Position numbers and translations under genes: made by a program
Notes under the pieces: generated by a model
What the model saw: only the letters and a program-made list of their open reading frames with translations
The model's database searches: none
What the model was told of the DNA's origin: nothing
Source of the DNA: a virus
Lineage: Duplodnaviria; Heunggongvirae; Uroviricota; Caudoviricetes
IMG/VR virus record: IMGVR_UViG_3300028888_000043
Coordinates: 233,756 to 297,755 of that record
Strand: one strand, 5' to 3'
DNA: 64,000 bases
Shown: positions 1-64,000 of the stretch, in pieces
How the letters are laid out: each line of letters begins with the position of its first letter
How positions within the stretch are numbered: the first letter of the stretch is position 1

Positions 1-740
1 AATACATCCCACATGTAAAGGTCTATTATACACCACAGGTGGATGTGATAGATGGGAAGACAATCCTGTTCAATCCCTGGATTGAAGACCCGGAAAAAGA
101 ACATGAGGTTCTTACTGGTGTCAATGTTGATTATGTGTTTGGTCATCTTGAAATCGGAGGTTCATTGATGTCCAACAGGTCAGGTGTGAAGGTGAAACTC
201 GGAAGCGGGGTCAAGAAAAGTGACTTCAAGAATGCACAGGTCTATGCTGGTCATATCCACATCAAACAGGATGATAAGAACATCCATTATATAGGAAACC
301 CTTATCACAAGGACAGGGGAGATCGTGAGAATGTGAAGGGTATTACTGTTCTTGACATCAAGACTGGTGAGACAAGGTTCATTGAGAATACCATATCTCC
401 AAGGTTTATGAAGGAATCCATCTATGATATTATGAATTTAACTGTTGGAGACCTTAAAGAGAGATGGAACAATAACAGGATAGAGTTACATATAAAGAGT
501 AATGAGATTGTGAAATGTACTTTTGATGCACTTTCATCTGCCCTTAATTATTGTTATAGGAGTTTTAGTGTCATTGGTGATGATGTGGTAATGGAACTTG
601 ATACATCTGGAACTGTGAGTTTTGATGATGCCAAGAGTAGTGATGACTATATAGTTGATTTCCTTCAAAATCAGGATCTCACAGATGAGATGATGAAGAG
701 TGTGCAGGATAAGATGAATGAATACAAGGAAAGGTTATGA
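1..740 (+). CDS. Mre11/SbcD-like recombination nuclease subunit (T4 gp47-like), 5' truncated by window
   Basis: Metallophosphoesterase motifs FGHLE, YAGHIH, YIGNPY; frame is open back to the window start. Confidence 0.85.
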   Translation, partial: YIPHVKVYYTPQVDVIDGKTILFNPWIEDPEKEHEVLTGVNVDYVFGHLEIGGSLMSNRSGVKVKLGSGVKKSDFKNAQVYAGHIHIKQDDKNIHYIGNPYHKDRGDRENVKGITVLDIKTGETRFIENTISPRFMKESIYDIMNLTVGDLKERWNNNRIELHIKSNEIVKCTFDALSSALNYCYRSFSVIGDDVVMELDTSGTVSFDDAKSSDDYIVDFLQNQDLTDEMMKSVQDKMNEYKERL

Positions 741-1006
741 TAAAGTTTCAGGCTGTAAATGATACTATCATATTGATAAAGGACAAGGGTGTGAATGATT
801 CTCCTCTTATTCTTCCACAACAGCAATCACAGAATATGTATGAGATACCTGAACCATACACAGGAATCATAGACAGTGTTGGAATGGAGAATGAATGGAA
901 GAAAGGAGACCATATTGCTTTCTGTGACATTGGTGGCGTCTATATGAAAGTAGATGATGTTGAGTATGTGGTGATCACCCCGGAGATGGTTATAGGAAGA
1001 CTGTAA
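737..1006 (+). CDS. GroES/Cpn10-like co-chaperonin
   Basis: 89 aa; pattern FQAVNDTIILI..LILP..GIIDSVG..KKGDHIAF..G..MKVDDVEYVVI resembles Cpn10. Confidence 0.7.
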   Translation: MIKFQAVNDTIILIKDKGVNDSPLILPQQQSQNMYEIPEPYTGIIDSVGMENEWKKGDHIAFCDIGGVYMKVDDVEYVVITPEMVIGRL

Positions 1007-1008
1007 CA

Positions 1009-1040
1009 TTTGGATTTATTGAAAAAAATCATTATATTTG
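1009..1040 (+). promoter_or_regulatory. Bacteroidetes primary-sigma promoter (-33/-7), early class
   Basis: TTTG(1009-1012)-N20-TATATTTG(1033-1040). Confidence 0.8.
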
Positions 1041-1046
1041 TATTGT

Positions 1047-1190
1047 ATGTATAAGCAAATGTATGGTAAGACATTTCAATCAAAAAGAGAGTTTTTCAAA
1101 TGGCTTGAACAGAATGAAGACAAGATTGATTGGGATGAGGATGTTGAGTTAGGATGGTATTATAAAGAAGAGGAGGAAGACGAAGAATGA
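1047..1190 (+). CDS. Small acidic hypothetical protein (47 aa, not in ORF track)
   Basis: MYKQMYGKTFQSKREFFKWLEQNEDKIDWDEDVELGWYYKEEEEDEE; directly after promoter; ATGA overlap with next gene; start could be ATG 1059. Confidence 0.65.
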   Translation: MYKQMYGKTFQSKREFFKWLEQNEDKIDWDEDVELGWYYKEEEEDEE

Positions 1191-2053
1191 ATTTAGATGA
1201 GATATTTGGTAACTCTTTTGAGAAGAAAATGACTGACGAGAATGTCATCAAGGAAAAGGTGAGTTCTTGTAGGTCTCTCATATTGGAGAAGTTCGGGGAC
1301 ATCAAGTTTCTTGAAGAGGGACATCAGTATTTTATTGGTGAGCAGGAATATATACCTGTGAGTCACATCATCAAGGAATATGAACCTGTTGTGGATTGGG
1401 ACCAGAAGGCCACAGATTATGCGGCAAAGTGGCACAAGAAGAAAGAGGATGTACAGAGGGACTGGAAACTGAACAACCTGAAATCAACCATCTCCGGGAC
1501 AAGGACTCACTATTTTGGTGAAAGTTATACCAATCTTCTCATCGGTCATCCTGAACTCATCTGTGAGCAGAACAAACCACAGTACATCAAGGAGTACAAC
1601 ACGATGGTACCCACCTATCCAAAGGAGGAGGCTGTGGTCAAGTTCTACAATGAACTGTCAAGTAACCTTCATCCTGTCGGGGCGGAATTCAAACTATCGA
1701 CCGAGTACATTCAGGATGCCAGACATATTTGCGGTACCTGTGACCTTCTGTTCTACAACAGTGAACTGGATGGTTTTGTCATTGGTGACTGGAAGACTAA
1801 CAAATCCTTGATTAAGGAATATTCCAGGTCTTACGGGATTATGATGGAGGGAGTGATGTCCAAGTACTATGATGAACCGCTTTCGCATTACATCCTTCAG
1901 TTCAACATCTACCAGAGACTGTTGGAATCTATTGGTATCAAAATCATTGACAGGATGCTCTTGTGGTTGAAGGATGATGGGACATATGAACAGATTTGGA
2001 TAGAAAAGATACCAGACCAGGTGATTGATAAAATCCTGAAAGGCGTGAAGTAA
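1187..2053 (+). CDS. PD-(D/E)XK (RecB/Cas4-like) exonuclease
   Basis: GTRTH, GTCDLL..IGDWKT, YILQFNIY motifs. Confidence 0.85.
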   Translation: MNLDEIFGNSFEKKMTDENVIKEKVSSCRSLILEKFGDIKFLEEGHQYFIGEQEYIPVSHIIKEYEPVVDWDQKATDYAAKWHKKKEDVQRDWKLNNLKSTISGTRTHYFGESYTNLLIGHPELICEQNKPQYIKEYNTMVPTYPKEEAVVKFYNELSSNLHPVGAEFKLSTEYIQDARHICGTCDLLFYNSELDGFVIGDWKTNKSLIKEYSRSYGIMMEGVMSKYYDEPLSHYILQFNIYQRLLESIGIKIIDRMLLWLKDDGTYEQIWIEKIPDQVIDKILKGVK

Positions 2054-2065
2054 TTCACGCCTTTT
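2039..2065 (+). terminator. Rho-independent terminator abutting a late promoter
   Basis: AAAGGCGTGAA-GTAA-TTCACGCCTTTT. Confidence 0.8.
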
Positions 2066-2067
2066 CT

Positions 2068-2075
2068 CATAAATA
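2068..2075 (+). promoter_or_regulatory. Late promoter CATAAATA (T4 TATAAATA-like); representative of at least 17 copies
   Basis: Same octamer shortly upstream of genes at + 2068, 5203, 17178, 22050, 27651, 30671, 34007, 35797, 39357, 61910, 63423 and - 12623, 27601, 45798, 49221, 50356, 56605, including tube, sheath, portal, protease and capsid genes. Confidence 0.85.
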
Positions 2076-2097
2076 CCAGTATAAGTGACACTTGTTT

Positions 2098-5000
2098 ATG
2101 AAGACTGTTGAAAGACATAAGAAGACTGATTTCGGTGATGTATGGTATGTAAATGCTATTGATGGAACTTATAGGTTCGCTGTGTACAAGTATGATGATG
2201 ACGATGATACCATTTATCTGTCTAATGTGTTTGTCAAGGAAGACAGTAGGAGACAGGGTTATGGTAATGAGATTCTTGCTGCTGCGGAAGATTATGCCAA
2301 TAGACTCGGTGCAAGTGTCATATGTTTGAAGGTGTTGAGTGGATCCGATGTACACAGGTGGTACAAGAGACATGGTTATGAAGACCTGGAAAAGGATGAG
2401 GAAGAAAGAGGATATATGTGGATGAAGAAGGAGTTGAAGAGAGTGAATGAATCAATTTGGGCAGATATACACCGCAGGAGTACAGGTGAACAGGTCAAGA
2501 AGGAAGATGAGATGACTCAAAAAGACCTTGATGACCTTGATAAGTATATTATGCATTTTGCAAGTGAAGTGGTATATGGTCAGGGTATGGGTGAAGAGGC
2601 TGCTACCCTTGACAATTTCTGTGACCATATAAGACAGGACTATGATGTCAATTCAGACAAGGACAAAATCATTGAATATGTAAAAAAAGTATGGTTTGAT
2701 GAATTGTGTGATGATGTGACCGGTACAATAGAACAGGTACAGAAAGAGTATAATCAGGATATGTATGAATCAGTCTGGGCTGACATACATAAGAGAAGTA
2801 ATGGTGAACAGGTAAGGAAAGAGGATGATGTAAATATTCTTGACCTTGAGGAATTTTATGAATATATTAAAAAACATTATAAGAACAAGGTTGAATATAT
2901 TGACCTGGAATCAATGGGTGGAGGAAATGGAGATGTTCTTGGAGTTGACATTACAGAAAACATTATATTATTCTACAAGCCCAAAAGGGGTCATATCCTA
3001 TTAAGTTGGTCAAAGGTAAAAATACCCATGCCTTTTTTTGATGAATTTGCTGACAGATTTAAGATAGAGAATCCAAATGCAATGAGGAGAATAATAACTG
3101 AAAATGATGGGAGTTGTACAAACAAGACATTCATAGATGTCATTGATTTCTTCCTTAATCATAAGGAAAGTTTGATTAATGAATCTGTCTGGGCTGACAT
3201 ACATAAGAGAAGTAATGGTGATGTTGTAAGAAAGGAAGATGATGTCAATCTTCTTGATAAAGATGGCTTATATGAATATCTGATATCACATTATAAACCA
3301 GTTGAAGGTATAGATATTAAAAGTTATATATTTTGTGGTAATAGTTATATAAATTTGTGTGTATTTACATATCCTACAGAGACAAGATATTCAATACTTT
3401 TAGATATATTGAATTTTAGGGTAAAAGTAAGAACTCCTTATATAAAAAGATGGCCTGCTAATCTTCTTGATATGATATACAAAAAATATAATAGAGAAGA
3501 TATTATTGATAAAAATAGAGACCATATGACTTTTATTACACCAAAAGAGGGTAAAGGAAACAATCAATTTTATATTGATTTTTTGGATATGATATTGAAT
3601 AATGTTGATAAACCATTGTTGAAGAAAGCAATCAATGAATCCATCTGGGTTGACATACATAAGAGAAGTAATGGTGAGGCCATCCGTAAGGAAGATGAGA
3701 ATCTGTCTGATGAAGATTGTGATTTCTTGGATGACTGCCTTATGGAGTTTGCTTCAAGGGTTGTATGGGATGGTGAGAAAGCCAGCCGGGAGAAATTATC
3801 CAATTGTATCAGGAAACAGTCTAATACATATAAGGACATTGATGTAGAAAAGGTCATAAAATATGTTGAAGACCATTGGGGTGAAGTATCTAAAGAACTT
3901 GATAGTCTTATTGCACAGGAAGAAAAAGAAAAGAGAAACGGTATGTATGAATCCGTTTGGAAAGATATGCACCAGAGAAGTAATGGTGACCAGGTAAGGA
4001 AAGAGGATGATTGCTTAATTGATGAAAATGAATTGGATCAGGATTCTTTAATATGCATCAGCAGGTATGCTATACTGTCAGTCTATTATGATAAGTATGA
4101 TGGAAAACCTGAAACTTTCTTAAAGTGTATTGAAAATTGGGATGACAATATATCTATCAGAGCTCAATTATATGATAAAAAGAAAGGTGAATATGTTGAT
4201 CCGGTAAAAGTGATACCTCCATTCATCAAGAAAAATTGGAAAACAGGTAAATCATATGAATCAGATGTCAATAAGAAAGTATCTGATGTGGAGGATGAAA
4301 TTAGAAAGACCGGATTTATAAAGAAACCAGGAGAGAGTATAAATGATACTTTATCAAAATGGTTTGATGATAATAAGGATCTTATTTCGGAAGAATATTG
4401 TGATTCTATTGAAGAATATGCCGAGACATATTATAGTGAAGGTGGTTCAAGGTTTACAGAAGTTGGTGTAGAAGAATGGTGGGATAGTTTGGAATATATT
4501 GATCAGGTAAAAATATATCAGGAACATATGAAAAACACAAATGAGTCTGTCTGGAAAGATATTCATCAGAGAAGTACAGGTGAGCAGGTAAGGAAAGAGG
4601 ATGAATTGCTGAATGACAAGGAAAACCAGATACTCAAACAGACTGCAAAGATGTTCAAGAATGCAGTTCGGGTATCAAAGTATAATGATGATGAAGAAGG
4701 TTATGATTACAGTGACTCCAAGGAGGATTTCATATATTATATTGAACAAAGGAAGGGAGAGATGTTCTGGACAGGTGTGAAGGAAGATGTATATGACAAA
4801 ATCATAGACTATGTGAACAAGAAGTGGACAGATGGTTGCAATGGTATAGATGAATTTATAAGTGAATATATATATGAGTGTGATGGCGTCCCTGGTGGAA
4901 TCACTCCCGCTGATGTTGGAGGTATGGGTGCAATCTCCTTCCCTGGTGCAGATGGTACTCCAGGTTCAGGAGACATCCCTATGCCGACAGGTCATGTCTA

Positions 5001-5181
5001 TCAACAGGTTGCCCCGTTTGGTATTTTCATCAGGGCAAAGAAAGGAAAGAAGAGAAAGAAGAAGTTCAGGAAGGAAGATGAACCTTGTGCTCATTCACCA
5101 AATGCGAAGGTCTATGACTATGTGGATGACTACCGTGAATATGTGGACAGGACATACAACAATATGGATAGAAGAAAGTAG
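2098..5181 (+). CDS. Multi-module protein: N-terminal GNAT acetyltransferase followed by six repeat-delimited modules (putative internal-head polyprotein)
   Basis: GNAT motif A FVKEDSRRQGYG..WYKRHGY; six copies of xNES(V/I)WxD(I/M)HxRS(N/T)GxxxxKED; ATG 2098 preferred over TTG 2092. Confidence 0.75.
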   Translation: MKTVERHKKTDFGDVWYVNAIDGTYRFAVYKYDDDDDTIYLSNVFVKEDSRRQGYGNEILAAAEDYANRLGASVICLKVLSGSDVHRWYKRHGYEDLEKDEEERGYMWMKKELKRVNESIWADIHRRSTGEQVKKEDEMTQKDLDDLDKYIMHFASEVVYGQGMGEEAATLDNFCDHIRQDYDVNSDKDKIIEYVKKVWFDELCDDVTGTIEQVQKEYNQDMYESVWADIHKRSNGEQVRKEDDVNILDLEEFYEYIKKHYKNKVEYIDLESMGGGNGDVLGVDITENIILFYKPKRGHILLSWSKVKIPMPFFDEFADRFKIENPNAMRRIITENDGSCTNKTFIDVIDFFLNHKESLINESVWADIHKRSNGDVVRKEDDVNLLDKDGLYEYLISHYKPVEGIDIKSYIFCGNSYINLCVFTYPTETRYSILLDILNFRVKVRTPYIKRWPANLLDMIYKKYNREDIIDKNRDHMTFITPKEGKGNNQFYIDFLDMILNNVDKPLLKKAINESIWVDIHKRSNGEAIRKEDENLSDEDCDFLDDCLMEFASRVVWDGEKASREKLSNCIRKQSNTYKDIDVEKVIKYVEDHWGEVSKELDSLIAQEEKEKRNGMYESVWKDMHQRSNGDQVRKEDDCLIDENELDQDSLICISRYAILSVYYDKYDGKPETFLKCIENWDDNISIRAQLYDKKKGEYVDPVKVIPPFIKKNWKTGKSYESDVNKKVSDVEDEIRKTGFIKKPGESINDTLSKWFDDNKDLISEEYCDSIEEYAETYYSEGGSRFTEVGVEEWWDSLEYIDQVKIYQEHMKNTNESVWKDIHQRSTGEQVRKEDELLNDKENQILKQTAKMFKNAVRVSKYNDDEEGYDYSDSKEDFIYYIEQRKGEMFWTGVKEDVYDKIIDYVNKKWTDGCNGIDEFISEYIYECDGVPGGITPADVGGMGAISFPGADGTPGSGDIPMPTGHVYQQVAPFGIFIRAKKGKKRKKKFRKEDEPCAHSPNAKVYDYVDDYREYVDRTYNNMDRRK
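2443..4605 (+). repeat. Six dispersed 69-nt/23-aa repeats
   Basis: Copies at 2443-2511, 2761-2829, 3175-3243, 3631-3699, 3943-4011, 4537-4605. Confidence 0.95.
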
Positions 5182-5236
5182 GATTAACACTCCTACTTTT
5201 TTCATAAATACTATATTAAAATACAGATAGTATATT

Positions 5237-7000
5237 ATGAATTATAAAAGTAAAGGATATGCCCCTCTCAATGAGAGTAAAAAGGCAAAGAATATTCAGG
5301 TTGTTTTCCTGTCCAGTAGGGCAGAAAAGACAACAAAAAGTTCTAATTCAATGTTCTTCTTTGAGGATGCTGCAAAGAAGGCCGGATTGAAGATGATTAC
5401 AATCGACCCTTCTTCATCAGTCATTACAAAGAGTTCGGAAGAAGTTTACAGTGTTGTTGAGAATGGCGAGAACAAGAAAACATATGAGTTGAGTCCAACC
5501 AACACCATCATTGTTCCACGTCGTACTGTTTTAAAGAACATTGAGTCCAGGGATTTCCTCACAGAACTCCAGAATGATGGATTCTTTGTGTTGAATACAT
5601 TGGATGCCATTGACAACTGTGAGGATAAGTTCATCACCTATAAGAAACTGAAAGCTGCCGGCGTACCTACTCCGAGAACTGCTGTTGTGACCAGTTCTTC
5701 TATGAACAAGTTGGATGATAAGATCAATTCTGTCGGAGGTAATTTCCCTCTCATCATCAAGATTACAAAGGGAACACAGGGTATCGGTGTTGCACAGGTG
5801 GATTCCAAGATTTCCCTTAAATCTGTTCTCCAGGCTTTCTTTGCTATGACTCCGAAGGCGGATATCCTTCTTCAGGAGAAAATCAACTCTGATTATGATT
5901 TGAGAATCCATGTTCTCTACAAGGGATTTGAAAGGATGACTCCTGGTATTGAGAACTTTGAGATTATCGGTTGTATGAAGAGAAACCAGTTGGAGGGAGA
6001 CTTCCGTTCCAACTATTCCCTTGGATCAACCGCAGAGAAGGGTACTCTCACATCAGAACAGGAGAAGATTGCCAAGCAGGCATGCAAGGCAACAGGTTGC
6101 CGCTGGGCAGGTGTTGATATGATTATGGATTCCAGGACCAAGCAGTCTTATGTCATTGAGGTGAACTCATCTCCTGGTACCAAGGGTATCACAACCGCAG
6201 CTGGTGATGATGTGGTCGGTACATTGATGGATATGTTCAAGGACTTCAAGTACACCAAGTATGATTCTGACCAGATTGGCAGATATGAGACTGTCACATT
6301 GAAGGACCTCAATGATGGTGTTGATGCACCTATGAAGTTTGATGACAACAAGACTTTCACTGAGTTGCAGTGCAGTTCTGTCAATGCCAAGGATGATGAT
6401 GTCACTTTTGTGTTCAATGGTGTCACCTATACTCTTGAACTGTCAGGTATGAGGAAGGGAGACCCTATGGTTGAATTGAACATCAGGTTCAATGGTACTG
6501 TTTATAAGAATGAATTGGTTGTCTTGAAGACTGTCAATGACAATATCAACAAGAATATTGCAGTTGGTGGTAGCAAGCTCCTTCACAGGATTTCAGATAA
6601 GGCTGTTGTGGTTGAGAACTCATTTATCCTTACTGACAATACTACTGATTTTGAAGTACCTGTTGAGAAAGTTGAAGAGAGTGTTTCTCTCAATGAAAGC
6701 AAGGCGGTTGCCCTTTATGAGGACATCAGGCTTGGAGGATTGAAGAAACTCATCACCAGATACATCCAGGGCAGGCAGAATGAATATGAGAATGACAACT
6801 GGAAGATTTCAGGTCTCAATGAGGATAGGGATACCTGGACATTGAGTTATAATGGTGTCGATGTTGTTGACTGCAAGGAGAACTATGCATACTTTATCAA
6901 TGACTCTCTCTCTTATGAGGATGCCTGTAAGGTGGCAGGTGTTGTCGAGGCATTCTATGGACATGAGGTTGATTTGTCCAAGTATAAAAATGTAGAATAA
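5237..7000 (+). CDS. rimK: RimK-family ATP-grasp ligase fused to a degenerate retropepsin-like (RimB-type) domain
   Basis: DKFITY..GVPTPRT, PLIIK..GTQGIGV, LLQEKI..DLRI, FRSNYSLG, AGVDMI, IEVNSSPG; downstream IGRYETV..MKFDDN domain. Confidence 0.85.
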   Translation: MNYKSKGYAPLNESKKAKNIQVVFLSSRAEKTTKSSNSMFFFEDAAKKAGLKMITIDPSSSVITKSSEEVYSVVENGENKKTYELSPTNTIIVPRRTVLKNIESRDFLTELQNDGFFVLNTLDAIDNCEDKFITYKKLKAAGVPTPRTAVVTSSSMNKLDDKINSVGGNFPLIIKITKGTQGIGVAQVDSKISLKSVLQAFFAMTPKADILLQEKINSDYDLRIHVLYKGFERMTPGIENFEIIGCMKRNQLEGDFRSNYSLGSTAEKGTLTSEQEKIAKQACKATGCRWAGVDMIMDSRTKQSYVIEVNSSPGTKGITTAAGDDVVGTLMDMFKDFKYTKYDSDQIGRYETVTLKDLNDGVDAPMKFDDNKTFTELQCSSVNAKDDDVTFVFNGVTYTLELSGMRKGDPMVELNIRFNGTVYKNELVVLKTVNDNINKNIAVGGSKLLHRISDKAVVVENSFILTDNTTDFEVPVEKVEESVSLNESKAVALYEDIRLGGLKKLITRYIQGRQNEYENDNWKISGLNEDRDTWTLSYNGVDVVDCKENYAYFINDSLSYEDACKVAGVVEAFYGHEVDLSKYKNVE

Positions 7001-7001
7001 T

Positions 7002-7166
7002 ATGGGATGTAATTGTTCAAAGGACAAAACCACCTTGACTTTGAAACAGAAGATAAGAAGGGATTTCAAGCAGAAGGTGGCGGATGTGAAGAAAATCTGG
7101 CAGGATACATCAGAGAAGAAAATCACATCTACAAAAGATGAATTAGGATTCAAACCAAAAGAGTAA
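7002..7166 (+). CDS. Small basic hypothetical protein (54 aa, not in ORF track)
   Basis: MGCNCSKDKTTLTLKQKIRR..; fills the gap between rimK and the protease gene exactly. Confidence 0.65.
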   Translation: MGCNCSKDKTTLTLKQKIRRDFKQKVADVKKIWQDTSEKKITSTKDELGFKPKE

Positions 7167-7167
7167 T

Positions 7168-7710
7168 ATGTTAAAGAAATTTGAAGAATATATAAGAGAC
7201 AAGGGAATGAAGTCAGAGGCTTTCATTCCTGAAACTCCTGTACATTCATCAACCAAGGAAACACATGACGGAAAGGAAGTCTCTGGATTCAAGGAGGTTA
7301 TTGAAGTTGAAGGACTTGGAAAAATGAAAGCAAAACTTGATACAGGAAACACTGCCTATAATGCCATCATTGTCCAGGACTGTAAAGAAAAGGATGGAAA
7401 GGTTTCTTTTGAGTTCAATGGTGAAGAGAAGGAGTTTGATATTGTGAAGCATATCAAAATTTGGCATCATGGAAAGGCAACTGAAAGACCTGTGATAAAG
7501 GTCAACCTGAAATTCAATGGAAAGGAATATAAGGATGAACTTGTTGACTTGAAGATTTCAGACCTTACCGGTTCAAAGAATTACAGATCCAGGATGCTTC
7601 TTTGTAAAGATTTTATGTCCAGGGCCAAGATTGTGGTTGACCCAAGTAAGGAATTCAAACTGACTGACAAGAAAGAAATTAAGAAAAAGAAGAAAAAGAG
7701 TGAGAGTTAA
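7168..7710 (+). CDS. RimK-associated retropepsin-like protease (RimB / PF05618 type)
   Basis: AKLDTGN catalytic motif, ERPVIKV, MLLCKDFM. Confidence 0.8.
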   Translation: MLKKFEEYIRDKGMKSEAFIPETPVHSSTKETHDGKEVSGFKEVIEVEGLGKMKAKLDTGNTAYNAIIVQDCKEKDGKVSFEFNGEEKEFDIVKHIKIWHHGKATERPVIKVNLKFNGKEYKDELVDLKISDLTGSKNYRSRMLLCKDFMSRAKIVVDPSKEFKLTDKKEIKKKKKKSES

Positions 7711-7721
7711 TCCCACTCTTT

Positions 7722-7733
7722 TTTGTTATATTT
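7722..7733 (+). promoter_or_regulatory. Putative middle promoter TTTGTTATATTT; representative of 9 copies
   Basis: Exact copies at + 7722, 41244, 45811, 51154, 55215, 56617, 58854; one-mismatch copies at + 12655 and - 51133; all within about 30 nt of a non-structural gene start. Confidence 0.7.
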
Positions 7734-7760
7734 AGTGTATAAATTTTAATTAGTTATTAT

Positions 7761-8984
7761 ATGGCAAAAGGCGGAGAATTCAGTTTTGCTGATTTGAATA
7801 AAGAAATGTCCAAGAACTCCAAGTGGGGAGGTCTGATGTCTGATGGTGCTGGTGTGTCTGCCATCACAGATTACATTCCTGTGGGTAATTACATCTGTAA
7901 TGCCTGTCTGACTGGTAGTCTGTTTGGTGGTATTCCCAATAACAGGTCTATATGTATCTCCGGTGAATCAGGTGTTGGTAAGACTTACCTTCTTCTGAAC
8001 ATTGCCAGGGAGGCACAGAAGAAAGACATCTTTGTCATTTGGTATGATTCTGAGAACTCCATTGAACAGGCGCAGTTGAAGCAGTTCGGTGTGGATCCCA
8101 GGAAGTTCCGTTATGAACCTGTTGGTACTGTCCAGGAGTTCAAGACCAACATCACCCAGACTGTTGACCTTCTTATTGAAAAGAAGGAAGCAGGTATGAC
8201 CATCCCGAAGATGCTGTTCATCCTTGATTCCGTAGGTAACCTGGCCACCCAGAAGGAAATTGATGATGCCAAGTCAGGTAATGACAAGTCTGATATGACC
8301 AGGGCCAAGCAGATCAGGTCTATCTTCAGAATCTTGATGCAGAAGATGGGTATCATTGGAGGAACATTTGCTTTCTCCAACCATGTGTATGCTGCTACTG
8401 ATGCTTATGTACCTACCAATATCCAGTCTGGTGGTAAGGGACTTGTCTATGGTGCAAGTATCATTCTCAATCTTTCCAAGGCCAAGTTGAAGGAAGGAAC
8501 TGACAACACCCAGACAGGTATCATTGTCACTGGTATGCCAGAGAAGAACAGGTTCTGTAAACCTGTCAAGGTGAAGTTCTACATTTCCTATGTGAATGGT
8601 ATGAATCCTTATGTTGGTCTGGAAGAGTACATCTCCTTTGAGAGGTGTGGTGTACAGAGAGGTAAGTTCATCACTGAGAAGGAATACTTGAAGAATCCGA
8701 GTGATGACTATATCAGGTGTGAGAACAATGGTGTCGTCCAGTACTTTGTTCCTTCTGAAACTGCCAGGGGATTCTGCCTTGATGATGGTACAACAGTTTC
8801 TCTCAACCAACTGTTCACTCCAAAGGTGTTCACCAAGGAGAGACTGGAAAGACTGGATGAATATATCAGGTCAGAGTTCAAGTATGCAGAGAGCAATGGT
8901 GTTGAGGAAGTGTTTGAGGAAGATGATGTCCCTGATGAAACTGATTCCATCGGAGATTTGATTAGCAGTCAGCTTGACAATTAA
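7761..8984 (+). CDS. uvsX: RecA-like recombinase UvsX
   Basis: Walker A GESGVGKT, YDSE, LDSVGNL, SNHVY, SGGKG, KNRF. Confidence 0.9.
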   Translation: MAKGGEFSFADLNKEMSKNSKWGGLMSDGAGVSAITDYIPVGNYICNACLTGSLFGGIPNNRSICISGESGVGKTYLLLNIAREAQKKDIFVIWYDSENSIEQAQLKQFGVDPRKFRYEPVGTVQEFKTNITQTVDLLIEKKEAGMTIPKMLFILDSVGNLATQKEIDDAKSGNDKSDMTRAKQIRSIFRILMQKMGIIGGTFAFSNHVYAATDAYVPTNIQSGGKGLVYGASIILNLSKAKLKEGTDNTQTGIIVTGMPEKNRFCKPVKVKFYISYVNGMNPYVGLEEYISFERCGVQRGKFITEKEYLKNPSDDYIRCENNGVVQYFVPSETARGFCLDDGTTVSLNQLFTPKVFTKERLERLDEYIRSEFKYAESNGVEEVFEEDDVPDETDSIGDLISSQLDN

Positions 8985-9017
8985 AAAAAGAGTGAGGGTT
9001 GAACCTCACTCTTTTTT
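8985..9017. terminator. Bidirectional terminator
   Basis: A-tract GAGTGAGG-GTTGAA-CCTCACTC T-tract between convergent genes. Confidence 0.85.
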
Positions 9018-9019
9018 GT

Positions 9020-12000
9020 TTATTCATTTTCAATCAGGTAGTCTTCAAATGTAAGAACATCTTCTTTACTTTCAAGGATTAGATTGTCATATTCATATTC
9101 TGTATCCTCATCATATTCTTCATTGAAGAACTCTTCAATCAACAGGTCGAAGTCTGTGTAGTGTTCAAGTTCCTCATTCTTATGATTCTTATTGAAGTCC
9201 ACAGACTTGAACATCTTTCTCTTGTTGTCTGACAGGTAATCCCAGATGACCTCGACCAGATCCTTGAAGGTGTTGTGGAGTTGTTCTTCATCCTTGAAGA
9301 GATTCTTGAACCAACCCAGTTTCTCACCCTGGACACCCTGGTCTTTGAGAAGTTGTGTGAGCTGGTATTCATCATCCTTTGCAAAGGTCTTCTCCGGTCT
9401 GAAAAGGAATGGTTTGAGAACCTTGATTACATCCTTGTTGAGTTTCACATTGTTCTCTTCATCTTCCTTGTAGAGCATCTTCTTGAACTTCTTGTCATCA
9501 ACAAGTTTCTTGTAGAGTTCACCCTTCTTCAAGAGAGGAACAATCCTGATGTCAACGAAGTCATAGGTCTTCTTTCTCTTGTTTGCATCAAGGAATTTCT
9601 TGGAAGCCCTCTTGTAGTATTCCTTGTCATCACCCTTCACGAATGAAGGTTTGACAGGTTTCTTACCATTCTTTCCATCCTTCTCCCATTTTGCCACCTT
9701 CTTCTTCCAGTCATCCATAGCTTCCCTGTAAGATTCTTTGGACACCCTGTAATACTTTATGTTCTCAATGGTTGATTCATCCTTTATTGCAACCCTTGAC
9801 TTTATGTTACCATCTGCATCCTTCTTGATGGATACCTTTGATGCAAATGAACCATCAAGGAAGTCATATGCAATCTTGTTGTTTGAACTCTTGTCAGACA
9901 TAATTTCAACAAGTTCCTTCGGTGAGAAGTTACCAAGTTCAAACAATGCCTTGTTAGGCATAACCTTCTTGTCACCACCAACTATTGTTTCCCTCAAAGA
10001 GCAGTTGACTTTCTTGTCCTTTATTTCTGAATCAATGTATTTCTTACCCATACCATAAAGGACGCACTGTGATGCAAGGGTCTTCATTGTCTGACCGAGA
10101 GTCTGTCTGATGTAATCCTTTGTGTCATTGTCATTATTCTCCAAAGGTCTGAATGAGAGTCTTGAAAGGAGACCTTTCATAAAGTAAGGCTGTGGTCTCT
10201 TCCTGATTTCAACAGACTTGTTGAAGTTACATACATCAGCAGCCATCATTGTGAGTGTGTCAAAGATTACACCTATACCCACATTCTTTTCCTCTTCCTT
10301 GTCACTGTCAGATTCGGATTCGGATTCAGAACCTTCATCATCCTTGAGTTTGTCTTCCTTATGACCAGTATCATCATTGACCCTGATATAGAAAGCGATA
10401 TATTGAGGTTCTTCAATCTTCTTTCCCTCTTTCTCTTCCTTTTCCTCCTTGCTTTCATTGACCTCATTGTCACCAAACAATGACTTGTACTCATCCCAGG
10501 CATTCTTGTGAAGAGTCTTCAATGTGTCAAATGCAGGACTTGTTTCCTCAATGTCTTCTTCTTTAAGCATTTCAACCTTGTCAACCACATAAGCTGCGGA
10601 TCCTCTTGTTGAAGATGCAAAGCGGAGTTTGTATTCACCCCATTTCTTGTCATCAAAGAATGGCATCACCATAGGAAGGAAAGGTACATTAGGTGCAAGG
10701 GCATCAAACATACCATCAATCTTTGTGGTTACTGTGATGATGTCAGCGATAGAACCTGTACCATAGGTGTGGAGTTGGAGGGTGTCCAGATCCTTTCCTG
10801 CAAATTCAGCAGCCTTCTGGAAAATCTTATGTGCCCATTCCTTATTGACACCGGTAAGATAGGAAGCAAAACCATACTGACCGCCAGATGTGGCCTGTGT
10901 TGCTGTTGAACCGAGTGTTCCAAGGATGGCTGATTCAGGGAGTTGGTCTTTATAGAACTCCATTGCCTTGATGATTGGTCCGGAACCACCCCACTTTGAG
11001 GTATCAAACACATTGACCAGAGGAAGGTTTGCATTGTCCTTGAATACTGAAAGAGCATCATAGACGGCAGATGTACCTTCTGCATCATTAGGTGCTGAAA
11101 GGAACTGTTCAAGGGCATTGACATTGGCATCTGATGCACCAGGCATATCCTTTACAGCGGCAATGACATCATCCTTTGATTTGATGAGGTCATTTCCCCT
11201 GAAGTCACCACCATAGTTTTTCAATTGTTCACTGACCTCACTGAAACCACCTTCCTGGAATGCAGCCTTTGGACTTATCTTCTTGGTGATGTTATATACA
11301 AATTCACCAAACTTACTCATATCATCACCACCAGTCCATCCCATAGTGTTGCAGATTTCTCTCATAAGTGGGCCGAAGGTCTTGATGAAGGTTGCCATAC
11401 TGAACACATTGGCAATGAGTGCCAGGCCAAAGAAGATAGCAGTCTTCTTGTTAAAGAACCTTTCACCTTCTTTCCTTTCCCTGTTTCTTCTATAAATGAG
11501 TTTCAGCATACCGATACCATTCCAGGTCACACCTACCAATGCTGCGATGAATGTTGCGAGAGCACCGCCAAGTCCGGCAAGAAGGAGAACCTTCGGAAGA
11601 AGCCATACAATGAGAGATGCACAGATACCAATAAGGAGGCACTTCCACCAACTCATCTTTGTGCCGTCAGATTTGTAACCGGCAAGCCAGGCAATGAACT
11701 TATTGTCAACTATTGATTCTTCAAGATAAGATTCAGTCATCAACTTGGTTGCATTCTCCTTATCCTTGGAAAGCATTGCCTCAACCCTTAAAATGATATT
11801 GTTGATGAATGACCTTTCTGATCTCTTTTCTGCATTCTTGTAGATACCTTCTGAATCCTCAAGGTCAATGGTGGCGGGTTCTTCACCTTCTTCCATTTTG
11901 AGACCTCCAAGTTTCTTGACGACATCGACAAGGTTGTCACCAAGTGATGTGAACACATCAAGAATCTTGTCAATGAATTTCTGGATAGTGTCTACACCCT

Positions 12001-12592
12001 TCTTTACAATGTCATTTACCAGTTCTTTTAGAGCATTGTATTTCTCCTCAAAGTCTTTCTTTGCTTCCTTGGCCCAGGTAACAAGATCATCCTTCTTTGC
12101 CTTGACCACATCAACAGTCTTCACAGAGATGTCCTTTGCTCCATTGATGACACTTTTTGTCACATTGATGAGACCTTCCTTACCTTTCTTCAAGAGGTCT
12201 TTGAGTTTACCTTCATCAAGTGAAAGTGTATTGGCAAGTGTTTCAGAATCATATTCAACACCTTCTTCAAGGACTGAATCCTGATTGATGATTGCCTCAT
12301 AGATGGAAAGTTCATCCTTCATATTTTCCTCAAACTGATTGAGCATTTCATTGAAGATACAAGAGGCTGCAATTTTTTCCTCCCTGTTGAAGCGGATGTC
12401 TTTCCTGTATGCCTTTTTTGCAGATTCATTGAGACTACTTGATTCAAGAGCAATATTCCTTTTCACAAAGAAAGTGAGTTTGTCCATCATGGAAGCAATG
12501 GCATCAGAATATTGGTGAGATTCATTTAACTGTCCCAGCTCATTGAAATTGATATCAGAGATAGACTGATAATCTCTAAATGTTAAAATCAT
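9020..12592 (-). CDS. Large late protein with a transmembrane cluster, putative internal-head/ejection protein
   Basis: 1190 aa; late promoter at 12623; hydrophobic helices (CLLIGICASLIVWLLPKVLLLAGLGGALATFIAALVGV; AIFFGLALIANVF); several xNE motifs. Confidence 0.55.
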   Translation of the reverse strand: MILTFRDYQSISDINFNELGQLNESHQYSDAIASMMDKLTFFVKRNIALESSSLNESAKKAYRKDIRFNREEKIAASCIFNEMLNQFEENMKDELSIYEAIINQDSVLEEGVEYDSETLANTLSLDEGKLKDLLKKGKEGLINVTKSVINGAKDISVKTVDVVKAKKDDLVTWAKEAKKDFEEKYNALKELVNDIVKKGVDTIQKFIDKILDVFTSLGDNLVDVVKKLGGLKMEEGEEPATIDLEDSEGIYKNAEKRSERSFINNIILRVEAMLSKDKENATKLMTESYLEESIVDNKFIAWLAGYKSDGTKMSWWKCLLIGICASLIVWLLPKVLLLAGLGGALATFIAALVGVTWNGIGMLKLIYRRNRERKEGERFFNKKTAIFFGLALIANVFSMATFIKTFGPLMREICNTMGWTGGDDMSKFGEFVYNITKKISPKAAFQEGGFSEVSEQLKNYGGDFRGNDLIKSKDDVIAAVKDMPGASDANVNALEQFLSAPNDAEGTSAVYDALSVFKDNANLPLVNVFDTSKWGGSGPIIKAMEFYKDQLPESAILGTLGSTATQATSGGQYGFASYLTGVNKEWAHKIFQKAAEFAGKDLDTLQLHTYGTGSIADIITVTTKIDGMFDALAPNVPFLPMVMPFFDDKKWGEYKLRFASSTRGSAAYVVDKVEMLKEEDIEETSPAFDTLKTLHKNAWDEYKSLFGDNEVNESKEEKEEKEGKKIEEPQYIAFYIRVNDDTGHKEDKLKDDEGSESESESDSDKEEEKNVGIGVIFDTLTMMAADVCNFNKSVEIRKRPQPYFMKGLLSRLSFRPLENNDNDTKDYIRQTLGQTMKTLASQCVLYGMGKKYIDSEIKDKKVNCSLRETIVGGDKKVMPNKALFELGNFSPKELVEIMSDKSSNNKIAYDFLDGSFASKVSIKKDADGNIKSRVAIKDESTIENIKYYRVSKESYREAMDDWKKKVAKWEKDGKNGKKPVKPSFVKGDDKEYYKRASKKFLDANKRKKTYDFVDIRIVPLLKKGELYKKLVDDKKFKKMLYKEDEENNVKLNKDVIKVLKPFLFRPEKTFAKDDEYQLTQLLKDQGVQGEKLGWFKNLFKDEEQLHNTFKDLVEVIWDYLSDNKRKMFKSVDFNKNHKNEELEHYTDFDLLIEEFFNEEYDEDTEYEYDNLILESKEDVLTFEDYLIENE

Positions 12593-12689
12593 ATCTTTTA
12601 TCTTATTATATAAAGTATAAGTTATTTATGGATTCCCAGAAATATCCTATGTTTTTTGTTATTTTTATGCTGATAAGATTTGCTTTATT

Positions 12690-12956
12690 ATGAGAAATAT
12701 TGACAAGGATAAAGTAGAGGTAAAATACATCACCGGTCTCAACAAATGTTTACCTGGGTATCCTAAACCCTTGGACATACTGTATGAGAGTTGTATTGAA
12801 AGTGCAGACAGTAACCTTTTTTCAGAAGCCAAAATGGAAAACAAGTATAACCTGGATGAAGAGGGAATTTCAAAGATTATTGAAACCCTTGAAAGTCAGG
12901 GTTATATCAAGAAAAATAATACAAGATATAAAATCATCAACACACCATGGGATTAA
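12690..12956 (+). CDS. Small winged-helix-like protein
   Basis: ISKIIETLESQGYIKKNNTRYKI resembles a wHTH recognition helix plus wing; overlaps helicase start. Confidence 0.5.
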   Translation: MRNIDKDKVEVKYITGLNKCLPGYPKPLDILYESCIESADSNLFSEAKMENKYNLDEEGISKIIETLESQGYIKKNNTRYKIINTPWD

Positions 12957-14284
12957 AGACAAGTATAGACCAGGAGAAAATAATCTTTGCACATGCATTG
13001 AAGAAACCCCAATATCTTATGTATATGGGGGGAGACTTTTTTACCAATCCTGAACTCCAGTATCTGGCCAACAATGCAAAGCTGTTCTTTCAGGAATACA
13101 AGGAATCTCCTACTTGCGAGCAGATGAAATCCATTATCAAGGGTGACAAGAAAGAACTGTCACCAGAGATTGTGGACAGTCTGTATGACATAGAGATTTC
13201 AGCATATGAAAGTGAGTGGCTTTCCAATATCACGGAAGGGTGGATCCGTTTCAGGACACTGAACCACAATATGTTCGCTGCTGCTACCCTTATGAAGACC
13301 ACAGACATCTCACTTGAAAATGTCAATGAGATTGTGGAGAAGGCTGCATCTATGGTTGGTGATACCAACCTACTTAACTTTGACAGGGATCTTGGTGATG
13401 ACTTCTGGGATGTTGATAGTCACAGGAATCTGAAAGCGGAGAAAGTACCATCAAGTTGGGAATACTGGAACAAGGTTTCACATGGCGGTCTTGACAGGAA
13501 GACTCTTACCTGTTATATTGGAGGCACCAATGTTGGTAAGTCCATCATCCTTTGTAATGAGGCTGCCAACTATGTGAGGATGGGTAAGAATGTTCTGTTT
13601 GTCACTTGTGAGATGGCAAAGGAGAAGGTGACCAGACGTATTTCTGCCAACCTGTTTGATATGAACTTGGAGGACTATGACAAACTGGTTGAGAACCCTG
13701 CCAAGGTCAAGAAGAAGATAAATAATTTCAGGAGTTCCAGTTTCTTTGAACCAGGTAAACTTCGTATCAAGGAACTACCTACTGGTCAGGGTACAGTCCT
13801 GGATGTTGAGAGATATATCAAGGAGGTTGAGGAGACATATAAGTATAAGGTGGATGTTGTCATCATTGACTATATCAACATTATGTGTAACTACCGTCAA
13901 CCCAACTCTGAGAACACTTATTTGAAAATCAAGACTCTGGCAGAGGATTTGAGAGGTCTTGCAGTCAAGTATGATGTACTTATGATTACTGCATCCCAGA
14001 TTGGTAGGAGTGCCCTTGACAGTTCTGACATCAATATCACCGATGTGTCCGAGTCAATGGGACTCATGCACACTGTTGACAACTGTATCGGTATCATCCA
14101 GACAGAAGAGATGAGAATAGGGGAACTGATTGAAGGTGTTGCTGTTCCATATTATTGGTTCAAGATTCTGAAAATCAGGGAAGGTGAAGGAAAGGACACA
14201 AAGTTCAGGGTTGACATTGCATATAACAAGATGAAACTCATTGAAAGAACTGATTGTGTCAATACAAATGAACATATTGCTTAA
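12947..14284 (+). CDS. Replicative DnaB-like helicase (T4 gp41-like)
   Basis: Walker A GGTNVGKS, TCEM, IIDYINIM, TASQIGR, SESMG, KIREG. Confidence 0.92.
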   Translation: MGLKTSIDQEKIIFAHALKKPQYLMYMGGDFFTNPELQYLANNAKLFFQEYKESPTCEQMKSIIKGDKKELSPEIVDSLYDIEISAYESEWLSNITEGWIRFRTLNHNMFAAATLMKTTDISLENVNEIVEKAASMVGDTNLLNFDRDLGDDFWDVDSHRNLKAEKVPSSWEYWNKVSHGGLDRKTLTCYIGGTNVGKSIILCNEAANYVRMGKNVLFVTCEMAKEKVTRRISANLFDMNLEDYDKLVENPAKVKKKINNFRSSSFFEPGKLRIKELPTGQGTVLDVERYIKEVEETYKYKVDVVIIDYINIMCNYRQPNSENTYLKIKTLAEDLRGLAVKYDVLMITASQIGRSALDSSDINITDVSESMGLMHTVDNCIGIIQTEEMRIGELIEGVAVPYYWFKILKIREGEGKDTKFRVDIAYNKMKLIERTDCVNTNEHIA

Positions 14285-14287
14285 TAT

Positions 14288-15403
14288 ATGGTTGAAGTAA
14301 AGATTGGAAACAAGAGAAAGGATTTGTCCAACTGTCTGTTTGTAAGGTCAAACACAAGTAATATTGATCCGGACTATTGGTATGCGGAACTGTTTGACAA
14401 TTTTCCTATATATCAGGTTGCTGTTGAAATAGACAGGGAGGATGATGAAGAAGATTTTGACATTTACAACAAGATATTTGAAGACCTTGTTACTTCCGGT
14501 GAGTTCACTCCATTGAAGTGTGAGTACAGCAGGGACAAGAAAAAGGATGAGAATGGTGATGTTTCAAAATATGAAACTTATTCCGACAGATATTATATTG
14601 TACACAATGAAGAACCGTTTATGATTCTTTATGAATTTGGTTCACTTACTGTCACTTCATATCTTGGTGTGGATAAACTCAATGCCTTTGTTGAAAAATA
14701 TCTGATGAAGTACAGTCAGGATTATGAGAGTGTGAAGTGCAGTATCATTGTAAAGGACTCCAAACTGTATCTTGAAGAGTTTGATATTGACATCAAGGGT
14801 GACCTTGACTTTGATATGTACAACAAGGGATTTGACAAGGTACATAAGACCATTGTTGATTCAATAAAGAATGATAACAATGGACTTTACTTCCTGTATG
14901 GAAAGGCAGGTACAGGAAAGACAACATATATCAGGCATCTCATCAAGGAGTGTGGGACTGATAAGAGGAAGTTCATCTATGTTCCAACCAAGTTATTTGA
15001 GGATTTCACTGATCCTGGTATCCTCCCATTCCTTATGGAGAACAAGGGTTGTGTCTATATCATCGAGGACTGTGAAAGTCTGGTGACTATTGATGACGGG
15101 ATGAGGAATGAAAGCATTGCAGACCTACTCAATATGACAGACGGACTTCTTGCGGATGCTCTGAATATCAAGATTATCTGTACTTTCAACAGTGATTATG
15201 ACAAGATTGACAATGCCCTTTTGAGACCAGGAAGATGCAGGTGCAAGTATGAGTTTGACCTGTTGGACAAGGATAGGGCGAACAAGGTTGCCAAGAAACT
15301 GAATTTGAAGAAAGTTGACAAGGATGTCTCTTTGGCGGAACTTTTCAATCCTGATATAGAGAAGTTTGAAGAAAAGAAGAAGAGGATTGGATTTTCCAAT
15401 TAA
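14288..15403 (+). CDS. AAA+ ATPase
   Basis: GKAGTGKT, IIEDCE, LLNMTDG, ALLRPGR, C-terminal RIGF. Confidence 0.88.
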   Translation: MVEVKIGNKRKDLSNCLFVRSNTSNIDPDYWYAELFDNFPIYQVAVEIDREDDEEDFDIYNKIFEDLVTSGEFTPLKCEYSRDKKKDENGDVSKYETYSDRYYIVHNEEPFMILYEFGSLTVTSYLGVDKLNAFVEKYLMKYSQDYESVKCSIIVKDSKLYLEEFDIDIKGDLDFDMYNKGFDKVHKTIVDSIKNDNNGLYFLYGKAGTGKTTYIRHLIKECGTDKRKFIYVPTKLFEDFTDPGILPFLMENKGCVYIIEDCESLVTIDDGMRNESIADLLNMTDGLLADALNIKIICTFNSDYDKIDNALLRPGRCRCKYEFDLLDKDRANKVAKKLNLKKVDKDVSLAELFNPDIEKFEEKKKRIGFSN

Positions 15404-15407
15404 AATA

Positions 15408-15439
15408 TTTGGAAATACCACAAAAATGTTGTATATTTG
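15408..15439 (+). promoter_or_regulatory. Bacteroidetes primary-sigma promoter
   Basis: TTTG(15408-15411)-N20-TATATTTG(15432-15439). Confidence 0.8.
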
Positions 15440-15456
15440 TAGTAGAAATCTGAGTT

Positions 15457-16248
15457 ATGAGAATTATTGATAATAAGAAAGACTACTATGATTACCTGGC
15501 AGGTGTCTGGGGAATAGATGAGTATATCACCTATGATCGTAGAAACTCCAAGCGCCTGTTCAATAAGGCCGGAGACATAATGTCAGACAGATACCCTATG
15601 GGTTATGGTAATATCTTCTGCCCTTGGAAGAATGGGAATGACCCCAAGAGAGAGGGATATCCTGTTGAGATTTATGACTGGGATAACGGTATACCCAACC
15701 AGGGTTGGAGATACAGGAAATATGGTAATGGCTGGGCTCCCCAGAATTCCCAGAAGTTCCCTGATGCCTATAATGTGAAAACCAATTTCTTCACCATCAT
15801 CATCGGTTCTGTCGTCTATGATTTCATCGTGTATCGTGTCCTTCAGAACCAGACAGACAAGGAGGTGAAGATTATACCAAAACTCTGGAAAAAATACACC
15901 ATCAACAGGTCATTGACTGAATCCAAGGCACCAATCCTGATTGGTGATTTGTACTATGACAAGAGGAACATTCGTTGGAGGTCTTGTTTTGACAGGGATG
16001 AGGAATATTATAGGCATCTCTCACAGTTTGGTTATGTAAAACCTGGCAACAATGGTGAGTATATGGAGAATCCAATCCTGGATGGTACTTGGATTCCTTC
16101 TATGATTCCTGCAACGGAAGTATGGAACAATATCACTGATTATCTCCTGTCCATCAAGGAACCGAAGATTGTTGATAACAGGACTGATGTCCAGCATCTG
16201 GAGTCCCATGGATTTGATAAGAAGACTTCTTTCAGAAATGTGAAGTAA
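15457..16248 (+). CDS. Hypothetical early protein
   Basis: 263-aa ORF after early promoter; N-terminal KDYYDY, C-terminal HGFDKKTSFR. Confidence 0.7.
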   Translation: MRIIDNKKDYYDYLAGVWGIDEYITYDRRNSKRLFNKAGDIMSDRYPMGYGNIFCPWKNGNDPKREGYPVEIYDWDNGIPNQGWRYRKYGNGWAPQNSQKFPDAYNVKTNFFTIIIGSVVYDFIVYRVLQNQTDKEVKIIPKLWKKYTINRSLTESKAPILIGDLYYDKRNIRWRSCFDRDEEYYRHLSQFGYVKPGNNGEYMENPILDGTWIPSMIPATEVWNNITDYLLSIKEPKIVDNRTDVQHLESHGFDKKTSFRNVK

Positions 16249-16332
16249 ACTTTATCCATAATCTTTTTTCTTTGTTGTTTTTCTCCCATCTATAAATACT
16301 TATAGGTGGGAGGTTTTTTATATAGTTAAGTT

Positions 16333-17172
16333 ATGGATTTTCAACCGATAATCAAGTGGGTGGGAAGTAAAAGAATTCAAAGTGAAGAGATAATATCTTA
16401 CTTCCCTGATTATATCAGCACATATTATGAACCGTTTTGTGGGGGATGTTCTGTCCTCTTCCAGCTCCTCAAATCCAAAAATCATCAGGTAAACAGGTAT
16501 GTCTGTTCTGACATCAATGGTGATTTGATAGACCTGTGGAACACCATCAAGAGAGATCCTGATGGTCTTTTCGATGAGTACACAAGGATGTGGACTGAGA
16601 TGCATGGGATGGAAGACAGACAGGATATGAGGAGGTATTTTGAGATGGTCAGGGAGGAATTCAATCAGACCAGGAGTCCTTATTGTTATTTCTTCCTGAT
16701 GAGGACATGTACCAATGGTATTCCAAGATACAACAAGTATGGAGAGTTCAACAATTCATTTCATATCACCAGGGATGGTATCAAACCGAAGAGACTCAAA
16801 AAGGTGATAGATTACTGGAGCGGGGCATTGAACAAGAGCAATGTTATATTTAAAAGGTGTGATTACAGAATGATGCTGGAAGCAATGGACCTGGATGATT
16901 TTGCTTATCTTGACCCACCTTATGAGATGACCAGGAGTACAGGAAAGTACTTTGGAAAAATTGATTATTTTGACTTGTTTGACAGGATTAGAGTCCTTGC
17001 TGACAGGGGAATACATTTCAGTTTGAGTTTTGATCCGAAGGATGAGATGTTGATGGTCCCGGAAGACTGTTATGAGAACATGGTGAATATTGCAACCAGG
17101 CCTGGTGGATACAGGAGAACCCTGTTGAAGATGGATAATAAGGACAAGTATGAAAATTTGTACATCAACTGA
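16333..17172 (+). CDS. Dam-family (D12 class) DNA adenine methyltransferase
   Basis: IKWVGSK, YEPFCGG, SDINGDL, YLDPPY. Confidence 0.9.
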   Translation: MDFQPIIKWVGSKRIQSEEIISYFPDYISTYYEPFCGGCSVLFQLLKSKNHQVNRYVCSDINGDLIDLWNTIKRDPDGLFDEYTRMWTEMHGMEDRQDMRRYFEMVREEFNQTRSPYCYFFLMRTCTNGIPRYNKYGEFNNSFHITRDGIKPKRLKKVIDYWSGALNKSNVIFKRCDYRMMLEAMDLDDFAYLDPPYEMTRSTGKYFGKIDYFDLFDRIRVLADRGIHFSLSFDPKDEMLMVPEDCYENMVNIATRPGGYRRTLLKMDNKDKYENLYIN

Positions 17173-17215
17173 TGTTTCATAAATACCTTATATTATATAA
17201 CTACAACAATAAGAT

Positions 17216-19171
17216 ATGATAAAAAAGTTCAAAAATTTTGACGTTGATGAATATCTTGAAAATAAGAATGCTGTCAGAGAAGCAGTAGAAGATGTCGTTG
17301 ATGATGAGACTCCTGCCGCAGAGGTGAAGGAAGAAGATGTCATTGATGGTGTTGCTGTTTATGACAATCCATTCATATTGAAGATTTCAAATATTGTAGG
17401 TAAGAAGTTGAAATCGGCTGGTATCGGTGAGTTCGGTATCTACCATGATGTTGTTTATCTGAATGGTGTTCCTGGTGTCTGGTTCTATGGTTTGGATGAT
17501 AATCAGAAGAATATCGTCTGCTGCCGTGACACTAATGTGAAGACCATTTCTATTTTCAATGAGTTTGACATTAATGGTACTTACAGTGCATTGGTTACAT
17601 ATACTACTCAGAAACTTGGTTTCAAGGACATGCTTGACCAGTTGGTTGATGACTTGAAACAGAGTGCTGGTGTCAATGAGGAATTTATCAATGAGGCAAC
17701 CAGATATGGTGATGGTTATACCATTGATTATGTAAGAAGGTTTGAAAAACTTTCCACTGATGACAAGAATTTTGTCTATCAGTTCATCCGTGATTTCGGT
17801 AAGAAGAGAGCCATTGATGAGTTCTATGATTTGATTTCAAGTTCTGACCCACAGGCAACAAGAATTCTTAAAACATATGTTGGCAAGGATTTGTCTGCCG
17901 GCGATGGTCAGTCAAGGTATCTTATGAGTCTTGCAGACCATGTTGTAAGTGCTGCATCTGGTGCAGTTCCTACTGCTGGTTCATTCAAGAAGGCCATTGA
18001 TGATGGTGTCCTTGACAACCTTATTTCAGAATACAAGGGTGCCGGTCCTGCCATTGTCACATCTTCCGGTGATGAATTTGAAGTTGCAGATGATGATGCT
18101 ACTTTGGATCTCATCGCAACCCGTGAGGCAGCGAAGAAAAAGGCATTGGAAGAGGATACCAAGAAGTATGAGAAGACCCTCAGGAAATTGAGAATTATGA
18201 CAGAGGCAATGTGCCATTATGTAAAACAGAATGGTAAGTTGGATGAAGATGACCAGTCTGCTATGATTAAGAGAGGTATCTTCCTCACAGGTAAGGGTGG
18301 TATCGGTAAGTCATATACAGTTGAACAGTGTCTTGAAGAGAACCATATGGTCCAGGGTCGTGACTATGTGAACATCAGTAGCGGTTCAACCACAGCAGAG
18401 AGTATCTTCAATTATCTCTATCAGTACAATGACAAACTCATCATCTTTGATGACTCCCCGGATTTGTTCTCTGAACCAAAGAAGATTGCTGTTTGGAAGT
18501 CAGCCCTTCAGTCAGATGGTACTGAATCACTTGTTTCCTATCCTCTTCAGAACACCAAGGATACAACATCCAAGTTGTACAGGACTGGTGCCATCACAAG
18601 ACAGGACAGGTACTTCAAGGAGATGGGTCGTAAATCCACGACAGAGAAGATTGCCTATGAAGAGAAGAGACTTAAGGAACTCCAGAAGGAACTTGGTAAG
18701 GACTATGACAAGTCAACAGCCAAGTTGATGGTTGCCGATGAGTGGAAGGAACTCCAGGCAGAGACTGTTCCTTTGATGCCGGACAGATATGTATATAATG
18801 GTGTTGTCATTGTTATTGGTAATGATACCAGGGAAGTATTGAGAAAGACTGTCGGTGAGGGTCACTGGAGTGCAATTGTTGACCGTTTCCAGGATTTTGA
18901 CCTTTCTCCTATGTCAGAGTCTGTATGGGAGGTTATCAAGAAGAAGATTATGGATGAATATGGTAATACCAAGATTCCTGATTCTCTCTGTATCATTCCA
19001 AGAGATCTCACAGAAGAATTTGTTGAAGAGGTTGACAAGTTGATTGTACAACCACAGTACAAGACAATGACTTGGCGTGTCATCAAGGCTTACAGTAAGA
19101 AACTTCGTGGTAAGTATGGTCTTGAGGATTGGAAGGAAGACCTCAAGAATGACATGAACACCAATAAGTAA
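17216..19171 (+). CDS. Late P-loop/AAA-like ATPase
   Basis: GKGGIGKS, IIFDDS; late promoter 17178. Confidence 0.75.
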   Translation: MIKKFKNFDVDEYLENKNAVREAVEDVVDDETPAAEVKEEDVIDGVAVYDNPFILKISNIVGKKLKSAGIGEFGIYHDVVYLNGVPGVWFYGLDDNQKNIVCCRDTNVKTISIFNEFDINGTYSALVTYTTQKLGFKDMLDQLVDDLKQSAGVNEEFINEATRYGDGYTIDYVRRFEKLSTDDKNFVYQFIRDFGKKRAIDEFYDLISSSDPQATRILKTYVGKDLSAGDGQSRYLMSLADHVVSAASGAVPTAGSFKKAIDDGVLDNLISEYKGAGPAIVTSSGDEFEVADDDATLDLIATREAAKKKALEEDTKKYEKTLRKLRIMTEAMCHYVKQNGKLDEDDQSAMIKRGIFLTGKGGIGKSYTVEQCLEENHMVQGRDYVNISSGSTTAESIFNYLYQYNDKLIIFDDSPDLFSEPKKIAVWKSALQSDGTESLVSYPLQNTKDTTSKLYRTGAITRQDRYFKEMGRKSTTEKIAYEEKRLKELQKELGKDYDKSTAKLMVADEWKELQAETVPLMPDRYVYNGVVIVIGNDTREVLRKTVGEGHWSAIVDRFQDFDLSPMSESVWEVIKKKIMDEYGNTKIPDSLCIIPRDLTEEFVEEVDKLIVQPQYKTMTWRVIKAYSKKLRGKYGLEDWKEDLKNDMNTNK

Positions 19172-19201
19172 TAAATATAAAAGATATAACTATTAGATAT
19201 T

Positions 19202-21994
19202 ATGACACTTGAACAATTATTAAGTCCTGCTGTAGCAGAATGGTATGAAAAATTCAAGAAAAATTTGAATGAAAGTAATACGACTTTGACTCCGGAGCAG
19301 ATGGAGGAAGAGTTTGATAAGTGGCTCATTGAGAATGAACAACTTGTCAATCAGTCTGTTGATGAGAACAAGGAATCTATCAATGAATCTATCAATGCAG
19401 GAATCGAGGCGCTTAAATCATTGAATGAGGGTATATTTGATGATGATGCGTTTGCAGAGGATGCAGAAGAAAGTATAGTAAAAGGTGATGATGTAGAAGA
19501 TGAACCTATTTCAGGAGAAGTTGAGGGTGAGGAAGAGGCAGCTGCTGCCGAAGAACTCCCAAAGACTCTGACTGGTGCAATCAGACTCAGTTCTCACAGT
19601 AAAGGTGAACCTAAGAGAAATGTATTTGTTGCCTGTAATGCCCTTTATGACTTCTTGAAGAAGAAAGGTATCCAGCAGGAAGAGAACTCTCTTTATTACC
19701 GTAAATTGAATGTGTCTGATGTAAGGGATATGTCTGCTCTCTGGGCATTTGCTGATATTGCCAATGCTGATTTGAGCAGCTGGGACACAGGCAGTGTCAT
19801 CCATATGGAAGGTATGTTCTATAAGTCATCATTCAACAATGACAGTATCTGTAATTGGAATGTGTCAAGTTGCGCTGACTTCAAGAATATGTTCTCCTTC
19901 TCAAAGTTCAATCAGTCACTTAAAAAATGGACTCCTAAATTCATTGAGGTCATTGAAAGAGATGCTGATGGTCATGCAGTGAGAGATGCTTCAGGTTCTC
20001 CTGTCAAGAAGTCTGTCCGTGCTGAACTTCCTCTTATCGGTGCTGCCGCTGATGAAGAAAGTGAGCTCCTTGCACAACATTGGAATAATATTTTTGCAGA
20101 TATGGAAAAAGAAGAAGTAAAGGAAAACAAGATGAATCATGTTATTGACTTTGATACCTTTGTCAATGAAGGTAAGGTCAAGGATTTCATCAACAAGGGT
20201 ATTGAGAAGGTAAAGGGATTCTTCCAGTCAATCGCCTTGAAGTTTGGAAAGATTGTTGCTTTCTTTAAGGAAGATGGTGAGATGTATCCTGCTATCAGTG
20301 CTTACACATCCCTCAATACAGTTGCTGCCGGCGAAGTTCCTGGTGTTTCTGCTTTCTGTGCTGTTGAAAGTCCTTATCTTGAAGGTGTTGAGAAATCAGC
20401 CAACATTGTTGAGAGTCCTGAATACTATGGTATCATTGATAAGGACAGTATCGAGTACAAGAACTATGAGACCTTCAAGGGTATGATTAATGAGCATTAT
20501 GCCAAGTATGGTAATACTGGTTGTCTTGAAATGATCAATGAGGAGAATTTCAAGAGAGTTGGTTTTAGTGCAGAAGAAGGTGGTTTGAGAGATATTCCTG
20601 ATATCAACTCAAAGCAGTTGGGTATGATTCTGGAAGATGCCATCAAGAATGTTCCTGCTTACAAGGGTGACAAGTCTGGTGGTTCAGTCCTTATTTGGGG
20701 TGCTCCTGGTATTGGTAAGTCAAGTATCCCTAAGAGTGTCATCAGAAACTGGAATGAGAAACAGGACAAGTTCCACAAGAAGGCCTTGATGGTTGTTGAG
20801 TGTGGTGACTTGACAGTTGATGGTTTCACCCTTCCTATTCCTATTGACAAGAGTGTTTCTGACTATCTTGATGATAGACCCCTTGTCAGTGATGTGATTA
20901 AGGCTTCCGGTGTTTCTACTGACAATATCGAGAGAATCAAGAGGAATATGCACAAGGTTTCAACAGAAGCCCCTAAGACCTGGTTGCCTTGCTTCCGTGT
21001 CTCCACCAATCAGGATGAGGTTAATATCCTCAATGATATTGCCAATGGTCATGTGGAGAAGAAGAACAAGGGTGGTCTCCTGGTTGTCAATGAGACAACA
21101 GAAGGAGGTATCCTCCTTATGGATGAGTTCTTCCGTGCAGATGAGATGATTTTCAAGATTTTGATGCAGCTCCTCCTCACCAGAACTTACAATGATGAGT
21201 TTATGCTTGGTAACAAGTGGGCAATTGTCTGCTGCTCCAACCGTCCTAATGATGATGAGGAAGTTGAAAGAGGTTTTACCTCAACCGGTGCTGTGGTTGG
21301 TACCCGTTTCCTTGGTGGTCAGTACAACTTCATCCCTTCGTTCGATGACTGGAAGAAGTGGGCTGTCAAGGAAGGTGGATTTGATGATGTCACTCTTGAA
21401 TTCCTTATGTTTGAGAAGTCTCCGGAAGGTGAATATACCAACTGGCACACAATCAGACCTGAAGAGTACACAAAGGGTAAGTCAGGTTGGCCTACACCTC
21501 GTACCTGGTCTGCTCTTATGAATGAGTTGAATCTTTATAAGGAGAACCATGGATATGCAGAGATTTCTGACATTCCTTCTGATGAGATCCGTTTGAAGGC
21601 AGATGCTATCATCGGTGCAGAGATGTCAAAGAAGTATGTCTCATTCCTTGAGAGTCATTCAAAGACTGCTGTTAATGTTAATAAGATTTTGGAAGATGCT
21701 GAATATAAGATTCCTTCCAGTGCCAAATGTTCAGAGGTTTGTAGAAGGGTTGAGAACTCAATCAAGGTTATGTACTCACCTGACAATCTCCCAGAGGTTG
21801 ATAAACTTATGAACCTTTTCAATACACTCAACAGGACTTATTCAGAGACAAAGGATAATGTGGTTAAGATTATGCATGTCAATATCATCAAGTTCCTTGA
21901 TGTTATGAACAACAAGTCATCCCGTATTGCTTTGAAGGATTATCTCCAGGCTGTTGACAAGAGATTCCATCTTGAAGAGGCTGATTTGAAATAA
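19202..21994 (+). CDS. MoxR-like AAA ATPase with N-terminal DUF285/BspA-like repeats
   Basis: WGAPGIGKS, LMDEFFR, CSNR, WPTPRTW; repeats LSSWDTGSVIHMEGMF / ICNWNVSSCADFKNMF. Confidence 0.8.
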   Translation: MTLEQLLSPAVAEWYEKFKKNLNESNTTLTPEQMEEEFDKWLIENEQLVNQSVDENKESINESINAGIEALKSLNEGIFDDDAFAEDAEESIVKGDDVEDEPISGEVEGEEEAAAAEELPKTLTGAIRLSSHSKGEPKRNVFVACNALYDFLKKKGIQQEENSLYYRKLNVSDVRDMSALWAFADIANADLSSWDTGSVIHMEGMFYKSSFNNDSICNWNVSSCADFKNMFSFSKFNQSLKKWTPKFIEVIERDADGHAVRDASGSPVKKSVRAELPLIGAAADEESELLAQHWNNIFADMEKEEVKENKMNHVIDFDTFVNEGKVKDFINKGIEKVKGFFQSIALKFGKIVAFFKEDGEMYPAISAYTSLNTVAAGEVPGVSAFCAVESPYLEGVEKSANIVESPEYYGIIDKDSIEYKNYETFKGMINEHYAKYGNTGCLEMINEENFKRVGFSAEEGGLRDIPDINSKQLGMILEDAIKNVPAYKGDKSGGSVLIWGAPGIGKSSIPKSVIRNWNEKQDKFHKKALMVVECGDLTVDGFTLPIPIDKSVSDYLDDRPLVSDVIKASGVSTDNIERIKRNMHKVSTEAPKTWLPCFRVSTNQDEVNILNDIANGHVEKKNKGGLLVVNETTEGGILLMDEFFRADEMIFKILMQLLLTRTYNDEFMLGNKWAIVCCSNRPNDDEEVERGFTSTGAVVGTRFLGGQYNFIPSFDDWKKWAVKEGGFDDVTLEFLMFEKSPEGEYTNWHTIRPEEYTKGKSGWPTPRTWSALMNELNLYKENHGYAEISDIPSDEIRLKADAIIGAEMSKKYVSFLESHSKTAVNVNKILEDAEYKIPSSAKCSEVCRRVENSIKVMYSPDNLPEVDKLMNLFNTLNRTYSETKDNVVKIMHVNIIKFLDVMNNKSSRIALKDYLQAVDKRFHLEEADLK

Positions 21995-22072
21995 TGATAT
22001 TTAATATCATTGAAAAGGAAGTGATTAAAGTCACTTCCTTTTTTGTATTCATAAATACCATATATTATTAAT

Positions 22073-24274
22073 ATGTATTTTATGAACAGTTGGATATTGA
22101 ATGAAGCTGTTTCTGGTTATGATGCCGCATCAGGTAATGAAGACATCATTGAGAGGCTTGGTGAAATTAGTGTGTATGATTATAAGACCAAGGATTTTAC
22201 CAAGGTAAAGACATCATCTATTATCAAGGTTGTCAATGACGGTGTATATAAGATGCAGAGGGATTATCCTTATTTGTATCAGTTCATGGCAAAATGTAAG
22301 ATAATGTACATACCTACTTATCCAAGTGAGATTTGTGACACTATGTGTGTTGATAACTATAACAATCTTTGGATAAGTTGTTCATATGTTTATAATGAAT
22401 GTCTTATGGACAGTAACCGTGTGTTTGGTGTACTTTTCCATGAGATGTTCCATGTCTTCTTTGATCACCTTATGAGGTTCAATGAGATGTATCCTGCTGA
22501 TATGTTTGCTGGTGGACTTGAAGGTGCAAGGAAGAAGGCCAATATGAAGGCCAACATATGTATGGACTATGAGGTGAATGCATCAATGGCAGAAGATGGT
22601 ATTGTTGATGATGGATTCTTCAAGAGGATGAATATGCTCTATAAGAAGGAATACACCGGTCTCACCTGGGAGGAGATTATGAATAAGGCCGGAGACTTTG
22701 AATACAAGGACTGGTTGTCAAGGAATGGTTTCAATCTTGATGATATTGAATTGAAACTTCTTGATGCTATTGAAAAGGCATCCAAGGTTTTGATGGATCC
22801 AGCAGCGGAAGATGAAGAAAAGAGAGCTGCCAGAAGGGAACTTCAAAAGACTATTGATGACCTTCTTGGAAAGGAATCCAGTGGTGAAAAGGGTATTCAG
22901 GAAATGATGGAAGACCTTGCAAAGTCAAAATTGGGTGACATCGGTGACTTGTCTATGGATATGGATGAACTTGTTGATGACCTGTATAAGAATCCGGCAT
23001 CTATGACTGATGAGGAACTGGATGAGACTTTGAAGCATATTGACAAGTTTATGGATGACCTTACTGAAAATTCAAGTGAGGTTGGAGAACAGTTTGGTAA
23101 GAGTTCGGAAGAAGTATCCAATGATGCTGCCAAGGCAAGGGAGTCTTTCAAGGAGGCAATGAAGAAGATGAAGGAAGGTGGTCTTTCAAAGGAAGAAAAA
23201 CAGGACTTGATTGACAAGGCAAAGGATGACCTGGAAGATATCATCTCTGATGATGTTGAGAAAGAGAAGTTGAAGAAGAAGAGAGAGGAAAGGGATGCCA
23301 AGAAGAGAGAAGAGAGAAAGGAGAAGTTCAAGAAGACTCATCCTATCAGGAGTCTTATCATCATAATGAAGAATTTTGCGGGATTGAAGCAGTTTGGTGT
23401 TGTTTCTGAGAAGACTGTCAAAACTGCTGAAAAATGTATGGAAGTACTTGAACCATTGACTGAACTGAAATTCAGTGAGATGAAGAAATCTGACTTTGAT
23501 GATCCTATCACTTATTTCACCGAGTTGAAAGATTGCTTCCTTCCTGATTTGGTTGCATTGATTGATAATGAGACCATTCTTAATAAGACAGAGGATGATA
23601 TGAAGAGACTCCTTGATGGTGTGTTTGACTTTGTGTTCAAGGCATTTGACACTGCCCTCAACAATGACCTTGATGAGGATGCAAGAGGTTCACTTATGAA
23701 GACTGCTGCCCAGAAGATGAGAATCATCGGTAAGGTGTTGAAGACCCAGAAAGTATGGAGAACCAGCGAGGAATTCAAGGAGGCCTATATTGAAGAGATG
23801 AAGAGGATGATGGAGATGTACAAGAATGGTGAGGTTGAAGAACTTATGAAAGAACTCATTGATAAGGGTGTCCTCAATCCTATGTTCCTTGATGAAAAGA
23901 GTAGAGATATTTATCATAAGGTTATGGGTAAAGATGATGATAGAGAAACTGAAATCAAGGATGAAGAAATCAAGAGTTACACTGAAATGATGGATGGTCT
24001 TGAACCATATGAAGGTAAAGTTTATTATAACCTTTATAGTGGTGATGATTCTGAAACAATACTTGAACTTTCAGATATATCCAATGGATTGGAGGATAGT
24101 GATTTTGAGAAGTTTGGAGTTAGGTTTGAAAAGGATTTCCCTGAATATAGTGTTGGAGAACTTATGGAATCTGTTTTTGAAGTCTATTATAAAGATACAT
24201 ATGACTATGTTGACATTGATGACTTGAGGGAAAAACTGGAAAGTAATCCTGATTATGAAATCGGTGAGTGGTAA
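22073..24274 (+). CDS. DUF2201_N-like HExxH metallopeptidase with coiled-coil tail
   Basis: TMCVD, LFHEMFHVFFDH, ANICMDYEVN. Confidence 0.8.
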   Translation: MYFMNSWILNEAVSGYDAASGNEDIIERLGEISVYDYKTKDFTKVKTSSIIKVVNDGVYKMQRDYPYLYQFMAKCKIMYIPTYPSEICDTMCVDNYNNLWISCSYVYNECLMDSNRVFGVLFHEMFHVFFDHLMRFNEMYPADMFAGGLEGARKKANMKANICMDYEVNASMAEDGIVDDGFFKRMNMLYKKEYTGLTWEEIMNKAGDFEYKDWLSRNGFNLDDIELKLLDAIEKASKVLMDPAAEDEEKRAARRELQKTIDDLLGKESSGEKGIQEMMEDLAKSKLGDIGDLSMDMDELVDDLYKNPASMTDEELDETLKHIDKFMDDLTENSSEVGEQFGKSSEEVSNDAAKARESFKEAMKKMKEGGLSKEEKQDLIDKAKDDLEDIISDDVEKEKLKKKREERDAKKREERKEKFKKTHPIRSLIIIMKNFAGLKQFGVVSEKTVKTAEKCMEVLEPLTELKFSEMKKSDFDDPITYFTELKDCFLPDLVALIDNETILNKTEDDMKRLLDGVFDFVFKAFDTALNNDLDEDARGSLMKTAAQKMRIIGKVLKTQKVWRTSEEFKEAYIEEMKRMMEMYKNGEVEELMKELIDKGVLNPMFLDEKSRDIYHKVMGKDDDRETEIKDEEIKSYTEMMDGLEPYEGKVYYNLYSGDDSETILELSDISNGLEDSDFEKFGVRFEKDFPEYSVGELMESVFEVYYKDTYDYVDIDDLREKLESNPDYEIGEW

Positions 24275-24302
24275 AATAAGAATTAAACATTGTAATTAAG
24301 AT

Positions 24303-26144
24303 ATGATAACTTTATTGGAAAAATTGGACAATCTTTTGAAGTCCATCAATGAAGCAGAAGAACCAGATGTTGTCAAGGAGGAAAAACCAAAGGTGAAGGC
24401 AATTCCTATCAATCCAGAAATGATGACAGATGAACAAGGAAGACAGAAGGCATATGAAAAGATTGTAAAACTTTTCTATGACCTTTCAACTGGAGGTATG
24501 GGTCCTTCTGGTCCTTCTGTAAAGGATGATATTGAACTTCCAGATGATTTCATTGATCCCAAGTTAAAGGGTAAGATGGAGGGTCCTATGAAGGACACGG
24601 AGTTTGAGAAGAACAAGGTTATCTGGGACCAGGATGAGTTGGACAAGATAAATAAGGATGTTGAAATCAATACATCTGGAGAGGATGATGATTTTGATGA
24701 CTTTAATTATAGGGACAATGAGTTTGGTGATGATGCTGACACTTCTGAACTTGACACTGAAGATATGGACAGCAGTGGTGGAGGTGGTTCAAGTGATGAT
24801 TCCGAGAAGTCTGAAAGTGAAAGATTGAAGGATGCCATTGACAAGGCCATTGACAAGATGAGGGATGACAAGCAATCCGGTGGTGGTGATGGTTCAAAGG
24901 GAGATATGAGTTCAGGTGACAAGAACAGTGATGGTTCATCAAAAGGTTCATCAGATGGTAGTGACTCTTCCAGTGATGGTTCATCAAGTGGTAGTTCCGG
25001 TAGTGAATCGCAGGAAGGTGATGGTTCAGGTGGACCCAACATTGGCGGTAGTGCTGATGGTACAGATTTGAAACCTGGTAAACCTATGTCTGCAAAGGAC
25101 AGGAAGTTGAAGGAACTCAAAGATGCGCTTGAAAGAGGTGATGAGAGCGGATTTGATCATGCAGCAGATGAACTTAAAGAAGGTGAGGATGGAACTGGAA
25201 AACTGGCCGGTGAACATAGGGATTCTGTAAGTAATGAAGACCTTGAAAAGGATATGAAGAATGCCGGACTTTCTGAAAAGGATATCAAGGAAATGATTAA
25301 GACCAAAGACCATGATACTTCAAAGGATTACTCCGATGAAGAGATTGAGGAAATCAAGAAGGAAGTTGTGGATGGTCTTGAAAAGAAATGTAAGAAGAGA
25401 GGTGGTTCTGCTCTTGCCAAGACTGTTGTCAAGAATGCCTTGAAGGCAAAGATTGAGAATGATGAGTGGAAAGAGATGTTGAAACTCTTCTTGAAAGCCA
25501 AGTCCATTATGAAGGGAAGTACCAGTAAGGCAAAGAATAAGACGGTCTATGGTAATAAGAATCATCTTTGGAGAGATTCTGTCCTTCCAACCAGGACATA
25601 TGGAAAAGGTGAGATACAGAAGATTTACTGTTTTGTTGACTTCTCCGGTTCTGTGAATCAGGATTTGGTTTACACTTTCCTTGGTAGGGTCATTGACTTG
25701 TGTCAGGAACTTTCTTACACTGATGTCGTGGTGTATGGATTCGGTGATCAGATTGTTCTCCCAAGGAAAATCAATGGAAAGATGCTCAAGGCCCAGGGTA
25801 GGGATGTTGTTCTTTCACAGACCTGGGATTACATCCAGAGTCAGAATCCTGGTGGTGGTTCGGAGAATTTTGAGGATGTGGCACATGAAATCAACCAGAT
25901 TAGGAGAAAGGACAAGGATTCAGTGTTCTTGATTTTCGGTGATGCCCTTTGGAGTAACTATGGTAATGCACATCCGCCACTCTTCCTGAAGGAAGTATGT
26001 GGAACAAAGGTTCTTGAAGATATATGTGTATTGACTTATTACATGTATGAAAACAGTACATATGCAGGTGAGATTGCCTATTTGAGAGAATTGGTAGGAC
26101 TGAAATCAGTCATCACAACGAAGGCATCAAGTATCAGGGAATAA
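24303..26144 (+). CDS. vWA (MIDAS) domain protein with Ser/Gly/Asp-rich linker
   Basis: FVDFSGSV MIDAS, GGGSENF, IFGDA; low-complexity region about 24760-25070. Confidence 0.8.
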   Translation: MITLLEKLDNLLKSINEAEEPDVVKEEKPKVKAIPINPEMMTDEQGRQKAYEKIVKLFYDLSTGGMGPSGPSVKDDIELPDDFIDPKLKGKMEGPMKDTEFEKNKVIWDQDELDKINKDVEINTSGEDDDFDDFNYRDNEFGDDADTSELDTEDMDSSGGGGSSDDSEKSESERLKDAIDKAIDKMRDDKQSGGGDGSKGDMSSGDKNSDGSSKGSSDGSDSSSDGSSSGSSGSESQEGDGSGGPNIGGSADGTDLKPGKPMSAKDRKLKELKDALERGDESGFDHAADELKEGEDGTGKLAGEHRDSVSNEDLEKDMKNAGLSEKDIKEMIKTKDHDTSKDYSDEEIEEIKKEVVDGLEKKCKKRGGSALAKTVVKNALKAKIENDEWKEMLKLFLKAKSIMKGSTSKAKNKTVYGNKNHLWRDSVLPTRTYGKGEIQKIYCFVDFSGSVNQDLVYTFLGRVIDLCQELSYTDVVVYGFGDQIVLPRKINGKMLKAQGRDVVLSQTWDYIQSQNPGGGSENFEDVAHEINQIRRKDKDSVFLIFGDALWSNYGNAHPPLFLKEVCGTKVLEDICVLTYYMYENSTYAGEIAYLRELVGLKSVITTKASSIRE

Positions 26145-26177
26145 AAAAAGGGGATGGTTCTAAACCATCCCTCTTTT
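26143..26177. terminator. Bidirectional terminator
   Basis: A-tract GGGATGGTT-CTA-AACCATCCC TCTTTT between convergent genes. Confidence 0.8.
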
Positions 26178-26898
26178 ATTTATCATTCCAATCTCTTAGT
26201 TTTTTTATCACTTTCGGTATAATTGGATTTCTAACAACTTCATCATCGTTGAAGTGGCAGTAACCTATATAATTCTCTTCTTTGAAAATTTCAATAATAT
26301 GTTGAAGTGCGGACTGTTTCCTTTTCTTCTCCTGGTCAAAATCCACCTGTTCGGTGTCTCCGAGGAATACCATCTTACTGTCATCTCCGATTCTTGTTAT
26401 TATTGACTTGAAGAGATTCATAGTGATGTTCTGAGACTCGTCTATGATGATATAAGATTTGTCCAATGTAACACCTCTGATGTATGCAAGCGGTAGAACT
26501 TCCACTTTCTTTTCCTTGAACAACCTATCAACATTGTCTTCATTGTTGACCATCTTTTTCATATTGCCTTTATAGGACATTATGTGAGGTTCCATTTTTT
26601 CCTCTATTGTTCCAGGAATGTATCCGATGTCTTCATTAGGGGTTGAAATAACAGACTTACATAAAATTAGTTTGTCATACTGTTTTGAAAGAACCCCAAG
26701 GAGACCTTCATATAAGGCAATGTAGGTTTTACCAGACCCTGCGATTCCATCGCAAATTGTTATGTCATGGTTTCTGATTTCAGTCACAAAGTGTTTTTGT
26801 TTCTGATTCCTACATTTAAGGGGGAGAAGTGTAATCGGATTTTTGTCTACCACTATTTCGGGTATTTGGAAATCATCAGATTTTTTCTTTTTTGGCAT
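26176..26898 (-). CDS. phoH: PhoH-family ATPase
   Basis: GIAGSGKT, IGYIPG, LAYIRG, IIDESQN, GDTEQVD, VRNPII. Confidence 0.93.
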   Translation of the reverse strand: MPKKKKSDDFQIPEIVVDKNPITLLPLKCRNQKQKHFVTEIRNHDITICDGIAGSGKTYIALYEGLLGVLSKQYDKLILCKSVISTPNEDIGYIPGTIEEKMEPHIMSYKGNMKKMVNNEDNVDRLFKEKKVEVLPLAYIRGVTLDKSYIIIDESQNITMNLFKSIITRIGDDSKMVFLGDTEQVDFDQEKKRKQSALQHIIEIFKEENYIGYCHFNDDEVVRNPIIPKVIKKLRDWNDK

Positions 26899-26960
26899 AC
26901 TGAATATTATTATGGTATATCAAATGAAAAGAGTGAGACAAAAGTCCCACTCTATTCATT

Positions 26961-27545
26961 TTACTGATAGACAGGAAGACCTACGGTCTGATCATCCCAA
27001 CCGTCACACTGGAAGGTCATTGAAATCTCATTTGCCTCGTTACCAGCATCATAACTTCTGTCATTCATACCTGTAGGCTGGCCAGGGATAACATTCCAGC
27101 AGGTGATTTTTCTCCAGATTGAACCATCACGGTTGTACTCTACGATGACCATTGAACCACAATATTCTTTCTTCAAACCATACTGACCTGTTGCAGGGTT
27201 GAAAGACTTGTTGTACCATTTACGGAGAGTTGTATAGATGTAGTTCTCGTTTGAATCATTCAAGTTCAGGGAGAAGGTCATTGCCAACTCGAGGTGGGTC
27301 TGCTCCGGAACGCCAAGGTAAACTCTTTCAGCCTGTTTGAATTTCTGGATGACTGTACCCATAGGAGGGTTGATTCCGTCAAGACCAGAGATTGATCTAA
27401 CATGCTCAAGAAGAAGCTGTGTAGTCTTGTCATCTTGCTGACCGTCAAGGGTAGGAGGGAGGATGGTGACCTCAAAGAACGCTGGGTTCACGACTTCCCA
27501 CTTATTGACAGCGGCATGTGAATTCTTAAAGTGACTAAGTGCCAT
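26961..27545 (-). CDS. Tail tube protein (T4 gp19-like)
   Basis: 194 aa; LRKWYN..NPATG..GLKKEY, MTFQCDGW; adjacent to sheath; late promoter. Confidence 0.8.
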   Translation of the reverse strand: MALSHFKNSHAAVNKWEVVNPAFFEVTILPPTLDGQQDDKTTQLLLEHVRSISGLDGINPPMGTVIQKFKQAERVYLGVPEQTHLELAMTFSLNLNDSNENYIYTTLRKWYNKSFNPATGQYGLKKEYCGSMVIVEYNRDGSIWRKITCWNVIPGQPTGMNDRSYDAGNEANEISMTFQCDGWDDQTVGLPVYQ

Positions 27546-27687
27546 ATCTCGTGTTTTTGTTTATTTTTGTATGCTGTGAAGACTCCGCCTTCACTTATAT
27601 TATTTATGAAAATGAATGGACTTCATATTTTATGGTTGGAATTGGTTTTACATAAATACCTTATAAATATAATAAAAAGTTAAAATT

Positions 27688-30612
27688 ATGGCTTTAGATG
27701 CAGAATTGATTAATTTGAAATCAGCTGGAACTTATCGCTTTGAGAGGGATAAGTCTGAAATTTCAAATGAAGTGGCAACTATCTCTAATTTGAGACTTGT
27801 TGCTGGTTTTAGCAAGACAGGTCCATTCAATACAGTCAAGTTGGTGACTTCTACTGCACAGTTCATCAAGTTGTATGGAAACATCGACCGTTCTCTTGAG
27901 AAGAAAGGTTCATTCTTCCATAGAAGTGCCTTGGTGGCTTTGAGTACCGGTCCTATCCTTTGCTTGAACCTCTTGAACCTTGACCCTGACAGAGACCAGG
28001 TTGTTGAGAAATCATTCTCAGTAAGTTCAGGTGAAGTGAATGCCAAGTCCGTGACCCTTCCTTTACAGTCACTCTATAACACAGACAAGTTCTGGTTTGC
28101 AAGTGACGAGGCATATCTTGATGCCATTGAGAAGAGTCTTGGTAATGGTAACACAACAAGTGGTATTAATGGTGAAAATACAAAAGAAGCATGGAATGAC
28201 AAAATCCTCCACTTCTCCAATGTAGGTAAGAAACCTGTTTCCATCTTGGTGAAAAAGGCAAGTGATTACTCTTCAAAGGGTTTCCAGCTCACACTCAATG
28301 AGTTCTATGGTGAAGGTAATGTTCCTGAATACCTCAATGGTACTTCATATGTAAGTGATTATCTTGTAGAGGTTTATGTTGTTGGTGGTGACTTCGGTCC
28401 TGCTCTCACAGGTAGTACATTCGCTTCTTCACTTGATTTGGATGATGACAATCTTGAAGGTAGCGGTGATGTCCTTACCAAGTATGACATCTATAAGGAT
28501 GAGACAACACAGCAGGAACTTCCTTACAAGAGGTTTGCTTCCGATATTGTTTACCAGTCATTCTATGATGAGAAGGGTTTCATCAGAGGTGTTGATGACT
28601 CAAATCTCGCCAAGTTCTTGAACCTTCCATCAGTTGACCTCCGTGCCAAGTATGTAGGTTCATTGATTCCTAACTTCGTTGACAAGCTTGGTAGGAACAT
28701 CTGGATCCAGAAGTTGGTCAATGATGACACCGATACCATCGGTCTTATCTGTACAGAGAATATCTCTCTCCTTGAGGATGTTGATTTTGATCATGACTTC
28801 ATTGATGAGAAGATTGACCTCATTGGACACAGTGTTTATAACAACCTTGACAATGAGGAAGAGAACACCATTCCTGATATGTCATTTGAGTTCCTCAGCT
28901 ACAAGTTTGACTATAAGGATGAACCACAGGAAGTCAAGGTTGGTCAGGATGTTTACAGAAGTACTCCTGATGCTAATACTGATGCAACAGAAGTTCCGGC
29001 AGAGCATCCATTTGCTTGGGTAAATGTTGAGAATGAGGAAGATATCATCTTTGCTGATGCCAGTTATTTGAAAGTTGGTGCAAAGGTTTATAAGAAAGCA
29101 GTTGAGGAACAGCAGCCTATGTTGTTGAGTGCATCTGCTGATTCTGATTCAGATGTTGATTATGATGAACTCACAGTTGATGAGATTGTGAAGGATGTCA
29201 ATCCATTGGTCACTGAAATTGTGTTTCTTGACAATGAGGACTTGTTCCTTGATGCAAACAATGAAAAGGCATACATCCCAAGGGACAATGAGGTTATCCT
29301 TGACAAGGCTGCCAATGTTGTTGTAGGTGACTATCTCCTTTCAGACTTCTATAATGATGATGAGGGTAAGAAGCATTCAAGACTCACAAGGGTTGTCGAG
29401 GTAAGGAATGTCTATGGTGAGAAGGCAAATGACAGACCTGGTAAGAAGGCTGGTATCCTTGTAATTTGTGCTGATAAGATTTCCAAGACTCGTGGTTCAC
29501 AGGACAATATTGTCATCAAGGTTACCCCTATCGACAAGGTTGCTGACCACTTCCAGTGGATTTGCCTCAATGGTTTCCAGGTAAGTAAGGAAGCAATGCC
29601 AGATGGTACCAACAGGCGTCAGAATGAGATTCTTGATATGATCCGTGAATATCCTGAATTCCCTTCAACCAAGTCCAACCTCTTCTCTGCGCTTATCGAC
29701 CGTGACTATGTACAGTGGAGATACCTGGTTGACACCTTTGGTCTCGGTATCGAGGAAGAGTGTAAGAAGGTTTACACCATCCTTTGCCAGGCCAGGAAGA
29801 GTGCATTCGCAATCGTGAACTGCCCGTCACAGCTTGACTTCAAGAAGAGTCATGATCCTTGGTTCACCAACAAGAATGGTGGTGTCGAGGTTGAATTCAT
29901 CGCCAAGGGTGGTGACCTTTCAAGGAATCCTTCCTTCCTCTTCACACTTCCTAAGATTGAGAACGGTGCATCCTGGGGTGCTTACTACTATCCATATTTG
30001 AGAATCACTGACCTCAGTGCTCCTAAGTCAGTACCTCCGGCAGCATATGTCTCAAATCTTTACATCCAGAAGTACAACAGAGGATTTGCTTGGTCAATCG
30101 TCGCTGGTCAGAAGAGGGGTGTCATCTCCGGTAACCAGGTTGTCGGTGTCGAGGCTACCCTTGTCCATGAGAACAGGGATTGGCTTGAACCAATGGGTAT
30201 CAATGCCATCATCTGGGAGCAGGGTGTCGGTGTCGAGGTTTATGGTAACAAGACTGCAAAGCAGACTCCTGTTTCTGCACTGTCTTCAATCCATGTCCGT
30301 GAGGCTGCTATCTACATCCAGGATAATGTTGAGACAATCCTCAGGAGATATGTCTTTGAGTTCAATACTGCACAGGCAAGAATGGAAATCAAGACATTGG
30401 TTGATGAGTTCCTTGAGAATATGAAGAACAATGGTGGTCTCTATGATTACAGGACTGTTATGGATACAACCAACAACACTCCTGAAGTCATTGACAACAA
30501 TATGGGTGTCATTGACATCTATGTTGAGATTGTCAGGGGTCTTGAAATCATTGCCCAGAGACTTACAATCCTCAGGACTGGTGCTATTGCTGCTGGTGGA
30601 TTTGATGAATAA
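27688..30612 (+). CDS. Tail sheath protein (T4 gp18-like) with large insertions
   Basis: SAGTYRFERDKS, GFSKTGPFN, VPPAAYVS, AGQKRG, GNKT, IHVRE, FEFNT, DTTNNTPEVIDNN. Confidence 0.93.
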   Translation: MALDAELINLKSAGTYRFERDKSEISNEVATISNLRLVAGFSKTGPFNTVKLVTSTAQFIKLYGNIDRSLEKKGSFFHRSALVALSTGPILCLNLLNLDPDRDQVVEKSFSVSSGEVNAKSVTLPLQSLYNTDKFWFASDEAYLDAIEKSLGNGNTTSGINGENTKEAWNDKILHFSNVGKKPVSILVKKASDYSSKGFQLTLNEFYGEGNVPEYLNGTSYVSDYLVEVYVVGGDFGPALTGSTFASSLDLDDDNLEGSGDVLTKYDIYKDETTQQELPYKRFASDIVYQSFYDEKGFIRGVDDSNLAKFLNLPSVDLRAKYVGSLIPNFVDKLGRNIWIQKLVNDDTDTIGLICTENISLLEDVDFDHDFIDEKIDLIGHSVYNNLDNEEENTIPDMSFEFLSYKFDYKDEPQEVKVGQDVYRSTPDANTDATEVPAEHPFAWVNVENEEDIIFADASYLKVGAKVYKKAVEEQQPMLLSASADSDSDVDYDELTVDEIVKDVNPLVTEIVFLDNEDLFLDANNEKAYIPRDNEVILDKAANVVVGDYLLSDFYNDDEGKKHSRLTRVVEVRNVYGEKANDRPGKKAGILVICADKISKTRGSQDNIVIKVTPIDKVADHFQWICLNGFQVSKEAMPDGTNRRQNEILDMIREYPEFPSTKSNLFSALIDRDYVQWRYLVDTFGLGIEEECKKVYTILCQARKSAFAIVNCPSQLDFKKSHDPWFTNKNGGVEVEFIAKGGDLSRNPSFLFTLPKIENGASWGAYYYPYLRITDLSAPKSVPPAAYVSNLYIQKYNRGFAWSIVAGQKRGVISGNQVVGVEATLVHENRDWLEPMGINAIIWEQGVGVEVYGNKTAKQTPVSALSSIHVREAAIYIQDNVETILRRYVFEFNTAQARMEIKTLVDEFLENMKNNGGLYDYRTVMDTTNNTPEVIDNNMGVIDIYVEIVRGLEIIAQRLTILRTGAIAAGGFDE

Positions 30613-30695
30613 TCTTATCGCAAAAATAATCAAAGAGAGAGTGGAGAAATCTGCTCTCTCTTTTTGTTATCATAAATACTATATATTATCTCTAT

Positions 30696-30995
30696 ATGAA
30701 TATGGTACAGAAATATAATGATTTCTTCAATGAGGAAATTCAATTGAATGAATCGGAAGAAAAGATGGTGAATGAAGCAGCGGAGAAGATTGCAGAGAAA
30801 ATCAAGAATGGTGAAACCATTGATGAGGGATTGTTTGGTTCAGTTGTAGGTGGTCTTGCCGGCGCAACTATCGGTCCTGCTATCGGAAGGGCTATCTGTA
30901 AGGCATTGGGTATCACCAGTGGATTGCTTTATGATTTGTTCAACAGTAGGATGTTCACAACTGCTGTCGCAGCATATATAGGATACAAGAATTAA
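30696..30995 (+). CDS. Small late glycine-zipper protein
   Basis: EGLFGSVVGGLAGATIGPAIGRAICKALG; late promoter 30671. Confidence 0.7.
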   Translation: MNMVQKYNDFFNEEIQLNESEEKMVNEAAEKIAEKIKNGETIDEGLFGSVVGGLAGATIGPAIGRAICKALGITSGLLYDLFNSRMFTTAVAAYIGYKN

Positions 30996-31002
30996 TTGAG
31001 AT

Positions 31003-31338
31003 ATGGCATTGACAGATAAGAAAATCCAGGGTAGTACACCTATCAGGGAGTTCCCTGACAAATATAATGGGCTCATAAATGATCTCATTGGAGAGTTGAA
31101 TAATAAAGAGACAAAAATTGCTACTTTGACAAGTAGGATTTCTGAACTTGAAAATGTCTTGGCGACTGAAAGGGCAAGGATAAGGGCGGAGTATCTTGCT
31201 ATGTATAATAAGTATGTATCTGACCTTGAAGAACAATTCAATGCCAAGATGAACTCATTTGAAACCAAGATGTCTTCATTTGAAAGGAGACTGACTGAAA
31301 AATTTGAAGATGAATTTGTTAAAAAAACTGATATTTAA
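31003..31338 (+). CDS. Coiled-coil late protein
   Basis: Heptad-rich 111-aa ORF in late operon. Confidence 0.65.
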   Translation: MALTDKKIQGSTPIREFPDKYNGLINDLIGELNNKETKIATLTSRISELENVLATERARIRAEYLAMYNKYVSDLEEQFNAKMNSFETKMSSFERRLTEKFEDEFVKKTDI

Positions 31339-31340
31339 TT

Positions 31341-33998
31341 ATGGCTGATAGAATCATTTTACTCAAAGACTCTGATATCCTATCCGAGTCAATGCATAAG
31401 ATAAATTATAATTTCAAACTTCTTGAAAATGATACCGCCGTTAATGATTACAGGTGGCAGCAGTATGTCAATTCCATTGACAAGAAGATTGATGGTCTTA
31501 AGAATGCCACTGATTCCAGGGAGAATGCCTTGGCAAGAAATCTTGACAGTTTGCAGGATTTGATTGATTCTATGGCAACCAAGGAAGACATCCAAAATCA
31601 GATTAACAATGCTCTCCAGAATGCCAATGATGAATTGAGGGGATTTATCTCAACAGCGGTTGGTCAGCAGGTCAGTAAGGCATATGGTACTTTTGCCACA
31701 ACATCTCAATTATATGAAGAACTTGGAAAACTTGATTATGCCAGGTCTGATGCCTTTGATGTATTTGAAGCCAAGGTGAATGAAAGGGTGGCATCAGCAT
31801 CAAGGATTGTTGCCAACAGTAAGTTTGCGGAACAGGATGGGCATCTTGTATATACTGATAATACAGTTTCACCATATACAAGTATTGATGATTATTGGAA
31901 TTCATTGGATTCTGCAACAAAAGCAAGTTTGGACCCACAAGGAAATGGTTTGAAAGACCCGGAAGTCCTTGAAGCATTTATGAATTATTGTGAGAGAAAA
32001 TTCTTGACAGTCTATACTGAATTGTCTGCTATCAGGCAGATGGTGAGTGGTAGTGAGGCCAGTGTTGAAATTATGGCAGCTATTGATAAAGATGGTCAAG
32101 CGATTGCTGCTGCTATATTTGCAGAAGCAAACAAAGAAGGTTCAAAAATATTGTTGACTGCTGATCATGTTCAGATTGATGGAAAGAAACTGGGTTTAAC
32201 AGCAGATGATATTCTTATTAGTTCAGAACACAGACTTGGTTTAATTGGAGGAACATTTACAGTTTCATCTGATAATTTTACAGTTGATACAGATGGTAAG
32301 ATTTGGGCAACTGGAGCTGATTTGAGTGGTGACATAACAGCAAATAGTTTCAAGACATCAACAGGTATGACATTTATGAATTCTGATGGTGTTCTTCATG
32401 CTTCAAATGCTGTGATTGATGGAGATATTACTGCAAAGAGATTCAATGCGGATTGGACTGGTGAAGTAAATGGTGATGGTGGTGTTACCGGTCATTTGAC
32501 AAAAAATACCAGTATTGATGGCCAAAGTTTTAATATTGGTATAACAAATGGTACATTGACTACACCAAGTGGTACATATGATCCAACAGGCAACTCACTT
32601 TATATTAAGTTGGCAGATGCTGTACCTAATCAGGGTAGTAATATGAATCCAGCATTTGGAAGTTATCTATATGGTGTTCCTGTATTGTGTATGATGTATA
32701 ATGGAGTAGAATATATGATTTCTCCTGCTTCCTGGTTTAATCCTACTGGTAGTAGTGGTGATACTTCAAATATGAGATTTATAAAGAAGTATGATGCAGT
32801 ACATTGTACATTTAATGGTATTGCAACAGAGTTAAGAAATTATTGTATTCAGTCAACACAAAATCTTGGTGATGGTGTTACATCTACTGTATATATTTTC
32901 AGACCAGATGTATCAAAGGGAGGAAAGACATTTGTTACTATGGGTATAAACAATGGTAAACTTCTTACAGACATAGTTTATCAGTTTACAGTACTCAACT
33001 GGGGTACAGATGGAATGGGAAATAAAGCAACAATGCTTAATGGTGGTTCAAAACCATTGTTATCAAGTACAAATCCCATTAATGGTGTATATACTTTACA
33101 GAGTGCTGTTGGAACTGAAGGTACAAAATTTACCGGTAGTGGTGGTGTACAGACAGTTATTAATGAATCTAATAGAAATGAAATGATATCTTATTTACCA
33201 AAAATGAATAATTATTCTCTTGGTATAAGATTTAATATTTCTGAAAGTGGAAATGATACAAATGAACAATTGCCTACTACATATAGTATTGACAAGATTG
33301 GAAAATTAATGACTGATCTTTTAAAGTATAATGGTAATTTTAATGGTGTAAGTGGTTTGTGGAAAACAAATGCATTCAGAGTAACAGATTCTGGATCTGG
33401 TTCTGGATATAATCATTCATGCATAATAACAAGTGGAAATGCCTCATCTGGAAAAGATTTAGGAAGTAATTTACCATATGAGGGGAATTTAACAAATAAA
33501 GCGCATTTCTTTGATTTTGATGTTGATTATTATCCTGTTTGTACTATTGATACTTATGGAAAAAATCATTCCAATGGAACAAATTATGTGATAGGAAATT
33601 GTAAAATGAATATAATGTGTAAGTATCCTGAATATAGTACTAATAGGATAAAAGTAGGAGTTACTTATATTGATGCAATTGATTATACTGTTGGATATTT
33701 TGATAGTAATAATGTTTGGCATGCACCAAATGATGTTGAATTCTATGTTGATGAATTCTATTTGACTTTGGAATTCAGTTTTGTGTTGCAGTTCAATAAT
33801 GCATACACCAATTATAATCCTAATTCAGCGGAGACTTATCAGAAAATTGTTGAAAGGGTTGTTAAATTCCTGGAAGATTATCAATTCAGTGATATAAAGT
33901 CAAATTATAACAGTGATTTTGCTAATTATGTTAAATTGACTGGATATTTTACTGGTGATAATAACATTGTTGTGGAACTTGTCGATAACTTAAGATAA
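31341..33998 (+). CDS. Putative tail fibre/spike protein
   Basis: N-terminal KINYNF motif, coiled coil, Gly/Thr-rich beta-type repeats (GDITA..), AT-rich C-terminal domain. Confidence 0.6.
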   Translation: MADRIILLKDSDILSESMHKINYNFKLLENDTAVNDYRWQQYVNSIDKKIDGLKNATDSRENALARNLDSLQDLIDSMATKEDIQNQINNALQNANDELRGFISTAVGQQVSKAYGTFATTSQLYEELGKLDYARSDAFDVFEAKVNERVASASRIVANSKFAEQDGHLVYTDNTVSPYTSIDDYWNSLDSATKASLDPQGNGLKDPEVLEAFMNYCERKFLTVYTELSAIRQMVSGSEASVEIMAAIDKDGQAIAAAIFAEANKEGSKILLTADHVQIDGKKLGLTADDILISSEHRLGLIGGTFTVSSDNFTVDTDGKIWATGADLSGDITANSFKTSTGMTFMNSDGVLHASNAVIDGDITAKRFNADWTGEVNGDGGVTGHLTKNTSIDGQSFNIGITNGTLTTPSGTYDPTGNSLYIKLADAVPNQGSNMNPAFGSYLYGVPVLCMMYNGVEYMISPASWFNPTGSSGDTSNMRFIKKYDAVHCTFNGIATELRNYCIQSTQNLGDGVTSTVYIFRPDVSKGGKTFVTMGINNGKLLTDIVYQFTVLNWGTDGMGNKATMLNGGSKPLLSSTNPINGVYTLQSAVGTEGTKFTGSGGVQTVINESNRNEMISYLPKMNNYSLGIRFNISESGNDTNEQLPTTYSIDKIGKLMTDLLKYNGNFNGVSGLWKTNAFRVTDSGSGSGYNHSCIITSGNASSGKDLGSNLPYEGNLTNKAHFFDFDVDYYPVCTIDTYGKNHSNGTNYVIGNCKMNIMCKYPEYSTNRIKVGVTYIDAIDYTVGYFDSNNVWHAPNDVEFYVDEFYLTLEFSFVLQFNNAYTNYNPNSAETYQKIVERVVKFLEDYQFSDIKSNYNSDFANYVKLTGYFTGDNNIVVELVDNLR

Positions 33999-34050
33999 TC
34001 CTGACTCATAAATATATAGAATAGTGTAATTTATTTAATACAGACTTTTT

Positions 34051-35775
34051 ATGGCTGGTTTTACAAATACAAATAGGAACAATTCAAGTAATCCCAATCC
34101 TGTAACCAGGATGCTGCGTCACTTGTCAAGTTTCGGAATGAACTATAAGGATGATGTCATCAAGAATGTCCGTTCCATGAACCTTGACTTGCAACAGCAG
34201 CAGTTACAGACCAATCCTGTCACTGGACAAGTGGGTTCAATCAATGATGAGAACATCCAGGTTCTTTTCGCCAGGATGTCTGCAACCGACCCCACCATAT
34301 CCAAGGGTTACTTCAATCTTTCTGAAGAGAATTATCAGAAGAAGAAGGAACAATTGAGGAAGTTTGCTCTTCAGGATGAGATCGAGGAGATACTTGATAT
34401 TGTATGTGAGGAGAGTATAGTGTTTGACGGTGCGAACAAATTCGCCAACATCAAGCTCAATTACAAGGCTGACCAGGCCATCCTGGATGAGTTCTCCGAG
34501 GAGTATAACAAGATTTACAATTATTTTGGATTCTATGATACTGTCCAGGCCACCGACTATTTCAGGAAGTGGTTGATTGATGGTTTCCTGGCATTTGAAA
34601 TTGTATATAATGAAGACCAGACTGAAATCATCGGTTTCGTTGAGTTGGATCCTGCCTGTCTTACCCCTGGAATAGACCCCAATACCAATGAGAAAATTTG
34701 GTTTGTGAACCAGAGGGTGGGTATCAATGGTCAGACTACCCAGGACCGTATCCTTTATGACTCACAGATTATCTATTTGTCCTATGCAAAGGCAGATACC
34801 GTTTCCAGGATTTCCTATGTGGAGAGACTTATTCGTTCATTCAATATTTTGAGGACTATGGAGGCAACCCGTATCATCTGGGCTGTCACTAATGCATCTT
34901 ACAAGACACAGTACATCATCCCTGTCGGTTCAGTCCAGTCACCGAGAGGTAGGCAGACACTGGCCCAGGCAATGGCGAATTATAAGGAGTTGGTTGATTT
35001 TGACTGGGATTCTGGTGAAATCAAGACCAATGGTCGTCCTATGTTACAGTTCTACAAGGACATCTTTATGGCATCCGAGGGTGGTGAGACTCCACAGATT
35101 CAGAACATTGGTAATGACGGTCCTGAAATCTCTGATACCGAGGCATTGAGATATTTCAGGGACAAACTCCGTCAGGCATCCAAGATTCCTTTCACCAGGT
35201 TTGAGAAGGAACAGGGTGAGGGTGCTTACACTATGAGTGCAGAGGGTATTGCCCGTGAGGAAATCAGGTTCAGTAAGTTTATTGGAAGGTTGAGGGCAAT
35301 CTTTGCTGAAATCCTCATCAAACCTACTTACTTGCAGATGTGTCTCAAGCACAAGAGTGTGATGTCTGATATGAATTTCAGGGTCAACCTTGGACTTGAC
35401 TACAACAAGGATTCGGTCTTTGAAGAGAATAAGGAGATTGAACTTCTCCAGAAGAAGGCTGATTTCATCTCATCCATTATGGGTTCTATCGTACAGACTG
35501 ATGATGAAGGAAATGAGACTCCATATTTTGACCTTGATTTTATGGTCCGTGAATATCTTGGTTTGAGTGATGAGAAACTGCAACTCAACCAGAGGTACAA
35601 GGATGAGAAGAAATTGAAGAAAGAAGGTTATAAACAGGAAGATATAGCGAAGATTCTTGATGGTGCTCCCAAGTCTGACTTTGAACCTGACAAGAAGAAA
35701 AAGAAGGAAAACGAGGAAAATGAGGAAGAAGGTGGAGGAAATGAGGGTGGACAAAACCCTCTGGCAGGACTTTAA
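34051..35775 (+). CDS. Portal protein (T4 gp20-like)
   Basis: FRKWLIDGFLAF, SYVERLIRSFNILRTME, ASKIPFTRF, IAREEIRFSKFIGRLR. Confidence 0.93.
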   Translation: MAGFTNTNRNNSSNPNPVTRMLRHLSSFGMNYKDDVIKNVRSMNLDLQQQQLQTNPVTGQVGSINDENIQVLFARMSATDPTISKGYFNLSEENYQKKKEQLRKFALQDEIEEILDIVCEESIVFDGANKFANIKLNYKADQAILDEFSEEYNKIYNYFGFYDTVQATDYFRKWLIDGFLAFEIVYNEDQTEIIGFVELDPACLTPGIDPNTNEKIWFVNQRVGINGQTTQDRILYDSQIIYLSYAKADTVSRISYVERLIRSFNILRTMEATRIIWAVTNASYKTQYIIPVGSVQSPRGRQTLAQAMANYKELVDFDWDSGEIKTNGRPMLQFYKDIFMASEGGETPQIQNIGNDGPEISDTEALRYFRDKLRQASKIPFTRFEKEQGEGAYTMSAEGIAREEIRFSKFIGRLRAIFAEILIKPTYLQMCLKHKSVMSDMNFRVNLGLDYNKDSVFEENKEIELLQKKADFISSIMGSIVQTDDEGNETPYFDLDFMVREYLGLSDEKLQLNQRYKDEKKLKKEGYKQEDIAKILDGAPKSDFEPDKKKKKENEENEEEGGGNEGGQNPLAGL

Positions 35776-35836
35776 AAAATAACCAAAAAGATTTTTCATA
35801 AATACCATATAAATATACAAGAAAATTCATTATAAA

Positions 35837-37816
35837 ATGAAAGAGAAGAAACTATTGATAGTAGAACGTTCTAATGCTCCGCTTAATTATCAGGTAGAGC
35901 AGGCTCTTAATGAGAATAATGAGCACAGCGATTCTATTGTATTAACTGGACTTTTCACATCATTCAATACGAAAAACAGAAACGGTAGAATCTATGAGTC
36001 TGCTGATTTCCTCCCACATGTCGAGGCATTGAGGGAACAGATTGAGAGTAAGAGGCTTCTTGGTGAACTTGATCATCCACATGGATTTGAGATTTCATTG
36101 GGTAATGTTTCTCATGTTGTCGAAAGTCTTGAATTTGACCCACAGCAGAATGCCATTGTTGGTAAGATTAGACTGTTGAATACAACTGCCGGTAAGGAAG
36201 CACAGGCACTTGTGAGGGATGGTATTCCTTTGAATATCTCATCCAGGGCAGCAGGTACAGTTGACGAGTCCGGACATGTGAAGTTACAGCAGCTCTTCAC
36301 CTATGACCTTGTTGCAGACCCAGGTTTTGCAAATGCACAGTTGAAGAGGGTCAATGAGTCCTATGGATTCGGTGATGACGAGAATATTGACATCTATGAC
36401 ATCACAGAGGATGCCAACACAGATTTGGATCCACATGTCACCAAGACCGCTGATTATGCAGAGCCACAGGCAGAGAAGAATTCCGACACATTGAACACTG
36501 ATTCCAATGCAAACAGTGAGTTCATCCAGTATTCTGATTTCCAGAAGTACAGTGAGCATCTTTCAGAGATTGTCGGTGAAATCCAGTCTGCTATCTCCAA
36601 CATCAAGGATGAGTTGTCAGGTATGAGAGAGAAGGGTGACACCCCTACCGAGAAATTTGATGCCGAGAAGATTGACAACACCTTAATCCAGGATCTCATC
36701 TCCAAGGAAGTTGAGAAGAGGTTCACTGGTGATGGTGCTGCTGTTGTAGGTAAAGCAGAGGCAGCCGCACCTACTGATGAGCAGAAGGTTGCTGACCTTG
36801 AAGCAAAGTTGGCTGCTCTTGAAGAGTCTTACAACAATCTCAAGGGTTATACCAAGTATCTCGCAGAGACTCTTGACAAGTCCATCACCCATCAGGATTA
36901 CATTGCTGACGAGGCAAACAAGATGATTGAACACAACAATTATCTTGCTGAAAATATGAACAAGATTATTGGTCACAATGACTATCTGGCTGAGAAGATG
37001 AATCAGATGATTGCTCATCAGGATTATCTTGCAGAGAACATCAATGACACTATTTCTTATCAGAACTATGTGGCGGAGATGCTTGACAAGTCCATTGATT
37101 ATTCCAATATGCTTGCAGAAGAGCAGAACAAGTCTATTGCTCACAACAACTATCTCGCTGAAAAGATGAATCAGATCATTGACCACCAGGATTACATTGT
37201 TGAGGAAATCAACAAGGGTGAGGGTAACATTGTCAATGAGAAGAAGGATGAGACAGCAGAAGAGGTCAAGACAGAGGAGACCAAGGTTGAGGAGACACCT
37301 GTAAATGAGAATGTCAATACAGAGGTTGTCGAAGAGACCAAGGTTGAAGAGACTGTTGAAGAGACTGTTGAAGAACCAGAAGAGAAGTTTGATGCAAAGG
37401 CATACAGGACCGCCCTTACAGAGAAACTTGATGCCATCCTTGCCGCAGCAAAGGCACAGTATGAAGAGGCCAAGAAACTGGAAGAGGAAGCAGTCAATGA
37501 GTCAAAGAAGAATGTTGACACAAAGAACTTCAACCTCATCAACTATATGCCTGCAAGACTCAATGAGAAGTGGTCAAAACTTTCAGATGAGAGAAAGCAG
37601 GAGATTCTGGCAGAGGCAAGCATGTTTGTGATTAACAACCAGGCAAGTGCAGAGTATTTCTGGAGTACACGTGATTTCAGGGACAAGCAGATTGAATTAC
37701 AGAAGGTAGAGGAATCTGTTGTTGCACAACCAACCGCTGTTAAGGAAAATGTAGTTTCCGATGAAAGACTTCAGGCAATGAAGGAACAAATTCAGAGGAG
37801 AATGAGAAGATGGTAA
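35837..37816 (+). CDS. Prohead protease (gp21-like) fused to scaffold/core (gp22-like) region
   Basis: KNRNGRIY, LGELDHP, VSHVV, ISSRAAG, TYDLVADPGFANA followed by a long acidic coiled coil. Confidence 0.9.
   Translation: MKEKKLLIVERSNAPLNYQVEQALNENNEHSDSIVLTGLFTSFNTKNRNGRIYESADFLPHVEALREQIESKRLLGELDHPHGFEISLGNVSHVVESLEFDPQQNAIVGKIRLLNTTAGKEAQALVRDGIPLNISSRAAGTVDESGHVKLQQLFTYDLVADPGFANAQLKRVNESYGFGDDENIDIYDITEDANTDLDPHVTKTADYAEPQAEKNSDTLNTDSNANSEFIQYSDFQKYSEHLSEIVGEIQSAISNIKDELSGMREKGDTPTEKFDAEKIDNTLIQDLISKEVEKRFTGDGAAVVGKAEAAAPTDEQKVADLEAKLAALEESYNNLKGYTKYLAETLDKSITHQDYIADEANKMIEHNNYLAENMNKIIGHNDYLAEKMNQMIAHQDYLAENINDTISYQNYVAEMLDKSIDYSNMLAEEQNKSIAHNNYLAEKMNQIIDHQDYIVEEINKGEGNIVNEKKDETAEEVKTEETKVEETPVNENVNTEVVEETKVEETVEETVEEPEEKFDAKAYRTALTEKLDAILAAAKAQYEEAKKLEEEAVNESKKNVDTKNFNLINYMPARLNEKWSKLSDERKQEILAEASMFVINNQASAEYFWSTRDFRDKQIELQKVEESVVAQPTAVKENVVSDERLQAMKEQIQRRMRRW
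36860..37210 (+). repeat. About eight tandem 14-aa repeats in scaffold region
   Basis: LAEKMNQIIDHQDY / LAENMNKIIGHNDY type units. Confidence 0.9.
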
Positions 37817-37829
37817 TTCCCAACTGATT

Positions 37830-37862
37830 TGCACCGGATGGGAAACTATCCGGTGCATTTTT
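37830..37862 (+). terminator. Rho-independent terminator
   Basis: TGCACCGGAT..ATCCGGTGCA TTTT. Confidence 0.8.
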
Positions 37863-37889
37863 AATACAAACAAAACCAAACATGAAAAC

Positions 37890-38381
37890 ATGTCAGAAAT
37901 ACTTACATATGTGATAACCAGTGCAATAACATTCCTGACAACCGGTGGTCTCGCAAGTATTATCTTTTTCAAACAACATAAGAAACTAAAAGAATCCGAG
38001 GTCAAGGCTGCCGAAGTTGACATCAAGTCACATGAGGTTGAGGTGAAATCACAGGAGATTAACAACCTTTCGGCTTCCAATGAAGAATGGATAAAACTAT
38101 ACCATAACTGTGTTGAAGAAAAGACCAAACTGGAAGAGGCACTTGCCAATATGACCGACAAACTGGATGAGGTTTACAGGTCAAAGGATATTGCCTGGGA
38201 CAGATACAGTGACAGTAGGGCAGAGTGCAACAAGAAGGATATGGTCATAGCTGAACTCAATTGGTACAGGTGTGAAGTAAATGGATGCCCTTACAGGCGT
38301 CCTCCAAGAAAGTTCGGAGAGATGGACTTCCCCAAGGATGCAATTGACCCGAATGAACATCCAGATCCAAACTATATTTAA
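37890..38381 (+). CDS. Membrane-anchored coiled-coil protein, possibly lysis-related (holin/spanin-like)
   Basis: N-terminal TM helix, coiled coil, C-terminal RCEVNGCPYRRPP. Confidence 0.5.
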   Translation: MSEILTYVITSAITFLTTGGLASIIFFKQHKKLKESEVKAAEVDIKSHEVEVKSQEINNLSASNEEWIKLYHNCVEEKTKLEEALANMTDKLDEVYRSKDIAWDRYSDSRAECNKKDMVIAELNWYRCEVNGCPYRRPPRKFGEMDFPKDAIDPNEHPDPNYI

Positions 38382-38384
38382 GAT

Positions 38385-39173
38385 ATGATTTACATAAATG
38401 ATTTGAATTTACATAGTACATTTGAAGTTCCAGCAGGTAAAACTGATGAATCATTTGTCAATCTTTGTGAGGATGAAAATCATTTACATTATGTAAAGGA
38501 TATTGATAGTGAAGATACCAATACATATGAATTTGTTGATTTAGGACTTCCTTCTGGTAATTTATGGGCAGCAAAGAATGTAGGCGCTGTATCATCTGAA
38601 TTGGATGGGTGGTGGTTTTCCTGGGGTGAAACAGCGGAACAGCAGCCTCCTACTGGTAAGACAAATAATGTATATACCAAAACAAAGTACTTTGATAAGT
38701 CTGGATTGATATATGGTAACAGTGGAAAGTTCAAATTGGAACATGAACATGATGCTGCCAGGGTTAACTGTGGAGGATTATGGGAAATGCCTACTGCTGA
38801 AGACTTTGAGGAACTGATTGCATATACCACATCATCCAATAAGATTTTGAACAGTGATAATGGATATTATAGGACTTATACATCCACTGTGAATGGTAAT
38901 ACTATTAATTTTCCTTGTTCTGACTTCAAATATGACAGTATATATAAATACCATAGTAATAGTCCTTCATCCTGTGATATTATCTTGTTGACTTGTCAAA
39001 TAGATGGTTCACAGCCAGGAGCAAGCAATAACTATCCTTATGCATTCAGATTTGTACATTCGGATTCTCTTGGTAGAATTATAAAGAATACCAGTACAGA
39101 AAGATGGGATGGTATCAATGTGAGGGGTATTATACATAGAGTAAATACAAAGTCATTATTAAGAATAAGATAA
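38385..39173 (+). CDS. C-type-lectin-fold (Fib_succ_major/DUF1566-like) protein
   Basis: VDLGLPSGNLWAAKNVGA..FSWGE..DAA..GGLWEMPT..INVRGI. Confidence 0.75.
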   Translation: MIYINDLNLHSTFEVPAGKTDESFVNLCEDENHLHYVKDIDSEDTNTYEFVDLGLPSGNLWAAKNVGAVSSELDGWWFSWGETAEQQPPTGKTNNVYTKTKYFDKSGLIYGNSGKFKLEHEHDAARVNCGGLWEMPTAEDFEELIAYTTSSNKILNSDNGYYRTYTSTVNGNTINFPCSDFKYDSIYKYHSNSPSSCDIILLTCQIDGSQPGASNNYPYAFRFVHSDSLGRIIKNTSTERWDGINVRGIIHRVNTKSLLRIR

Positions 39174-39191
39174 AAAACAACACATAACAAA

Positions 39192-39338
39192 ATGAAATAC
39201 ATTAAGTTATTTGCTACAGTTAATGATGCTACTGCTTGGAGAGATGGTTCAGACCATATATTACCCAATGTATGCTTATGTATTGATCCCCAAGATGGAT
39301 TTTTTATATACAATTATCAATTTTGGGCAATAGCTTAA
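39192..39338 (+). CDS. 48-aa minigene resembling the N-terminal module of the lectin-fold proteins (not in ORF track)
   Basis: MKYIKLF..LPNVCLC resembles MKYFKY..TPNVTYC of the 50332 gene. Confidence 0.55.
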   Translation: MKYIKLFATVNDATAWRDGSDHILPNVCLCIDPQDGFFIYNYQFWAIA

Positions 39339-39451
39339 AATTCAAAATTGAATTTACATAAATAATTATAACAAATGAAAACTACTAATGTTAATAGAAG
39401 CAGAGAACATTAGTTGATTCAATAAATAAAATAAAAAATAAAATTAAAACT

Positions 39452-41188
39452 ATGTTACAGAATGTTATTTTGAACGAGGCTGAGGTTTTGAAAACTTGGT
39501 CAGGTTTTATTACTGAGTCAACTGGCGTTACTGATCGTGCTAAATTGACTTGGATGAGTAAGTACTGCGCTTATCATGATATGAATGAGAAGCAGGCTCT
39601 CAATGAGAGTGCTCTTGGATATGCACATCTCAATCCTAATATGAATGTTGGTGGTATGGGCGCTGCCTACTTCCCAGGAGCAAATCCTAACAATGGTTAT
39701 GATGGTGTTCGTGGTTCAGGTGATAACCCATTCTCACTCCTTCCTCTTGCTGTTCAGGTCGCTGCACAGACTATCGCTCTTGACCTTGTTCCAGTAGTTC
39801 CTATGCAGGGACCTCTCGGAATCCTCCAGTACATGGACTATGTATACGAAGGTGGTAAGACCAATTTCCGTCCTCGTTTCGAGGGTGCAGACGAGTCAAA
39901 GACTGCTCCTCTTATGGTTAAGTTGACCCTTTCAACAGGTGATGCTAACTCTGATAGCGACATTGAGAATGCTCTCAAGTCAGATGCAGCTCTTGTAAAT
40001 GAAGATGCTATCAACCACGCACTCCGTTTCAAGGATCTCAAAGAGGCTTTCGTTCCTCATATGGATGCTATCAAGATTGGTGATTTCGAGCTCCTCTTTG
40101 TTGCTCTTGGCCGTATCGATGGTCGTCCTATCTTCCAGGTTAAGGAGAAGGCTTATCATGGTGGTATTATGAACGGTGGTGAGGGTGCTGCTGCTTCCCT
40201 CGCAGAGACTCTTCTTGTTGACGAGCCTGTTATCACTGGTGCTAATGGCGCACAGTTCTATGTTGTTGACATTGACACTGTAAAGGCACTTGAGGACTTC
40301 ATCCCTGGTTTCAGTGGTGTTGGTTTCAAGAATGGTGACCCTATGTCAGCAAAGGCTTATGACAGAGAGACTGGTGAATCCACTCCTTCAAACATCATGT
40401 CACTCAACACCTTCACCCTCAGTGTGAAGGCTAAGACCATCCAGGTCAAGGGTGCTATCACCCGTGAGCAGATCCAGGACCTCAAGGCCTACGGTATCGA
40501 CGCTGTTGCACAGGTCGAGGCTGAGCTTGTCAATGAGTTGACACAGCACATCAACCGTGAGCTCCTTGATGAAATCTTCGCTCTTGGTGATCAGAACCAT
40601 GTTGAGGCAGAGGCATTCGAGGGTATCAACCTCAATACTTACTTTGTTGTTGATCCTGCTGCTGCTGACATCGAAGGTTATGTTAAGTCTTATGTTGGTG
40701 GTGGTGCTGAGACTCTTGGTACCATCCAGAGGAGAATCATGTCTAAGATTCTTGCAGCTTCCAACCTCATCGCTCAGAGAGGTCGTAGAGGTGCTGGTAC
40801 CTTCGCTGTTTGCTCAGCCGCTATCGCTACCGCTCTCCAGGATTGCGCTGGTTTCGTAGCATATCCTCTTTCAAATACCATCAACCAGAACGCTGGTAGC
40901 CTCTATCCAGTAGGTGCTATTTCAGGTGTTTCTATCTATGTTGATCCTAACATGCCTTGGGCTTCAACAAAGGTTGTTGTTGGTAGGAAGGGTAAGGACA
41001 ATGAGCCTGGTCTCGTATTCATGCCTTACTTGATGGCTGACAAGCTCTCATATCCAGCAGAGGGTATGGAAGGTGCTCCTGTTACTTCTTTGAAGTCACG
41101 TTATGCAATCGTCCGTGCAGGTCATCATCCTCAGCTTTACTACTACTCATTCGACATCAAGCTTGGTGAAGGTGTTAGCCTCTACTAA
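39452..41188 (+). CDS. Major capsid protein (T4 gp23-like)
   Basis: DLVPVVPMQGPLG, EQIQDLKAYGIDA..ELVNEL, RGRRGAGTF, VVGRKG, FMPY, KSRYA; strongly biased codon usage. Confidence 0.95.
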   Translation: MLQNVILNEAEVLKTWSGFITESTGVTDRAKLTWMSKYCAYHDMNEKQALNESALGYAHLNPNMNVGGMGAAYFPGANPNNGYDGVRGSGDNPFSLLPLAVQVAAQTIALDLVPVVPMQGPLGILQYMDYVYEGGKTNFRPRFEGADESKTAPLMVKLTLSTGDANSDSDIENALKSDAALVNEDAINHALRFKDLKEAFVPHMDAIKIGDFELLFVALGRIDGRPIFQVKEKAYHGGIMNGGEGAAASLAETLLVDEPVITGANGAQFYVVDIDTVKALEDFIPGFSGVGFKNGDPMSAKAYDRETGESTPSNIMSLNTFTLSVKAKTIQVKGAITREQIQDLKAYGIDAVAQVEAELVNELTQHINRELLDEIFALGDQNHVEAEAFEGINLNTYFVVDPAAADIEGYVKSYVGGGAETLGTIQRRIMSKILAASNLIAQRGRRGAGTFAVCSAAIATALQDCAGFVAYPLSNTINQNAGSLYPVGAISGVSIYVDPNMPWASTKVVVGRKGKDNEPGLVFMPYLMADKLSYPAEGMEGAPVTSLKSRYAIVRAGHHPQLYYYSFDIKLGEGVSLY

Positions 41189-41213
41189 TTTTTGAGTAAA
41201 AGTAGTAAAAAAA

Positions 41214-41246
41214 TAGAGAGAATCCTTCGGGGTTCTCTCTTTTTTT
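41214..41246 (+). terminator. UUCG-loop terminator after capsid gene
   Basis: AGAGAGAATCC-TTCG-GGGTTCTCTCT TTTTTT. Confidence 0.9.
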
Positions 41247-41278
41247 GTTATATTTGAAGTGTATAATAAGTTATATAT

Positions 41279-41446
41279 ATGAGCAAACAGGAAATAAACA
41301 TTGGAGACCTGGTGTCACTACCTATGTATATGGATGACCTGACCTATGTGGTTGAAGACATCAGAATGGATGATGATGGTGTTACAAGACTCTATAAGCT
41401 GGATGATACTATCTGGTATGAAGAGAAGTATCTGATGAAACAATAA
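41279..41446 (+). CDS. Small hypothetical protein (55 aa, not in ORF track)
   Basis: MSKQEINIGDLVSLP.. directly after the TTTGTTATATTT motif. Confidence 0.6.
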   Translation: MSKQEINIGDLVSLPMYMDDLTYVVEDIRMDDDGVTRLYKLDDTIWYEEKYLMKQ

Positions 41447-41458
41447 GATGAAATAGTT

Positions 41459-42220
41459 ATGAGCAAACCAATTGTATTTTTTGATTTGGAGACTACCGGT
41501 AAGTCACAGAATCCAGATGATGTCAGAATTATTGAGATTTCTGCTGTTAAGGTGAAACCGGAGAATCTTGAAATTATTGACAAGTTATATTTCAAGTGTA
41601 ACAATGATGGTGTTCCCATTCAGCCAGATGCAACAGAAAGACATGGTATGGTTGAGGCAGACTTGGTTGGATTCCCTCCATTCAGGGATGTTGCCAAGAA
41701 ATCATTTGAATTCTTTGATGGATGTGATGTAGGTGGTTATTACTGTACAGTATTTGACATTCCTATCCTGTATTACTCTTTTATCAGATCTGGTATCACT
41801 TGGAACTATAAGGTTGTCAATAACTATGACATCTATACCCTTTACAGGAAGTATAATTCTGGTAAGTTAGGTGATGTGTACAAGAAATTTACAGGAAAAG
41901 ACCTGAATGATGCCCACCATGCCACTGCTGATATTGAGGCGACATTGGAGATTTACAGGATCATGAGGGAAAGGGATGAAGAATTTGAGGCAGCAGACCT
42001 CAACACATTCTCTGAAAATCTGGATATGCCAGGGAACTTCAAGATTAGAATCCTGGAATCTGGTGCGAAGGAGATTTATGTGGACTTTGGAAAGTGGAAG
42101 GGTTCAAATATAGACAAGGTTGACAAGTCCTATTTCAAATGGATGATGGACAATGAGACTTTCCCTGTTGACACCAGGCACTATGCCAAAATGATTTATG
42201 AACGGAAGGAGAAGAAATAA
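41459..42220 (+). CDS. DEDDh 3'-5' exonuclease (DnaQ-like)
   Basis: FFDLETTG, HG, FDIPIL, AHHATADIEAT, C-terminal DFGKWKG. Confidence 0.9.
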   Translation: MSKPIVFFDLETTGKSQNPDDVRIIEISAVKVKPENLEIIDKLYFKCNNDGVPIQPDATERHGMVEADLVGFPPFRDVAKKSFEFFDGCDVGGYYCTVFDIPILYYSFIRSGITWNYKVVNNYDIYTLYRKYNSGKLGDVYKKFTGKDLNDAHHATADIEATLEIYRIMRERDEEFEAADLNTFSENLDMPGNFKIRILESGAKEIYVDFGKWKGSNIDKVDKSYFKWMMDNETFPVDTRHYAKMIYERKEKK

Positions 42221-42222
42221 AT

Positions 42223-42900
42223 ATGGCAGTTATATATCCTTGGTATCTGTTCAATCATGATAATGAATATTATGACCGTCTGAACAAACTTCAGGCGGAA
42301 GATGCCAATAGAAGGTTCTTCCAGAGAATCCGTGAAGTCCTACCAAAGAAAATAGAAGAATCTGGATTGTTCAATGTTCTTCCAATAAATTCTATGGATG
42401 ATGGATTTTCTGCTTATATCTCTCTTAAAAAGTATCCAAATGTAATAGGTATGGTCTCTATGACTCCGCAAATGGAAAAATACAACATAGAGTTTCAATG
42501 TTACATACAGGAACATAAATGGTCAAAGGTAATCATATCTGATTTACAGTTCTTTGAACTGGTCAAGTTTGACATTAATCCTGAACCGGAGAGAAAGTCT
42601 TTGTTCTTTAATAAAAATGTGAAGGAAAAACTGAGAACCTTTACAGAGAAGGAATTCTATTATCTGATTGAGACTAATATGAAGATTATGAAATGTAATC
42701 TTGTACCTGGTAAATTCAGATATGTGGAAGACAAGTACACTGCTGACTGGGATGAAGAAGAGGTTAAGAAATATATACAATACCCAGAATATGTAATATA
42801 TTCTGTGAAGGATGGTTTGATCATGTCAAACACTATCAAACCTAATTTTATGCAGAGGAAGTTGATGTATATGATGTCACAAAAAAATGGAGAGATTTGA
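42223..42900 (+). CDS. Hypothetical protein
   Basis: 225-aa ORF in operon context, followed by bidirectional terminator at about 42882-42916. Confidence 0.65.
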   Translation: MAVIYPWYLFNHDNEYYDRLNKLQAEDANRRFFQRIREVLPKKIEESGLFNVLPINSMDDGFSAYISLKKYPNVIGMVSMTPQMEKYNIEFQCYIQEHKWSKVIISDLQFFELVKFDINPEPERKSLFFNKNVKEKLRTFTEKEFYYLIETNMKIMKCNLVPGKFRYVEDKYTADWDEEEVKKYIQYPEYVIYSVKDGLIMSNTIKPNFMQRKLMYMMSQKNGEI

Positions 42901-42916
42901 TATCTCTCCATTTTTG

Positions 42917-43120
42917 TTAAATCATTGTACCGTGTTGACCGGTAGTTTCTGGATTGGATTGAACTCTTCCAAGTTTGTATCTTGATTTAGCCTGTTCATC
43001 CTTTTTATCATAGAACTTCTTGGTCTTTTCTACTGTCCTGAGAAAATCCCATCTATGTTCTGTGATGACAAATCTTGAATCATATTCAAAATTTTCCAAA
43101 TCTTTTCTGAAACTGCTCAT
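42917..43120 (-). CDS. Hypothetical protein
   Basis: 67-aa ORF, last gene of minus-strand unit. Confidence 0.55.
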   Translation of the reverse strand: MSSFRKDLENFEYDSRFVITEHRWDFLRTVEKTKKFYDKKDEQAKSRYKLGRVQSNPETTGQHGTMI

Positions 43121-43139
43121 ATCTGTTGTTTTTGTTATG

Positions 43140-43643
43140 TTATTTTTTCACAATCTTGTCAGGGAATGAGGCGAAACAACTTCCATCTGCCTTTCCTTTC
43201 CAGGAACACTCGAATCCCGCCCATGCCACATATGCCTTCATCTCTTCAAAGATTTTATTGGAGTGGTTTTTCTCCTTTTCACCAGGATCCTGATTGATAT
43301 CCATTTCAACCAAATCTACCTGAATTCCATTGTTCTGTAACTCCTTTGCCACTTCACAGGATTCATAAACCTCTTGGCGGAGTCTGTTCTGTTCCTGTGT
43401 TTCATCATACTCTGGAACTTCCCATCTTCTCCAAATACAATGTGCCCCATGTCCATGCTCTCCATCACCTTTATCATACATAATGACAGCAGTACAGAAA
43501 ATAGTCTTACCTGCTCTGTTCTGTGAGTCTGTCGTCACGACGACTTCAATGTTGGAATGGTTCTGTACATAATCTTTCACATACTGCACGATGTCCTGAA
43601 TTTTCTGGCCGCCTGTTTTTCTGAAATCAATAATTCCAACCAT
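43140..43643 (-). CDS. YkuK-like RNase H-fold protein (DUF458)
   Basis: TTDSQ..TAVI..GAH, RLRQEVYESCEVA, EMDIN. Confidence 0.75.
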   Translation of the reverse strand: MVGIIDFRKTGGQKIQDIVQYVKDYVQNHSNIEVVVTTDSQNRAGKTIFCTAVIMYDKGDGEHGHGAHCIWRRWEVPEYDETQEQNRLRQEVYESCEVAKELQNNGIQVDLVEMDINQDPGEKEKNHSNKIFEEMKAYVAWAGFECSWKGKADGSCFASFPDKIVKK

Positions 43644-43697
43644 TACTCAATAGTATTAAAATAATTAAACAATCATTATAAAAATACCAAAAAAAGT

Positions 43698-45776
43698 TTA
43701 ATCTTCAAACTCTTCCTTCCATTCTATGACAGACTGTGGTACTCCATCATGGAACATACTTACTATTGAGTTGTCTTTTACAATTACAATATCCTCACCT
43801 TCAACAATATAGAAACCATTTCTTACTCCGGTGTCATTTATTGTAGATACAAATTCTTCTAATGTGTTATTCTTATATGTATCACTGATGACTGTGGCAT
43901 CTTTCAATCCCCTGTAATCTTCTACCTGTAAGAAGTCCCTGTAAACAATGTCCCTTCTCATATAGGTACTGGCAGCATCATCCTTTCTCAAATAGGTGTC
44001 TTCTGCATCATCTTTTGCGAGGAAGATTGAATCAACAGTTGTCTTGTCATAAACTGAACTTTTCTTTGCATATGAATTAAGTTCAGACCTCTTCACATAA
44101 CCTGAAAGGGTCGAATTGATTTCAGACTTCTTTGGATAATCTGCAAGGTCAATACCTTCCGTGAGGAATCCCTGTGCTAAAACCCATTCCTGTGTAGCAT
44201 AATCATCAAGGATAGGAAGGTCAGTCTTCTTGGCATATTTGGTCAATGACTGATGAGTTGTAAGATAATTCTGTTCTCTCACCCAATCCTGTGTAGCAAG
44301 ACCTTCAATGGAAGGAATAACAATGTCATCCTTTCTCACATACTCATCCATATCAGGAAGGTCAGTCTTCTTGGCATATTTGGTCAATGACTGATGAGTT
44401 GTCAAATAATTCTGACTTCTTACCCAGTCCTGTGATGCCAGACCATCTACTGAAGGAACATCAAGTTCATCTTTCCTGATGTATTCATCCATATTTGGGA
44501 GATCAGTCTTTTTAGCATACTTGGTGAGCTGCTGATGTTGTGTAAGGAATCCTTGTTCCATAACCCAATCCTTTGATGCCAGACCATCTACTGAAGGAAT
44601 GTCAAGTTCATCTCTTCTGATATAATCTTCCATATCAGGAAGTTCAGACTTCTTGGCATAACCTTTCAAGGATTGATGCTGTGTGAGATAACCCTTACCT
44701 TCAACCCATTCCTTGGTTGCAATTGAATCTGAAAGTTGTGTATCAATGTCATCAACCTTAACAAACTGATCAAAATCAGGAAGTTCAGATTTTCTGACAT
44801 AACTCTTTAATGACTGGTGTTGTGTGAGGTAACCCTGGTTTCTTACCCAATCCTGTGATGCAAGATCATCAAGTGAAGGGATATTGATTTCATCCCTTGT
44901 CACAAAGTTAGATGTGTCAGGGAGTTCAGACTTCTTGACATAACTCTTCAAGGACTGATGCTGTGTAAGGAATCCTCTTGAATTGACCCAATCCTGTGTG
45001 GCAAGACCATCAAGTGACTGTGAAGGGATTTCAGACTTCTTTACAAATTCAGATACATCAGGGATGTCAGTCTTCTTGGCATATCCCTTCAATGACTGGT
45101 GTTGTGTGAGATAACCCTTACCTTCTACCCATTCCTTGGTTGCCAATGAATCCGACAACTGTGTGTCAATGTCATCAAGTTTCACGAACTGACTGAAATC
45201 AGGTAGTTCTGCTTTCTTCACATAACCCTTCAATGACTGATGCTGTGTGAGATAGTTGGCATCATTGGCAAGTTCTGAAACCTTTGTTGGAATGGAATCC
45301 TTGGTTGCAAAATTTGAAGTATCAATATCAATACTTATGTTGTTGATGCTGTTTGCAACCTCATTGATTCTGTCAGAAAGACCCCTTACATCAGACTTTT
45401 TGGCAAATGCACCCGCCTGTGCTGTAGTGACATAACCTGATTCTACATCAGAAAGTCTGTCCTTGATGGCAACAATTTCACCTTTGATACTGATAATATC
45501 ATTGTTGAGTCTACCAATGGCTTCTTCATCATATGATTTGTTCACTGTATCCAGGACCACAAGATTGGCCTTCTTGATGAGAGCATTCACCTCATTCTTT
45601 GAAAGATATGAATGGTCTTTCAGCCAGGTATCAAGTGTTGCCGTGGAAATATATCCGACATCATTCTTGAATGAACTGAGATTTTTTGGCAGTTCGCTTC
45701 TCTTCAAGTAGATATCTGATTCAGACTTCACTACTGTGGATACGGTTGTGTTTTGTGATGTGTTATTACTAATCAT
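43698..45776 (-). CDS. Repeat-containing fibre-like virion protein
   Basis: Eight YLTQHQSLxxYxKKxxLP..LA(T/S)xxWV units; late promoter 45798. Confidence 0.7.
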   Translation of the reverse strand: MISNNTSQNTTVSTVVKSESDIYLKRSELPKNLSSFKNDVGYISTATLDTWLKDHSYLSKNEVNALIKKANLVVLDTVNKSYDEEAIGRLNNDIISIKGEIVAIKDRLSDVESGYVTTAQAGAFAKKSDVRGLSDRINEVANSINNISIDIDTSNFATKDSIPTKVSELANDANYLTQHQSLKGYVKKAELPDFSQFVKLDDIDTQLSDSLATKEWVEGKGYLTQHQSLKGYAKKTDIPDVSEFVKKSEIPSQSLDGLATQDWVNSRGFLTQHQSLKSYVKKSELPDTSNFVTRDEINIPSLDDLASQDWVRNQGYLTQHQSLKSYVRKSELPDFDQFVKVDDIDTQLSDSIATKEWVEGKGYLTQHQSLKGYAKKSELPDMEDYIRRDELDIPSVDGLASKDWVMEQGFLTQHQQLTKYAKKTDLPNMDEYIRKDELDVPSVDGLASQDWVRSQNYLTTHQSLTKYAKKTDLPDMDEYVRKDDIVIPSIEGLATQDWVREQNYLTTHQSLTKYAKKTDLPILDDYATQEWVLAQGFLTEGIDLADYPKKSEINSTLSGYVKRSELNSYAKKSSVYDKTTVDSIFLAKDDAEDTYLRKDDAASTYMRRDIVYRDFLQVEDYRGLKDATVISDTYKNNTLEEFVSTINDTGVRNGFYIVEGEDIVIVKDNSIVSMFHDGVPQSVIEWKEEFED
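44150..45260 (-). repeat. Tandem coding repeats of about 47-51 aa
   Basis: Recurring (Y/F)LT(Q/T)HQ(S/Q)L motif, also visible at DNA level. Confidence 0.9.
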
Positions 45777-45845
45777 ATACCATTTCCTTATTTATAGTAT
45801 TTATGGAAATTTTGTTATATTTTAAGTATAACAAATTTAATTGAT

Positions 45846-46223
45846 ATGATGGAATTACAAGAAAGAATCAATGTTCTTTTCCAGGGTGCTGAATTGGCCC
45901 AGAAGGCAGGTGCTTTGACAATTGATGAGGCATATGTCACCAAGAAAGCAATGGATGCTCTCAAAAACGGTATTGCTTACAAGGAGGCATTCTCAATCCT
46001 CATCCAGATTGCAGAGAAAGGTCAGAAGGCTGGTGTCTATACATTGAAGGATGCCCATCTTCTTTATGCTGCGGCAGAAGGATATGAGAGAGTCATTCCT
46101 ATTGAGCAGCCTGCACCACAGCCCGCACCTGTTTCACAGGAAGGTCCTACCGGTCCAACTGGCGGTCCCGGGGATCCGGGAGTCAAAACTGCCAAGGTCA
46201 AAAAAACAAAAGAGAGCAATTAA
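45846..46223 (+). CDS. Hypothetical protein with internal duplication
   Basis: AELAQKAGALTIDEA / AEKGQKAGVYTLKDA, Pro/Gly tail. Confidence 0.7.
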   Translation: MMELQERINVLFQGAELAQKAGALTIDEAYVTKKAMDALKNGIAYKEAFSILIQIAEKGQKAGVYTLKDAHLLYAAAEGYERVIPIEQPAPQPAPVSQEGPTGPTGGPGDPGVKTAKVKKTKESN

Positions 46224-46237
46224 GCTCTCTTTTTTGT

Positions 46238-47533
46238 TTATTCCTCATTGTCAAGTTTCAAACTCTTCAATTTATCATTGTAGTTCTTGTCAGCTGTCTC
46301 TTTCAGTTTCTTTGCTTCTGAAACAATCTTGTTGAGAAGAGTCTTTGAACTTGTCTTGAAGTTGTCAGGAAGTTTGATGACCTTTCCTTTTTCATCCTTC
46401 AACTGACCATCTGTTATAATCTTTATGATGTCTGTGAAGTAGTTTCCAGCCTTATCACCAGTCTCGTCATTGAGAGGAAGATTATAACTGACTGTTCCAT
46501 CAGAGATGACAGCACATTTTGCCATCAAAGGAAGTGACTTACCATAATCTGAATCATTGAACACACAGTTCTTGATGAAAGCACTGACAGCGATACACAT
46601 TGCCTGTACTGACTGACCTGGTGTCTCATTGAATTTCTCCATCACATCATTGGCCTTGAGTGCAGTATAGAAAGAATCAATCAACTTATATGTTGTCTTG
46701 AATTCCTTTGAATCAAGGTCAACATCCTTGAAGATAGACTTGAATCCAAGCATTTCATCATTCTTGATGAGATTTGACTTGTCATCTTTCTCCCTTCTAA
46801 TCTTGTCAAATTCACCACAGAGATTCTGGATGGCCTTGTCACCAAGAAGATTGTCAGGTTTCATAGGGGATGCTTCCACATCAGAAATCAGTCTTTCCCT
46901 TTCTTTCTGAATTTCATTGAGCTGGTCATTCTGGAACTTCTCCATCTGCTTGTTTATGTCTTCCTGTTTCTTGAGTTCCTCCTTGTTCTGTTTTTCAAGT
47001 TCCTTCCTGACTTCCTCATCCTTGATGTCAGCAAGGATAGACCTGTTGATGACAGTCTTCATATCCTTCAACAGGGTGTCAGCCCATTTCTTCATCTGTT
47101 CATCATCACCGCAGATGGAATTGATTTTCTCCTTGGCTGCTTCAAGATTTTCCCTCAATGTGTCATCCTTGAATTTCATACCCTTGGCAGGAATGGGGTC
47201 TGTTTCATCCCTCTTGGCATCATTCATTTTCTTCTCATACCAGTCGGAAGCAAAATCCACCAACTCCTGGCGGATCTGGTTACACTGACTCTTCTTGCTC
47301 AATTTCATTGTGGAGAATCCTGTAAGGGAATCATCAATCTCCTTGTACACCCTGATGACCTCCGGGTCACCCTTGATGGTTTCCCAGTCTTTCTTGAAAA
47401 GATTCTTGGCCATACCAAAGAGTGTTTTGAGGAGACCTTCATTCAATGATACCAGTTCCTCATATTCTTTCTGTTCCAACATAGGAGTATAAACCTCCCT
47501 AATGAAATCATCTCTTTTAAGTATTTTGTCCAT
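46238..47533 (-). CDS. Helical late protein, putative internal head protein
   Basis: N-terminus MDKILKRDDFIRE..SLNEG; downstream of late promoter 49221. Confidence 0.55.
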   Translation of the reverse strand: MDKILKRDDFIREVYTPMLEQKEYEELVSLNEGLLKTLFGMAKNLFKKDWETIKGDPEVIRVYKEIDDSLTGFSTMKLSKKSQCNQIRQELVDFASDWYEKKMNDAKRDETDPIPAKGMKFKDDTLRENLEAAKEKINSICGDDEQMKKWADTLLKDMKTVINRSILADIKDEEVRKELEKQNKEELKKQEDINKQMEKFQNDQLNEIQKERERLISDVEASPMKPDNLLGDKAIQNLCGEFDKIRREKDDKSNLIKNDEMLGFKSIFKDVDLDSKEFKTTYKLIDSFYTALKANDVMEKFNETPGQSVQAMCIAVSAFIKNCVFNDSDYGKSLPLMAKCAVISDGTVSYNLPLNDETGDKAGNYFTDIIKIITDGQLKDEKGKVIKLPDNFKTSSKTLLNKIVSEAKKLKETADKNYNDKLKSLKLDNEE

Positions 47534-47534
47534 A

Positions 47535-49202
47535 TTATGAATTTATAGTTATCTTTGGTAATTTGTTCACTGAACCGATGGTTGTCTGTGCCAGTCCATA
47601 GGATTTGCCATTGACCATAATTGCACCATTCACACTCAAAGGTCCGGAAGGAAGATTCTCTGTCACTTCAGGTGGAAGACAGAGTTGTGCCTTTCCCTTA
47701 TCAATGATTTCTTCCTTACATACTTCAATCATATCAATGAGACAGTCTCCATATGCAGTTATCTGGATGTTGGACTTGTTGCACTTGCTGAAATAAATTT
47801 CATACAACTTGAATTCATCCTGTGCTACTTCCAGACTGGTGGAGAATCCATTGATGGTTATATGGAGTTCACAGTATCCATCTGCCTTGGCATGGAGATT
47901 GAGTTTGATACCATCTTCAATGTCGGCGGAAGAAAGTTCTATTGTTCCAAAATGGAGATAGAGATAACCTTCCTCACCAATGAATTTCTGGTATGCCTCA
48001 TCTGTGGAGATGACATACTGACCGTCACCATAGTAATCAAAGATGTCAACCTCATTGAACTCAGTGTTGATATGGATACCTTCTTCATCAAATTCATCCA
48101 TATAGATGATGTCTTCATCCTCCAGTTCCTCATAAGGGAATGGACCATTACACTTGGCCTTCAACTTGATGGTGATTTTATCACTGTCCAGGAATGGCTG
48201 TGTGTCTTCACCTATGATGAACAGTCTACACCTGTTCTTGTCCTTGTCTTTCCATTCAACAAACCTGAATGATTCATCAGGGTCAGAACCAATCACATCG
48301 GTACTTGGAATACACTTGGCGACCATATGGTATCCTTCAAGTACATCTATGAGTGTATCATATGGTATGGTTTCCTTATCATCGAAAGTATCATCCTTCC
48401 TGTTTGAGATATGATATTCCACATGGTCATAATCAATGACAAAATGTGATGATTTGTTTGTGGGGTCTGAAACTATATGGAACAATTTCCTCGGTCTATA
48501 AAGTGCCAGGACAATTGTGTCTTCCTGAATTACGAACCTGTAAATATTGTCCCTGTTGATGATGTTCTCTTCCCAGGTCTCTTCCTCACATTCCTCATCA
48601 TCTTCATTTGTATTGAGGAATGCCCAACCAAGGAAGATATGTGTAGGGGTGTCATTTGCTTCCACCTCTATTGTTGTACCAGAATAGAAATCACCTTCCT
48701 GTGTGTTGTAATATGGATCTGAACTTGTATTTTCAGTATCAATCATAAAAACACTCAAATGACAGAGTTTCCTTTCTCCGAAATCCAGTCTGTAAACAGG
48801 TGGATATTCCTCTGTCTGTAAAGATGATATGTTGTCTGGATATGAGAATGTACCATAAGGACAGTTGAAAGCACCTATTAGGTTCAGTGAGAGTGCATCC
48901 ACATCCCTCAAGTCAGCAAGTTCCTGATTGGCATTGGGTGTTGAACCATTTCCATCAGTTCCATTACCATTTGAACCATTTGGATTGTTGGCCGCATTTG
49001 CCATAGCAATGTCATAGGCATTCTTTCCTGCATAATCTGCAACATAGAAATCAAAGCACACATCCTGCCCTTTTGTAATGTCCTTCAAGCAAGGAAAATA
49101 CAAGGCATATCCATCTGCACAATACTGGGTACCGGCATCACAGGAGTTTGTACCAATGTTGTACACATTCCTGATTATGTTTGTTGTCAGTGAATTATCC
49201 AT
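47535..49202 (-). CDS. Acidic late protein with InlB B-repeat-like motifs, probable virion protein
   Basis: GTTIEVEANDTPTHIFLGW, FRFVEWKD; late promoter. Confidence 0.55.
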   Translation of the reverse strand: MDNSLTTNIIRNVYNIGTNSCDAGTQYCADGYALYFPCLKDITKGQDVCFDFYVADYAGKNAYDIAMANAANNPNGSNGNGTDGNGSTPNANQELADLRDVDALSLNLIGAFNCPYGTFSYPDNISSLQTEEYPPVYRLDFGERKLCHLSVFMIDTENTSSDPYYNTQEGDFYSGTTIEVEANDTPTHIFLGWAFLNTNEDDEECEEETWEENIINRDNIYRFVIQEDTIVLALYRPRKLFHIVSDPTNKSSHFVIDYDHVEYHISNRKDDTFDDKETIPYDTLIDVLEGYHMVAKCIPSTDVIGSDPDESFRFVEWKDKDKNRCRLFIIGEDTQPFLDSDKITIKLKAKCNGPFPYEELEDEDIIYMDEFDEEGIHINTEFNEVDIFDYYGDGQYVISTDEAYQKFIGEEGYLYLHFGTIELSSADIEDGIKLNLHAKADGYCELHITINGFSTSLEVAQDEFKLYEIYFSKCNKSNIQITAYGDCLIDMIEVCKEEIIDKGKAQLCLPPEVTENLPSGPLSVNGAIMVNGKSYGLAQTTIGSVNKLPKITINS

Positions 49203-49220
49203 ATATAAATCTTATATATG

Positions 49221-49255
49221 TATTTATGAAAAAGGAGGTGATTGCTCACCTCCTT
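49221..49255 (-). repeat. 35-bp direct repeat (terminator + late promoter), copy 1
   Basis: TATTTATGAAAAAGGAGGTGATTGCTCACCTCCTT, identical at 50356-50390. Confidence 0.95.
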
Positions 49256-49258
49256 CTC

Positions 49259-49684
49259 CTATAAACCTCTTTCTTTTTTGTATTCCTCATAGACCTCTTT
49301 CAACTGGTCATCAGTCAAGAAAAAACCATTGTTTTTGATGTAGAAATCATAAATCATCTTTTCATAGACATGCCTTTCATCAATGAAATCAATGAGATGA
49401 TGAAGTTCTTTCAGGTCATCGATGGTGATACCGAAGTATTCAGCATATTCAGGAACAAGGAACTTTCCGATATACCTGCCTACATAACAATCCTTATGAT
49501 ATGTCATAAGTTCTTCTTTGGTCATATTTTTCCACCTGATGACATGGATACCATTCTCATCCATATAACTTGTTTCATATCCATAATCTGGGTCATCATC
49601 TATGTATAGAATATTTGCCACCCTTGGTGTGTAATCAGGGAATTTTGAGAAAAATGCATTGGATCCTATTTCAAATTGTTTCAT
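49259..49684 (-). CDS. Hypothetical protein
   Basis: 141-aa ORF; IGSNAFF start weakly resembles nucleotidyltransferases but no DxD follows. Confidence 0.6.
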   Translation of the reverse strand: MKQFEIGSNAFFSKFPDYTPRVANILYIDDDPDYGYETSYMDENGIHVIRWKNMTKEELMTYHKDCYVGRYIGKFLVPEYAEYFGITIDDLKELHHLIDFIDERHVYEKMIYDFYIKNNGFFLTDDQLKEVYEEYKKERGL

Positions 49685-49687
49685 ATC

Positions 49688-50332
49688 TTATATTACTGGT
49701 CTTATATTTATACCTATATATCTTGAAGGTTTACCTATTTCCCTATAATGACTACCTTCATCTGCTTTAATGTAGAAAGCATAAGCAAAAGTTGAGTTTG
49801 TTGTTGATAATGAATTCAACCAAAAATAGAAATCTGTTGCCAAAGTTAGTTGTACTCCATTTATCTTTGATGTGAACACACCACTTGTTCCAGGAGTCCA
49901 AGTTGTGTTGGCCAACAGTTCTTGAACATCTTCTATTGATGGTAATCTCCATCTTCCACCAAGGATTTTTCTGGCAGCATCATCTTCCATATCCAATACT
50001 AATTTTCCATCAGTTGAATTGTATTTTGCATATTGTGTTTCATCAATCTTTGCCCATCTATATGTTGCTTCTGTATATGTTTGTTTTGTTGCCAGTTCAC
50101 CCCAGGAGAATTTGGAACCTTTAGATGATGGTGTTGATGAACCAATATCACATGCGGCCCATAATCTACCAGAAGGAAGTCCAAGGTCAACAAATGCTAT
50201 CTCATTATTATATGCATATCTTTTCCAGGACAATTCATTATTGGTTGTACAGTAAGTTACATTTGGTGTTATTGCTGTATTTTTCTGTGTTTCAAAATCA
50301 GCTAAGTTATCAGTATATTTGAAATATTTCAT
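49688..50332 (-). CDS. C-type-lectin-fold (Fib_succ_major/DUF1566-like) protein
   Basis: VDLGLPSGRLWAACDIG..FSWGE..DDAA..GGRWRLPS..INIRPV. Confidence 0.8.
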   Translation of the reverse strand: MKYFKYTDNLADFETQKNTAITPNVTYCTTNNELSWKRYAYNNEIAFVDLGLPSGRLWAACDIGSSTPSSKGSKFSWGELATKQTYTEATYRWAKIDETQYAKYNSTDGKLVLDMEDDAARKILGGRWRLPSIEDVQELLANTTWTPGTSGVFTSKINGVQLTLATDFYFWLNSLSTTNSTFAYAFYIKADEGSHYREIGKPSRYIGINIRPVI

Positions 50333-50355
50333 AATTGTAGATACTTCTATACATA

Positions 50356-50390
50356 TATTTATGAAAAAGGAGGTGATTGCTCACCTCCTT
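50356..50390 (-). repeat. 35-bp direct repeat (terminator + late promoter), copy 2
   Basis: Identical to 49221-49255. Confidence 0.95.
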
Positions 50391-50391
50391 T

Positions 50392-51111
50392 CTATGTCCA
50401 AAGTGCAAAGAAATATTTCCTGAACAAGTCAAGTGACTTATCTATGATTTCATCCTCATCCTTTGTCTTTATCTCATCAGACACCATCAATTCAAACCCT
50501 TTCAGCATGTCTTCAAGTATCTTCAACCACTCATCAAGTGATTTCATATCAGCGGGATGACATTTCATTTCCTTCACATCCTCTATGAATGCCTTGAGTC
50601 TTGGATAGACGAACCTTGCGATCGTACCGTCAAGATTCCAGGTCTCCGAGATGTCAAATCCCCTTTCCAGTCTCTGCTGTGTGTATGCCTCCCATCTGTC
50701 ATCATCCGGATCCACCAGGGAGAAGCAGACATTTGGAATACCATACGGGTCTCTTGCCTGGACATCTGGGTCAGTCCTGTCATATGAGTAATAGAACTTG
50801 GCCAGGTCATAGGAACGAACCCTGTCATAGTTCAAATCAACCACATACTGGTATTTGCCCATTGAAGGATTGAGTTCAACACCCGTATTGACCTCTTTGT
50901 AGAGGTCATAACTGTTTTCATCCTGATGATTGTGGATATGTGTCATATACAAATCTTTGAAAAACTTGATATATGACTTGTACTCAAAGAAGGTGTACTT
51001 CTTTTTCAGGTTGCACTCTTTGATAAGATTTTCATCCTTGATGGTCACTTTCACAATACCTCCATGGTTGAAGAACTCCAATGGGGTTAATTCATCTAAA
51101 ATTACTTCCAT
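50392..51111 (-). CDS. Hypothetical protein
   Basis: 239-aa ORF behind minus-strand TTTGTTATCTTT motif. Confidence 0.7.
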   Translation of the reverse strand: MEVILDELTPLEFFNHGGIVKVTIKDENLIKECNLKKKYTFFEYKSYIKFFKDLYMTHIHNHQDENSYDLYKEVNTGVELNPSMGKYQYVVDLNYDRVRSYDLAKFYYSYDRTDPDVQARDPYGIPNVCFSLVDPDDDRWEAYTQQRLERGFDISETWNLDGTIARFVYPRLKAFIEDVKEMKCHPADMKSLDEWLKILEDMLKGFELMVSDEIKTKDEDEIIDKSLDLFRKYFFALWT

Positions 51112-51176
51112 ATAGTTGATTTCTTATGAAATAAAGATAACAAAAATCCCGGATTTGTTATATTTAAGGTGCTATT

Positions 51177-52433
51177 ATGAAAGAGTGTAGATACATAGAA
51201 CTGTTTGCCGGTGTAGGTGGATTTCATGTCGGTCTTGACAGGGCAGACAAGGATTTCTTCAAGTGTGTGATGGCCAACCAGTGGGAACCTGGATCCAAAG
51301 ACCAGTTTGCAGCTGACATATACAGGAAGAGATTCCCTGATGACCTGTTGATAAATGATGATGTCAACAACATCAGTGGAAAGGATTATGAAGTAGATCT
51401 GCTTGTGGGTGGTTTTCCATGTCAAGATTACAGTGTTGCCAGGAACAAGTCCAAGTCATTTGGTATAGAAGGTAAGAAGGGTGTTCTCTGGTGGCAGGTC
51501 ATCAGAATCATCTGGGAGATGAAAGTGAAACCGAAGTATCTTCTGTTTGAGAATGTGGACAGGATGATAATCTCCCCTTCCAAGCAGAGAGGAAGGGATT
51601 TTGCTCTCATCTTACAGTCATTGATTAATCTTGGATATGACATAGAATGGAGAGTCATCAATGCTGCGGACTATGGAATGCCACAGAAAAGGAAAAGAAT
51701 CTTCCTTTTTGCGTTCCAAAATGGTAGTTTTGATGTGAAGAGTCCAGATTCCTGGTTGTATAAGGATGGTGTTCTTGCTAAAGCATTCCCTGTGAAAGAA
51801 GACCCAGAACTTGGTCTCTGGGGACTTGACCAGAGAGAGTTGAATTCAGACCTTGTATATCTCTCTGACCATTTCAATGAGAGAAACATCCTGGACCATC
51901 CATTCGAGAATGCCGGCGTGGTGATAGATGGTTATATTTCCACAGTAAAGGTCAAAACGGACTATTCTGGACCATTTATGACACTGGGTGGTGTTCTTGC
52001 CTATGGAGAGGATAGAAAACTCATTACAGAGGACTTTTACCTGTCTGATGAGGATGTGAAGAAGTGGGAGTATGCCAAGGGTCACAAATCATTCGAGAGA
52101 ACAAGTAAGGATGGTTATACCTACACTTACAATGAAGGCGCTATGGCATTCCCGGATTATCTGGATAAACCTGCCAGGACATTGATAACAAGTGAGGTCT
52201 CCACTACTCCGAACAGGTTCACCCATATCATAAGGGATCCAGAGAATGGGAGATTGAGAAGACTGATTCCACTGGAGTTGGAAAGGATACAGATGTTCCC
52301 AGATAACCATACAGAAGGAACTACTGACAAGAAAAGGGGATTTCTGATGGGTAATGCCCTGGTGTGTGGGATTGTCGAGAGGATTGGAATTGAATTGAAG
52401 AAAAGGATATATGAAGATAACCACATTGGATGA
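51177..52433 (+). CDS. dcm: Complete DNA cytosine-C5 methyltransferase, M.Sau3AI-like
   Basis: Motifs I ELFAGVGG, IV GFPCQD, VI ENV, VIII QKRKR, IX RRLIPLELERIQ, X MGNALV; variable region resembles the Sau3AI family from memory. Confidence 0.9.
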   Translation: MKECRYIELFAGVGGFHVGLDRADKDFFKCVMANQWEPGSKDQFAADIYRKRFPDDLLINDDVNNISGKDYEVDLLVGGFPCQDYSVARNKSKSFGIEGKKGVLWWQVIRIIWEMKVKPKYLLFENVDRMIISPSKQRGRDFALILQSLINLGYDIEWRVINAADYGMPQKRKRIFLFAFQNGSFDVKSPDSWLYKDGVLAKAFPVKEDPELGLWGLDQRELNSDLVYLSDHFNERNILDHPFENAGVVIDGYISTVKVKTDYSGPFMTLGGVLAYGEDRKLITEDFYLSDEDVKKWEYAKGHKSFERTSKDGYTYTYNEGAMAFPDYLDKPARTLITSEVSTTPNRFTHIIRDPENGRLRRLIPLELERIQMFPDNHTEGTTDKKRGFLMGNALVCGIVERIGIELKKRIYEDNHIG

Positions 52434-52944
52434 GATAATTGAGAGAGATGTTCCGGAAGAACTCTATTTCAAGAAGAAGGACTGGGAGAAAAGAAAGTAT
52501 CTCAGGACTACTCTTCCAATGATGTGTACCGTGAAAGGGGATGATGTCTATCTCTTTGTGGAAGGAGTCAAACCTCCACAGATATTGAAGCAGAAGAGAA
52601 CCGAGGATGAGAAACTGAGGAGACACAGGTTCGGTGACAAGGGGAAGAAGTTCGGAAAGGGAGTCTATGCTGAACCCACAGGTGACGGATATTCCAACAC
52701 CCTGACTACATTCTCTATGGATAATTATGTCTGGGACAGGAACTACAAGGTGAGAGAACTGACTGACAGGGAGGCATTCAGGTTGATGGATGTAGATCCG
52801 GAAGATGTTGATAAGATATTGGATGCTGTTCCTTCTAAATACTGCAAAAAATTGTCAGGCAACAGTATTGTGGTCAATGTGATGACAGAGATATTCAGGA
52901 ATTTATTTGGTGAAAGAACTAACCCAGAAATACCTTTATTTTAA
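52411..52944 (+). CDS. C5-MTase small subunit (TRD + motifs IX-X)
   Basis: SNTLTT, RELTDREAFRLM, GNSIVV; no motifs I-VIII. Confidence 0.8.
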   Translation: MKITTLDEIIERDVPEELYFKKKDWEKRKYLRTTLPMMCTVKGDDVYLFVEGVKPPQILKQKRTEDEKLRRHRFGDKGKKFGKGVYAEPTGDGYSNTLTTFSMDNYVWDRNYKVRELTDREAFRLMDVDPEDVDKILDAVPSKYCKKLSGNSIVVNVMTEIFRNLFGERTNPEIPLF

Positions 52945-52949
52945 GAATT

Positions 52950-53279
52950 ATGAGTATTTGGTGTGATATACACAGAAGAAGTAATGGTCTCCAGGAAAGG
53001 GAAGAAGACAAAAACAGATATATCAAACTTGATAAGATTGAAGAAATATTGAAATCTATGAAGGTTGGTACAAAGAAAGGTGAATATCCTCCGGTGTTTG
53101 CTTTGAATATTCTTGTTGAACATTTTGATGGTAATGTTGTATCATATTCAATAATGGCAGCATCAACTCAACATGCAGACGGAAGTAGAGATTTTTATTC
53201 AGAACCTGTTTTGAATTCATTTAAAGAAATAATGGATAACAGAGGGAATATTATTGAAATAACCAAGTTGTTTTTATGA
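52950..53279 (+). CDS. Hypothetical protein starting with the repeat tag of the 2098-5181 protein
   Basis: MSIWCDIHRRSNGLQEREED. Confidence 0.75.
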   Translation: MSIWCDIHRRSNGLQEREEDKNRYIKLDKIEEILKSMKVGTKKGEYPPVFALNILVEHFDGNVVSYSIMAASTQHADGSRDFYSEPVLNSFKEIMDNRGNIIEITKLFL

Positions 53280-53286
53280 GTATTAT

Positions 53287-53772
53287 ATGAAACATTTAGT
53301 AGTAATTGCAGAAAAAGAAGAATTTAAGTTGGTTGAGAAACTGGGGTATGATAATTATCCTATTCTCATCACTGGTGTGGGTGCATTGAATGTCATTGAT
53401 GCATTGAAAGACATACCGAAGGACACAAACCTGATAAACATAGGTTATGCAGGAAGTAAAGACCTTGAACCAGGGAAGTTCTACACAGTGAATATGGTGT
53501 CTCTGTATCATCCCAATGTGGATTATTTTGAACGTCAGTATGAACTTGGTTGGATTCCCTGGATGGTTGAGTCAGAGGATGATGAACCTATGATACCAGT
53601 GAAGTGTCTGACTGGGACTGATTTTGTGCTTGAATCAAATGTCAAAGGATGTGTCTTTGATATGGAATTAGCATATATCAAGGCACTTGGTTTTGAGAAT
53701 GTCATTGCTTATAAGTATGTGAGTGACAACCTGGATTTACAGGAATATAGAGAGAAGTTCAATGAGAAATGA
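53287..53772 (+). CDS. MTA/SAH nucleosidase-like (PNP_UDP_1 family) protein
   Basis: TGVG..N, INIGYAGS, TGTDFV, DME, KYVSDN. Confidence 0.75.
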   Translation: MKHLVVIAEKEEFKLVEKLGYDNYPILITGVGALNVIDALKDIPKDTNLINIGYAGSKDLEPGKFYTVNMVSLYHPNVDYFERQYELGWIPWMVESEDDEPMIPVKCLTGTDFVLESNVKGCVFDMELAYIKALGFENVIAYKYVSDNLDLQEYREKFNEK

Positions 53773-54100
53773 TGTCCATATAGTGAAGGTTGGACCTCAT
53801 CAGCAGGACACTGTGATGTACACTGATGGGGTCTGCCGCTGTATCTGTGTGGGCCATCACAACAACACCAACAGTTACCTGAAAATCCTGGACAATGGAA
53901 AAGTCAGGAAGATGACCACCAAGGAAATCGGGAGACTGATGGGTGTGGATGACAAGGACATAGACACTATGATGGGTGTCCTGGCTCCTGGATCAGTCAA
54001 TTCCTTGTTTGGGAACTCCATTGTGGTGGATGTTCTGGAAGGTGTATTCAGGAACTTGTTTTATGGGGAAGATAAACCAAAAGATATTAAATTGTTTTGA
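53762..54100 (+). CDS. C5-MTase small subunit (TRD + motifs IX-X)
   Basis: QQDTVMYTDGVCRCI, RKMTTKEIGRLMG, GNSIVV; ATG 53762. Confidence 0.8.
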   Translation: MRNDVHIVKVGPHQQDTVMYTDGVCRCICVGHHNNTNSYLKILDNGKVRKMTTKEIGRLMGVDDKDIDTMMGVLAPGSVNSLFGNSIVVDVLEGVFRNLFYGEDKPKDIKLF

Positions 54101-54101
54101 T

Positions 54102-54302
54102 ATGGGGATTAAATTGGAAGACTTTGCAAAAGCTGGTGTTGCTTCACCAAAAATCGGAGGAGTTAAGTTTATGAATGATGGTCATAAAGAGTTTGATTTC
54201 ATCAAGTATGAACATCCAAAGAAAGATTGGGGGAACATATTTCTCTATGCTTTGATATATTTTTGTTTGTTTGGTATTTTTTATTTGGTACAATTCATAT
54301 GA
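54102..54302 (+). CDS. Small membrane protein
   Basis: C-terminal hydrophobic helix; ATG just after previous stop. Confidence 0.55.
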   Translation: MGIKLEDFAKAGVASPKIGGVKFMNDGHKEFDFIKYEHPKKDWGNIFLYALIYFCLFGIFYLVQFI

Positions 54303-54529
54303 TACAGGAAAAGAAGATTTATAAAATGAAAGAACTGGAACAGTTCGTACATGACCACATCCAGCAGAAGATTAACAACAATGAACTTCATCTGACAGGA
54401 ATAAGTATGACAGGTGATACTAATATTTTCAAAAGGGAGTTTGAAATATATCAGAATGCCCTGTTGGAAGGTATAGTCAATGGTATCATTATGTGTGATG
54501 GTGAAGTTGAAGGCATTGAAACAGATTAG
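54299..54529 (+). CDS. Hypothetical protein
   Basis: ATGA overlap with previous gene. Confidence 0.55.
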   Translation: MIQEKKIYKMKELEQFVHDHIQQKINNNELHLTGISMTGDTNIFKREFEIYQNALLEGIVNGIIMCDGEVEGIETD

Positions 54530-54531
54530 AT

Positions 54532-54819
54532 ATGGGAAAGGGAAAACCAAGAACTGCTGTTCACAGGAGGGTGAACAGTATGTTAAAGAAATTCGGTAGC
54601 GAATGTGAATGGTGGGATGGAGGTTATCCTGAATGTATGCTACCATGGGACGGGAAGTGTTCTGGCAATCCGTTTGTCTGTAAGAAACTGTATATGCAGT
54701 ATCTTGCATCTTCAAAGAAGATTGACCAGAATGTTGTAGCAGAGTTTGAGAACCGTGAAAAGGATTCATTAAAAGAAAAATATCCAAACTATGACACCAG
54801 AAGAGAAATCAGTATTTGA
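54532..54819 (+). CDS. Hypothetical Cys-containing protein
   Basis: 95-aa ORF, tightly packed operon. Confidence 0.6.
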   Translation: MGKGKPRTAVHRRVNSMLKKFGSECEWWDGGYPECMLPWDGKCSGNPFVCKKLYMQYLASSKKIDQNVVAEFENREKDSLKEKYPNYDTRREISI

Positions 54820-55006
54820 CGAGTATGGTACTGCATATCCCTGTTGTGGGAACTGTGCCAACATCCGGGAGGCATGTTGGAAGTTGATGTGTAAATTGAA
54901 CTATGAATATAGGGAGTTCGGATCATTGAAATGTGTTTATTACAAGTTTAAGCAGAATGTACCTGTATTGGAAGAACTCATTGAACAGAGAGAATCATTA
55001 AATTAA
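54791..55006 (+). CDS. Small Cys-rich hypothetical protein
   Basis: CCGNC..C..C..C. Confidence 0.55.
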   Translation: MTPEEKSVFDEYGTAYPCCGNCANIREACWKLMCKLNYEYREFGSLKCVYYKFKQNVPVLEELIEQRESLN

Positions 55007-55012
55007 ACAATT

Positions 55013-55213
55013 ATGACACAGGAAGAACTTAGAAAATATCTCTGGGAGAAATGGAGTAATTATTCAAGGGGACTTTCCATCTCTTATTCTTTCAGGAAGA
55101 ACAAGGAACTGACTATAAAGGATGTGGAGGATGCCTTCGAGTCTGGGTTCTATGAATTCCAGCAGATTTGTTACAAGAACAATATCAAGATGGAAGACCT
55201 TAAATTGGAGTAA
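55013..55213 (+). CDS. Hypothetical protein
   Basis: 66-aa ORF in operon. Confidence 0.55.
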   Translation: MTQEELRKYLWEKWSNYSRGLSISYSFRKNKELTIKDVEDAFESGFYEFQQICYKNNIKMEDLKLE

Positions 55214-55231
55214 TTTTGTTATATTTAATAT

Positions 55232-55450
55232 ATGAAAAAGTACAAAATCAGAAAGTTGACACCAAGGGAGTGTTATAGATTAATGGGTGTGGAAGATACA
55301 GACACAGATAAATTACTTGGAACTGATTTGAAAGATTCAAATCATTATAAACTTGCAGGTAATTCTATTGTTGTGGATTGTATGGTTCATATGTTTGACA
55401 AGTTGTTCTTTAACAGGAATGAACCTAAGAAAAAAATTACATTATGGTAA
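55232..55450 (+). CDS. C5-MTase minimal subunit (motifs IX-X only)
   Basis: IRKLTPRECYRLMGV..YKLAGNSIVV; own TTTGTTATATTT promoter motif. Confidence 0.8.
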   Translation: MKKYKIRKLTPRECYRLMGVEDTDTDKLLGTDLKDSNHYKLAGNSIVVDCMVHMFDKLFFNRNEPKKKITLW

Positions 55451-55465
55451 AAAATAGGGATAGAA

Positions 55466-56524
55466 CTAAATTCTATCCCTTATTTGTTGTAAAATATCAT
55501 CTAATTTTGTTGAGAAGATTTCAATCCAATTCAGATTGTTTTTCTTTGCAATATCTCTCTTTTCAACATCTCTTATTGTCCAGTTTTCTATTGCATTTTG
55601 ATAGTATTTACTGTTTTTTGATTTTTCCTGCCAATTTAATAATGTCTTCTCATCATTTTCATCTGACAAATATGGGTGGAATCCATGTGTCCATGTTCCA
55701 TTAATTTCAAGGAATAAATCAGTTTGTGGAAAATAAAAATCACAAATGAAATTGTATCTATTTTTGTCTCTGTGATGCTGAATATAATTTATATGATTTT
55801 CATCTAACCAGTTTTTAAGTTTATTCTCAATGGATGATGATTTGAATGAATGGTTTATTTTCTTTGTTGTTATTTGTTTTGTGTACCAATCATCTTTAAT
55901 ATCTTTCATATGGTATTTATATTCATTTGTTTGAGAATATGTATTACAGTGATATTTTTCATTGCAAGTTTTCATCATTTTATCTGTATTCCTATATTCT
56001 TCATCTCCATATTTTTTCAATCTTGTTTCTTTTGATTTCTTCAATATTTCTTTGGAATCAAAACCAACACCACCATATCTTTTTGTTGCAGTTTTAACAG
56101 CTCTATTTTTTAGTTCTTTATTTTGTTGTGGAAATTCTACACCAAATTTATCTTTACAAGTTGATTTAAATAATTCCAATTTATGCGGATCTACATCTGC
56201 ACATTTTGTACAACAATGTTGATTATATCCACCACCTGTAAAATAGTTGAATTTACATCTATTTCCACATTTACAAATACCAAGTTCAAATTTTGTATCA
56301 TTCTGTAAGAAATGCCAAAGTAATTGAGAAAACTTCCAACCACTTGCAAATTCTGGAATAATCATCTGCAAAAAGTCATCATATAATTCTGGAAATCTAT
56401 ACTTAAAATTCCGTCTATGTGTTAAACAGAGTTTTGGATGAGATATTATGAAATGAAAAACATCATCCTTTGACATTTGAGACAGATTTATAGGAAAACC
56501 TATCTCATCTAATTTTTGAGACAT
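55466..56524 (-). mobile_element. Free-standing homing-endonuclease-like gene (Vsr/DUF559-type PD-(D/E)XK with KYG repeats)
   Basis: CDFYFP..LEING..HG; CKCG..CCTKC; repeats KFG/RYG/KYG; AT-rich, opposite strand, own late promoter; ATG 56524 preferred. Confidence 0.7.
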
Positions 56525-56657
56525 AAATATATTGAAAATTATTGTTTTTATAAGAGGACTTATAGTGAATTCCACAATTCACAAAAATGTAAGTCCTCTT
56601 ATTATATTTATGAAAGTTTGTTATATTTATTATGTTAAAGAAATATATTGGATTTTG

Positions 56658-56894
56658 ATGGATGATATAGTAACAAAAGATGGGATATTCAAATACAGAT
56701 GGGAATCAGAATTTCTTGGTAAAAAAGGATGTGATGTTTGCTTTTTAAAAGATGATGAATATTGTCCAAAAGAAAAATGTACAAAGGATGGGTGTTATGT
56801 TATAATGACACAACGTGAACAGCTTAATGAGAGGATACAAAAGTGGTTGGATGAAAAGAAGTTAAAGAAACAGCAAGAACTTGATAATAAATAG
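56658..56894 (+). CDS. Small hypothetical protein
   Basis: MDDIVTKDG..CDVC..C..C; after TTTGTTATATTT motif. Confidence 0.55.
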   Translation: MDDIVTKDGIFKYRWESEFLGKKGCDVCFLKDDEYCPKEKCTKDGCYVIMTQREQLNERIQKWLDEKKLKKQQELDNK

Positions 56895-56899
56895 GTTTT

Positions 56900-57646
56900 A
56901 TGGTAAAGAAATATACAAAAGAAAATCCATTGAGGGTGTTTACAGCATTCTCTGGTTATGATTCCCAGTGTCTTGCACTCAACAGACTGGGAATTACTTA
57001 TGATTTGGTGGGTTGGTCAGAGATTGACCCTGCCGCCATCAAGGCGCATGATGCTCTGTTCCCACAGTATGCTGACAGAAATTATGGTGACATCTCCAAG
57101 ATTGATTGGTCACAAGTTCCTGATTTTGATTTGTTTACTTATTCAAGTCCTTGTACTGACTTCAGTAATGCCGGTGCACAGGCAGGTGGTGAGGAAGGTT
57201 CTGGTACCAGGTCATCCCTTCTGTGGGAATGTAGGAAGACTATCCTTGCCAAGAAACCCAAATATCTGATGTTCGAGAATGTAAAGGCTCTCACATCAGA
57301 GAAGTTCTTCTATCTCTTTGACAAGTGGTGTAAGGAACTGGAGTCTTATGGTTATGCCAATTTCTACCAGATATTGAATGCCAAGAACTATGGGGTCCCA
57401 CAGTCAAGGGAAAGGATTTTTATGATTTCTATTTTGAAAACTGATGATGAACCTGATCCATACTATGAGTTCCCTAAACCTGTCAAATTGGAGAAGTGTA
57501 TAGAGGACATTCTTGAGGATGATGTTCCTGAGAAGTACTATATGAAACCGGAAGTAACTGAGAAGTACATTGAAATTATGAATCAGGAGTATCCGGATGA
57601 GGTTGGTGAGGACATTGATGTGGAGGATTACACTGGGTTATGGTAA
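56900..57646 (+). CDS. C5-MTase catalytic subunit (motifs I-VIII only)
   Basis: TAFSGYDSQ, SEID, GDISK, SSPCTDFS, ENVKAL, PQSRERIF, then stop with no TRD or motifs IX-X. Confidence 0.88.
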   Translation: MVKKYTKENPLRVFTAFSGYDSQCLALNRLGITYDLVGWSEIDPAAIKAHDALFPQYADRNYGDISKIDWSQVPDFDLFTYSSPCTDFSNAGAQAGGEEGSGTRSSLLWECRKTILAKKPKYLMFENVKALTSEKFFYLFDKWCKELESYGYANFYQILNAKNYGVPQSRERIFMISILKTDDEPDPYYEFPKPVKLEKCIEDILEDDVPEKYYMKPEVTEKYIEIMNQEYPDEVGEDIDVEDYTGLW

Positions 57647-57978
57647 GGAAGGCTATAAATACTTGTACTGACGGGACATGTAGGACAATAGTTTCCTGGT
57701 ATGCCAAGGGTGGCAGGAGTAATTTCGCTGCCTGGAATGGTACTGACAGATTTCTTATGACTGCTGTCCTGGAAGAATATGATGAAGAAGAACTTATGGA
57801 AAGAAAAGAAAGATTTATAGTTGACCATCAGGGTTATGGTAAGGCTGACCCCAGACCTGGATCTCATCTTGTTTTACCATCCAACAAAAAAACATGTACC
57901 ACCTTGACTACCTTCTGTGGTTTGAACAAGGCTGTTGTTGAAGTCTATGAGGATGATGAAAATTCAGACAGTGAGTAG
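57640..57978 (+). CDS. Stand-alone C5-MTase target-recognition-domain protein
   Basis: DGTCRTIVSWYAKG..TAVLE and KTCTTLTT..KAVVE, both TRD-like. Confidence 0.6.
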   Translation: MVRKAINTCTDGTCRTIVSWYAKGGRSNFAAWNGTDRFLMTAVLEEYDEEELMERKERFIVDHQGYGKADPRPGSHLVLPSNKKTCTTLTTFCGLNKAVVEVYEDDENSDSE

Positions 57979-57980
57979 TT

Positions 57981-58844
57981 ATGGAGAAGTTAAGTAATTT
58001 GAATGAGGCGAGAAGGGTGTTCATATATAATCATAAGACTATGCCCTTTGAATTTGCAGAAATTTGTAAAATGGATAAGTTCCAGACTAAAATTGCACAA
58101 AGGACAGGAAAGCCTTGGAGAAATTCTGTTGAACTAAACAAGTTCCTTAAAAATGATTATGCCGGTGAACTCCCAAAGAGTCTTTTGGAATTGGCCAGGA
58201 GGTTAAAGGAACCGGACTATATCTGTGATTTGTTCTATATGAGTGAAGATGGGTATAAGAACATGTACCCGGAAGAGTATGCCAATTTCTTTGAGAACAA
58301 ACCACAGTGGGAGAAGGAGAAGATATTCCAGGCCGCCGATTATGGTGCAAGGACATTGTTTGAGTTTGAGCAGGATGTGAAGGCCGGAAATTTGATGGAG
58401 GATATGATTGCCTACCATACAAAAGGTATCCTTTCTCCTAATGAGAATGCATCCGGTAGAGGTTCTGATGTACTTTCAACATCCTGTGACTTCATATTCA
58501 GAAGTCCCGATGACAGTATAGAGCAACCTGTCGAGTTGAAGACCAAGTGGGTTTACAAACTGAAGGACAAGGAGATTGTACAGATGAGAGGTACGATAGA
58601 CACAATCCTTAAAGAAAAGGGTATGGTCTTGGCCATATACATCAAAATGAACAAGGCGATACTGATTGATCCCATTGGGAAACATTATAATATGACACCA
58701 GGGAAGATGAAAAATGGGAAAGACTGTGTGAACATAGAGGTTGACAAGAATGATATTGTTGATTTCAAGTTTTGGAATAAAGAAGACCTCAAAAAAATGA
58801 TGCATATGATTTTAGACCAGCACAATGCAAGAGAAACCAAGTAG
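57981..58844 (+). CDS. Putative PD-(D/E)XK endonuclease
   Basis: GNLMED..SCDFIF..PVELKTK. Confidence 0.55.
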   Translation: MEKLSNLNEARRVFIYNHKTMPFEFAEICKMDKFQTKIAQRTGKPWRNSVELNKFLKNDYAGELPKSLLELARRLKEPDYICDLFYMSEDGYKNMYPEEYANFFENKPQWEKEKIFQAADYGARTLFEFEQDVKAGNLMEDMIAYHTKGILSPNENASGRGSDVLSTSCDFIFRSPDDSIEQPVELKTKWVYKLKDKEIVQMRGTIDTILKEKGMVLAIYIKMNKAILIDPIGKHYNMTPGKMKNGKDCVNIEVDKNDIVDFKFWNKEDLKKMMHMILDQHNARETK

Positions 58845-58888
58845 GTTTCTCTTTTTGTTATATTTAGGTATATAAAATTATTGATATT

Positions 58889-59155
58889 ATGGATGATAAC
58901 AAGTTGGTAATCCTTATACCAAGCAGTTCCCATATAGAGGAGTTGAAGCAGAAGGGGATAGATATTGAGACCGAACTGGCAAGGGTTGTCTTTGACAATC
59001 TCAATCTCATCAAGCAGGGACAGAATCCAAAGACATTGGGTATCAGTGTGACCAGGGAACAGATGAATGACCTGGCCAAGTATGGTATTGATGGACCTGG
59101 ATACATCTCCGCTACCTTCAAGAAGGAACTGCATGAGAGACTGGTGAAAAAGTGA
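58889..59155 (+). CDS. Small protein similar to a segment of the major capsid protein
   Basis: VTREQMNDLAKYGID vs MCP ITREQIQDLKAYGID. Confidence 0.7.
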   Translation: MDDNKLVILIPSSSHIEELKQKGIDIETELARVVFDNLNLIKQGQNPKTLGISVTREQMNDLAKYGIDGPGYISATFKKELHERLVKK

Positions 59156-59162
59156 GGAAATA

Positions 59163-59194
59163 TTTGGATATTTGAAAAAAATGTAATATCTTTG
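59163..59194 (+). promoter_or_regulatory. Bacteroidetes primary-sigma promoter
   Basis: TTTG(59163-59166)-N20-TATCTTTG(59187-59194). Confidence 0.8.
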
Positions 59195-59213
59195 TAATAG
59201 AAAAGATAATCAT

Positions 59214-59528
59214 ATGAAAGAAAAAGTATTCAAATTCAGAATTGTGGAGTTGACCCACAAGTATCTTGATGATGACAATGAGACAGTCAAGACCTATACG
59301 ACATACAAGGTGTATAGGAAGGTTAACTGGATTGTTAATTTCAGCGGATGGCAGGAAGTATGTGACGACATGCTGGATGAGTTCTACACCCTTGAAGATG
59401 CGAAGGATGTTGCCAAGCATTATGTGGACATGTGGAAGAGGAAGTATATGGAGAGCAGGAAGTGTGAGGATTTGAAAACCGAATCCAAGATTATCCTTGA
59501 GTTTGACCTGTCACCCTGGATGAAATAA
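59214..59528 (+). CDS. Hypothetical early protein
   Basis: 104-aa ORF after early promoter. Confidence 0.65.
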   Translation: MKEKVFKFRIVELTHKYLDDDNETVKTYTTYKVYRKVNWIVNFSGWQEVCDDMLDEFYTLEDAKDVAKHYVDMWKRKYMESRKCEDLKTESKIILEFDLSPWMK

Positions 59529-59538
59529 CTTTGAGATT

Positions 59539-59751
59539 ATGAAATGGTATTTTATAATCCTTATTATTGTTGGGTACCTTGTCATCGGTTCTGCCCTGGC
59601 AGGGTTGACTTACCGCATTAATAAGTTATACCACTATACTGGTGGTGATGATGAGATAGACATCTATATAGTCACAATGTGGCCTATCATCATACCTATC
59701 TACTTTGTGGTGGTATTATGCTTGTTTGTCTATGAACTTTTTAAGGGATAA
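59539..59751 (+). CDS. Small two-TM membrane protein
   Basis: Two hydrophobic helices, WP motif. Confidence 0.65.
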   Translation: MKWYFIILIIVGYLVIGSALAGLTYRINKLYHYTGGDDEIDIYIVTMWPIIIPIYFVVVLCLFVYELFKG

Positions 59752-59955
59752 GTTATGTTCTCAAAGATTGAGGTCAAGAACCTGGAAGAATTGTATAACC
59801 ATCTTAAAGAGAAAAAGATATGATAGCGTTAAAGAAATGGATCTGGATCTTGAGTTTGAACTTTAAGATAACATATAATGATCATATGGATGCTTTCTGG
59901 GATTTCTGGGATTAAATGGATGTAATATGCTGTAACAGGATGAGGATATTATGTA

Positions 59956-61377
59956 ATGAGTGATGTTGTAAAAGACAATGGCAGAATCTATACTCCGGCA
60001 AACATCGTGAAGATGATGCTGGATTATGCTGGTTATGTCCCTGGTCCCTGGATATGGAAGAAGCATGTCATCGACAACAGTTGCGGTGACGGGCAGATTT
60101 TGTGTGAGGTGGTCAGGAGATACATCACTTCATTTTCCAATCCGGGTGACTGGGAACTCCGGGACCAGTTGAAGGAATACATCCATGGTATAGAACTGGA
60201 TGAGACTGAATGTAATAAGTGTAAGGAGAACCTGAACAGGATTCTTGATGAATATTATATAGAGAGAATTGACTGGGACATCAGGTGTGGGAATTCCCTC
60301 ACTTTCAGGGATGAGTTCAGGGGGAAGATGGACTATGTGTTTGGTAATCCCCCTTATGTGAGGACAAAGAACATCAAGAAGTCTGATGATGATTACAAGA
60401 TATTGAGATGGTATGATTTTTCATCGACAGGTATGTCAGATCTCTACCTGGCATTCTATGAGCTTGGACTTGATATGAGGAATTCCGGAGGTATCCTGTG
60501 TTATATCGCACCCAGTTCCTGGACCAACAGTGTTTCCGGGAAAGTGATGAGATTCCATATCTCTGAGACAAGGGAATTGGCAGCAGTCATTGATTTCGGC
60601 CATTATCAGGTTTTTGACAATGCCACCACCTATGTGATGATAACCCTGTTTGACAACCATCCGCACAAGTACATCAGGTATGACAGGTATGAAGGGGAAT
60701 TGAAACAGGATTCTTTATTGTCCTATGAGGATGTGTTCATTGATGACAAGATGTATTTTGCATCCAAGGATGAGTGCGATGTATTGAAAATGGTGATGAA
60801 TACAAGTAAGAAAAAGATAGAAGTGAAGAATGGATATGCCACCTTGGCAGATGACATCTTCATTGACAATCTGCCTGATTTCAAGAATTACACCATTGAT
60901 GTGGTCAAGGCATCCACAGGACAGTGGAAGAAGTGTCTGTTCCCTTATGACAAGGATTTGAACCTCATCCCTATGAATGTGATAGAAAAGGTTAATCCGG
61001 AAGTATATGACTATTTTGTGCGGAATTATACCACATTGGATGCAAGGACTTATGATTCCAAGGGAAAGGAAGACACCTGGCATTCCATCGGAAGGAGTCA
61101 GGGATTGAAGGACACCTTTGTGAACAAGGTTTCTGTCAACAATCTTGTCAAGACTACTGATGATTTGAAACTGGTGGATGTTCCTTCTGGAAAGGGAGTC
61201 TATGGCGGACTTTACATCAAGACAGAAATGTCTGCGGATGAAATCAGGAATCTGCTTGCGAACGATGAGTTCGTCAGTTATGTGAAGACATTGAGGAAGT
61301 ACAAGAGCGGAGGTTATTATACCTTCTCATCAAAGGATTTGGAAAAGTATTTAAATTACAAGATGTATGGTGATTAA
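59956..61377 (+). CDS. N6-adenine DNA methyltransferase (Eco57I/TaqI-like gamma class)
   Basis: IYTP, DNSCGDG, GIELD, GNPPY, DLYLAF. Confidence 0.88.
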   Translation: MSDVVKDNGRIYTPANIVKMMLDYAGYVPGPWIWKKHVIDNSCGDGQILCEVVRRYITSFSNPGDWELRDQLKEYIHGIELDETECNKCKENLNRILDEYYIERIDWDIRCGNSLTFRDEFRGKMDYVFGNPPYVRTKNIKKSDDDYKILRWYDFSSTGMSDLYLAFYELGLDMRNSGGILCYIAPSSWTNSVSGKVMRFHISETRELAAVIDFGHYQVFDNATTYVMITLFDNHPHKYIRYDRYEGELKQDSLLSYEDVFIDDKMYFASKDECDVLKMVMNTSKKKIEVKNGYATLADDIFIDNLPDFKNYTIDVVKASTGQWKKCLFPYDKDLNLIPMNVIEKVNPEVYDYFVRNYTTLDARTYDSKGKEDTWHSIGRSQGLKDTFVNKVSVNNLVKTTDDLKLVDVPSGKGVYGGLYIKTEMSADEIRNLLANDEFVSYVKTLRKYKSGGYYTFSSKDLEKYLNYKMYGD

Positions 61378-61765
61378 GAGTATCAATGATAAGACCAGTG
61401 GAAAGGTGAAGTTCATCAGTTATACTGGAGACTGGCCTAACCTTTGTTCAGGTGTTCTCACTTTGGAGATAGATGGTGTCCAGTACAAGTTTGGACACAA
61501 CTATGAACATATGCACTGGCATGATGATGTGAATACCTGGGTCCATGAGGATGAGGATCCTGACAACCCCAACTATCCTTCCTTCTGGTCCAGTGGCGGA
61601 AAGGTTACCAGTGGTTCTCCAGATTGGAATTTCAATGTGGAACATGGAGAGTGGATAATCCGTGAAGAAGACCTGGATCCAAAGTTCTGGGACTATGTGG
61701 CAGAGATTGACAAGGTACTTAACTCTGGTGTGATACCATTCGGCTGCTGTGGAGGATGTATCTAA
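61367..61765 (+). CDS. Hypothetical protein with C-terminal CCGGC motif
   Basis: WPNLCSG, FWSSGG, GCCGGCI. Confidence 0.65.
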   Translation: MVIKSINDKTSGKVKFISYTGDWPNLCSGVLTLEIDGVQYKFGHNYEHMHWHDDVNTWVHEDEDPDNPNYPSFWSSGGKVTSGSPDWNFNVEHGEWIIREEDLDPKFWDYVAEIDKVLNSGVIPFGCCGGCI

Positions 61766-61881
61766 TGGAGGCACTTGGTATTGTTGCTGGAATTTTCGGT
61801 ATGATTCTTATGATTCTTATGTTCTATCTCCTGTTGAGAGCAGTTTTCAAGGACACTTTGGATGAACTGAATAATTGGTGA
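61765..61881 (+). CDS. 38-aa membrane peptide (not in ORF track)
   Basis: MEALGIVAGIFGMILMILMFYLLLRAVF..; TAATG overlap. Confidence 0.5.
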   Translation: MEALGIVAGIFGMILMILMFYLLLRAVFKDTLDELNNW

Positions 61882-61944
61882 AAGGATGACTTGAAAAGTC
61901 ATCCTTTTTCATAAATACACTATACATACAAGAGTTGTAAACAG

Positions 61945-62373
61945 ATGAAATATTTGAACAAATTCAGGTCAGAAGATGAATATTGGAAGAATTATGAAGG
62001 TTATACAAATTTAGTATCTTCCATTGTCGTCAATAATGTTACATATAATTATTCCCATATGTCATATGAATATTTTACACCTTCTGAACCAATATTAAGG
62101 TCAGCATCAAGTTCAAGGAGTTTGAGTTATACTATTTTTTTCTGGGAGGATCCCAATCATCCCAATGATGAAACATATATGGTCACAACAACTAACAGAA
62201 ATCCAGAAGTTGGATTATCTGCACATTCATATGATGGAGATGTGTATGATATAACAAATGTCACAACATCACCGGCATCTGGAAGGGATATACCATATAT
62301 TGAACCTTGGTGTTCATTGATTAATCAAAAGGTTAATTATAAAAAATCACATATTGAAGAGTTAGCAAAATGA
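61945..62373 (+). CDS. Late protein, paralogue of the N-terminal part of the next two genes
   Basis: MKYLNKFRSEDE..TYNYSH..GRDIPYIEPW. Confidence 0.75.
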   Translation: MKYLNKFRSEDEYWKNYEGYTNLVSSIVVNNVTYNYSHMSYEYFTPSEPILRSASSSRSLSYTIFFWEDPNHPNDETYMVTTTNRNPEVGLSAHSYDGDVYDITNVTTSPASGRDIPYIEPWCSLINQKVNYKKSHIEELAK

Positions 62374-63374
62374 AATATTTGAACAAATTCAGGTCAGATG
62401 ATGAACTGCAAAAGAATTACTATGGTGTGAGTTCTTTGGTGACTTCTTTTGTTGCCAATAATACCACATATAACTATTCCCATTTTGAGAATGGAGAATA
62501 TTATATATGGGAAGACCCCAATTATCCAAATGATGAAACCCATTCGGTAACTACATATGGTGTAAGAAATCCAGGAGTTGGATATATGGTAACACCATGG
62601 TCTGGTTCTGATTATGAAATAACCAGTATCTCCACACAGCAGATGACAGGTAGGGATATAGATTATAATGAACCTTGGGTTTCCCTTGCCGTTGATCAGA
62701 CAGTCAACTATAACAAGTATCATTGTAATCTCAATGGGTATCGTGAGTATGTTGACCTTGGACTTCCATCTGGAATATTGTGGGCAACATGTAATCTTGG
62801 TGCCAGTACATCAGAGGCAACTGGTGGTTACTATGCCTGGGGAGAACTGGCAACAAAGGCCAGTTATAACTGGGACAATTATAGATTTGGAGATGCAGAT
62901 TATGTAGTGACAAAGTATAATGATTCTGATTATTTGTTGGAACTTCAAAAAGTAGATGATGTTGCCAATGTGACAATGGGTGGTGATTGGCATATACCTG
63001 CTCCGGAAGATTTCCAGGAACTTGGAGTTTATACAAATGTTTCAGAAGAGACCATAAATGGTATACATTGTTATAGGTTTACATCATTTAATAACCCTGA
63101 TAAATCAATAGTTATACCTACTTGTGGATACTATGATGGTAGTACATTGACAGATTCAAGTAATCTTTATTATTGGTCAAATATAGTAAACAGTTATGAG
63201 AAAAAATATGGAGTTTATAATGGTTATGGTTGGTGGTCAGATAAACTTAGGTCTCTTGGTCTTCAAATAAGACCTTGTATAGACAGTAATCCATTCAATG
63301 AACCATATACTGCCAGTTGTGACCCACCTTATCCTTGGAATAATCAACCAATAGATAGTCAACCAGCAAGATAA
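62370..63374 (+). CDS. C-type-lectin-fold (Fib_succ_major/DUF1566-like) late protein
   Basis: VDLGLPSGILWATCNLGA..YAWGE..GGDWHIP..YYWS..QIRPC. Confidence 0.8.
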   Translation: MKYLNKFRSDDELQKNYYGVSSLVTSFVANNTTYNYSHFENGEYYIWEDPNYPNDETHSVTTYGVRNPGVGYMVTPWSGSDYEITSISTQQMTGRDIDYNEPWVSLAVDQTVNYNKYHCNLNGYREYVDLGLPSGILWATCNLGASTSEATGGYYAWGELATKASYNWDNYRFGDADYVVTKYNDSDYLLELQKVDDVANVTMGGDWHIPAPEDFQELGVYTNVSEETINGIHCYRFTSFNNPDKSIVIPTCGYYDGSTLTDSSNLYYWSNIVNSYEKKYGVYNGYGWWSDKLRSLGLQIRPCIDSNPFNEPYTASCDPPYPWNNQPIDSQPAR

Positions 63375-63454
63375 CCAACCAATAATATGTTAATAAAAGT
63401 GAGACTCAAGTCTCACTTTTTTCATAAATACACTATATGTAAAATTGTTAACAA

Positions 63455-64000
63455 ATGAAATTCTTACACAAGTTACAGTCAGAAGATGAACTGAAAAAGA
63501 ATTACTATGGATATGAAAGTGAAGTCACCTCCATTGTAGTTGGAGGTAAAACCTATAATTACTCACATTTGGAAGGGAATTATTATATCTGGGTGAATCC
63601 CAATGATTCATCTGACTGGGTTGACAGTGATGTTAAAAGAAACCCTGCTGCCGGTGATACTGCTTATATACTTGGAGGTACACAAACAACCATAGACAGT
63701 GTTGTTTCAGAACCATTATCAGGTAGGGACATACCTTACAATCAGCCCTGGACATCCTGGATTCCAGGTGTTGGTGTCAACTACAACAAGTATCATTGTA
63801 ATTTCAATGGTTGGGATTATGTGGATTTGGGACTTCCTTCAGGGACTCTCTGGGCAACCTGTAACATAGGGGCAAGTACACCTACTTCAGTAGGTGGGTA
63901 CTATGCCTGGGGTGAAATTTCAACCAAATCAGATTATAGTTGGAACACATATAGATTTGGCACAGAGAATAATTTAACAAAGTATAATGATTCAGATGGG
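63455..64000 (+). CDS. C-type-lectin-fold late protein, 3' truncated by window (not in ORF track)
   Basis: MKFLHKLQSEDE..VDLGLPSGTLWATCNIGA..YAWGE; late promoter 63423. Confidence 0.8.
   Translation, partial: MKFLHKLQSEDELKKNYYGYESEVTSIVVGGKTYNYSHLEGNYYIWVNPNDSSDWVDSDVKRNPAAGDTAYILGGTQTTIDSVVSEPLSGRDIPYNQPWTSWIPGVGVNYNKYHCNFNGWDYVDLGLPSGTLWATCNIGASTPTSVGGYYAWGEISTKSDYSWNTYRFGTENNLTKYNDSDG

Follow-up and report, generated by a model that had tools for sequence, protein, structure and literature searches.

We identified a split DNA cytosine-5 methyltransferase (C5-MTase) kit, encoded as separate small genes, in a 411-kb phage genome. Within one island of the 64,000-nucleotide stretch that was analyzed (referred to here as the window), the kit consists of one catalytic half (alpha1), three closing pieces (betaA, betaB, and betaC), and one stand-alone DNA-reading protein (the TRD chain) (Table 1). 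The island probably encodes a multispecific C5-MTase disassembled into separate subunits; we infer assembly, partner choice, and methylation from the sequences. One core probably takes different partners, which would mark several DNA sequences.

Table 1. Features of the methyltransferase island and of the second split pair
Feature	Position	Strand	Remarks
Promoter-like motif TTGTTATATTT	51155..51165	+	12 nt upstream of the ATG of the intact Dcm gene
Intact one-chain Dcm-type C5-MTase, 418 aa	51177..52433	+	PF00145 positions 2-323 of 324, E 4e-60
betaA, 177 aa	52411..52944	+	PF00145 positions 198-322; post-motif-VIII segment, TRD, IX-X, and tail ending LF
Conserved 161-aa ORF overlapping betaB start	53287..53772	+	Orthologues in L008-L010, dN/dS 0.14-0.28
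betaB, 112 aa	53762..54100	+	PF00145 positions 260-322; TRD, IX-X, and tail ending LF
Promoter-like motif TTGTTATATTT	55216..55226	+	Ahead of betaC
betaC, 72 aa; predicted closing piece of the alpha1 core	55232..55450	+	PF00145 positions 271-322, E 8e-8; motifs IX-X only
Homing-endonuclease-like gene, free-standing, 369 aa	55466..56575	-	DUF7487 E 3e-11; phrog_3339 homing endonuclease E 2e-10; phrog_559 HNH endonuclease
Promoter-like motif TTGTTATATTT	56618..56628	+	Within the inserted cassette, upstream of the small ORF and alpha1
Small ORF just before alpha1	56664..56894	+	Has a homologue in L009 in the same location (74% identity)
alpha1, catalytic core, 248 aa	56900..57646	+	PF00145 positions 6-219 of 324 (motifs I-VIII), E 4e-50
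TRD chain without IX-X; TRD unit 1 (residues 1-52) and unit 2 (residues 53-112)	57640..57978	+	Start overlaps alpha1 stop
PD-(D/E)XK nuclease-like gene, 287 aa, last of the alpha1 operon	57981..58844	+	Motif, AF2 fold, neighbours
alpha2/beta2, second split pair	L003:1462-2190 and L003:2187-2654		Outside the window, about 41 kb downstream

Gene content and order of the island

A first-pass annotation had described one catalytic subunit served by four small chains. This interpretation was partly supported: the genes are real, the four small chains held up, and the three-chain form gained support from comparison with relatives, but the catalytic subunit is not single. The second alpha/beta pair and the intact Dcm-type gene had been overlooked, as had the endonuclease cassette, the permuted gene order, and the nuclease-like gene. 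Genome wide, we counted one intact Dcm-type gene, and two cores without motifs IX-X (alpha1 and alpha2), together with four free IX-X chains; a whole-genome scan (tblastn, E<1) revealed no further core. A second genome (G003) gave the same census on all three counts. The ratio of IX-X chains to cores is two to one in both of these near-complete genomes, which are the basis of the census and are each 94% complete and not closed. No poly-G switches were found in this DNA.

Motifs were placed by reference to the Pfam profile PF00145 (length, 324). Alpha1 stops after motif VIII, as had been annotated, and aligns to residues 12 to 204 of the 327 residues of M.HhaI (phmmer); PC, ENV, and QxRxR are all present, while TRD and IX-X are absent. 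Motif I usually has the form G-x-G; alpha1 and alpha2 have G-Y-D at this position, and the variant is conserved. On the basis of its sequence, the intact Dcm-type enzyme is of a different subfamily and is context outside the split enzyme (about 33% identity with alpha1); it carries an intein in L009. The pieces of the split enzyme group with the alpha1/alpha2 sequence family and not with this adjacent gene.

The PF00145 matches confirmed the previously proposed IX-X parts of betaA, betaB, and betaC. These three chains have a C-terminal tail in common with one-chain relatives, and beta2 is without it. The betaB ORF can be opened from 53723, but its orthologues begin at the ATG at 53762, in agreement with the annotated start. 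Approximately 30 residues of the post-motif-VIII segment are present in both betaA and alpha1; the echo of the alpha1 end in the betaA start is therefore real, as had been noticed, but reflects ancestry from a normal-order enzyme and not a special docking element. Indeed, betaA has the look of a severed normal-order gene end and not of a purpose-made partner.

The TRD chain had been read as two TRD-like units only, and the searches agreed with this reading. It has no Pfam match; in a phmmer search against 120 family proteins, unit 1 matched variable-region modules of one-chain relatives (E 1e-5 to 4e-3) and was found within the one-chain MTases P0058, P0077, P0080, P0106, and P0034. Unit 2 has a weak profile match to known TRDs (hhalign E 0.025), together with a short motif of the TL type. 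L017 and L021 encode the units as separate ORFs, and all homologues are small proteins (113 aa or less).

The order betaC, alpha1, TRD chain is permuted, being that of circularly permuted C5-MTases, and in relatives the genes are joined by TTATGGTAA stop/start overlaps. In L008, L010, L017, and L021, the betaC stop overlaps the alpha1 start (TTATGGTAA/G), and this junction and that of the alpha1 stop with the next gene start read TTATGGTAA or TTATGGTAG. The betaC-alpha1 gap in this genome is a 1449-bp insertion (55451-56899) found only here, and its endonuclease-like gene has no homologue in any of L008-L024. No family match was obtained for the small ORF preceding alpha1, and none in Pfam, PHROG, or PDB sequences for the 161-aa ORF, which is missing from the compact L017 array. 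That array runs full, betaA, betaB, unit 1, betaC, alpha1, unit 2, and nuclease-like; the L021 array runs betaA, betaC, alpha1, and unit 2, with betaA directly preceding betaC-alpha1. These compact arrays indicate that betaA travels with alpha1 and not with the intact Dcm gene. The promoter-like motif TTGTTATATTT, already noted ahead of betaC, occurs in 7 copies in the window (0.08 expected), of which 4 are in the island (at 51155, 55216, 56618, and 58855).

Fused relatives and known systems

Metagenomic relatives carry the same modules in a single chain, in normal or permuted order and with one to several TRD units. In L016:7680-8678 (TRD-IX-X-I-VIII), a betaB-like module is fused ahead of an alpha1-like core, and in L023:7815-8678 (IX-X-I-VIII, followed by a separate TRD chain), betaC-type IX-X is fused to the core. 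P0058 combines TRD-IX-X-I-VIII-TRD within a single chain, and its AF2 model (the only all-in-one model) has a confident core matching M.HhaI, M.MpeI, and M.HaeIII and TRD parts of low confidence (pLDDT below 40). P0077, P0080, and P0106 have the normal order with a unit-1-like TRD beside motif IX, and the betaA TRD matches the last TRD in one-chain enzymes that have several (P0138 and similar proteins). The several tandem TRD units in one-chain relatives of 440, 506, and 578 aa imply that cores of the alpha1 family serve several TRDs.

The multispecific C5-MTases of Bacillus phages described by the Trautner laboratory (M.SPRI, M.Phi3TI, M.Rho11sI, and M.H2I) have tandem TRDs in one polypeptide with a single IX-X. 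The earlier comparison with the SPR/phi3T enzymes fits: these are phage-borne, with one core serving several independent TRDs, and the number of tandem TRD units in one-chain relatives of alpha1 is two to four. In the island, however, the TRDs are on separate chains, two of which have their own IX-X. In type I restriction-modification (R-M) systems, HsdM works with exchangeable HsdS (m6A/m4C chemistry; M2S1 assembly). The likeness is in logic only (i.e., a nonspecific catalytic subunit and a separate, exchangeable specificity subunit); the specificity-subunit fold is unrelated, chemistry and assembly differ, and the phage system is not a member.

M.AquI is a natural two-chain C5-MTase (Karreman & de Waard 1990; Pinarbasi et al. 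2002; as described in PMC3404938), in which a I-VIII chain and a chain with part of the variable region and IX-X are encoded by adjacent, overlapping genes (PMC3404938). This layout is exactly that of alpha2/beta2. At alpha1, by contrast, the closing chain is encoded ahead of the core, the TRD belongs to a third chain, and there are two more TRD+IX-X chains without their own core, whereas M.AquI has one alpha and one beta within a bacterial R-M system. Circularly permuted C5-MTases (M.BssHII, M.Alw26I, M2.Eco31I, M.Esp3I, and M2.BsaI) have IX-X before I-VIII, and the described natural ones are single chains, mostly TRD-IX-X-I-VIII (PMC5944983). L016, L023, and P0001-P0072 are such one-chain enzymes; in the window, only the gene order is permuted, and the parts are separate polypeptides. 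N- and C-terminal fragments of M.BspRI/M.BsuRI, M.HhaI, and M.SssI, overlapping ones included, rejoin into active enzyme (PMC3404938), and engineered permuted M.MpeI/M.SssI split after motif VIII also complements (PMC5944983). The L023 layout is a natural counterpart of the latter design. These laboratory constructs each concern one enzyme with one specificity, and none has several competing specificity chains. We found no paper describing one core with several exchangeable closing/specificity chains.

Possible alternative roles of the small chains and the nuclease-like gene

The homing-endonuclease cassette within the locus and the inteins in the same genes of relatives (e.g., at the PC motif of alpha1 in L017 and L021) might suggest that the small ORFs are functionless, decaying MTase remnants. 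This reading is already contradicted by conservation and is barely credible. Every copy is intact in five to six or more related huge-phage contigs, including diverged ones. Compared with L008, L009, L010, L017, and L021 (dS from ~0.4 to saturation), every small ORF had a dN/dS of 0.04 to 0.30, far below 1 (betaA, 0.04-0.12; betaB, 0.06-0.20; betaC, 0.08-0.30; TRD chain, 0.07-0.17), and alpha1 had a value of about 0.1; the conservation check that had been proposed thus points to purifying selection and not debris. The inteins are in frame, and the cassette is intergenic with its own promoter-like motif. It is also unlikely that only the cognate sets (betaC, alpha1, and TRD chain; alpha2 and beta2) are enzymes, with betaA and betaB doing another job (e.g., as site-masking DNA binders, regulators, or competitors lowering core activity). 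In most relatives, betaA and betaB have no adjoining core and other genes intervene before alpha1, and betaA duplicates a segment already in alpha1. Nevertheless, their motif IX and GNS(I/V) motif X residues are conserved (dN/dS 0.04-0.2), and we know of no occurrence of motifs IX and X except as parts of the MTase fold. BetaA/betaB also lie in the same tight array as alpha1 in L017 and L021, and some relatives have cores with fused modules of the betaB and betaA types. Improbable to a similar degree is that alpha2, or either core indiscriminately, is closed by betaA and/or betaB (i.e., two cores by four closing chains). The two cores are 59% identical over I-VIII, the IX-X parts of the four beta chains are 42 to 47% identical to each other, and both pairs are kept in G002 and G003. 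However, alpha2 has a coupled partner in beta2 (ATGA overlap in this genome; one inserted ORF in G002), and the tailed betaA, betaB, and betaC cluster with alpha1, at a distance of about 41 kb from alpha2.

A possible but doubtful proposal, compatible with the split-enzyme reading, is that betaC, alpha1, and the TRD chain together form the modification half of an R-M-like module carried by the phage; the nuclease of this module would attack host or rival-phage DNA and spare the phage's own methylated DNA. The nuclease-like gene directly follows the TRD chain, diverged homologues occupy the same place in L008, L009, L010, and L017, and D170 and E185-x-K187 are invariant in 23 homologues. Residues about 133 to 287 of its AF2 model (pLDDT 89) match Hjc (Z 7.6), RecU, R.NhoI, R.SwaI, and DpnI, and its Atlas (language-model) neighbours are named restriction endonuclease (0.90). 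However, the structural matches are of middling strength (Z 7.6 at most; Foldseek E about 3e-3), Holliday-junction resolvases score as high as restriction enzymes, and some top matches (DpnI and NhoI) are methyl dependent, implying the opposite logic. Moreover, identity of the nuclease-like protein falls to 27% between genomes with TRD chains 82% identical, which is unexpected for matched specificities.

Proposed assembly of the split enzyme

In the preferred reading of a disassembled multispecific enzyme, alpha1 would supply motifs I-VIII, with AdoMet binding, the PC motif and its catalytic Cys, ENV, and QxRxR. It would be unable to work alone because three parts are absent: motif IX, the small domain that reads DNA, and the helix of motif X by which the large domain is completed. 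BetaC would bring IX-X to this core, and the two-unit TRD chain would bring DNA recognition. Such a three-chain enzyme is well supported by translational coupling in relatives and by the modules fused in L016, L023, and P0058; one translationally coupled unit of betaC, alpha1, and TRD chain would be the ancestral layout. BetaA and betaB each have their own TRD and IX-X and no core. Sharing of the core is likely: they most likely take turns at closing alpha1, and may close alpha2 too. Three or four specificity sets would then draw on one pool of core protein, with methylation of the phage DNA at several different sequences. This methylation would protect the genome against host restriction and possibly also against the nuclease-like protein. 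Anti-restriction may not be the sole purpose of the system, given the conserved PD-(D/E)XK nuclease-like gene at the end of the operon.

Census and conservation of the methyltransferase parts

The window covers bases 233756-297755 of its parent IMG/VR phage record, which is 411.6 kb long and estimated to be 94% complete, and it reads normally under table 11. The first-pass annotation had described a cytosine methyltransferase (C5-MTase) distributed over one catalytic chain (alpha1) and four small chains. Searches with PF00145 confirmed the core and the three chains carrying motifs IX and X (betaA, betaB, and betaC); the fourth small chain, predicted to contain only target recognition parts (TRDs) and referred to here as the TRD chain, gave no Pfam match (see the table). 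The claim of a single catalytic subunit left out of account an intact one-chain enzyme (intact Dcm; about 33% identical to alpha1 and from another subfamily) and a second split pair, alpha2/beta2, encoded in normal order outside the window (G000:C1:332487-333676, i.e., L003:1462-2654). No further core was found in the genome by tblastn at E<1. Besides the one intact enzyme, the genome thus encodes two cores and four IX-X chains that are free-standing, and the same census was obtained for the related phage genome G003 (94% complete; contains L010). A fused alpha2-beta2 gene, considered for a 515-aa open frame in the related genome G002, was rejected because the region (L111:661-2202, minus strand) shows alpha2 and beta2 as individual genes flanking a 121-aa ORF. 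An Eco57I/N6_Mtase-type adenine methyltransferase gene lies 1.1 kb downstream, and the island thus combines m5C and probable m6A enzymes.

Features of the methyltransferase island and related genes (dN/dS by Nei-Gojobori)
Feature	Position	Strand	Profile match	Description	dN/dS
Intact Dcm	51177-52433		PF00145 positions 2-323	complete 418-aa C5-MTase	
betaA	52411-52944		PF00145 198-322	TRD + IX-X	0.04-0.12
161-aa ORF	53287-53772			coupled to betaB	0.14-0.28
betaB	53762-54100		PF00145 260-322	TRD + IX-X	0.06-0.20
betaC	55232-55450		PF00145 271-322	IX-X only	0.08-0.30
Homing-endonuclease-like gene	55466-56575	minus	DUF7487, phrog_3339		
alpha1	56900-57646		PF00145 positions 6-219 of 324, E 4e-50	motifs I-VIII	about 0.1
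TRD chain	57640-57978		no Pfam match	two putative TRD units	0.07-0.17
Nuclease-like gene	57981-58844				
Adenine methyltransferase	59956-61377		PF07669, E 2e-24	Eco57I/N6_Mtase type	
alpha2	L003:1462-2190			~41 kb downstream; 59% identical to alpha1	
beta2	L003:2187-2654			ATGA overlap with alpha2	
TTGTTATATTT copies	7723, 41245, 45812, 51155, 55216, 56618, 58855	plus			

The aligned region of alpha1 corresponds to residues 12-204 of 327 in M.HhaI. Of the C5-MTase large-domain motifs, IV (PC), VI (ENV), and VIII (QxRxR) are readable in alpha1, which ends after the post-VIII helices; motifs IX-X are located on betaA, betaB, and betaC instead. The presence of IX-X in the same polypeptide as I-VIII is a feature that alpha1 lacks and that the neighboring intact Dcm has. 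Motif I (56948-56965) reads G-Y-D in place of the usual G-x-G of FxGxG, a variant also present in alpha2 and kept in the alpha1/alpha2 orthologues and in one other family protein (P0070), the rest of the family having G-Y-G. The window copies of alpha1 and Dcm contain no intein. In relatives, in-frame inteins of ~300 to 370 aa with Intein_splicing/Hint/LAGLIDADG domains are inserted at the catalytic PC motif of alpha1 (L017:6666-8477 and L021:6840-8489) and of intact Dcm (L009:1601-3970), and another is probable in G003, where alpha2 (G003:C1:173901-174308) lies within a 616-aa open frame.

An IMG/VR search with alpha1 yielded 17 loci. The full array (intact Dcm, betaA, 161-aa ORF, betaB, 66-aa ORF, betaC, alpha1, and TRD chain) was present in L008/L018, L009, L010, and L017, and partial arrays were present in L021/L024 and L030. 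All relatives were drawn from IMG/VR and metagenome proteins; the GenBank phage collection contained no megablast match to 51000-59000. Synonymous divergence in the array genes ranged from ~0.4 to saturation. The possibility raised in the first-pass annotation that the small ORFs are neutrally evolving fragments does not agree with these data, given that every array copy was intact and that dN/dS was 0.04 to 0.30. The 161-aa ORF, which has no match in Pfam, PHROG, or PDB sequences, is kept in L008-L010 and missing from L017. Phase variation of the set by homopolymer or repeat tracts was also considered and was rejected because no such tracts are present: in the region 51000-59000, runs of G or C are all shorter than 6 nt and significant tandem repeats are absent, and across the whole window such runs are all shorter than 7 nt.

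Gene order, inserted cassette, and the adjacent nuclease-like gene

In L008, L010, L017, and L021, the end of betaC overlaps the start of alpha1 in the form TTATGGTAA or TTATGGTAG, and the alpha1 stop likewise overlaps the start of the next gene. The ancestral unit is betaC, alpha1, and the TRD chain (i.e., IX-X, then I-VIII, then TRD), an arrangement that matches circularly permuted C5-MTases. L017 has the compact order intact Dcm, betaA, betaB, TRD unit 1, betaC, alpha1, TRD unit 2, and nuclease-like gene (units 1 and 2 being the halves of the TRD chain), and L021 has betaA, betaC, alpha1, and unit 2 with gaps of ≤18 nt. These compact arrays indicate that betaA travels with alpha1 and not with intact Dcm. 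A frameshift fusion of Dcm and betaA was rejected because other ORFs separate both genes in L008-L010. At L009:8732-9133 and L010:8732-9133, a 133-aa ORF that is not TRD-like uses the overlapping start after alpha1, and the TRD chain is displaced one gene down.

A 1449-bp cassette (55451-56899) sits exactly at the betaC/alpha1 stop-start overlap of the window. It contains the homing-endonuclease-like gene, which the first-pass annotation had not mentioned, a 76-aa ORF, and one copy of TTGTTATATTT; the ATGGTAAA start remains at 55444 and is duplicated at 56900, i.e., at both cassette ends. At the same spot, L009 carries a different 238-aa gene together with the same small ORF. The window contains seven copies of TTGTTATATTT on the plus strand (0.08 expected), located ahead of intact Dcm, betaC, and the alpha1 unit and also behind the nuclease-like gene; the copies examined were 5 to 45 nt upstream of gene starts. 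TTGTTATATTT is probably a phage promoter element, and its shared position upstream of the parts suggests that these are probably expressed together. It precedes betaC, in agreement with the promoter motif that had been assigned to this gene (before 55232) in the first reading.

The nuclease-like gene starts 2 nt after the TRD chain and closes the alpha1 operon. PD-(D/E)XK nucleases carry a D...(D/E)xK catalytic motif on an alpha-beta-beta-beta-alpha-beta core. In 23 homologues of the gene product, D170 and E185-x-K187 do not vary; the AF2 model of the product (pLDDT 89) matches PD-(D/E)XK nucleases over residues ~133-287. These matches were middling (Z, 4.9 to 7.6; Foldseek E, about 3e-3), with Hjc (Z, 7.6), RecU (7.0), and R.NhoI (6.5) followed by I-Ssp6803I, R.SwaI, and DpnI. 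The language-model neighbors of the protein are named restriction endonucleases (0.90). The product may be a phage-borne restriction-like nuclease. Given these features and its position after the TRD chain, a phage-borne restriction-modification-like unit is possible. Diverged homologues (23 to 54% identity) occupy the same position in L008, L009, L010, and L017; the nuclease has diverged far faster than the TRD chain, which argues against a strictly matched pair of the two.

Fused relatives, TRD units, and C-terminal tails

Among 1.8 billion representative proteins, a search with the TRD chain returned 15 clusters, all of ≤113 aa; several spanned one half only, and none was a fused form. Fusions surfaced only in targeted phmmer searches within the core family. 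Both in L017 and in L021, the two halves are separate genes. Because the halves occur alone, the TRD chain consists of two separable units. Unit 1 is well tied to known variable-region modules, as phmmer located it at the C-terminal end of P0058 (TRD-IX-X-I-VIII-TRD in one chain), beside motif IX in the normal-order proteins P0077, P0080, and P0106, and at the N terminus of the permuted P0034. Pfam extends the MTase profile into the C-terminal unit of P0058, to position 249. In the AF2 model of P0058, the core was predicted with confidence (best PDB matches, M.HhaI, M.MpeI, and M.HaeIII) and the TRDs poorly, so the model says nothing on the docking of a free TRD. The TRD call for unit 2 is weakly grounded (hhalign to P0120 with an E of only 0.025, plus a TL-type motif). 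PDB sequences contained no match to the TRD chain profile at E up to 10.

Motifs IX-X precede I-VIII within one polypeptide in L016:7680-8678, L023:7815-8678, and the family proteins P0001-P0072. The L016 chain (332 aa) joins a betaB-like TRD and IX-X to an alpha1-like core (58% identical), the L023 chain (287 aa) joins IX-X to the core, and in both loci a separate TRD chain of two units comes next. When used as a query against protein sequences, the L016 chain retrieved many permuted chains of ~330 to 340 aa and normal-order relatives of 440, 506, and 578 aa (core identity, 67 to 70%) with several TRD-like units in their variable regions. Several TRD-like units are seen in the one-chain relatives P0084, P0117, and P0120. 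The betaA TRD resembles the final TRD in one-chain enzymes that have more than one (e.g., P0138; 42 to 44% identity over 73 to 75% of betaA). In more distant relatives found with betaB (L037-L110; IMG/VR contigs of 30 to 70 kb), the core and IX-X share one frame in 15 loci and occupy different stop-free frames in 50 (13 adjacent, 37 apart by ~85 to 380 nt). Split forms may thus be common in smaller gut phages; alternatively, some of these loci may use recoded stops.

About one-third (34/98) of the one-chain relatives in normal order terminate in QL[S/D/N][L/I]F, which we take to be the bacterial beta-clamp-binding pentapeptide. Tail sites are located at 52920-52944, 54076-54100, and 55426-55450 in the window and also in P0084, P0117, P0120, and P0080. 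All betaA and betaB orthologues end in LF; in betaC and alpha1, an LW end is also imposed by overlap with the ATGGTA start of the gene that follows. The idea that the beta-chain L(F/W) tail is left over from the motif I strand was rejected because normal-order one-chain relatives have the same tail. PF00712 and PF02916 (DnaN and gp45) gave no match in this genome, a result that is uninformative because the PF02916 control was likewise blank.

Predicted assembly and comparison with known enzymes

In the M.HhaI and M.HaeIII structures, the catalytic domain is made up of motifs I-VIII together with the helix of motif X, and the small domain, which reads the DNA, is made up of the TRD and motif IX; C5-MTase halves that have been detached, including overlapping ones, reassemble, and complementation is seen with a permuted enzyme divided behind motif VIII (PMC3404938, PMC5944983). 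In the proposed mechanism, alpha1 alone would be inactive, and betaC and the TRD chain would complete it as a three-chain enzyme with two possible targets, as suggested by gene coupling and the fused relatives. BetaA and betaB both have a TRD plus IX-X and would take turns at closing this core; such a role is suggested by the excess of closing chains, by their sequence family, by synteny (L017 and L021), and by purifying selection on MTase-fold motifs. To our knowledge, the motifs conserved in betaA and betaB have no role outside the MTase fold. Taken alone, the three-chain assembly of betaC, alpha1, and the TRD chain is predicted with considerable assurance. The whole reading, with the alpha1 core closed by betaC and the TRD chain, by betaA, or by betaB, seems to us fairly probable. 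The original observation of one catalytic chain and several small chains was confirmed and extended, and its interpretation as a core with interchangeable partners was supported in part only. A more ambitious model, which we lean slightly against, is that of a Type I-like C5-MTase, in which a non-specific core would take its target from exchangeable, separately encoded subunits (a free two-unit TRD protein with a minimal IX-X piece, and two TRD + IX-X chains competing for that core), one core gene would write at least three motifs, the nuclease might turn the system into a phage-borne restriction-modification weapon, and the shared C-terminal tails might tether the subunits to a sliding clamp.

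The set appears to combine features of split, permuted, and multispecific C5-MTases, with its function predicted from sequence. In M.AquI, motifs I-VIII are encoded by a single alpha gene, and the distal variable region and IX-X by a single beta gene that lies downstream and overlaps it; methylation by M.AquI needs both chains and no others. The gene layout is shared by alpha2/beta2. In contrast, the alpha1 set has its IX-X gene first, a downstream overlapping gene that is TRD-only, a TRD on a third chain, and three IX-X chains, i.e., a surplus of closing chains. Enzymes of the M.BssHII type have IX-X ahead of I-VIII in one polypeptide, whereas the alpha1 set is made of several polypeptides and is permuted by gene order only. 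SPR/phi3T-type enzymes carry tandem TRDs between VIII and IX in one chain, each TRD giving the common core its own target sequence; here, the TRDs are on four chains, two of which bring their own IX-X. As far as we know, a natural C5-MTase is one chain, apart from two heterodimers and a few permuted examples, tandem TRDs in one chain are the route to several specificities, and no structure shows alternative TRDs docked on one core. The literature searched, in which journal coverage was partial, described no C5-MTase in which a single core is served by several closing or TRD chains.

If proved, a DNA-reading module that is a free protein, together with closing pieces that outnumber cores, would be a new build for this enzyme class, and the system bears on how alternative TRDs dock on one core in multispecific enzymes. 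Programmable or split methyltransferases have had to be engineered by hand (PMC3404938, PMC5944983); such a system, if proved, would supply ready-made parts for them. For the phage, the simplest purpose would be to hold several methylation specificities against host restriction. A system proved to work in this way would explain how huge phages deal with a wide range of host restriction systems while spending little coding sequence.

Follow-up and report, generated by a model that had tools for sequence, protein, structure and literature searches.

We found that a tailed gut phage encodes a free-standing protein of 88 amino acids (aa) that very probably (at a probability of about 0.9) derives from the major capsid protein (MCP, gp23 type) of the same phage and carries one element of it, ~40 residues long, in tandem. 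The gene (58889..59155, + strand, stop codon included) lies in a 64,000-nucleotide stretch of DNA (hereafter, the window) from a virus record of 411.6 kb that is 94% complete. A first-pass annotation of the window had described the protein as mimicking an MCP segment, and both peptide strings quoted there are present in the sequence of this open reading frame (ORF). The gene encoding this mini-protein is genuine and conserved: its length and pattern are kept in homologues of 25-100% identity, and at least 14 sequence clusters, down to 25% identity, have uninterrupted frames that do not vary in length and in which the hydrophobic pattern is conserved. To the explanation as a whole, which joins this origin to a role as a competitive mimic of the capsid element, we would give about even odds.

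The mini-protein matches one segment of the MCP

The MCP gene of the window (39452..41188, + strand) encodes a 578-aa protein of the gp23 family (Pfam PF07068, 8e-36; phrog_28442, 2e-73) that shares 46% identity with its counterpart in LR756500 and 33% with the MCPs of Lak megaphages of Prevotella. Residues 37-88 of the mini-protein align with MCP residues 317-370 with 17 identities in 54 positions (BLASTP, pairwise E = 1e-6). The capsid likeness seen in the first-pass annotation is significant against shuffled controls: none of 3000 shuffles reached the Smith-Waterman score of the two proteins, 74 (Gumbel P = 4e-6). In a search of the window's 63 proteins, the match has an E value of 3e-5, or ~2e-3 after all-versus-all correction. 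The profile comparison, another check that had been suggested, gave P = 1.6e-5 over 36 ungapped columns, pairing aa 50-85 of the mini-protein (59036-59143, + strand) with MCP aa 332-367 (40445..40552, + strand), which we refer to as the parent segment. The MCP stretch quoted in the annotation corresponds to aa 328-363 (40433-40540).

Searches with the homologues of the mini-protein lead to the same MCP segment. A profile of 8 close homologues, run against the six frames of the 411.6-kb genome, matched solely its own gene and the MCP segment (E = 5e-5), and the mini-protein gene is the sole non-self match in the genome when the MCP is the query. The family profile scores 18 bits on the phage's own MCP, 20.6 bits on the LR756500 MCP, 8-10 bits on the Lak-A2 MCP, and ~4 bits on the LR745206 MCP, with other window proteins reaching 3.5 bits at most. 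In 11 of 11 further clade genomes, the MCP segment is the only match of this profile outside the family. When 2.3 Gb of phage DNA was searched with the mini-protein (tblastn), weak matches appeared in a number expected by chance, so this query does not give inflated statistics, and the LR756500 MCP segment was among the top three.

The residues shared with the MCP (E57, Q58, L62, Y65, G66, I67, D68, and E80) are invariant among close relatives of the mini-protein, and the family thus keeps them; distant members of the family lack conserved E57 (T4 E273) and D68 (T4 D285). The aligned part is short (36-54 residues, 31-36% identity), and an exhaustive profile search of 1.84 billion protein representatives found no gp23 MCP at an E value of 1e-3, returning more small family proteins and three long bacterial repeat proteins that we consider below. 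The 88-aa protein has no match in Pfam or PHROGs at E values up to 1, and neither it nor its neighbors could be assigned to a family in Pfam, PHROGs, PADLOC, or NCBIfam.

The parent segment corresponds to a contact element of T4 gp23

We located the parent segment in T4 by HMMER alignment to chain 5vf3_A of gp23*, the numbering of which is converted to gp23 numbering by adding 65. The converted numbering reproduces A268, T275 (A275T allele), D285, D287, G292, and V306/V307 as named in the literature (PMC9546572). Residues 50-85 of the mini-protein correspond to approximately gp23 266-303, and the element comprises the return strand of I-domain linker 2 (equivalent to the E-loop), the short P-domain helix, a turn, and the first half of the spine helix. 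The turn reads H-G-M-D in T4 gp23, and G-[IV]-D is kept in the mini-protein. The homologous element of T4 gp23 (residues ~262-303; PDB 5VF3, 7VS5) has its secondary structure in the same order, but the mini-protein differs from it in being a free 88-aa protein in which the element is present twice.

In T4, the short P-domain helix is negatively charged and makes charge contacts with positively charged P-domain strands of neighboring capsomers at the quasi-threefold axes, and these inter-capsomer contacts stay the same when the head expands (PMC9546572). The head-length mutations A268V, A275T, D285V, and D287V/N cluster in the element, and G292S is part of a triple mutant that bypasses gp31 (PMC9546572). 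The positions A268, A275, D285, D287, and G292 all fall inside the aligned stretch. In the clade of the window phage, the parent segment is nearly invariant.

Two units are predicted to form one four-helix domain

The second, degenerate copy of the capsid segment that the first-pass annotation had seen within the 88-aa protein is genuine, as the N-terminal and C-terminal halves align locally without gaps, aa 12-40 with aa 55-83 (hhalign, P = 3e-6). Unit 1 (aa 1-45; 58889..59023, + strand) consists of an extended segment, a short helix (13-21), a G-I-D turn, and a long helix (26-42), and unit 2 (aa 46-88; 59024..59152, + strand) of an extended segment, a short helix (56-64), a Y-G-I-D turn, and a long helix (69-86). 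Unit 1, the less MCP-like of the two, is the better conserved half. These boundaries come from an AF2 model built on a 14-sequence alignment (pLDDT 92, pTM 0.73), in which an extended segment precedes each pair of helices and DSSP assigns no strand; an earlier run with 8 sequences was uninformative (pLDDT 52). Structure prediction, which the annotation had also put forward as a check, therefore yields a compact fold, and the two units are predicted with confidence to pack into one four-helix domain.

We found no match for the model in the PDB (Foldseek), nothing significant in BFVD, and no usable feature match in the ESM Atlas. In a viral structure library, the row with the best probability is a gp24-type protein (E = 3.1, not significant). 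The wide VIA-align comparison gave a best Z score of 3.4, and HK97 capsids account for 4 of its top 16 matches, with non-contiguous ranges that we did not count.

Single-unit forms also exist. In genome G003 (94% complete, with an MCP 92% identical to that of the window), two 51-aa single-unit genes replace the two-unit gene. Their products match both halves of the mini-protein (P = 1e-5 to 1e-9) and, in the same register, the MCP (P = 1e-3 to 4e-3), and presumably they form the same domain as homodimers. In the MCP, the element packs on the P-domain sheet by a hydrophobic face, and we infer that duplication or dimerization covers this face. A partner unit in that position would account for the ability of the fragment to fold on its own.

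Longer proteins bridge the mini-protein family and the MCP

Two longer proteins connect the mini-protein to a second region of the MCP. A search of LR756500 with a wider family profile returned the MCP segment again, together with a 313-aa ORF of this uncultured phage (LR756500.1, record positions 247595-248530) that is a truncated MCP paralogue with one unit. This ORF matches the window MCP (BLASTP, 5e-12; shuffle P = 2e-11), with its residues 59-278 collinear with MCP 281-538, and it also matches the MCP's own PHROG family, phrog_28442 (3.8e-14). The other protein, P0017 (metagenomic, 189 aa), has both units followed by a C-terminal extension. It matches the 88-aa protein across both units (P = 4e-12) and the LR756500 ORF over 143 residues (BLASTP, 1e-11). 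Its extension, which is outside the shared motif, matches the LR756500 ORF (P = 5e-7) and, in collinear order, residues 453-508 of the window MCP (P = 2.4e-4). Because two separate collinear regions tie the family to the MCP, we take homology as shown. Some doubt remains in that the bridge is made of one protein from a 2.8-kb metagenomic contig (P0017) and one LR756500 ORF. A word-indexed search gave no further relatives of P0017. For the gene contexts of distant family members, a scan of JGI metagenomes gave no relative, and neither did scans of IMG/VR with P0013, P0014, P0019, and P0017 as queries.

The two bridging proteins belong to the same lineage of truncated MCP paralogues and contain the mini-protein's unit, but, unlike the mini-protein, they have kept core motifs of the MCP C terminus (aligned to MCP 453-510). 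The 313-aa form differs further: it has a single unit, and its N-terminal domain (phrog_9572) is unrelated. On these alignments, the mini-protein very likely descends from a truncated and internally duplicated MCP paralogue, longer forms of which still carry the MCP C-terminal core. The description of the protein as "mimicking" an MCP segment is therefore right about the likeness but not about convergence, since P0017 and the LR756500 ORF point to descent instead. The LR756500 ORF sits among replication and recombination genes rather than in a counter-defense island, and this placement of a mini-MCP in a replication module is a point against a counter-defense reading of the family.

The mini-protein has partial homology to the gp23 family rather than a match to PF07068 over the A and P domains. 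At 88 aa, and with an AF2 model of four helices and no sheet, it does not have the complete, capsomer-forming HK97 fold: the A domain, the P-domain sheet, the I domain, and the N-arm of the MCP are all missing, and it cannot form a capsomer. The T4 vertex protein gp24 (PDB 1YUE) is comparable in that its gene is descended from the MCP gene and kept beside it, but gp24 is a complete HK97-fold subunit, a virion component, and a full-length gp23 paralogue. With the MCP as query, we detected no full-length (~400 or more residues) gp24-like MCP paralogue in the 411.6-kb genome. The same genome has a 65-aa ORF with a motif of the MCP N-arm, which is a second candidate for a capsid piece (pairwise E = 2e-6).

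The mini-protein and MCP genes lie behind motifs of different classes

The motif TTTGTTATATTT (58854..58865, + strand) ends 23 nt before the ATG of the mini-protein gene and is a candidate promoter element of a non-late class. It occurs at 13 sites in the window, where ~1 would be expected, and stands at a fixed spacing of ~23 nt before 8 genes, including the mini-protein gene, methyltransferase genes, and a small ORF (41279) that heads an operon with a DnaQ-like exonuclease. Another motif, the T4-late-like [CT]ATAAATA, is found 15-36 nt before about 20 window genes, among them the MCP gene (AATAAATA, 23 nt upstream), and the two classes are mutually exclusive in the window. The annotation had placed the mini-protein gene behind a motif other than the late-like one of the MCP, and this holds (TTTGTTATATTT versus [CT]ATAAATA). 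A terminator-like hairpin with a 10-bp stem (58829..58853, + strand) overlaps the stop codon of the preceding ORF and extends into the motif. Judged from these signals, the mini-protein gene is predicted to start its own transcription unit, under a motif class that is not the MCP's. Most large genes within the first 38 kb, which we presume to be structural, also lack the motif class of the mini-protein gene. It is plausible, on this basis, that the mini-protein would be expressed earlier than the MCP.

Immediately upstream lies a fast-evolving 287-aa ORF (57981..58844, + strand), which by eye looks like a PD-(D/E)xK nuclease from its D..E-x-K pattern; this putative nuclease has no family in Pfam, PHROGs, PADLOC, or NCBIfam. 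The nuclease-like ORF and the mini-protein gene are syntenic in genomes G000, G001, G002, and G003, and the nuclease-like ORF is of two distant types among the genomes. In all carriers, the mini-protein gene follows this ORF at the margin of a methylation island, and in the window it is 19 kb from the MCP gene, among methyltransferase genes.

The mini-protein gene is accessory and fast evolving

The two-unit gene is found ~18-19 kb downstream of the MCP gene in G000, G001, G002, and G004, and in G003 the second single-unit copy is away from any nuclease-like ORF. Between the window genome and G001, the mini-proteins are 55% identical, whereas the MCPs are 96% identical (with an identical segment) and neighboring genes are 48-89% identical. 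The gene is not conserved across all phages that share the MCP, being absent from G007 (96% complete, MCP 75%), Lak-A2, and LR745206. Within its phage clade, the mini-protein gene is thus accessory and fast evolving. Because the MCP segment is invariant among close relatives, a co-variation signal between it and the mini-protein is impossible among them.

Possible functions of the mini-protein

We propose that a soluble protein with a doubled MCP contact element, expressed from another promoter class than the MCP, would compete for binders of that surface on free MCP. Whichever its target, we regard the mini-protein's action as a competitive mimic of the MCP element as having close to an even chance, or somewhat less. 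We lean slightly toward a host sensor of unassembled capsid protein as the target, which would make the mini-protein an antagonist of capsid-directed immunity, although taken singly this target is still rather unlikely. The slight lean is due to the gene being dispensable in a sister lineage, to its faster divergence than the invariant MCP segment, and to its location in a counter-restriction methylation island. Given the T4 data on the parent element, it is almost as likely that the target is the MCP itself and that binding affects when heads assemble or how large they become.

The more specific proposal that a doubled, non-late copy of the free-MCP surface would occupy a capsid-sensing receptor without activating it is, in our view, doubtful; if true, the mini-protein would be the first counter-defense protein derived from a phage's own capsid gene. 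Accessory status, fast evolution, and the methylation island are compatible with a counter-defense role. The analogy with Lit drawn in the first-pass annotation does not fit in detail, as the Gol peptide, which we take to lie near gp23 residues 93-122, is outside the parent segment. PADLOC had no match for the mini-protein or its neighbors. MCPs often act as the trigger for CapRel, Thoeris, and CBASS (reviewed in PMC13728456). The DNA mimic Ocr and the Tad/Acb sponges (PMC13728456), which interfere with immune sensing through mimicry or sequestration, are likewise small, accessory, and fast evolving, with a counter-defense neighborhood, and, like them, the mini-protein is probably not late, to judge by its upstream motif. 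It differs from them in that the literature that we searched contains no antagonist derived from a capsid protein, and its binding of a sensor is a proposal.

Two properties of the mini-protein speak against mimicry. Its confident, self-contained fold suggests that the hydrophobic faces are packed on each other, and the protein may have been exapted, with the MCP-like surface of the modeled domain no longer presented. Close mimicry of an MCP segment that does not vary would also be expected to constrain the sequence, and yet the mini-protein diverges fast.

Other explanations share the capsid origin. One tentative possibility is a modulator of head assembly that would bind unassembled MCP where a neighbor's short P-domain helix docks and would delay or steer the joining of capsomers, by chaperone-like holding, nucleation control, or control of head size. 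The T4 parent element, with its inter-capsomer contacts, petite and giant mutations, and gp31-bypass change, argues for such a modulator, and the two-fold display of the element suits the bridging or capping of two subunits. The T4 helpers gp31 and gp40 are encoded outside the head gene cluster and provide precedents (see also PMC9546572). Against this, the gene is dispensable, as its absence from the 96%-complete G007, Lak-A2, and LR745206 indicates; the mini-protein is 55% identical in a pair of genomes in which its presumed partner is 96% identical, with an identical segment; the gene stands 19 kb from the MCP gene among methyltransferase genes, behind a motif unlike that of late-type genes; and no family or fold match relates the mini-protein to assembly factors (analogues of T4 gp31, gp40, and gp22). 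We think it unlikely that the mini-protein is a helical domain exapted for a job unrelated to capsids, for instance pairing with, inhibiting, or regulating the nuclease-like ORF or serving as an early adaptor between proteins, so that its capsid origin would be merely historical. The compact, autonomous fold predicted with confidence by AF2 would agree with this, as would the better conservation of the less MCP-like unit 1 and the synteny of the two genes in G000-G003 in spite of the fast evolution of both. However, a terminator-like hairpin and a separate motif lie between the two genes, the second copy in G003 has no nuclease-like ORF near it, genomes this closely related would share synteny through descent, and no library ties either protein to a known system. 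That the gene is a functionless, decaying remnant of an MCP paralogue is hardly credible: its variable architecture and patchy distribution could be read in this way, but the frames are intact and constant in length across those 14 or more clusters, their covariation suffices for an AF2 model at pLDDT 92, and the gene has its own regulatory junction.

The remaining explanation, that the likeness to the MCP arose by chance or convergence in a generic strand-helix-turn-helix module, is very improbable. Such a module could be a DNA binder of the ribbon-helix-helix (RHH) type or a relative of M56-type repeats. The units of the mini-protein do read strand, helix, G-turn, helix at the size of an RHH unit, and RHH proteins such as Arc, CopG, and the tandem-RHH TraY have a unit of ~45 residues in this order and, like the mini-protein, come in tandem and single forms. 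However, the mini-protein differs from RHH repressors in having no beta-ribbon in its AF2 model, in being neutral to acidic (net charge 0 to -3), and in the strand of unit 1, which is wholly hydrophobic. No Pfam RHH or HTH family matches at E values up to 1, the family profile finds no RHH among PDB sequences, and no RHH chain is among the 160 rows listed at Z >= 2 from 48,161 chains, which leaves room for a family beyond those listed. An RHH regulator, with neither a Pfam match nor a ribbon in the AF2 model, is kept as a rival of low probability.

The absence of a gp23 MCP at an E value of 1e-3 among the 1.84 billion proteins would also suit convergence, as would the E values of 1e-6 to 4e-4 that the profile reaches on M56/BlaR1-type repeat proteins. 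The three long bacterial proteins found in that search, two of them of the M56/BlaR1 type, have 4-12 tandem repeats of ~30 residues with the core pattern. The C-terminal repeats of the M56/BlaR1-type proteins (P0016, P0020) share the core [ST]-x-[DE]-Q-L-x-x-L-A-[KR]-[YH]-G-[IV]-D but, unlike the mini-protein, lack a strand in front of this core and show no link to the C-terminal motifs of the MCP. Each repeat contributes at most ~13 bits, compared with 18-21 for MCPs, and significance comes from summing the 4-12 repeats. We set the M56-type repeat aside as a true relative, since one repeat scores around half as many bits as the MCP segment, and its likeness most likely reflects a convergent helix-cap pattern. 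By contrast, the bridging proteins link the mini-protein family to a second collinear region of the MCP, which argues for descent from the capsid gene.

Implications for capsid-derived genes in large phages

The literature that we searched describes neither fragment-sized, free-standing derivatives of an MCP nor decoys of capsid origin. Known capsid-protein paralogues are complete subunits, and the nearest kind among them is gp24, the full-length vertex paralogue. Nor did we find in that literature a selected, free-standing gene in which one 40-residue capsid element has been doubled into a fold of its own. The mini-protein shows how a protein fragment can turn into an independent fold, with tandem duplication standing in for the packing partner that was lost. 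It also provides a testable hypothesis for how very large heads are sized and misassembly is avoided, and another for how phages might blunt the many immune systems that sense capsid proteins. With the 65-aa ORF as a second candidate in the same genome, genes made from pieces of the capsid protein may be a general phenomenon.

Possible further capsid-derived genes, and bacterial repeats resembling the mini-protein

A 65-amino-acid open reading frame (ORF) elsewhere in the phage genome, outside the window (G000:C1 about 29257-29454, corresponding to L016:1408-1605, plus strand), resembles the major capsid protein's N-arm motif (MCP residues 98-130) in its C-terminal half, with 13 of 33 residues identical (E = 2e-6 in the pairwise comparison and 0.023 across the whole genome). 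On the basis of this sequence similarity, the ORF is possibly a second capsid-derived mini-gene of the phage. It shares a start tag, MSIW[AR]D[MI]H[RK]RSNG, with its two tandem neighbors, and the tag is absent from the 88-aa mini-protein. Two strings of the form W-x-D-I-H-x-R-S-T-G, which resemble this tag, occur in the 1027-aa ORF at 2098-5181. The C-terminal part of the same ORF (residues 939-972, encoded at 4912-5013) also has a 40-residue Gly/Pro-rich stretch in common with the MCP propeptide region (residues 65-104, encoded at 39644-39763; 20 of 40 residues identical, pairwise E = 1e-6).

In LR756500.1, an uncultured phage with a related MCP, the 209-aa ORF that adjoins the 313-aa mini-MCP (L008:706-1335, minus strand) carries a stretch resembling MCP residues 428-464 (K-I-L-A-A-S-N...; 11 of 37 residues identical, pairwise E = 5e-4). 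Judged from this match, it may be a further MCP-derived gene. Queries with the MCP and with three of its parts detected no full-length second MCP paralogue (gp24-type vertex protein) in the whole 411.6-kb genome of the window's own phage (G000); either the MCP itself or a protein that has diverged past detection may form its vertices.

Repeats sharing the core pattern of the mini-protein are found outside the window, in two bacterial M56/BlaR1-type membrane proteins (P0016 and P0020). Each has 10 to 12 tandem helical repeats of ~30 residues that read L-S-x-[DE]-Q-L-x-x-L-A-[KR]-[YH]-G-[VI]-D, and one P0020 repeat passes the Pfam cut-off for Xp10_P7.

Upstream motifs and neighboring genes

A motif scan before the genes of the window revealed two mutually exclusive classes. 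The T4-late-like [CT]ATAAATA lies 15 to 36 nt upstream of ~20 genes, chiefly large ones (for example, those at 2098, 5237, 16333, 17216, 22073, 27688, 35837, and 39452). The second class, TTTGTTATATTT, is found at a fixed spacing of ~23 nt upstream of 8 genes (among them 7761, 12690, 41279, 45846, 51177, 55232, and 58889). It is often preceded by CTCTTTTT, a hairpin tail, and often followed by GTATAA.

The ORF located 5′ of the mini-protein gene (window 57981-58844; L001:9222-9941; L042:1820-2860, minus strand; L043:673-1428) falls into two widely diverged types, with an E-value of 2e-5 from one to the other. Both have a D...E-x-K pattern, and neither matched any family library searched. The type of upstream ORF does not follow the type of mini-protein.

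A split polymerase gene in LR756500.1, and a possible relationship to Jug phages

In LR756500.1, a homing-endonuclease gene divides the family-B DNA polymerase (L014:7784-11184, minus strand) into two ORFs, and the junctions carry intein-splicing motifs. Jug phages are recently described gut jumbo phages of Bacteroides/Phocaeicola (PMC12880540). The size of our phage genome (411.6 kb), its standard genetic code, its split genes, and its Lak-related MCP fit those of Jug phages (PMC12880540), and these features are consistent with its being a candidate Jug phage.
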